NCBI GenBank assembly: GCA_043764955.1 | Contig: JAYUJX010000355.1 | Span: 1 to 25,281 of the forward strand | From: Polaromonas sp. | GTDB taxonomy: Bacteria; Pseudomonadota; Gammaproteobacteria; Burkholderiales; Burkholderiaceae_C | Direction of reading: 5' to 3' | DNA: 25,281 nt | Shown here: positions 1-25,281 of the stretch, one piece after another | How the letters are laid out: each line of letters opens with the position of its first letter | Numbering within the stretch: the first letter of the stretch is position 1 | Notes under the pieces: model-generated | Seen by the model: the letters and a program-made list of their open reading frames with translations, nothing else | Told to the model about the DNA's origin: nothing | Databases searched by the model: none | Made by a program: the position numbers and the translations under genes

Positions 1-516
1 AACTTATTTGGCGGCTCTGGCACACCGGCAGGGGCAAGAGTTGCTTTGGGCGCAAGCACAGTCGGAGATGCTGTTTTTACTGCAGCATCCGCTGCAGCAC
101 TAAAACTACTTGACGCCGCCCGACCATCGTTCTCAGCATACCAGTCGGTTGCGCAATCAATACCAATCAATGTTTTTACGAAGTTGCAATTTCAAACGGA
201 AGAACATAATTTAAGTTCGGCTTTTGTGAATAATCGGTTTACACCTCAAGTGTCGGGTGAATATCAGATTAGTGCTGGTGTTGGTTTTGGCTCTGCACTA
301 ACTCAAGTAGTTTGTGCCATTTTTAAAAACGGTGCAGAGTATCGACGTGGTGCATCGGGACCTACAATTGGGGCAAACGCCAATCCACTTGTTTATTTAA
401 ATGGCACCACAGATTATTTAGAAGTATTTGTTTTCCAATCCTCTGGCTCTAGTCAAAACACACGTGCTCTTATTGCTGAAACGTATTTTTCTGGTGTTCT
501 GGTTAAAGCAAGATAA
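1..516 (+). CDS. Tail fibre / receptor-binding protein, C-terminal part with C1q/TNF-like domain (5' partial)
   Basis: Frame 1 is open from base 1 (NLFGGSGTPAGARVALGASTVGDAVFTAASAAA, a fibre-type ARxALG motif). It then has FSAY...FTKLQF.TEEHN...F...RFTPQVSGEYQISAGV...IFKNG...LVYLNGTTDYLEVFV...TYFSGVLV, the beta-sandwich pattern of C1q-like domains. It lies directly upstream of the lysis cassette. Confidence 0.75.
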   Translation, partial: NLFGGSGTPAGARVALGASTVGDAVFTAASAAALKLLDAARPSFSAYQSVAQSIPINVFTKLQFQTEEHNLSSAFVNNRFTPQVSGEYQISAGVGFGSALTQVVCAIFKNGAEYRRGASGPTIGANANPLVYLNGTTDYLEVFVFQSSGSSQNTRALIAETYFSGVLVKAR

Positions 517-543
517 GTTTTTGTAAAAAAAAGAAAGTGACAC

Positions 544-762
544 ATGAACGAAACAATCGCAATAAAAAGCAGCTCGGCAACTACTTGGTTTGGAGCGCTG
601 TTTGCAGTATTCCAAGGGATGGACAACAACGACATTGCAATGTGGGCGGGTATCGCCATTGCTTTTTTCGGCATGATGATTAATGCCGTTGTAAATTGGT
701 ATTTCAAACGCAAAGATTACAGGCTGGCTTTGAAGATTGCTGGTTTGAAGGATGATGAATGA
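544..762 (+). CDS. Class II holin (phage 21 S / HP1-like, probable pinholin)
   Basis: 72 aa, two hydrophobic segments followed by NWYFKRKDYRLA, like the NLYFKIREDRR tail of S21. Its stop overlaps the endolysin start (ATGA at 759-762). Confidence 0.85.
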   Translation: MNETIAIKSSSATTWFGALFAVFQGMDNNDIAMWAGIAIAFFGMMINAVVNWYFKRKDYRLALKIAGLKDDE

Positions 763-1217
763 ATTTGTCCGTTAATCCAAAAGTCGCCAGCGCCTTAGTC
801 CTAGCCGTTGCCGCCATTGCCGCCTACGGTGTGAAACTTGGTTTTTACGATGGCATCAGCATCGTCGAATACCAAGCGCAATGCAACAAACTGCACGCCA
901 TGCACGACCTGCTGATTGGTGCGGTTGACCCGCGCTACGGCTTTGCAGACGGTGAAGCCCGCCGCACAGCCGAACAAGCCGCGCTGAACGCGCACAAAGG
1001 CGTGGGCATTGCCAACAGCCTGCACGTCAACGGCCTAGCCCGAGACAAGTTTTTGACCATCAACCACAAGGTGACGTGGGACGCTTCAAAGTATTTGCAG
1101 GCAGGCGTGCTGTGGGAAGAGTTGGGTAAGGGCTACAACGTCCCGACCGCATGGGGTGGGCGGTTTAGGTCTGTGGATGCGGTGCATTTTTCGTGTGCCT
1201 GGAAGGGTATTAAATAA
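759..1217 (+). CDS. Endolysin, peptidase M15 family (L-Ala-D-Glu type) with N-terminal SAR-like hydrophobic segment
   Basis: Zn-ligand motifs SLHVNGLARD (SxHxxxxAxD) and WGGRF..VDAVHFS (DxxH), plus EARRT.EQA.LNA.KG.GI.NS. N-terminus is KVASALVLAVAAIAAYGV. Second gene of the lysis cassette. Confidence 0.9.
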   Translation: MNLSVNPKVASALVLAVAAIAAYGVKLGFYDGISIVEYQAQCNKLHAMHDLLIGAVDPRYGFADGEARRTAEQAALNAHKGVGIANSLHVNGLARDKFLTINHKVTWDASKYLQAGVLWEELGKGYNVPTAWGGRFRSVDAVHFSCAWKGIK

Positions 1218-1239
1218 AGTATTTATTCAAGGAGATTTT

Positions 1240-1323
1240 ATGCATTTGATTGCAATTTTAATTTCAATTGTCGGTGTGATTTCATCGGTTTTGTTATTTG
1301 CGCTTGCTGCGCAGAAAGGTTGA
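1240..1323 (+). CDS. 27-aa single-pass membrane peptide (absent from ORF track)
   Basis: AAGGAG at 1229-1234, ATG at 1240, MHLIAILISIVGVISSVLLFALAAQKG, TGA at 1321-1323, one base before the Rz ATG at 1325. Confidence 0.7.
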   Translation: MHLIAILISIVGVISSVLLFALAAQKG

Positions 1324-1324
1324 T

Positions 1325-1900
1325 ATGCCCTTATTTTTAGGCCCTATAGCTGCTTGGTTTGTCGCCAAGAAAACTGCAACCCTTGCCCTTGGGTGGGTCA
1401 AATTGGCGTTGTATGGCTTGGTTGTGGCCGTTGTCGTTGGCAGCTACGTGTATGCCTATGTCAAAGGCCGCGACCATGGCAAAACTGCCATTGAGCTAAG
1501 CGTTGCCAAGCGCGAAAACGATGAGCTGAGACGTGCCAAAGACGAAGTTGATCGATTAACCAAAGAAACCAAAGGAGTGCAAAGCTATTATGAAGATATT
1601 GAAAAACAAATTGTTGCTGCTACTGGCCGCGCTAATTTTGCTGATGCAAGGCTGCGGCAGCGCACCGCTGAATATCAACAAGCCATCGACAGCGCCCCTG
1701 CCGACCGTCTCCGTAGTTATGCCAGCGGAACCACAGACATTTATCAAACGTGTCGAGACGAATATCGACGCTTGGGATACGATGCTGCAGCGGCTGCAAA
1801 CGCAGCTCACACGCTGAAAAAATCCAACGACTTGCTAAGCCAGCGAAACATTGGCATTTTTCCGCCTGTTGCACCAATTCCCCCCCTGTCACCTCAGTAA
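1325..1900 (+). CDS. Rz: Inner-membrane spanin (Rz-like); start corrected from 1298 to ATG 1325
   Basis: N-terminal TM (LALYGLVVAVVVGSYVYAYV) followed by a helical/coiled-coil periplasmic region. It follows the endolysin and fully contains a lipoprotein gene in another frame. Confidence 0.85.
   Translation: MPLFLGPIAAWFVAKKTATLALGWVKLALYGLVVAVVVGSYVYAYVKGRDHGKTAIELSVAKRENDELRRAKDEVDRLTKETKGVQSYYEDIEKQIVAATGRANFADARLRQRTAEYQQAIDSAPADRLRSYASGTTDIYQTCRDEYRRLGYDAAAAANAAHTLKKSNDLLSQRNIGIFPPVAPIPPLSPQ
1590..1817 (+). CDS. Rz1: Outer-membrane spanin lipoprotein (Rz1-like), embedded in Rz
   Basis: SD AAAGGAG at 1571-1577. Signal peptide MKILKNKLLLLLAALILLMQG-C, no Asp at +2, Pro-rich mature part. 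The embedded arrangement matches lambda Rz/Rz1. Confidence 0.88.
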   Translation: MKILKNKLLLLLAALILLMQGCGSAPLNINKPSTAPLPTVSVVMPAEPQTFIKRVETNIDAWDTMLQRLQTQLTR

Positions 1901-1924
1901 TCACCTCAGTAATCACGTCAGTAA
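1889..1924 (+). repeat. 3 x 12-bp tandem repeat TCACCTCAGTAA (third copy TCACGTCAGTAA)
   Basis: Copies at 1889-1900, 1901-1912 and 1913-1924. The first copy contains the Rz stop codon. Confidence 0.95.
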
Positions 1925-1942
1925 ATTTTAAAGGAGCTACCC

Positions 1943-2380
1943 ATGAAACGATTTTTAATGTTATTTACAGCCATTTTGATGGCTATGTTTGCCACCGGCT
2001 GCGCTACGTCGCAAGTTGAAATGACGCACCAAGCAACCATGTATGACAAGCAAATTGCAGCCACACAAAAAGCCACGCCAACACCTATATTTCAAATGGT
2101 CGCCCAGCCGGGTCAAACCATCGAGCTAAAAGGTGTAGAGCGCTTTAGTATTTACAACCCGTCCGATGCAACCGGCAAAGTGCCAGCTTTCAAAGCGCCA
2201 CAAAACGAAGGCCTGCGAATTGCTGAAAAGCTGATCGATGGCACGGTCAATGTGATTCTTGGCCGTTTTGGTTTGTCAAATTCGCTGGCCGACAAAGGAC
2301 GTGGCGCTGCTTCCGATGATTTGCTGAAGCACTTAGACACGTCGATGACGATTGCAAATCCGTTTACAACGGCCCCCTGA
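1943..2380 (+). CDS. Predicted outer-membrane lipoprotein of unknown function
   Basis: AAGGAG SD upstream, signal MKRFLMLFTAILMAMFATG-C, Ala at +2. Last gene before the terminator. Confidence 0.8.
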   Translation: MKRFLMLFTAILMAMFATGCATSQVEMTHQATMYDKQIAATQKATPTPIFQMVAQPGQTIELKGVERFSIYNPSDATGKVPAFKAPQNEGLRIAEKLIDGTVNVILGRFGLSNSLADKGRGAASDDLLKHLDTSMTIANPFTTAP

Positions 2381-2470
2381 ATTGCGTGCCGCAGGTTGCT
2401 TTTTTATGGATATGTGACCGGCGGTAAAGTGCAGCCGCGCGTGGCTGGCGATGAAGCGCGACGTGAGATT

Positions 2471-2501
2471 CCCCTTTGGCCTTCGGGCTGAGGGGGTTTT
2501 T
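2471..2501 (+). terminator. Intrinsic terminator ending the late/lysis transcript
   Basis: CCCCTTTGGCC-TTCG-GGCTGAGGGGG: 11-bp stem with G-U pairs and a cUUCGg tetraloop, followed by TTTTT. Confidence 0.9.
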
Positions 2502-2552
2502 GCGTTTAGGGGTGCATTAGGGAGAATACTTAAAAAATAAATTTAAAACAAT

Positions 2553-2581
2553 TTGCAATCGGTACAAATTACCTATACAAT
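2553..2581 (+). promoter_or_regulatory. Sigma70-type promoter for the 2644-3271 two-gene unit, with overlapping inverted repeat
   Basis: TTGCAA (2553-2558), 17 bp, TACAAT (2576-2581), with an AT-rich upstream tract. Inverted repeat AATTTG-N9-CAAATT (2550-2570) covers the -35. Confidence 0.85.
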
Positions 2582-2589
2582 CACGTCAT

Positions 2590-2636
2590 GGTAGCAAAAT
2601 CGCTACCTACCGCGCCTCGGGGTACAGGGGCAGGAG
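2590..2636 (+). promoter_or_regulatory. Structured 5' leader: two hairpins then SD
   Basis: GGTAGC-AAAATC-GCTACC (2590-2607), GCCTCGG-GGTA-CAGGGGC (2614-2631, one mismatch and one G-U), then AGGAG (2632-2636). Confidence 0.65.
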
Positions 2637-2643
2637 ATGTAAA

Positions 2644-3051
2644 ATGACTACAGCTACAAGATCGATTGCCGTATCTTTTATCAAAGACGGCCACAGCACC
2701 GCACCGCGTCTACTCGTAAAGCGCAATGACCAGCAAGCGGGCATGCTTACACACAATGAGTCTGGCTGGGTTTTTAACTTGGCGGGTGCACCGCAAGCCA
2801 ATGGGAGTGCCAAATTTCATGGGTGTTTGATTAATATTTTTGCTTATTCAAAAAGCGATATTAAGGTATGGGCTCAATTGGAAAAGGCGTGTTTTATAAA
2901 GCTAAACGATGCGTTGCAAGCACTGATACAAGCGGAGCCACGCGCTGCAAAACGCGATACGCAAAGCGAAGCGAATTATCTGCTGCAACGCTTCCCAGCA
3001 GCGGTTTCTGAAGGCTTAGTCAAAGTCCGCAAATCAGCTAGCTTGATTTGA
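2644..3051 (+). CDS. Hypothetical protein (135 aa), candidate anti-defence/moron gene
   Basis: Strong promoter and AGGAG SD. No motif recognised. Its stop is 1 nt before the HTH gene start. Confidence 0.8.
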   Translation: MTTATRSIAVSFIKDGHSTAPRLLVKRNDQQAGMLTHNESGWVFNLAGAPQANGSAKFHGCLINIFAYSKSDIKVWAQLEKACFIKLNDALQALIQAEPRAAKRDTQSEANYLLQRFPAAVSEGLVKVRKSASLI

Positions 3052-3052
3052 T

Positions 3053-3271
3053 ATGGACAACCACCCAAATCGCAAGCCCAAGGGGGCTTTCCCGACCGCC
3101 GAAGAAATCAAAGCACTCAGAGCCGCGCACAACCTGACGCAGAGACAAGCTGGTGCGCTGGTGCATTGCCAAGATCGCATGTGGCGGCTCTACGAAGCTG
3201 GCGACCGCAGAATGCCGCCAGCAGCGTGGGAGCTTTTTAATATCAAGATTAGGTTGGGGAATTTTGACTAA
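3053..3271 (+). CDS. Small XRE/Cro-C1 HTH regulator, Aca-like
   Basis: PTAEEIKALRAAHNLTQRQAGALVHCQDRMWRLYEAGDRRMPPAAWELF is a stand-alone HTH with no peptidase domain. Confidence 0.88.
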   Translation: MDNHPNRKPKGAFPTAEEIKALRAAHNLTQRQAGALVHCQDRMWRLYEAGDRRMPPAAWELFNIKIRLGNFD

Positions 3272-3303
3272 AACAGGGTGGTGGGCTGAGATGCGCGGCG
3301 GCT

Positions 3304-4041
3304 TCAGCGACGGTTAGCACGATATGGCTTCACTTTTTTGACTTCCAACCTGGCCGCCTCAATAACATCACGCGCACGTTTCCCTGCGTCGTTTTGAATT
3401 AGCGATGGTTCTGGGTCGTACTGAGCAGCGAATCCTTGGCTTGGTGATTTATAGTTGGATGGCTCTGCGTAAAAGTGCAGCGCATCATTGCAAATAGCAA
3501 TAGCTTCTTCTAATGCCTCGGTTTGGTCTTTGCTAAGTACTTGTGCCTCAATCTTTTTGCAATAGATGCATGTTTGATGCATGCTTTCTATGGTTTGCAC
3601 CCATTCATGCACACACTCTAAATCTGGCCAAACCAAGGGCGGCTCTGTCCTGCGGGGTGGCTTGACTTTTAGTTTGTAGCTGTAAAGTCCTGTTGAATTA
3701 AAGTCAAGAGTTTTCCACTCACTCATATTTGTAGAGCCAAGCCACCACTGAACCGTATCACCAAGTTCAGCCTGCAACAACTTCGCAGCTTCTGGAGTCA
3801 TTGTTTTAAGTTCACCAGTGTCGTCGTTACGTACTTGGCAGTTTGGCTCTACTGGCTCAGGTTCATTGATGGCGCGGTAATACGCATCTTTATGGTATGT
3901 GCATGTTTTTTCATTACAGATATTCCAAGGGCTCAAATCATAGGGATGCTTCCATTTCCACTCGGCCTTACCCACTCCCAGCTTCCGCGCTTTCTCTGCT
4001 GTGATTAGGGGGTGCTCAATTGTGATATGTAGTGTTTGCAT
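3304..4041 (-). CDS. Hypothetical mosaic phage protein (245 aa) with small CxHxW...CxxC motif
   Basis: GGAG SD upstream on the minus strand. Contains CVHEW...CIYC. The C-terminal EALE..L.FYA.P.NY...DAGKRAR segment is of a type seen in phage hypotheticals. Confidence 0.75.
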   Translation of the reverse strand: MQTLHITIEHPLITAEKARKLGVGKAEWKWKHPYDLSPWNICNEKTCTYHKDAYYRAINEPEPVEPNCQVRNDDTGELKTMTPEAAKLLQAELGDTVQWWLGSTNMSEWKTLDFNSTGLYSYKLKVKPPRRTEPPLVWPDLECVHEWVQTIESMHQTCIYCKKIEAQVLSKDQTEALEEAIAICNDALHFYAEPSNYKSPSQGFAAQYDPEPSLIQNDAGKRARDVIEAARLEVKKVKPYRANRR

Positions 4042-4090
4042 TTAATTCTCCAATATTTTTTTCGTGAGTTGACTAGGGTTGTGTGGTGTG

Positions 4091-4375
4091 TCATTGTTGA
4101 GGTTTTTGAGTTTCAATAGTTGTGATCCCGTTGGTCGTTGTGATCTTGAAAATTACACCTTGCGCGCTTGCCATATGGCGCAAAGCAACGCCAGACCATT
4201 TGACGCCGTCTACATTCCAATTGTTCGTTAGCCAGTCGTATCCGCGTGATTTGCTCATCTGCCAATAAAATGTATTTAGCGGGTAAAGAATTGCCCTAAC
4301 AACAAGCGCCCAAAATGGCAAGATTTGACCTTCCGGCCAAGCGCGTGTGCATAGTTTCCAAATATATTTTTTCAT
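4091..4375 (-). CDS. Hypothetical protein (94 aa)
   Basis: AAGGA SD upstream (TCCTT at 4383-4387 on +). Fits the leftward operon tiling. Confidence 0.7.
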   Translation of the reverse strand: MKKYIWKLCTRAWPEGQILPFWALVVRAILYPLNTFYWQMSKSRGYDWLTNNWNVDGVKWSGVALRHMASAQGVIFKITTTNGITTIETQKPQQ

Positions 4376-4414
4376 TTTTCCATCCTTTTAAATTACTATA
4401 AATTCAATAGCTAC

Positions 4415-4636
4415 TTACGCATTAAATACGACGGCTCTGTGCTTATTTAGGCGGTCTTTTACGGATTGTGGGATAGTCGGCTTGTACCCCCATGCTAGTG
4501 CGCCTGTGTACCAAGTGCCAATGATTAAAACGCCACCCTCATTGAGCAGCAGCAGGCTTTTGCCTTTTGGCGGCGGGTGTATCTCTGGGTCGAATAGTTC
4601 CCATTTTTTGTTGGTGGGGTGTTTGGGGTCGCTCAT
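4415..4636 (-). CDS. Hypothetical protein (73 aa), loosely DUF551-like
   Basis: W...PP....L.....G....G.W......W...P pattern. ATGA overlap with the upstream gene at 4633-4636. Confidence 0.7.
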   Translation of the reverse strand: MSDPKHPTNKKWELFDPEIHPPPKGKSLLLLNEGGVLIIGTWYTGALAWGYKPTIPQSVKDRLNKHRAVVFNA

Positions 4637-5091
4637 GCTGCCACCGCGTCTTGCATGGCGGCTTTGCGCTCTTTGGCTTTGAGTTGGGTTTGAATCTCAA
4701 AAGCGTGGTTGATAGCTGATTTGATGGTGCGCTCTGGTAGCTGTTCGCAGCAGATGGTGTAGTCTTGCATGAGCGCGGCCACGGCTAGGATGCCTTTGCC
4801 GTCTAGCCGTATGGCTTTTCCTTGGCCAGCGCGGGTGCTGGATTTGGCTAAAGCATGGACCGCATCGGTGATTAAGTTGTCGTCATCGTAGATTTTGCGT
4901 TGCTTCTTTAGTGCGTCCATGACGCCCACCATGTCGGCCAGAGCTATCCAGTCATTCAATTTCGGGGCAGCGCCCGTGCGTATGCTTTGCAGCGCAGCGT
5001 CTATTTGAAAAATACTGCCAAGGTAGGTGTCGGGGTGCATGGGTCGCTTTGGGCTGCATGCGTTGATGTGGGCTCGGGTGTAGGGAATCAT
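4633..5091 (-). CDS. Hypothetical protein (152 aa); start corrected to ATG 5091
   Basis: MIPYTRAH... begins at an ATGA overlap (5088-5091) with the stop of the upstream gene. Confidence 0.75.
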   Translation of the reverse strand: MIPYTRAHINACSPKRPMHPDTYLGSIFQIDAALQSIRTGAAPKLNDWIALADMVGVMDALKKQRKIYDDDNLITDAVHALAKSSTRAGQGKAIRLDGKGILAVAALMQDYTICCEQLPERTIKSAINHAFEIQTQLKAKERKAAMQDAVAA

Positions 5092-5450
5092 TTCGCTTTG
5101 CCTTTGCCTTTGCTGATAACGTCTACCCATGTGGTGCGTGTGACGACGGGTTTGGTGTCGTTGGTTGTGCTTGGGTTGTTTTGCAGCTGTGGTGTAGGCG
5201 GGGTGCTGTTCTTGACAATGTTTGGTGTTTCCAAAAACGGCGAATGGTCTTGTTTGGTGACTTCTAGGTAGTCAATCTCAACTTTGGCGCTGTTGATCAT
5301 GGTTTGCCCCAACTCACTGATGGCTCTGGAGCGCTTGAGCTCAGCCTCAACAGCGTCAGGCGCTGCGCTGCGTAGAGCTTTCATTTGCTCTAGCATGATG
5401 ATGCGTATGTCTGAGATGTGGGGTGTGGTGGTTGTAACTTCTGTGGTCAT
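5088..5450 (-). CDS. Helical hypothetical protein commonly paired with the upstream HNH-like gene; start corrected to 5450
   Basis: MTTEV...LEQMKAL...ELKRSRAISELGQTMINSAKVEIDYL. ATGA overlap at 5447-5450. Confidence 0.75.
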   Translation of the reverse strand: MTTEVTTTTPHISDIRIIMLEQMKALRSAAPDAVEAELKRSRAISELGQTMINSAKVEIDYLEVTKQDHSPFLETPNIVKNSTPPTPQLQNNPSTTNDTKPVVTRTTWVDVISKGKGKAK

Positions 5451-6142
5451 GCTGCTACTCCTTGGTTTCTCATATCGTTTTGAAATTTGGTAATGCTGTT
5501 GATCGCGCGGTTTAGGCGGCCACGCTGTTGGATGGTTTGCACCATTTCGGGGGGGAGGCGGTGCAGGGTGGTTCGCTGCATGTGTTCGCGGCGGGTGATT
5601 AGCTCTAAGTTGCCGACTTTGCAGTTTTCTTTGTCTAGGTCGCGGTACCAGAACACTTCTTTGCTGTCTGTCCAGTGGCCGGTGTCTAAAAACCAGTTGT
5701 AGCGGGCGAGTAAAAACCATTGGTTGTGTCCGTCAGCTAGTTTGATGTCAACATAGCCTAGGGAATTGATGCGCAGTGCGCCCACGTCGCGGTGGTTGTG
5801 CGGGCGGTTGCCTTTGCCAAACTGGGTTGCGGCGCTGTTGGCGTTGTATTTGGCGGGTTTGCCTTTGTTGGCAGGCACGTTGCCCTTTTTGAACCAATGC
5901 GCCTTGCCGCCATGCAGTGGGCGCTGCATGCGGCTCAATGCTTCGCTGGCTAGGAAAATGGCAGATTTGTACAGATCCATGTGACACGCTTTGGCATAAA
6001 CCTTGCCTAAGCTGCGGCCTAGGTGGTCAGCTATGGTTTGGCTGGCCGTGTCGGGGTAATGCTGGCGTAGGTAGGCTTCTTCGTCAGCAGTCCAAAGGAC
6101 GCGGGTGAATTTGCGTTTAGGGTTTAGTTTGGGTTTGGTCAT
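5447..6142 (-). CDS. HNH_3-like protein with N-terminal helical and FxKGNxP repeats; nuclease site looks degenerate; start corrected to 6142
   Basis: WTADEEAYLRQHYP...LGRS...VY.KA, FKKGNVPANKG and FGKGNRPHN, then YRDLDKENCKVGNLELITRREHM. ATGA overlap at 6139-6142. Confidence 0.75.
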   Translation of the reverse strand: MTKPKLNPKRKFTRVLWTADEEAYLRQHYPDTASQTIADHLGRSLGKVYAKACHMDLYKSAIFLASEALSRMQRPLHGGKAHWFKKGNVPANKGKPAKYNANSAATQFGKGNRPHNHRDVGALRINSLGYVDIKLADGHNQWFLLARYNWFLDTGHWTDSKEVFWYRDLDKENCKVGNLELITRREHMQRTTLHRLPPEMVQTIQQRGRLNRAINSITKFQNDMRNQGVAA

Positions 6143-6423
6143 GACTTTGTCTTTGCCCAGTTGTTTATCACTAGGCTTACACCGTAGGCAATGCCGCCAA
6201 ATGTGCATAAAAATGCAATCTGTAACCCTTCCGCTATATCATCTGAATCCAATTTTTCGCCTTTTATATACATGATCATAATGTGTGTGGCTATGACTAA
6301 AATTATTAGCGGGGTCATGAAGAAGAAGCCGAATCCAATGATCGGAAAGGCGGTAAATGCGATTCCAGCAATAACACCGCCCATTATTAGGAGTGTTTGT
6401 TTGAATATTGTTTGTAGCTTCAT
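6139..6423 (-). CDS. Small multi-pass membrane protein (94 aa, about 3 TM); start corrected to 6423
   Basis: MKLQTIFKQTLLIMGGVIAGIAFTAFPIIGFGFFFMTPLIILVIATHIMIMYI...IAFLCTFGGIAYGVSLVI. ATGA overlap with the ParB stop at 6420-6423. Visibly AT-richer than its neighbours. Confidence 0.78.
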   Translation of the reverse strand: MKLQTIFKQTLLIMGGVIAGIAFTAFPIIGFGFFFMTPLIILVIATHIMIMYIKGEKLDSDDIAEGLQIAFLCTFGGIAYGVSLVINNWAKTKS

Positions 6424-8273
6424 GCGGCTGAGCTTTCTTCGTACAACTCGATTGACTTGGTGGGTAATATCGTCACAAAAGGCATACCGAGCGCGTTGTA
6501 CAGCTCGACCGACCACGAATTGCTACCAAGCATGCCGACAACTCTTCCCACGCGCCCTTTGTGCTTGCCGTCTAATACGACGACGGCGGAGTTTATTGCC
6601 AATGCACCTGCCGCCGCCTCTGAACCCTCAAGCGCAGCGCCAGTGGGTTCAGCTTCAATGCTCTGCATCGCAGCAGCGATGCCTGATATTGCTTCCTGCT
6701 CAGTGGTCTTCACTTTGCGCGAAGCGCCAGTGGGTTTTGATTTTTTAGCGCTAGCATCTCCCGTATCTATGGCTGCGCCAGCGGGTGGTGGGGTAGAAGT
6801 GGTTTTTGGCGCTGAGGTTTCGCCTTTTTTCGCCTTGATTTGCTTGTTAATGTCGGCGATTTTGGCTTTTGTTTCAGCTTTTAATTGGTCGGCGGCTTCA
6901 TCGCGCACTGGTTCTAGGTCGATTTCATACGCGGTTGCAAATGTATTTAGTAGCAATGTCTCGGTTTCAATATTATTGCTGTTAACCTCTGATCGCAGCA
7001 TGATGGCTGCCATGTAGCGGTAAATGTCGGCATCATCAGCGCGACCAATGCGCAACTTGCATGCAAGTTCGTATTCTGCAAAACTGACTTTATCGCCTTT
7101 TGGAGCCATGTCCAGCACGACAGCTAGGTCTTCAGCGTTCCACATTTCAATGTATTGTTGTAGCCAGCGCCGTAGCAGCTCGACAGGTAACAATGATGGC
7201 GCGTTGTCGGCAGGGTAGTTGTAAATGAAGTCAATCAGTGTGTCATAGCAGGCATTGGCTTGAGCGCGGCTGGTTTCAATTGCTGCTCGGTTTCGCAGCG
7301 TCTCAATGTCGCGCTGGGTGGCTTCTTCCGTTCGGGTTTGCGCCCGCGCATCTTGTGCCAACGTTGACTCTAGCCCTAAACCTTGCTGCTCATCCACATT
7401 GCGGTTACTGGCCTTGGGTATGGCTGCTACCTGCGCAGCCAAGGCGTCTTTGTGGGCTTGGGCTTTAAGGTGGTAGCAGGGGGGGTCTATGCACATGTCT
7501 GCACTTTTGACGTCGGTAAATAGATCCGGGTTTGCTCTTGTGCGCTTGCTGCAGGTGCTGCATGCGCCGGCTGCGGAGACTAGATTGGCAAATTCAATGG
7601 GGAAGTTGGCATACTGCAAATTGAGCATCACATTGCGCTGTGCCCACTGGCTGAATGTGCGGTAGCTGGGCTTGTCGCCATCGCCATCGGGCGCGACGGC
7701 GAAGGCTAGGGCTTTGGCTTGCAGGGCATCGTTGGGGATACGGGCGATCAGCTCGGCCACGCTGGCTGTGAGGCCTTGTTCACGTATGGCTAGCTTGGCG
7801 GTGGGGGAAAGTTTTAGCAGCTTGAGGCTGTTGTAGACAAAGGTGCGGGACTTACCGATTTTCTCGGCCACTTGATCGGCGGTGAGGTGGCTGTGGTCCA
7901 TGAGGGTTTGATAACCCTCGGCGGCTTCAAGCGCACTCAAGTCGTCGCGCTGCAGATTTTCAATAATTTGGACTTCTAGAACTTGCTCGTCTGTAAGCTC
8001 ACGAATAATGGCGGGTATAGTGTCCGCTTTGGCGATGACGCTGGCACGGTAGCGGCGCTCACCCGCGACGATTTCATATTCAGGGCGCGGTTTTATGTGT
8101 GCCGTGTCCAGCAGCCGTTGCGCTGGCAGTTGTCGCACTAATATGGCCTGATGTACGCCACTGGCTGCAATGCTAGTAGCCAGTTCTTTGAGTTTGACAG
8201 GGTCAAACGTTTTGCGCGGGTTGGTCGGGCTGGCAACCAGCGCGGTAAGGAAGAGGTTTTGAAATTGGTTCAT
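6420..8273 (-). CDS. parB: ParB/RepB/Spo0J family protein, long form (617 aa)
   Basis: NPRKTFD...LKELATSI...GVHQAILVR, YEIVAGERRYRAS (CTP-binding box), IIENLQRDDL..LE.AEGY, HTH (TADQVAEKIGKSRTFVYNSLKLL), then CSTC...C.DPPCY. Confidence 0.92.
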   Translation of the reverse strand: MNQFQNLFLTALVASPTNPRKTFDPVKLKELATSIAASGVHQAILVRQLPAQRLLDTAHIKPRPEYEIVAGERRYRASVIAKADTIPAIIRELTDEQVLEVQIIENLQRDDLSALEAAEGYQTLMDHSHLTADQVAEKIGKSRTFVYNSLKLLKLSPTAKLAIREQGLTASVAELIARIPNDALQAKALAFAVAPDGDGDKPSYRTFSQWAQRNVMLNLQYANFPIEFANLVSAAGACSTCSKRTRANPDLFTDVKSADMCIDPPCYHLKAQAHKDALAAQVAAIPKASNRNVDEQQGLGLESTLAQDARAQTRTEEATQRDIETLRNRAAIETSRAQANACYDTLIDFIYNYPADNAPSLLPVELLRRWLQQYIEMWNAEDLAVVLDMAPKGDKVSFAEYELACKLRIGRADDADIYRYMAAIMLRSEVNSNNIETETLLLNTFATAYEIDLEPVRDEAADQLKAETKAKIADINKQIKAKKGETSAPKTTSTPPPAGAAIDTGDASAKKSKPTGASRKVKTTEQEAISGIAAAMQSIEAEPTGAALEGSEAAAGALAINSAVVVLDGKHKGRVGRVVGMLGSNSWSVELYNALGMPFVTILPTKSIELYEESSAA

Positions 8274-8285
8274 GGTGTCGTTCTG

Positions 8286-8825
8286 TTATTTGCTTAATCC
8301 GTTGTTTTTTTCGATAGCAAGGTATTCGCGCCACGGCACTTTTTTGCCGTTGACATTAAAGCCCCACTCGCCGCGCTGCTTCCATGTTATGAAAATGGTG
8401 TAAACGCCGCCGTCTGTCACATAGTTAATGCGGTGATACTCTTCAAATCGCAGGGTTGCTGTGTCACCTGGTATTCGGACAAAATGTGTGCCGCTACGAT
8501 CTTCGGTGTAGCCACCTTGCAGCACAATGGTGCGGGCGTTCCATGGGTGATCGTGGTGGTGGCGGTCTTGGTCTTTTATAAGGATGTGATGAACGCGAAT
8601 AGATGGTAACCAACCCCAGCCAAAGCGCTTGGTTGCACCGCTTGCAGGGTATGGGTTAAACAGCCAATAGCGCATCATGTAAGCTTCTGTGCCATCAAGA
8701 CTGAGAATGTGACTATAAGGGGTGCGTTTAGCACGCAGAATGAGCCAATCGCGCACAGCGGGACGGCTGGCAAACTTGGCAACCCATGCCCAAAAAGTCA
8801 AGTTAATTATTTTCAAATCATTCAT
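8286..8825 (-). CDS. Cupin-like phage protein (179 aa)
   Basis: IRVHHIL..DQDRHHHDHPW...TIVLQGGYTE...PGD......YHRI...GVYTIFIT...WGF, with His/Glu spacing compatible with a cupin metal site. Confidence 0.65.
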   Translation of the reverse strand: MNDLKIINLTFWAWVAKFASRPAVRDWLILRAKRTPYSHILSLDGTEAYMMRYWLFNPYPASGATKRFGWGWLPSIRVHHILIKDQDRHHHDHPWNARTIVLQGGYTEDRSGTHFVRIPGDTATLRFEEYHRINYVTDGGVYTIFITWKQRGEWGFNVNGKKVPWREYLAIEKNNGLSK

Positions 8826-9058
8826 GCTGGCAATGCCTCAAACTGGTCAAGGCTGCTGGTAATGGCTCGCGCTGACGTTTGGTTGATGGGGTCTTCAGCG
8901 AGTTTGACGGCGGCTTCAAATGCCAAGCGGTAAATGCGGCCAGCGGCGGTATCAAAAGGGTAGGGACAGCAGTCGTTGACGTTGCTGTAGGTCTTGGCGG
9001 CTTCGGTGGCTTCGGCGTCAATTTTGGCGATGGACATGATTTGCATTAGGATTCTCAT
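8822..9058 (-). CDS. Small hypothetical protein with CPYPF motif (possibly Rmf/CrpP-like); start uncertain (9058, 9046 or 9037)
   Basis: EAAKTY...DCCPYPFDTAAGRIYRLAF. ATGA overlap with the next gene at 8822-8825. Confidence 0.6.
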   Translation of the reverse strand: MRILMQIMSIAKIDAEATEAAKTYSNVNDCCPYPFDTAAGRIYRLAFEAAVKLAEDPINQTSARAITSSLDQFEALPA

Positions 9059-9080
9059 AGGGTAAAGTGAAGTGAAGTGG

Positions 9081-9365
9081 TTAATGGATGTTTATTTCAC
9101 GCACTGTAGAAAACAGGACGTATGCATCTTCGGCTTTTGCATCAAAGTCGATGACGCGGCCTTTGAGTAGGTCTTTGGCGCGCGTTTCAGCGTCGCTGTA
9201 GCTGGTGCAGGGAACGGTGATGGTGACACTGTAGGCAACCGTGCCTTTGAGATGCTCTAGCTCAATGCGCAACGCAGGGCTTTCGCGCAAAGTGCGTTGG
9301 CACAAGTGGGTGCGTACCTGGGCGTTAGTTTTGAGTGTGCCTGAGAGGTGTAGCGAGGTTGCCAT
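9081..9365 (-). CDS. Hypothetical protein, possible short OB-fold/SSB-like
   Basis: AGGAG SD. LSGTLKTNAQVRT...PALRIEL...AETRAKDLLKGRVI resembles the SSB G.L..D...R and A..L.KG..V pattern. The ORF is solid; the function is weak. Confidence 0.55.
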   Translation of the reverse strand: MATSLHLSGTLKTNAQVRTHLCQRTLRESPALRIELEHLKGTVAYSVTITVPCTSYSDAETRAKDLLKGRVIDFDAKAEDAYVLFSTVREINIH

Positions 9366-9390
9366 GGTGAACTCCTAAACGTTTATCTTT

Positions 9391-9519
9391 TTATGCAGCG
9401 CTGCATTGAGCCAAAATACCAGCAAGAAAACATGCAAGCCAGAAGCCAATAAGAAATAGCGCCAGCTTTGAGTAATGCTTCATGGCAAGGCGAACAGGGT
9501 GGTTAAGACGGCTTTTCAT
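9391..9519 (-). CDS. 42-aa single-pass membrane peptide (absent from ORF track)
   Basis: Manual translation: MKSRLNHPVRLAMKHYSKLALFLIGFWLACFLAGILAQCSAA-stop. Starts at an ATGA overlap (9516-9519) and fills the gap to the SD of the next gene. Confidence 0.68.
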   Translation of the reverse strand: MKSRLNHPVRLAMKHYSKLALFLIGFWLACFLAGILAQCSAA

Positions 9520-9677
9520 GGTTTGCCGGGTAAAACAAGTTTGTCAGTTTGTACGGCTTGCTTGTTTTTGCTGACGACTTCCATGACCTCTGTTTCCATG
9601 GGTTCTTCAAGCTGCCAAGCCGTGCCTAAGATGATTGCTATTAAAAGAGCAGCAGATAAGTTTAGTGGGTGAAACAT
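9516..9677 (-). CDS. 53-aa N-terminally anchored peptide; start corrected to ATG 9677
   Basis: AGGA SD 9 nt upstream. MFHPLNLSAALLIAIILGTAWQLEEPMETEVMEV... Confidence 0.68.
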   Translation of the reverse strand: MFHPLNLSAALLIAIILGTAWQLEEPMETEVMEVVSKNKQAVQTDKLVLPGKP

Positions 9678-9705
9678 AGTTTTGATTCCTGTTGTTTGGT
9701 TTGAT

Positions 9706-10110
9706 TTATGAAAGTGTTGCGCCGTATCGAGCGCCGCAGTTGTCCACCCAAAACGGCTCGATGTAGACCAAGGGCTCGGCGTTGCGGACGCAGATTGGTG
9801 TTGGATCGGGGTCGATAACAACGATTGGAATTAAAGGCACAGGATAAGGGCTAATAGGACAAATTACAGTGCTGCTTTCTGCGCAGAAAGTAATTGGTGC
9901 TGGTGTTGGTGCTGGTGCTGGTGCTGGCACAGCCACTGGTGCGGGTGCAGGCGTTTGCACGGGGGCGGGGGCAGGGGTTGGTGTGGTTACTGGCGCTGTG
10001 ATGGCAGTGTCTGCACTGCCAATAACCGCATCAGGAAGGCAGTCGCCGCAGGCGGTGAGGGTGAGAACTATGGTTAAAGCTAAAAAAAGGAAAAAAAGTC
10101 GTTTCATCAT
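9706..10110 (-). CDS. Lipoprotein with Pro/Ala/Thr linker and Cys-containing C-terminal part
   Basis: GGAG SD and signal MMKRLFFLFLALTIVLT-LTAC (canonical lipobox). TPTPAPAPVQTPAPAPVAVPAPAPAPTPAP linker. First gene after the leftward promoter. Confidence 0.85.
   Translation of the reverse strand: MMKRLFFLFLALTIVLTLTACGDCLPDAVIGSADTAITAPVTTPTPAPAPVQTPAPAPVAVPAPAPAPTPAPITFCAESSTVICPISPYPVPLIPIVVIDPDPTPICVRNAEPLVYIEPFWVDNCGARYGATLS
9895..9930 (+). repeat. 6 x 6-bp tandem repeat (TGGTGC unit) encoding the Pro-Ala linker on the minus strand
   Basis: tggtgc tggtgt tggtgc tggtgc tggtgc tggcac. Confidence 0.9.
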
Positions 10111-10147
10111 TCACTCCAAATTGCCCGCGAATTGCGGGGTTAATGTG

Positions 10148-10176
10148 ATTATTAGTGACAAGCTAAGCCATGTCAA
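10148..10176 (-). promoter_or_regulatory. Leftward early promoter (PL-like)
   Basis: Minus strand TTGACA (10176-10171), 17 bp, AATAAT (10153-10148). Palindrome TGACA-N10-TGTCA (10156-10175) overlaps the -35. Leader hairpin CCCGC-AATTC-GCGGG precedes the GGAG SD. Confidence 0.85.
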
Positions 10177-10243
10177 TACTTAATACACAATTTTTGCAAA
10201 AAAACAATAAATATTTTTATTTTTGAAAAATACTAGAAAGCTA

Positions 10244-10273
10244 TTGACTTATGATTGCAGAATAACTAATAAT
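10244..10273 (+). promoter_or_regulatory. Rightward early promoter (PR-like), probably giving a leaderless mRNA
   Basis: TTGACT (10244-10249), 18 bp, AATAAT (10268-10273). The ATG at 10280 sits at the expected +1, and there is no SD. Confidence 0.8.
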
Positions 10274-10279
10274 CACCCT

Positions 10280-10525
10280 ATGAAACTTAAACAATGGACT
10301 GATGTAGAGCGCGGACGGCAGGCGAAGCTTGCTCGTGCTTTGGGTGTATCACTACCAACGATGACTCGTTGGGTTAATGGGTTAGATCAAATCCCTGAGG
10401 GCCGCGCTCGTCAAATTGAACGCGCAACAGGCAGCGCCGTGACTATGGAGGATATGCTGCCTGATCTGGCTGAGGAGTTTGCTTATATGCGAACTCGGCC
10501 TGTTTCTTATGCCGCGGCTGCATGA
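10280..10525 (+). CDS. Cro-like / YdaS-family HTH regulator; start corrected to ATG 10280
   Basis: MKLKQW..VERGRQAKLARALGVSLPTMTRWVNG..QIP..RARQIERATG.AVT.EDM.PD matches the Cro/YdaS pattern. First gene of the rightward early operon. Confidence 0.88.
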   Translation: MKLKQWTDVERGRQAKLARALGVSLPTMTRWVNGLDQIPEGRARQIERATGSAVTMEDMLPDLAEEFAYMRTRPVSYAAAA

Positions 10526-10935
10526 CGGCTTACCAGGTCAACCTTGCGCCCAGCGTGACGGTGCGCTTGGGCGCTGTGTATTGCCTACCCAGTGGCCGCT
10601 ATGTGCGGGTGTTGAATCAAACGCGGGTTGATTGGTACGTTGAAACTGTTTGCCAGCGCGAGATGGTGGTGCTGCCGAACGGTACGATGAATTTGACTGG
10701 CCACTTCATTTGGGCGCATGGTAACTTGTGCTGGACAGCTGATCAGTGGGCGGGCCGTATGGCGCGTGTGGCTGACGAGTTGGAAGCGTTGCGTCAAATG
10801 CGTGATCGTCGTGTTTTGGCTGCAGAGCAGGATGTGGCGCGAGCTAAGGCGATTGATGCTGAGTATGCTGCTAAAAAAGCTGCAGAGCTGGCAGAACGCA
10901 AGGCTAACCGCAACATCATGCGCTTGGCGGCTTAA
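10522..10935 (+). CDS. Hypothetical protein (137 aa) in the CII position
   Basis: ATGA overlap with the cro stop. Beta-rich N-half and helical charged C-half. No family recognised. Confidence 0.72.
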   Translation: MTAYQVNLAPSVTVRLGAVYCLPSGRYVRVLNQTRVDWYVETVCQREMVVLPNGTMNLTGHFIWAHGNLCWTADQWAGRMARVADELEALRQMRDRRVLAAEQDVARAKAIDAEYAAKKAAELAERKANRNIMRLAA

Positions 10936-10952
10936 AGCGATCGACACAAGCT

Positions 10953-11195
10953 ATGCACCCACAAGCACACAACAAATTATTGATGGCCGCATTGGTGCGC
11001 TTGCAGCAGTGCGATGTGCCTCATGCTGAACGAACCAGTCCGACGATGCGAGATTTGAGAGAGTCACTTCCCAGTATGAATGATCGCGAGTTTGAAACGA
11101 CTTTTAAAAATCTATGTCGGCGTGAAAAAATACGCGGCATAAACACGGTGACAGTGCCGTATTGCACTCGTAAAGTGGCGGTGTACGGTCTATGA
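10953..11195 (+). CDS. Hypothetical protein (80 aa), possibly winged-helix
   Basis: Tiles between neighbours with an ATGA overlap to the primase (11192-11195). PTMRDLRESL...EFETTFKNLCRREKI pattern. Confidence 0.62.
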   Translation: MHPQAHNKLLMAALVRLQQCDVPHAERTSPTMRDLRESLPSMNDREFETTFKNLCRREKIRGINTVTVPYCTRKVAVYGL

Positions 11196-13900
11196 CCATC
11201 CAGCCACTACACAGCCCGAATGGGCAGGATGCAGCGTCGCCAAGAGCGCCGTTGCCACCCATTAAATTTGATGCACTGGCCAAGGAGCTGTTGAGCCGTG
11301 CTGAATCACTGCTGGAGCAATGGTTGCCTGGTGGTGTGCGCCGTGGGCATGAATACGTTTGTAGCTCAGTGCGTGGGGGCGAGGGCACGAGCTGCTCGGT
11401 CAATGTCAATACAGGCATGTGGTCAGACTTCAGCACGGGCGAAAAGGGTGGCGATTTGATAAGCCTGTATGCGGCTTGCAACGATTTGTCATCAGGCAAA
11501 GCCGCTGTGCAAGTGGCGCGAGATTATGGCTTAGAAGACATTGCTGGTGTGACGCGTGCCCGTGAGGGTGACACGCCTGTGGAGCGTGCGCCCAAGCCGC
11601 TGCCTGAGCCTAAAGCCGCAAAGCCCAAAAGCGATGAAGGCTGGGCGACTGTGCGGCCCGTGCCAGCGACGGCACCAGCGCCTACGTTTTGGCATTTTGA
11701 GCGCAACAGCGACAAGGGCAAAGACATCATCGGCCACACAGCTGAATACCGCGTGGGCGACGATCTGCACGGCTTTGTGGTGCGCTTCATCACCAGCACG
11801 GGTGGCAAAGACACGCTGCCACATACCTGGTGCGTTTCCAGCCGCGACGGCACTGCGCAATGGAAGTGGAAGACGTGGGACGAACCACGGCCACTGTATT
11901 ACCCCAGCCACGCCGCACCCAATGGCCGCACGGTGGTGCTGGTGGAAGGCGAAAAGAAAGCTGATGTGCTGCAGAAGCTGTTAGACGTTACCGCGCCAGA
12001 GGTGTACCACGTTGCCAGCTGGGTGGGTGGGTCGAACGCTTGGAAAAAGGCGGATTGGGCTTGGCTGGCTGGCTGCAATATTTTGCTGTGGCCGGATTGC
12101 GACGGCAAACGCGTGAAGTTGACCACCGCTGAGAAAGCCGCCTGTTTGGATGCGGCTGCGGTTGACATTGCCCAAGCCATGCAGCCGCTGTTGGCGACAC
12201 ACTTGCAACCAGGCATGAAGGCGATGCTGGGCATTGGTGCTGAGCTGCGCGACCTGCATGGTTGCAAGGTGCAAATGCTCAAGATACCTGAGCCTTTGAC
12301 TGTGCCAGACGGTTGGGACTGCGCGGACGCGATTGACGTGGACGGCTGGACGGGTGAGCGCGCGCTGACGTTCTTTAGCACGGCTTATGCCTTGCCCCCA
12401 AGCAAGGACGATAAAGCGGCCGCAGCGGCAACGGGTGGCTCGGGTGGGGGCAACGTCGGAGGCAAAAAAAACGACGGCCCCGTTGACACTGATGGCGGTG
12501 ATGATGCAGCCATGGATGGCTTTGAGCTGATCTCTGGCCGGCAGATACCGACCTGGCTCGTGCCGTATTGGGACAAAGCTAACAAGCGCTGGTTGACGTC
12601 ACGCAAGATGGTGATTTTGATACTTGAGCGCGACGCGGTGCTTGAGTCTATATTGGCTTACAACGAACTATCTAACAACGTGCAAAGCCGCGAGCTGTGG
12701 CCCTGGGCGCATGCGCAATTGGGCGATGTGACTGACGCGGTGGATTTGCTGCTGGGTAAGTACCTAACCGACAAATACGGTTTGCCAAGCATTCCCCGAG
12801 CTGCCTTGAAAGAAGCTATCGAAACGGTGGCACACACGCGGCGCTTTCACCCGATACGTGAGTATTTGGACAGCTTGCCGGTGTTTGCGATAGACGCAGA
12901 CAAAAGCCGCATCGACAACTGGTTGGTGCATGTGATGGGCGAATCGCCCGAGACCTTGAAACCAGCCATGCTGGAATACCTGCGCATTGTGGGCCGCTGC
13001 TGGTTGCTGGGCATGGTGAACCGTGTCATGCAACCAGGCTGCAAGTTTGACTATTGCCCGGTGCTGGAAGGTGTGGGTGGGCTTCGCAAGTCCACACTGG
13101 TGGAGGTGTTGGCATCAACGCCGTTTTTTAGCGACACACCATTTGAGGTGGGCAAGGGCAAAGAAGCGCAGGAACAGGTGCAGGGCTTGTGGTTGTATGA
13201 GATTGCAGAGATGACGCACTTCAGTAAATCTGAGGTCGGTGCGATCAAGGCGTTTATCACATCAAAAATCGACCGCTACCGTGTGGCCTATGGGGCGACG
13301 GTGGGTACGTTTCCGCGCCAATGTGTTCTGGTTGGTACTACCAACGAAAACACCTACCTGCGCGACAGAACCGGAAACCGTCGGTTTTGGCCTGTGCCTG
13401 TTAAAAATGTGATCAACACCGAGTGGCTTCAAAAGTACCGTAACGCGTTGTTTGCTGAGGCTTATGCGCTTTACAAAACCGGCGCACGGTATGTGCCTAC
13501 TCCTGAGCAAGAGTCGCGGCTTTTTGTGCCTATGCAAGAAAGCCGGCTGGTTGAAACGGCTGTGCTGAGCGAGCTGCTGCATGTCTTGACGCGCACAACA
13601 CAGGCAACGGGGATAGCTTCGATAGTTAACGGGTTAACCACCTTTGTGACGATTGCACAGCTCACACTCGCGCTGGGTGTGGACGCGGCCAAGAGCAGCC
13701 CTGCGCTTGAGTCGCAAATACGCGGCTGGCTAGATTTTGAGGGTTGGACGCGCGTAAAGCGTCAGATCAATGGGGCACGGGCTTGGGGGTATGACAGACC
13801 TGCAGGCTGGCCAAAGGTAGAGGAAGCTGAGGATATGACGGTTGCACCACCACCTGTGGTGAAACCAACAACAGAGGACGATGACGATGTGCCATTTTGA
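11192..13900 (+). CDS. Primase-helicase: N-terminal primase/TOPRIM region fused to a VapE (virulence-associated E) ATPase
   Basis: N-terminal GMWSDFSTGEKGGDLISLYA. TOPRIM VVLVEGEKKAD...LLWPDCD..G. Gly-rich linker. VapE motifs F.PIREYL, PGCKFDYCPVLEGVGGLRKST (Walker A), WLYEIAEM (Walker B), GTTN...YLRDRTGNRRFWPV. Confidence 0.93.
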   Translation: MTIQPLHSPNGQDAASPRAPLPPIKFDALAKELLSRAESLLEQWLPGGVRRGHEYVCSSVRGGEGTSCSVNVNTGMWSDFSTGEKGGDLISLYAACNDLSSGKAAVQVARDYGLEDIAGVTRAREGDTPVERAPKPLPEPKAAKPKSDEGWATVRPVPATAPAPTFWHFERNSDKGKDIIGHTAEYRVGDDLHGFVVRFITSTGGKDTLPHTWCVSSRDGTAQWKWKTWDEPRPLYYPSHAAPNGRTVVLVEGEKKADVLQKLLDVTAPEVYHVASWVGGSNAWKKADWAWLAGCNILLWPDCDGKRVKLTTAEKAACLDAAAVDIAQAMQPLLATHLQPGMKAMLGIGAELRDLHGCKVQMLKIPEPLTVPDGWDCADAIDVDGWTGERALTFFSTAYALPPSKDDKAAAAATGGSGGGNVGGKKNDGPVDTDGGDDAAMDGFELISGRQIPTWLVPYWDKANKRWLTSRKMVILILERDAVLESILAYNELSNNVQSRELWPWAHAQLGDVTDAVDLLLGKYLTDKYGLPSIPRAALKEAIETVAHTRRFHPIREYLDSLPVFAIDADKSRIDNWLVHVMGESPETLKPAMLEYLRIVGRCWLLGMVNRVMQPGCKFDYCPVLEGVGGLRKSTLVEVLASTPFFSDTPFEVGKGKEAQEQVQGLWLYEIAEMTHFSKSEVGAIKAFITSKIDRYRVAYGATVGTFPRQCVLVGTTNENTYLRDRTGNRRFWPVPVKNVINTEWLQKYRNALFAEAYALYKTGARYVPTPEQESRLFVPMQESRLVETAVLSELLHVLTRTTQATGIASIVNGLTTFVTIAQLTLALGVDAAKSSPALESQIRGWLDFEGWTRVKRQINGARAWGYDRPAGWPKVEEAEDMTVAPPPVVKPTTEDDDDVPF

Positions 13901-14050
13901 CCAACAGGTCATGGCGCTTGAATCGCGCCGTGCTGCAAACACCACCAGACGCAAGATTGGCAGTGGTGTGCCCGAAGGGCTGAGGGGTGCGCTGCGCCTC
14001 CATTGTGGCGCGGTGGCGGGGATGTCATCGCATGCACCTATGACCTAGCC

Positions 14051-14280
14051 GTGTCCAAGTGTCCAAGGTGGCCAGTGGTTTGCATAGAGATCACCAGCAG
14101 CCCTATATCCCTAAAACTAGGGGTTGAAGCTGCTGCATTGTCTCTTGCAATCTGATAGCTGGTGTCCTTGGTCACTTGCCAAGGCGGGCGGGCACAAGCA
14201 GGCAGGTAGGTGCGCCCGCGCTCGCGTAGGTGTGCGATCAATATATTTACTCTATAGAAAAGGTTGGACAGTATGGACAC
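14051..14280. other. Putative replication origin region: TGTCCA repeats facing TGGACA repeats, with internal hairpins
   Basis: GTGTCCAA x2 (14051-14066), TTGGACA (14264-14270), TGGACAC (14274-14280). Hairpins CCCTA-AAAC-TAGGG (14109-14122) and CCTTGG-N7-CCAAGG (14166-14184). AT-rich patch at 14239-14260. Directly downstream of the primase-helicase. Function is inferred. Confidence 0.5.
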
Positions 14281-14617
14281 TAATGACACACAAAATCAGA
14301 CGGCAATGAAAAGTAAAGAGGAAGTGGCTGCTTTGACTGAGTTGATAAGGACGCGTATGCCAGATACCTACAAAGCTATTAAGTTGAAGGCTGATTTGAT
14401 TGGCAACACGGCCTATGAGTATGTGAGGCGTGGTTTGCGGGGTGAACCTAATTGCTTTTATGCGTTTGAACGCTTCAATGTGGTGGGGACGAAGTTCAGC
14501 ATCGAGCATGAAGACGCGCTGGCTTTGGCTGGCTACATGGTGGAGTTTGGCTCTACGTTTTGCATCATCTTTGGTGATCGTTTAAAGAAGGCTGAGGTGG
14601 CACATGGCACGAATTGA
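14273..14617 (+). CDS. Hypothetical protein; start probably ATG 14273 (or 14306)
   Basis: AAAGG upstream. LIRTRMPDTYKAI...YEYVRRGLRGEPNCFYAFERFNVVGTKF. Overlaps the Q-like gene start. Confidence 0.72.
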   Translation: MDTNDTQNQTAMKSKEEVAALTELIRTRMPDTYKAIKLKADLIGNTAYEYVRRGLRGEPNCFYAFERFNVVGTKFSIEHEDALALAGYMVEFGSTFCIIFGDRLKKAEVAHGTN

Positions 14618-15026
14618 TTGGGTTGTCGCTAAGCTCAACAACTGGGCGCTATGGGTGCAGGCTGAGGCCAGTGGTGGTAGCGGGTACGCGACGCAGTCGG
14701 TCTTGTTGTCTGAGCCAGTAGATCGCACGCGCGAGATTGATTTGCGCAGCACGGTTGACAATGTGGAGGCGCTGCTGACGGACAAGGCAGTATCGTCTCT
14801 GCGGGTGGATCATGCGCAGATACATCGGACGATAGTGTGCATCTACATTGAAGATCGTGGTGTGCCAGGCACAGCGCAACAAATAGGGCGTGCTGTGCCA
14901 ACGGTGCATGCGAATCTAGCGCGGGGCGATGTGCTGCTGGGTATTTGGTTCAACCAACACCGAGAAACACAAGAGGTGTTGAAGCGTGGCTATGAGGCTG
15001 TGCAAACGTCTGCACAAGCTGATTAA
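14604..15026 (+). CDS. Late antiterminator Q-like protein
   Basis: MARIDWV..KL.NWA.W...G.GY N-terminus and C-terminal sigma-region-4-like HTH (IY......GTAQQIGRAVPTVHANLARG). Position before a promoter-terminator pair and the packaging genes. Confidence 0.78.
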   Translation: MARIDWVVAKLNNWALWVQAEASGGSGYATQSVLLSEPVDRTREIDLRSTVDNVEALLTDKAVSSLRVDHAQIHRTIVCIYIEDRGVPGTAQQIGRAVPTVHANLARGDVLLGIWFNQHRETQEVLKRGYEAVQTSAQAD

Positions 15027-15065
15027 GATACAAAGAGAAATGCAGAATACTAAAAGGGGCACATC

Positions 15066-15239
15066 ATGAGTAAATTTAATTTGTTTATTGAAGCTTTGCA
15101 AAAATTATGTATAGAGCACAAAGTTGTAGTTAGCACCTTAGGGTACGATTGCCTGCAGGTGTGGGATTTGGAATGCGAAGGTGATCTGTTAAGACAAATA
15201 GATAGCATCGAAGATCAAACTTCAAACAATTTGGGTTAA
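15066..15239 (+). CDS. 57-aa acidic hypothetical protein (absent from ORF track)
   Basis: AAAAGGGG SD, ATG 15066, MSKFNLFIEALQKLCIEHKVVVSTLGYDCLQVWDLECEGDLLRQIDSIEDQTSNNLG, TAA at 15237-15239. AT-rich. Confidence 0.7.
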   Translation: MSKFNLFIEALQKLCIEHKVVVSTLGYDCLQVWDLECEGDLLRQIDSIEDQTSNNLG

Positions 15240-15258
15240 ATATATTTTTTGAAAAAGA

Positions 15259-15286
15259 TTGACACCTGAGATGAATATGCTACATT
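15259..15286 (+). promoter_or_regulatory. Late promoter (PR'-like)
   Basis: TTGACA (15259-15264), 16 bp ending in TGC, TACATT (15281-15286), i.e. an extended -10. Followed about 30 nt later by a terminator. Confidence 0.72.
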
Positions 15287-15315
15287 TATGGCATTCTTGA
15301 CATTTCCACACCCTG

Positions 15316-15346
15316 AAGCCTACTGATTAATGTCCGTAGGCTTTTT
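15316..15346 (+). terminator. Intrinsic terminator (tR'-like)
   Basis: AAGCCTAC-N12-GTAGGCTT then TTT and further T-rich sequence. Matches the lambda Q / PR' / tR' layout. Confidence 0.8.
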
Positions 15347-15385
15347 GCTTTGTGCTTTAACTTTTTTAATTGAGAACATTATGTA

Positions 15386-15742
15386 ATGCCTACAGCAGCG
15401 CCTAGACCTTGTGGTCACCCTGGATGTGGTGCGTTGGTGCGTGATGGCAGTGGGCGTTGTGCTAAGCACATCAAGGAAGCGTGGGCCAAGCCTGTGACTA
15501 CGACCAAGCGTATCACAGGGCGTAAGCTGCAAGAGATGCGTAAGGCGTTGTTCACTAGGTCACCCTTATGTGCAGCGTGTGAGTTGGTAGGGCGTGTGAC
15601 ATTGGCAACGCAACGTGATCACATCATCCCGCTGGCTGAGGGTGGAGAAGACAACGATGGCAACACGCAAGGCCTGTGCTTTGCTTGCCATGAAACAAAA
15701 TCAATCGAAGAATCAAAACGAGGACGAGCGCGGCATCGATGA
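15386..15742 (+). CDS. Packaging-associated HNH endonuclease (HK97 gp74-like)
   Basis: MP.AAPRPC.HPGC...C..H, PLCAAC, RDHIIPL..GG....N.QGLC.ACH..K. Immediately before cos/TerS. Confidence 0.92.
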   Translation: MPTAAPRPCGHPGCGALVRDGSGRCAKHIKEAWAKPVTTTKRITGRKLQEMRKALFTRSPLCAACELVGRVTLATQRDHIIPLAEGGEDNDGNTQGLCFACHETKSIEESKRGRARHR

Positions 15743-15751
15743 TGCAACGCG

Positions 15752-15850
15752 ATGGGGAGGGGCGGTTCAAAAGTCTGCAACTCTTTTGACGGAAACCGAC
15801 TGTTAAGCTAAATTTTTTTGTGCGGGAGTTATGGGGAGGGGGGTACTCCC
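15752..15850. other. Probable cos (packaging initiation) region
   Basis: Intergenic between HNH and TerS with the GGGG.GG.TCAAAAGTCTG...GGAAACCG...AAATTTTTT.TG.GCG.GA...GGGGG layout typical of HK97-like cos regions. The exact cut site cannot be read from sequence. Confidence 0.6.
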
Positions 15851-15936
15851 TCGGGTCGAATTGCTAGTCAATTCTGCTCTGCAAATCACACTTTCCCGCC
15901 GTGCAGATGTCTGCACATCATTCAATTGGAGGATTT

Positions 15937-16485
15937 ATGGGACAACGTGGCCCCGCACCGTTGCCCGCAAATGTCCATTTGCTTCGGGGCAACCCTAGCA
16001 AGAAAAACTTAGGCGCGATTCTTGATGAGTTCAAGCCTGAAGTTGAGATTCCAAATTTCCCATCGTGGATTTGGCCAGAAGCCAAAAAAGAATGGAAACG
16101 CATGTCGTTCGAGTTAGAACGCTATGGCTTGATTTCAAAACTTGACCGTGCCGCCCTGGTGTTGTACTGCCAAGCGTGGGCCAAGATGGTTTGGGCTGAG
16201 CAACAACTCACCCGCGCCATGGCTAAGGCAGAAAACGACCGCGCAGCTGCTGAAGCCGCTGGCCAAGAGTACACCGGGGGCGATGGCTTCATGGTTAAAA
16301 CGGCTGGTGGCAATTTAACTTATTCACACCACTGGGTTATTGGTAAACAAGCCTCAGCTGACGTGAAACGCTACCTCGATTTGTTCGGTTTATCGCCATC
16401 ATCCCGCGCTGGTGTCACCCGAAGTGACAACCGGCAGGGCAAATTGTTTGACCCTGCATCGCAGGACGACTGGAATGGCTTGTAA
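15937..16485 (+). CDS. terS: Terminase small subunit, P27 family; start corrected to ATG 15937
   Basis: GGAGG SD. MGQRGPAP.P..VHLLRGNPSK...P.W....AKKEWKR...EL...GL...LD.AAL..YC.AW...FGLSPSSRA. TAATG overlap with terL. Confidence 0.93.
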   Translation: MGQRGPAPLPANVHLLRGNPSKKNLGAILDEFKPEVEIPNFPSWIWPEAKKEWKRMSFELERYGLISKLDRAALVLYCQAWAKMVWAEQQLTRAMAKAENDRAAAEAAGQEYTGGDGFMVKTAGGNLTYSHHWVIGKQASADVKRYLDLFGLSPSSRAGVTRSDNRQGKLFDPASQDDWNGL

Positions 16486-18218
16486 TGTTAGACACCACTT
16501 TTGGCGACATCGTCACCAGCTATGCGAAAGACGTCGTTTCCGGCAAAATCATCTCATGCAAATGGCACAGATTGGCCTGCCAACGGCACTTAAACAACCT
16601 TGAGCAGATAGGAAAACCCAACTTCCCCTACCTGTGGAACCCTGAATTAGTCAGTGTCAGTGGCAAAACTTACCGCCCAGCTGAGCGCATTTGCAAATTT
16701 GCCCAGCTAATGCCGCACATCAAGGGCGACTGGGCCGCACGTGGCGAGTTGATCAAACTTGGCGCGTGGCAAATATTTCTTTTAGGCAGCATTTTTGGCT
16801 GGGTGCATAAAGACACGTTTAAGCGTCGCTTCCGTGTGGCAGATATCATCGTCCCGCGCAAAAATGCGAAGTCCACGCTGGCTGCCGTCATTGGTTTGTA
16901 CATGCTGGGGCCAGATGAAGAATTTGGTGCTGAGATTTACTCAGGTGCGACCTCGCAAGACCAAGCGCTTGAGGTGTTTCGCCCCGCCCTACTGATGGCA
17001 CGTGCCACACCGCGATTTTGTCAAACCTACGGCGTGTCTCCCAACGCCTCGAACCTGTCGATTGTTGAAAACAACTCCAAGTTTGAGCCAGTGATTGGCA
17101 AGCCTGGCGATGGTGCATCGCCCAGTTGCGCGATTGTGGACGAATACCACGAACACAAAACCGCTGAACTGTTTGACACCATGCAGACCGGTATGGGCGC
17201 ACGGTCACAGCCTTTGATGTTGGTTATCACCACCGCAGGCTCAGACATCAGCGGCCCGTGCTACTTGCACCAAGTCGGACTGCAAAAGATTTTAGAAGGC
17301 GTGGTTGAAAACGATCAACGCTTTGGGATCATCTTCACCGTTGATGATGACGACGACTGGACATCTGAGCAAGCACTTCGAAAAGCCAACCCAAACTTTG
17401 GCGTTTCAGTCGATGACGAATTTTTAAAACTGCAACAGCGCGACGCAAAAGACGACCCACGCAAGCAAAACGTTTTTAAAACCAAGCATTTGGACATTTG
17501 GGTTGCAGCCGCGTCGCCTTGGCTTAATTTGTTTAATCTGCAAAAAGCTGGCGACAGTAATTTGACGGTTGACCAAGAAGAATGGGACGGCAGCGTTATC
17601 GGTCTTGACCTTGCCAGCAAGCAAGACATTGCATCGTTTGAAACTTTGTGCTGGAAGGGCAGCGGTGAAAAACGCCACTACTACTCATTCACCAAAAACT
17701 ATGTGCCAGAAGCTGCGCTTGAGAAACCCGAGAACGCCCACTACCAAGCATGGGTCAACGCGGGTTACTTGATCGCCACACCCGGCACGATGATTTCATT
17801 GACGCAAATTGAAGAAGATGTCATCGACATGACCCGCTTGATTGGCTGCCGCGAAGTCGCCAAAGACCCGTGGGGCGGTCACCAAATGGGTGCAAATTTA
17901 GAAGAAGAAGGCATCACCGTTGTGGACATCCCGCAGCAAGTGCGCTACTTAAGCGACCCGATGAAAGAAATCGCCGCCCTCGTAGACGCAGGCCGCTATC
18001 ACCATGACGACAACCCGTGCACCGTTTGGCAGATGAGCAACGTCGAGGTGAAAGAAGACCGCAACGAAAACATTTTCCCGCGCAAATCGCGTGCCAGTAA
18101 CAAGATTGACGCAGCCATTGCAAAGATCGTCGCTATGAATAGGGCGATGGCGTCTGTAGAAATAGAGGACAACATCGATGACTTTATCAACGACATTATC
18201 GGAGCTTCGTTAAGCTGA
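16485..18218 (+). CDS. terL: Terminase large subunit (HK97/Terminase_1 type)
   Basis: L..WQ.F, VPRKNAKST (Walker A), GAEIYSGATSQDQA, AIVDEYHEH (Walker B), ITTAG, GLDLASKQD nuclease motif, KIDAAIA. Confidence 0.97.
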   Translation: MLDTTFGDIVTSYAKDVVSGKIISCKWHRLACQRHLNNLEQIGKPNFPYLWNPELVSVSGKTYRPAERICKFAQLMPHIKGDWAARGELIKLGAWQIFLLGSIFGWVHKDTFKRRFRVADIIVPRKNAKSTLAAVIGLYMLGPDEEFGAEIYSGATSQDQALEVFRPALLMARATPRFCQTYGVSPNASNLSIVENNSKFEPVIGKPGDGASPSCAIVDEYHEHKTAELFDTMQTGMGARSQPLMLVITTAGSDISGPCYLHQVGLQKILEGVVENDQRFGIIFTVDDDDDWTSEQALRKANPNFGVSVDDEFLKLQQRDAKDDPRKQNVFKTKHLDIWVAAASPWLNLFNLQKAGDSNLTVDQEEWDGSVIGLDLASKQDIASFETLCWKGSGEKRHYYSFTKNYVPEAALEKPENAHYQAWVNAGYLIATPGTMISLTQIEEDVIDMTRLIGCREVAKDPWGGHQMGANLEEEGITVVDIPQQVRYLSDPMKEIAALVDAGRYHHDDNPCTVWQMSNVEVKEDRNENIFPRKSRASNKIDAAIAKIVAMNRAMASVEIEDNIDDFINDIIGASLS

Positions 18219-19441
18219 TGGCCTTCTACAGCAAATGGTTTGGGCGAAGTGCTGCCCTGGCTGAGAGCACTGGTGTGCAAACCAATTCGCCTAGTGTCGC
18301 GCTCGTGTCAGACACGGCCAGCATTGGTGTTGACGGCGCGTTGCAGCTCAGCACCGTGTGGGCTTGCATTGAACTGCGGGCCAACACAATCGCCAGCTTG
18401 CCGTTTTTTGCCTACCAACAAATCAACGGCCAACGCACTTTGGCACGCACCAGTCGCTTGTATTCGCTGCTGCATGAGTCGCCAAACAGCCGCATGACAC
18501 CTTTTGAATTCTGGCGCGCCATGATGATGAACCACGATCTGCGTGGCAACGCCTATGCCCGCATCGACCGCGCCCCTGATGGTGAAGCCATCGCCTTGTG
18601 GCCCATGCCTGCGGATCAGGTGGAATGCAAAGTCTTGGACGATGGCAGTCTCGCTTACTTCTACAGCTTTGGAAGCACGGAAATCGCTTTGTTTGAACAA
18701 GATGTATTGCATCTCAAAAACCTAGGTAACGGCACGACTGGATTGGCTAAATTGGACTTCATGCGGTCGACCACCGACGAAGTCACCAAAGCTCAGACGG
18801 CTGCGTCTCGAACCTTTGGCAATGGTGGTAAGCCCACTGGTATTTTGACCTCTGAAAGTGTGCTTTCTGCGGCTCAGCGCGAAGCATTAAAAACCAGTTT
18901 TTCGCAATTGTCAGAAGGTGGCGTTCAAAAATTGATGGTTTTAGAAGCCTCGCTGAAGTATCAACAAGTGAGCATGACCCCTGAAGACCAGCAGCTGCTA
19001 GAAACTCGTAACTTTGGCGTCGAAGAAATCTGCCGTTGGTTCGGTATGCCCTCTATTTTAGTTAATCAAAACGGTGTCACCGCTTGGGGTTCAGGCATCC
19101 AAACCATCCTTGAAGGCTGGGTAACGCTGCAGATGCGGCCACTGCTTGTCAATATTGAGCAAGCCACCAAAAAACGCGTCATGACCGCCAAGCAGCGCTC
19201 AAACATGTCGATTGAGTTCAGCCTAGACGCTTTGTTGCGTGGCAGTCTCAAAGACCGCATGGCAATCTATGCGCAAGCCACACAAAACGGCATCTACACC
19301 CGCAACGAAGCCCGTCAGCTTGAGAACATGCCGCCTGATGTTGCTGGCGACGCTCTGACGGCACAAAGCAACCTAGTCCCGCTAAAAATGCTAGGCACAC
19401 AGACTGCCAGCGGTGGCAACGGTTCAACAATTGCACAGTAA
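18218..19441 (+). CDS. Portal protein, HK97 family
   Basis: ALQLSTVWACIEL.A.TIASLP, L..SPN..MT.FEFW, L.GNAY, LWP, DVLHLK, GNGGKP.GIL, VLEASLKY, QLLETRNF...EICR.FG.P, LLRGSLKDR, T.NEARQLENMPP. Confidence 0.97.
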   Translation: MAFYSKWFGRSAALAESTGVQTNSPSVALVSDTASIGVDGALQLSTVWACIELRANTIASLPFFAYQQINGQRTLARTSRLYSLLHESPNSRMTPFEFWRAMMMNHDLRGNAYARIDRAPDGEAIALWPMPADQVECKVLDDGSLAYFYSFGSTEIALFEQDVLHLKNLGNGTTGLAKLDFMRSTTDEVTKAQTAASRTFGNGGKPTGILTSESVLSAAQREALKTSFSQLSEGGVQKLMVLEASLKYQQVSMTPEDQQLLETRNFGVEEICRWFGMPSILVNQNGVTAWGSGIQTILEGWVTLQMRPLLVNIEQATKKRVMTAKQRSNMSIEFSLDALLRGSLKDRMAIYAQATQNGIYTRNEARQLENMPPDVAGDALTAQSNLVPLKMLGTQTASGGNGSTIAQ

Positions 19442-19454
19442 AAAAAGGAAAACC

Positions 19455-20147
19455 ATGTCCGCAATCCTACGCAAAGCGCTTGCCATGCAAGCCGTGCAGA
19501 TCAAACTGCAAGGCGATACGCCCACGTTTCAGGGCTACGCCTCCACCTTTGGCAACGTTGACAGCTACGGTGACACCATCGTCAAGGGTGCTTATGCCGA
19601 CACGCTGAAGAAAAACGGTCTACCCAAGATGTTTTTTAACCACGACAGCTACAAAGTGCCGCTGGGCAAGTGGGTTGACGCAAAAGAAGACGATTACGGC
19701 CTGCTGCTGACTGGTGAGTTCACCCCTGGCAACGCCAAAGCCGCTGAAGTCCGCGCAGCCCTGCAGCATGGCACAGTTGACAGCCTATCCATCGGCTACA
19801 GCCTGAAGTCCGGTGACTTTGACGAAACCGAGAAGGGCCGCACGATTCGCAAGGTGCATCGCTTGATGGAAACCTCTATCGTGACGTTTCCGGCCGACAG
19901 TTTTGCTCGGGTTGACCTTGCCAGCGTCAAGAGCATTGATTTTGAAGCGGTTTTGCCCGAGTGCAAGACCGAACGTGACATTGAACGGTTGCTGCGGGAT
20001 GCAGGGCTGGGCAAATGGGAGGCCATGGCACTGGTTTCCCGCGCTAAAACCATCTTTGCAGGCGGGATGCCAGCACCTGATGATGAGGCGAAAAACATGG
20101 CCGCTCTGGTATCCCGCATTAATGCGTTGGCTACCGCCACTGCATAA
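19455..20147 (+). CDS. Prohead maturation protease (HK97 family); start corrected to ATG 19455
   Basis: AAGGA SD. FQGYASTFGNVDSYGDTIVKGAY, MFFNHD, PLGKW, GLLLTGE, LSIGY, ETSIVTFPA. Confidence 0.96.
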   Translation: MSAILRKALAMQAVQIKLQGDTPTFQGYASTFGNVDSYGDTIVKGAYADTLKKNGLPKMFFNHDSYKVPLGKWVDAKEDDYGLLLTGEFTPGNAKAAEVRAALQHGTVDSLSIGYSLKSGDFDETEKGRTIRKVHRLMETSIVTFPADSFARVDLASVKSIDFEAVLPECKTERDIERLLRDAGLGKWEAMALVSRAKTIFAGGMPAPDDEAKNMAALVSRINALATATA

Positions 20148-20169
20148 ATCAATTTTTAAAGGAAAAATT

Positions 20170-21339
20170 ATGTCAATTGAAATTTTGATGAAATCCATCG
20201 ACGCGTTAGAAAAAAACATTGGCGCACAAGCCGACAAAGCCAATGGCGAATTTTTATCGCTTGGCAAAGTGTCCCAAGACACCAAAACCGCCCTCGAAAC
20301 GCTCGGCACGCAACAGCGTGAATTTGCCGACCGCTTGGTACAGATTGAGCAAAAAAGTTCAGCAAAAAGCGATGACGAGCCAACAGCCATCAGCCATGGC
20401 CAACAGTTCATTAAAAGTGACAGCTTTGGCAACTTGTTAAAAAACGGCATTCGTGGCCGCGCCAATGTCGAGTTGAAAAACACCATCACCAACGCCATCG
20501 GTGCCACATTTAGCGTGCGCCGCCCTGGTGTTGTTGAAGGCGCATTTCGCGTTTTTACGATTGAAGACTTGTTGACAAGCATTCCAACCACCTCAAATGC
20601 GGTCGATTGGGTGCGCGAAAACGTGTTTACCAACGCTGCTGCAGAGACGGCAGAAGGTGTGGTGAAGCCACAATCCAGCATCACCTTTGCAGCCGCCACC
20701 ATGCCTGTGTCAACTGTAGCGCATTGGCTCAAGATTACCCGTCAATTGGCTGCTGACAACGCCGCTTTGGCTGCGTACATTGACCGCCGCATGATCTACG
20801 GTGTCAACCTGCGGTCTGAAGGCCAGTTGATCGCAGGCAATGGCTTAGCGCCCAATTTGAGCGGCTTGACACAAGGCGGCAACTTCACCCCTCACGGCTA
20901 CAGCACCGCGTCTTTAACTGCGCTAGGCTTGTCGCCGACAAATCGTTTTGACTTGATCGGAAAAATGATCGGTGATTGTGCCTTGGCAGACTTCCCCGCA
21001 GATGCGGTGATTTTGAACACAGCCGATTGGTGGACAATGCGCCTGGCCAAAGACAGCCAGGGCCGCTATTTGTTGGGCGACCCATCATCCGGCTTGCCGC
21101 CATCGATCTGGGGTTTGCCAGTGGCCGCGTCAAACGCTATGGCTGCGGACACTGTCTTGGTTGGCAACTTGGCACAAGCCGCAACCCTGCACGACCGCCA
21201 AGCCGTCACGATTGACATGTCTGACTCTGACGAAAACAACTTCCAATTGAACTTGATCACCCTGCGTGCAGAACGCCGCTTGGCTTTGACGGTTGAAAAA
21301 CCAGCCGCCATACGCTTTGGTGATTTGACGCCAGCCTAA
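20170..21339 (+). CDS. Major capsid protein, HK97 fold; start corrected to ATG 20170
   Basis: AAGGA SD. Helical N-terminal delta-domain, then AETAEG..KPQSSITF, TVAHW.KITRQLAAD...L..YI...M.YGV, LI.GNG..PNL.GL, KDSQGRYL, F..N..TLRAE.RLAL.V..P.A. Confidence 0.97.
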   Translation: MSIEILMKSIDALEKNIGAQADKANGEFLSLGKVSQDTKTALETLGTQQREFADRLVQIEQKSSAKSDDEPTAISHGQQFIKSDSFGNLLKNGIRGRANVELKNTITNAIGATFSVRRPGVVEGAFRVFTIEDLLTSIPTTSNAVDWVRENVFTNAAAETAEGVVKPQSSITFAAATMPVSTVAHWLKITRQLAADNAALAAYIDRRMIYGVNLRSEGQLIAGNGLAPNLSGLTQGGNFTPHGYSTASLTALGLSPTNRFDLIGKMIGDCALADFPADAVILNTADWWTMRLAKDSQGRYLLGDPSSGLPPSIWGLPVAASNAMAADTVLVGNLAQAATLHDRQAVTIDMSDSDENNFQLNLITLRAERRLALTVEKPAAIRFGDLTPA

Positions 21340-21362
21340 TCCGCTGACGGTTTAACGTAACC

Positions 21363-21400
21363 CCAAAAAACCAGTCTTAAAACCGCTGGTTTTTTTTTGG
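21363..21400. terminator. Terminator-like hairpin after the capsid gene, A-tract and T-tract flanked
   Basis: AAAAAACCAG-N11-CTGGTTTTTTTTT. The downstream SD GGAG (21399-21402) abuts it. Confidence 0.6.
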
Positions 21401-21408
21401 AGAAATTC

Positions 21409-21612
21409 ATGGAACAAGTCGAAGTTGAAATATTGGGTCAAGTGACCACCAATCGCTATGGCACTTTAAGCACCGGTCAAATCCTGCGCACCGACGCAGA
21501 TTTTGCCAAGCATTTAGTAGATGACTGCAGCGCAGCCAAATACACCGCAGCCAAAGTCGCAAAAGAAGCGACCAAAGAAGCGGATAAAGAACCCGCAAAA
21601 AAGAAAAAATAA
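21409..21612 (+). CDS. Small capsid-adjacent protein (67 aa) with Lys/Ala-rich tail
   Basis: GGAG SD, ATG 21409. G.L..G.ILR.D...AKHLV...AAKY then AKEATKEADKEPAKKKK. This slot after the capsid gene is common in HK97-like phages. Confidence 0.8.
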   Translation: MEQVEVEILGQVTTNRYGTLSTGQILRTDADFAKHLVDDCSAAKYTAAKVAKEATKEADKEPAKKKK

Positions 21613-21640
21613 ACCCTATAGCCGCCGTATTTACTGCCTA

Positions 21641-21665
21641 AATTGCTATTGAATAAATAGCAATT
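21641..21665. repeat. Perfect 10-bp inverted repeat AATTGCTATT-GAATA-AATAGCAATT
   Basis: Arms at 21641-21650 and 21656-21665, intergenic, no following U-tract. Confidence 0.9.
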
Positions 21666-21699
21666 GTGAGAGTCAATATAACTAAAATAAAAACACACT

Positions 21700-24600
21700 A
21701 TGCCTACGTTAACAATCACAAACGACACACCGTGGTCAAAGATTTATTCAACCAGTTCGACGGCATTCACAATTGGAATTGGTGGAACCGCGGTGCTTAC
21801 CGTTCCCGCAGGTCAATCTTATGTGGCGGGTCAAAACCTCGGGCTTTATCCACAAGGCACACCGCTCTTGACACCGCTTGCTTGTAACGTCGCATCCTAC
21901 ACAGGAACAGTCCTGACGCTCAATGTGACCGCTTTTGGTGTGCTGGCTGGCGGCACGGTTGGTGCGGTCAACACCATGACCGACCGCTTTGCCAAGCAGG
22001 CGCTCTCAGTCACTTCAAACACAGTTGGCATAGCCTTAAAAACTTGGGCAATCCGTCCAGGTCTAAACCTCACAGCGGGCGACGGCATTACTACTGGCGA
22101 CGAAATCAACATCGTGTCCCGTGTCTCGCAGGCTAACCGCATGTCAGGCCGAGTTACTGCGTACAACAATACGACAGGAAGCGTCTCGATCAACGTCATG
22201 GCATCCGCTGGTGCTGGTACGTTTACGGACTGGATCTTCACATCAGGTGGCACAGTGTCGTCGTGGATCATCGACGTGCTCGACGGTGACTTGGTAGATG
22301 TGACTGGATTCGCCACACTGACCTTTGACGTTTCCCCGCACGGTTGCCCAAACAGCTACCGGGCAATCGCCCAAGGCAAAATCAAGCACGTCAACACGCC
22401 GGAAGCTGACCCGATTGTCGTTCGCCTAGCTGGCAAAGGCACGGTCGACGTTCGTAGTAACGCCGTTCACGAAGCCAAGTCCGCAACCTACAAAACTGTA
22501 GGCACAGGCACGGGCGCGGCGCTGACTGTTACGCTTCCAGCGGCCTGGGATAAATTGGCTTACCCGACCGCTGTTGAGGTCGAAACCGCAGCAGGCAGCA
22601 ACGTGTATGAGCAGTGGCAGGTCTACCCGTCCTATATCTACGGTGTGCAGCGCTACGGCTATCACTACGGCTGTGATTTGCTTGATGTATTTCAAGGAAA
22701 TCTTGGCGGTACAAACACAGGTGCGGTTGCTAACACTGCCTATGCAGTAACAGGCGGTTCAGGCACGGGTGGCGAGTTCTTTGTGCAGTCTGTCAGTGGC
22801 GGCAACATCACCGCAGGCTATCCGACCAAGGGCGTTGGCTACGCAGTCGGCAACGTGCTCACAATCCAAGTCGGCGACAACCTGAAGACCTTCACTGTCA
22901 CGGTACTTGGTACATTCGGCGGCTCAGGGCCACTGAACAAGGTGGCGATCTGGAACCCCGCTGTACGATCTTTAAACTTTGGCGACAACACAAACGGCGT
23001 TGCTGTGCCAGCTGGCGCAAAGGTGCGCATTGCCAATTGTGCGCTTGAGGGCTTGCCACAAGAAGCGCCGATCATTGCAGACCTGACAACTGCCAGCACG
23101 ACAGCAACGTTTGAAAGCGGCGCGGCAATCACGATTTTTGACAACTCGCAAATGTTCATCGACAGTGAAGCCATCATGTCATCGGGCAAGGCCGGCAACC
23201 TGTTTACGCTGGCGCGAGGAGGCTCAAACGGGCGAGGCTCGATGGTCAAGGCGCACACAGCGGGGGCAGTTGCGCGAAATCACGCGCTAAACAGCGTCAC
23301 AAACAAGTGCCAAGTGCTCACCGATCCGGGTGGCACGCTCGACTATGACGGCTTTATCCTTGGCGAAAACATCACGATTCAGTCAGCAAACGCAAAAGGC
23401 ATCACGCTCGATCGTACTGGCTCGACTGGGCAATTGCTGATTCGCAACACTCCAGCAGCCGTTACTTTTGAGCAACACAGCCAAGCAGGTAATCCGTACT
23501 CGGACTGCATTGCTGGTGGGCCAATGGTGTACTTGAACACCGTACAGGGAATCATCAATGCAAACAACGTGACCATAGGTCAGGCGACTTGGAACACCAA
23601 CATCGGGCAGGGTAATATCTTATTTAGTCCGGTGAACTGTCCGCAAATTCAGAGCATGGCTAACTTCCGTGTTGCCGTGGTAAAACTGCGGCGTTACGAT
23701 GTCAATGTGGTGACTGTCAACGGCTGCCTCTTCCTTTCAGACGGTGCGCTGCATGACTTTGACGTGACCGTGCGTAGTTTATTTCAGACGCTGTCCGGCA
23801 CGCGCTTCTACAACATTCGCCATTGTGCGCACGTCGCCAAATTTTTACTTACTGATAACTCGCAAGCAGAGCGCGGCTTGTTCTGCCTCAATGTTTCTGA
23901 CACCTTGTTTCACGGGCTTGGCTCTGTAGTCGGCTGTCAGCCCACGTACATGAACCCGCTTACCTTGGACGGCGGCAGCAACTCAAATCTAGTGCATTCG
24001 TGCACGTATGAGGGTTCGTGGTTAGGTACGCCATCACTGTTTCACTTGTTTGACAATCGCGGTGTTAATAACTCGTTTGTAAATATTTCATCGACGGCAA
24101 TCCGTGATGCCACGTACTACAACTACTCAAACGGCGGTTCACAATTCGGCACTACGGAACGCCGCAACAACATCCGTTTAGGAACCGCGTTTATCGGCGG
24201 CAGTCAGTGGCCATCGTCTGAAAGTCAAGACGATTTTGTAGTTGGTAGCTCGGTATCGGCGACAGTGCCAAACTTACAAGACGCAGCCTGGTGGCACAAC
24301 CTTATTGACGGCGGAACGATCACACCAAACACGGGCCGCGTCTTCTTGGGTTACGGTGGGCCAAACGTCAATAAATCAAACTACACGATTACAGGTAGCG
24401 TTCGCACGTTTGTTAACAACTCCGGCTCTATGTTCCTTGGCGACACGGGCGACACCGTGACGTTCTCAAATTGGTATCCATTGCGCGGAATCACCAGCTT
24501 CCAGAATTCAGCAATCACGACAGCGCACAACAACTGGACGGGCGTGACTGAGCAAATTCGGTTCTGCCCGTGGGGCCAAGATATCACCGCCGTCGGCTTT

Positions 24601-25281
24601 GTCACAATGGACATAGCCAACGTGCTCGCTATGTGGGCCGCGATGACCGCCTATTCATCGGATGCAGGCCTGCAAATCCAAATCCGCTACACCGCAACGA
24701 CCACGCTGACCAACCGAAACACGGGCAACGTTTACCTGCTGACCAACGTCAACTCAGCCTTCTTGCCGCCTGTTGGTTACGTACCAATTACAACAAGCGC
24801 TATCGTTGCTGGTAGCTCATTTGTTGCTACTTTTGCGGCTGTGCAATATGGCTTGGATTTGGCAGCAAGCGCCACCGAAATCGCCTATCTACCATACGGC
24901 TTTTCGGGCAGTACAGAAACCGCCGCCGTCACTGTCACCAAGCTTGGCTACCTGCCATTTTTGCAAGGCACCTCATTCGGTCGACGCGGCTCGTCTGTCG
25001 TCGCGGTTCAGGTGGTCGATGGGTCTGTGACCGTAACAAACGCAGCGACTGTTGCGGCATATACAACGCTTGAGACGGTAGCAAAGCTTTACGACTACAC
25101 ACGGTATTATGAAACTACAGCAGCAGGTATAGCCAAAGCTGGTACTCTGGTTTCTGCAAGCGGTACGTCGGTTAACTTTGGTTCAATCAATCTCACACTA
25201 AATGCTGGCGCTGCTTCCGTGTTTACCTACGTGGGCAACACGATAACAGCTAAGGTATCAGCGATTGCGCCAAGCGCATTG
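21700..25281 (+). CDS. Very large beta-rich mosaic virion-type protein (>1194 aa, 3' partial; absent from ORF track)
   Basis: I translated frame 1 from ATG 21700 to the window end and found no stop in 1194 codons. Rich in G/T/S/A/N/V, with fibre-type modules and a beta-helix-like middle. Confidence 0.9.
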   Translation, partial: MPTLTITNDTPWSKIYSTSSTAFTIGIGGTAVLTVPAGQSYVAGQNLGLYPQGTPLLTPLACNVASYTGTVLTLNVTAFGVLAGGTVGAVNTMTDRFAKQALSVTSNTVGIALKTWAIRPGLNLTAGDGITTGDEINIVSRVSQANRMSGRVTAYNNTTGSVSINVMASAGAGTFTDWIFTSGGTVSSWIIDVLDGDLVDVTGFATLTFDVSPHGCPNSYRAIAQGKIKHVNTPEADPIVVRLAGKGTVDVRSNAVHEAKSATYKTVGTGTGAALTVTLPAAWDKLAYPTAVEVETAAGSNVYEQWQVYPSYIYGVQRYGYHYGCDLLDVFQGNLGGTNTGAVANTAYAVTGGSGTGGEFFVQSVSGGNITAGYPTKGVGYAVGNVLTIQVGDNLKTFTVTVLGTFGGSGPLNKVAIWNPAVRSLNFGDNTNGVAVPAGAKVRIANCALEGLPQEAPIIADLTTASTTATFESGAAITIFDNSQMFIDSEAIMSSGKAGNLFTLARGGSNGRGSMVKAHTAGAVARNHALNSVTNKCQVLTDPGGTLDYDGFILGENITIQSANAKGITLDRTGSTGQLLIRNTPAAVTFEQHSQAGNPYSDCIAGGPMVYLNTVQGIINANNVTIGQATWNTNIGQGNILFSPVNCPQIQSMANFRVAVVKLRRYDVNVVTVNGCLFLSDGALHDFDVTVRSLFQTLSGTRFYNIRHCAHVAKFLLTDNSQAERGLFCLNVSDTLFHGLGSVVGCQPTYMNPLTLDGGSNSNLVHSCTYEGSWLGTPSLFHLFDNRGVNNSFVNISSTAIRDATYYNYSNGGSQFGTTERRNNIRLGTAFIGGSQWPSSESQDDFVVGSSVSATVPNLQDAAWWHNLIDGGTITPNTGRVFLGYGGPNVNKSNYTITGSVRTFVNNSGSMFLGDTGDTVTFSNWYPLRGITSFQNSAITTAHNNWTGVTEQIRFCPWGQDITAVGFVTMDIANVLAMWAAMTAYSSDAGLQIQIRYTATTTLTNRNTGNVYLLTNVNSAFLPPVGYVPITTSAIVAGSSFVATFAAVQYGLDLAASATEIAYLPYGFSGSTETAAVTVTKLGYLPFLQGTSFGRRGSSVVAVQVVDGSVTVTNAATVAAYTTLETVAKLYDYTRYYETTAAGIAKAGTLVSASGTSVNFGSINLTLNAGAASVFTYVGNTITAKVSAIAPSAL

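Follow-up and report, generated by a model that had tools for sequence, protein, structure and literature searches.

The segment at 2510-3271 is very probably a cassette of the acr-aca10 type, in which a promoter and a two-hairpin leader precede a 135-aa cargo gene (2644-3051, plus strand) and a gene for a 72-aa helix-turn-helix (HTH) repressor of the Aca10 family (3053-3271, plus strand). The window, by which we mean the whole stretch of DNA that was analysed, is a complete 25,281-bp phage contig (C355) from a fragmented MAG (2.79 Mb in 723 contigs). The regulatory side of this reading is well supported. For the cargo, a role in anti-defence is argued by association and appears moderately probable, and the best single guess at the target, type II-C Cas9, is a tentative one. 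Three independent lines of association bear on the cargo, which are the Aca10-type regulator, a cargo homologue that sits with an Aca2-type regulator, and a host Cas9 array directed against the phage. An operon of acr-aca architecture had been proposed in a sequence-only reading of the same DNA, and these three lines support that interpretation together with the variable cargo of related loci and a shared leader motif. Systems of this kind are already known, and what the window adds to them is a new cargo family and a new operator variant. Operons of the acr-aca type are the main discovery route for new anti-CRISPR and anti-defence proteins, and new inhibitors of type II-C Cas9 would be useful as off-switches for compact Cas9 editors.

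The regulator carries much of the argument. Its gene starts one base past the stop codon of the cargo gene and is, as the sequence-only reading had described it, a coupled and stand-alone HTH gene. That reading had also named the Aca families as the comparison to make, and the comparison leads to Aca10: among all PDB sequences, the best match to the HTH protein is 7XI5 (E 4.8e-12), with 29 of 57 residues identical (51%) over query residues 12-68. The protein matches Pfam HTH_31 as well, at 2.9e-6. The 7XI5 structure is that of the Pseudomonas citronellolis Aca10, which as a dimer represses the acrIC7-acrIC6-aca10 operon (PMC9410881; PMC7913775), and R44 of this protein was critical for DNA binding in EMSA (PMC9410881). 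Residues R52, Q30, and R42 of the window HTH align with R44, Q22, and R34 of Aca10 and are conserved. Aca10 E52 is conserved as well, and the dimer-interface residue G49 corresponds to A57 in the window protein. The recognition helix is where the two proteins part, since Q37 and Q38 (WQQW) are not conserved and are replaced by R45 and L46 (WRLY); all of the listed relatives that have the canonical operator have WQQW. On this similarity we assign the 72-aa protein to the Aca10 family, and we infer that it represses the promoter of its own operon as a dimer. The start codon at 3053 is confirmed by an N-terminal MxNHPNR extension that the nearest relatives share. Gene callers skipped the HTH ORF in the near-identical contigs L001-L003, which accounts for the empty result of a word-index search of protein databases with the HTH sequence.

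A scan of one genome per species recovered 80 loci with relatives of the HTH (41-60% identity), mostly from Betaproteobacteria and including the reference acrIC7-acrIC6-aca10 locus (L064). The N-terminal MxNHPNR and the EAGDRRM/WELF motifs of the HTH are common to these loci. Together with a Ralstonia phage locus (L007) and the window, the 80 loci were sorted by the place of a canonical-type operator. In 39 of the sorted loci the operator lies directly before the HTH gene (solo type), in 23 the cargo lies between the promoter and the HTH gene (cargo-first type, in which the window is counted despite its non-canonical operator), and in the other 20 no canonical-type operator lies within 1.7 kb 5' of the HTH gene. 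The cargo-first loci hold 31 cargo ORFs that form 29 sequence clusters, and the validated acrIC7-acrIC6-aca10 operon is one of these loci. Homologues of the HTH thus stand behind variable small genes that include known acr genes, a point that the sequence-only reading had put forward as a check on its proposal. When the cargo profile was run over the cargo ORFs of the aca10 loci with hmmsearch, no relative of the 135-aa protein turned up. The same module, made up of a canonical operator, three small genes, and a partly unannotated aca10 gene, occurs in Ralstonia phages of the genus Rahariannevirus. An Aca-like regulator is not invariably accompanied by an acr gene (PMC9410906); the 39 loci of the solo type are a case in point and count against an anti-defence role for the cargo.

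The region upstream of the cargo gene offers a second likeness to aca10 operons. A sigma-70-type promoter, TTGCAA-17-TACAAT, occupies 2553-2581 on the plus strand (-35 at 2553-2558 and -10 at 2576-2581), just downstream of an AT-rich stretch (2526-2549). The promoter is present as previously noted, but the description of it as near-consensus was somewhat generous for a match at 9 of 12 consensus positions. The -35 context ATTTGCAA, the spacer length, and the distance to the TCATGG at the leader start are the same as in aca10 operons, and from the -10 onward the promoter and leader of the window match those of the aca10 relatives. The 5' leader (2586-2643, plus strand) is of the aca10-operon type and has a two-hairpin motif with a fold of -20 kcal/mol. 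Its elements are, in order, TCATGG, hairpin 1 (2590-2595/2602-2607), a conserved box ACCGCGCCTCGGGG, hairpin 2 (GCCUC/GGGGC, 2614-2618/2627-2631), and the Shine-Dalgarno sequence AGGAG (2632-2636). As matched with the relatives, the box between the hairpins is ACCGCGCCTCGGG. Leaders of the relatives have the same two-hairpin layout, with hairpin-1 sequences that differ. A single copy of the motif GCGCCTCG-N4-12-AGGGGC is present in the window, where none is expected by chance, and the motif is also found in 11 independent aca10 loci, always upstream and on the same strand. These matches argue that the window leader is homologous to the leaders of aca10 operons, and a separate note of the sequence-only reading on a two-hairpin leader agrees with the structure described here. 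The layout predicted for aca10 operons, consisting of a DNA motif, a TSS, and an RNA motif, is matched by the window (PMC13551039). The same study states that binding of Aca10 to the leader RNA is yet to be demonstrated, and it leaves the role of the leader open (PMC13551039).

Three inverted repeats are candidate operators. Repeat A (AATTTG-N9-CAAATT, 2550-2570) extends over 21 bp at the -35 element and occurs once in the window against 0.16 expected by chance. It is unchanged in L001-L003 and is the sole candidate repeat that is invariant in relatives. Repeat B (GGTA-N5-TACC, 2561-2573; one copy in the window versus 0.06 expected by chance) lies in the slot of the canonical Aca10 operator, between the -35 and -10 elements, and is disrupted (TACC to TGCC) in L001-L003, which are ~97% identical across the region, and in runs X5 and X6. 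Both repeats had been listed in the sequence-only reading and are present as given there. Repeat C (TACC-N16-GGTA, 2570-2593) covers the -10 element and the transcript start, and in a related haplotype both of its arms are changed as a pair (TGCC...GGCA, positions 2571/2592), which is a single event. That list had contained neither repeat C nor the leader hairpin GGTAGC-N6-GCTACC (2590-2607).

In 2500-2643 there are two 6-bp inverted repeats compared with a shuffle mean of 0.67 (P ~0.16). Since this count is unremarkable alone, the case rests on comparative evidence. The canonical Aca10 operator, ATACGCTCAWTGAGCGTAT, is a 19-21-bp palindrome that lies between the -35 and -10 elements in most of the 80 aca10 loci, and it is the site to which Aca10 binds in vitro (PMC9410881). 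The canonical operator was not found in the window, and for this reason autoregulation of the window promoter by the HTH is something that we infer from repeats that are individually weak. The operator would be one of repeats A, B, and C, among which in silico evidence makes no choice. The altered recognition helix (WRLY rather than WQQW) is consistent with an altered operator.

What does the cassette deliver? The cargo gene is a candidate anti-CRISPR or anti-defence gene of an orphan family. Its product was unrecognised in the sequence-only reading and has no match in Pfam, PHROGs, NCBIfam, or PADLOC. That reading had also pointed out that the cargo is not acidic, and the protein is indeed basic, with a pI of 9.7. 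The translation (GRAVY -0.13) has no signal peptide and no membrane segment. When the cargo profile was compared with PDB sequences, the only matches were chance ones to designed proteins. An AlphaFold model of moderate quality (pLDDT 73) was used for fold searches of PDB Foldseek, VIA-align wide, BFVD, AFDB clusters, and ESM Atlas, which gave no convincing fold match (best Z 4.3), and a feature search of ESM Atlas gave scores of <=0.83 and no lead. Low-scoring rows from three libraries hinted at a GNAT-like fold; this candidate was rejected because the cargo is predicted to have a beta-meander followed by helices, which is not the GNAT topology.

The cargo family has four distinct relatives, two of them found among 5.8 billion protein clusters and three among 1.84 billion representatives, with one in both. 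Scans of viral, genome, and metagenome contigs and a tblastn search of phage records revealed no further homologues. The relatives are P0001 (96% identical), P0002 (63%), P0003 (31%), and P0004 (31%), and the motifs common to the family are F-x-x-DGH, in which DGH is invariant, R-x-x-Q-x-AG, and several Trp and Gly positions. P0003 (locus L005) is preceded by a gene for an 81-aa protein, and its own gene has an ATGA overlap with a downstream gene for a 70-aa Aca2-type HTH, which scores above the cut-off of Pfam Aca2_YdiL (PF08965) and matches the Aca2 structures in the PDB at E 5e-8. The P0003 operon lies in the head module of a Mu-like phage, where it has been inserted between the genes for the Mu-type portal and the terminase and reads in the opposite direction. 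P0004 (locus L006) has a terminator directly 3' and no HTH. Within the cargo family there are thus links to regulators of two unrelated Aca families and one member that has no such partner, and real acr genes likewise occur with more than one Aca family (PMC9410906; PMC7913775). With only four distinct relatives in the family, the association statistics are thin.

A possible target for the cargo is suggested by the CRISPR-Cas system of the same MAG. One contig (C670) has the C-terminus of cas9 (RuvC_III), cas1, cas2, and a CRISPR array with a 36-nt repeat and eight 30-nt spacers, and another (C165) encodes the N-terminal 640 aa of an Nme-like type II-C Cas9. Five of the eight spacers match the window, and shuffled spacers never matched at more than 21 of 30 positions. 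Two of the matched sites are protospacers on the plus strand, at 15082-15111 (30/30) and 177-206 (28/30). The other three are protospacer-like sites at 23232-23261 (25/30, plus strand), 24253-24282 (25/30, minus strand), and 9483-9512 (22/30, minus strand), the last of which is just above the null maximum of 21. The sequence N4GC is common to three of the five 3' flanks and may be the PAM. From the five spacer matches we conclude that the phage lineage has been targeted repeatedly by the Cas9 system of the MAG, and type II-C Cas9 is the best-guess target of the cargo because that system holds spacers against the phage. An anti-CRISPR is to be expected where, as in this bin, a perfectly matching spacer is found together with the phage. 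As the MAG is a population bin, the two may come from different cells, and their co-occurrence does not prove in-cell self-targeting. A complex prediction for the cargo and the N-terminal 640 aa of the host Cas9 gave a score of 0.01, which is evidence neither way. No homology, fold match, or interaction prediction ties the cargo to any defence system, and the activity that we ascribe to the 135-aa protein is drawn from its associations.

An alternative is that the cassette is an early one under Aca10 control, as proposed above, with a cargo whose target is not CRISPR-Cas and that acts instead on RM or abortive infection or in host takeover. We consider this unlikely, given that the type II-C CRISPR array is the only defence system found to target the phage and that the functionally validated partners of Aca10 in the cited studies are all Acrs (PMC9410881; PMC9410906; PMC7913775). 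Aca-regulated operons are nevertheless reported to hold other cargo, including unannotated genes and non-Acr anti-defence candidates (PMC13551039). The cargo protein is basic, has the invariant DGH motif, and resembled no known Acr in the searches described, all of which would suit a different target. P0002, whose contigs belong to ENA ERZ28573525 and ERZ27315222, would too, as it is encoded close to the end of a ~63-kb contig, in a series of small genes on one strand, with an uncalled 270-nt gap downstream. The lack of a sequence or fold match to any known Acr or anti-defence protein in those searches and the basic character of the protein, unlike that of DNA-mimic Acrs, also count against an anti-defence cargo in general.

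The position of the cassette in the phage brings in a further alternative. The phage gene content of the contig includes a holin, an M15 endolysin, an Rz-type spanin, a lipoprotein, a ParB-like protein, and a VapE-type primase-helicase, together with TerL (the large terminase subunit), a portal, and an HK97-type capsid gene. The cassette is located immediately 3' of the lysis genes and is convergent with the leftward early genes. An intrinsic terminator with an 11-bp stem and a T-run (2471-2496, with the annotated part extending to 2506, plus strand) ends the lysis/late operon and forms the left border of the cassette, in accord with the description of a self-contained unit behind this terminator in the sequence-only reading. 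The arrangement is that of acr-aca operons, being phage-borne with its own promoter, a small cargo gene 5' of the aca gene, a single coding strand, and tight spacing. Contigs from the study's other metagenome runs cease to match the window at 2504-2509, just past the terminator. One low-depth contig from these other runs appears to connect 2654 to 3059, a join that may represent a cargo swap. Compared with L001-L003, the cassette is ~97.8% identical and is the most diverged part, with flanks that are 99-100% identical. The cargo gene differs from that of L001-L003 by 6 nonsynonymous and 3 synonymous changes, which are grouped in residues 54-89. These divergence figures are small numbers and are merely suggestive. 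Both observations, the departure of contigs past the terminator and the divergence from L001-L003, mark the cassette as a discrete variable module.

A position behind a lysis cassette, insulation by a terminator, and a promoter of its own are also typical of morons, and it is conceivable that the cargo benefits a lysogen or carrier through superinfection exclusion, defence, or fitness and merely uses an Aca10-type autoregulated promoter. The variability of the site between related genomes and the description of Aca-controlled operons with RM genes (PMC13551039) fit such a role. We nevertheless regard a moron as improbable. The sequence-only reading noted no integrase or CI-type repressor on the contig, so that lysogeny is not established; the burst-then-repress circuit of the Aca type suits a function in early infection; and the cargo, as noted, is free of signal peptides and membrane segments.

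Least probable is the pair that the sequence-only reading had named as its main alternative, a toxin-first type II toxin-antitoxin system (HigBA- or MqsRA-like) with a 135-aa toxin and an HTH that is both antitoxin and autorepressor: the gene order and one-base coupling are like those of HigBA, the HTH has weak matches to the MqsA C-terminal domain and to HigA2 antitoxins (E 0.24-0.3 for the latter in the same PDB sequence search), and Aca10 structurally resembles HigA2 (PMC9410906), but the match to Aca10 is about eleven orders of magnitude better than that to HigA2, the HTH family has 29 cargo clusters at 23 loci with none of 57 ORFs immediately upstream of the HTH in a known toxin family (Pfam), no RelE/HigB-like fold was found with the cargo model, which is of moderate quality, and a fixed pair is incompatible with a cargo family in which the 31%-identical P0003 occurs with an Aca2-type HTH and P0004 stands alone before a terminator.

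Returning to the acr-aca10-type reading, we propose that upon infection the fairly strong constitutive promoter (2553-2581) would drive early transcription of the cargo gene and the coupled HTH gene. As the HTH dimer accumulates, it would occupy the inverted repeats across the promoter (within 2550-2593), and the operon would be shut down. A further layer of control, through RNA, may come from the conserved two-hairpin leader, which runs up to the Shine-Dalgarno sequence. Most likely the cargo would serve as an anti-defence factor and, as a best guess, as an inhibitor of the host type II-C CRISPR-Cas9. A more ambitious version of this proposal, which we hold to be doubtful as a whole, is that the cargo founds an anti-CRISPR family against type II-C Cas9, the first under Aca10 control, that it may act on the guide RNA or enzymatically, and that its Aca10 variant has switched operator specificity (WQQW to WRLY) with the leader RNA kept. 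The locus also provides a natural specificity variant of Aca10 in which the recognition helix and the operator are changed and the leader RNA is retained, and such a variant could help to reveal the function of the conserved aca10 leader.

Comparison with known systems places the cassette among acr-aca operons. HigBA2 and MqsRA have in common with the window the order of a first gene followed by an HTH gene, tight coupling, a palindromic promoter that in the window would likewise be autoregulated, and an HTH of a related fold class. They differ from it in that the partner gene of the window type is not conserved, matched no toxin family or fold, although a new toxin could also go unmatched, and has a homologue without an HTH. 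The type II-C Cas9 inhibitors AcrIIC1-5 resemble the window cargo in being small proteins of phages or MGEs that are encoded beside an aca gene in hosts with Nme-like Cas9, but no sequence or fold similarity to the cargo was detected. None of the papers that we found connects Aca10 with an AcrIIC.

The Aca2-regulated acr operons of the phage ZF40 type (PF08965; PDB 7VJO, 8W35) are connected to the window through P0003, the cargo homologue that stands before an Aca2-type HTH. The regulator of the window is of the Aca10 type, in contrast to these systems, and the 70-aa regulator of L005 is itself without the C-terminal half of Aca2. Dual control by Aca2 through DNA and leader RNA is established, and the same could apply to the window cassette.

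The closest known counterpart is the acrIC7-acrIC6-aca10 operon. Its cargo is unrelated to that of the window, the canonical operator ATACGCTCAWTGAGCGTAT is missing from the window, and the recognition helix is RMWRLY in the window HTH versus R[TA]WQQW in the acrIC7-acrIC6-aca10 type. The N-terminal MDNHPNRKPKG extension of the window HTH is common only to a betaproteobacterial subgroup, and the likely target would be type II-C rather than I-C. Despite these differences, both operons have one or more small cargo genes in front, a TTGCAA -35 element in the ATTTGCAA context, inverted repeats at the promoter, and a two-hairpin leader starting with CATGG, and both end with a small stand-alone HTH gene whose products are 51% identical over 57 residues, with R44, R34, Q22, and E52 of Aca10 kept.

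The type II-C CRISPR-Cas locus of the host MAG was broken by assembly across two contigs, with the N-terminal 640 aa of cas9 on C165 (locus L094) and the cas9 C-terminus, cas1, cas2 and an eight-spacer array with a 36-nt repeat on C670 (locus L090, 1-3042). The phage lineage represented by the window is the source of five of the eight spacers in this array. The protospacer at 15082-15111 (+), which is matched perfectly by one spacer, has a look-alike at 10184-10213 that agrees at 24 of 30 positions and is located within the divergent early promoter region of the phage. The motif TTTGCAAAAATT(A/G)TGTA is common to both sites, which suggests that a regulatory element recurs in the phage. Within the MAG, several short contigs (C10, C70, C245 and C550) carry microsatellite-like repeats, including CACACA, GAGT and GAAGAA runs, that are unusual in bacteria, and these contigs may be contamination of the bin.

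On the phage side, window 2504-2509, at the end of the lysis-operon terminator (2471-2506, +), is a hotspot of accessory-gene exchange. At least three distinct continuations were observed downstream of the terminator in variant contigs from sequencing runs X3, X4 and X6, which represent related genomes from the same or similar samples. The candidate anti-defence gene of the cassette that follows (2644-3051, +) differs from its 96%-identical homologue by six nonsynonymous and three synonymous changes, which are grouped in residues 54-89, the loop region modelled with the least confidence.

Relatives of the adjoining aca10-family gene (3053-3271, +) occur in several arrangements. In L014, a Rhodocyclaceae locus, the aca10 leader motif is present twice (1590-1608 and 2235-2254), which suggests that one Aca10 may control two operons. 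Thiobacillus and relatives (L038-L061) contribute a large set of Aca10-like genes coding for 88 aa, with the canonical operator just 93 nt upstream and no preceding cargo, an arrangement of the solo or aca-first type; in some of these loci the same conserved gene ends about 870 nt upstream. An aca10 operon is also present in the cultured Ralstonia phages Hyacinthe, Raharianne and Albius (L007, 1-1235, and L008), where a near-canonical operator, ATACGCTCATTGCGCGTAT, is flanked by TTGACA and TATTAT. The aca10 gene lacks annotation in two of these phage records, and the three small genes upstream of it, which have no annotated function, are acr candidates.
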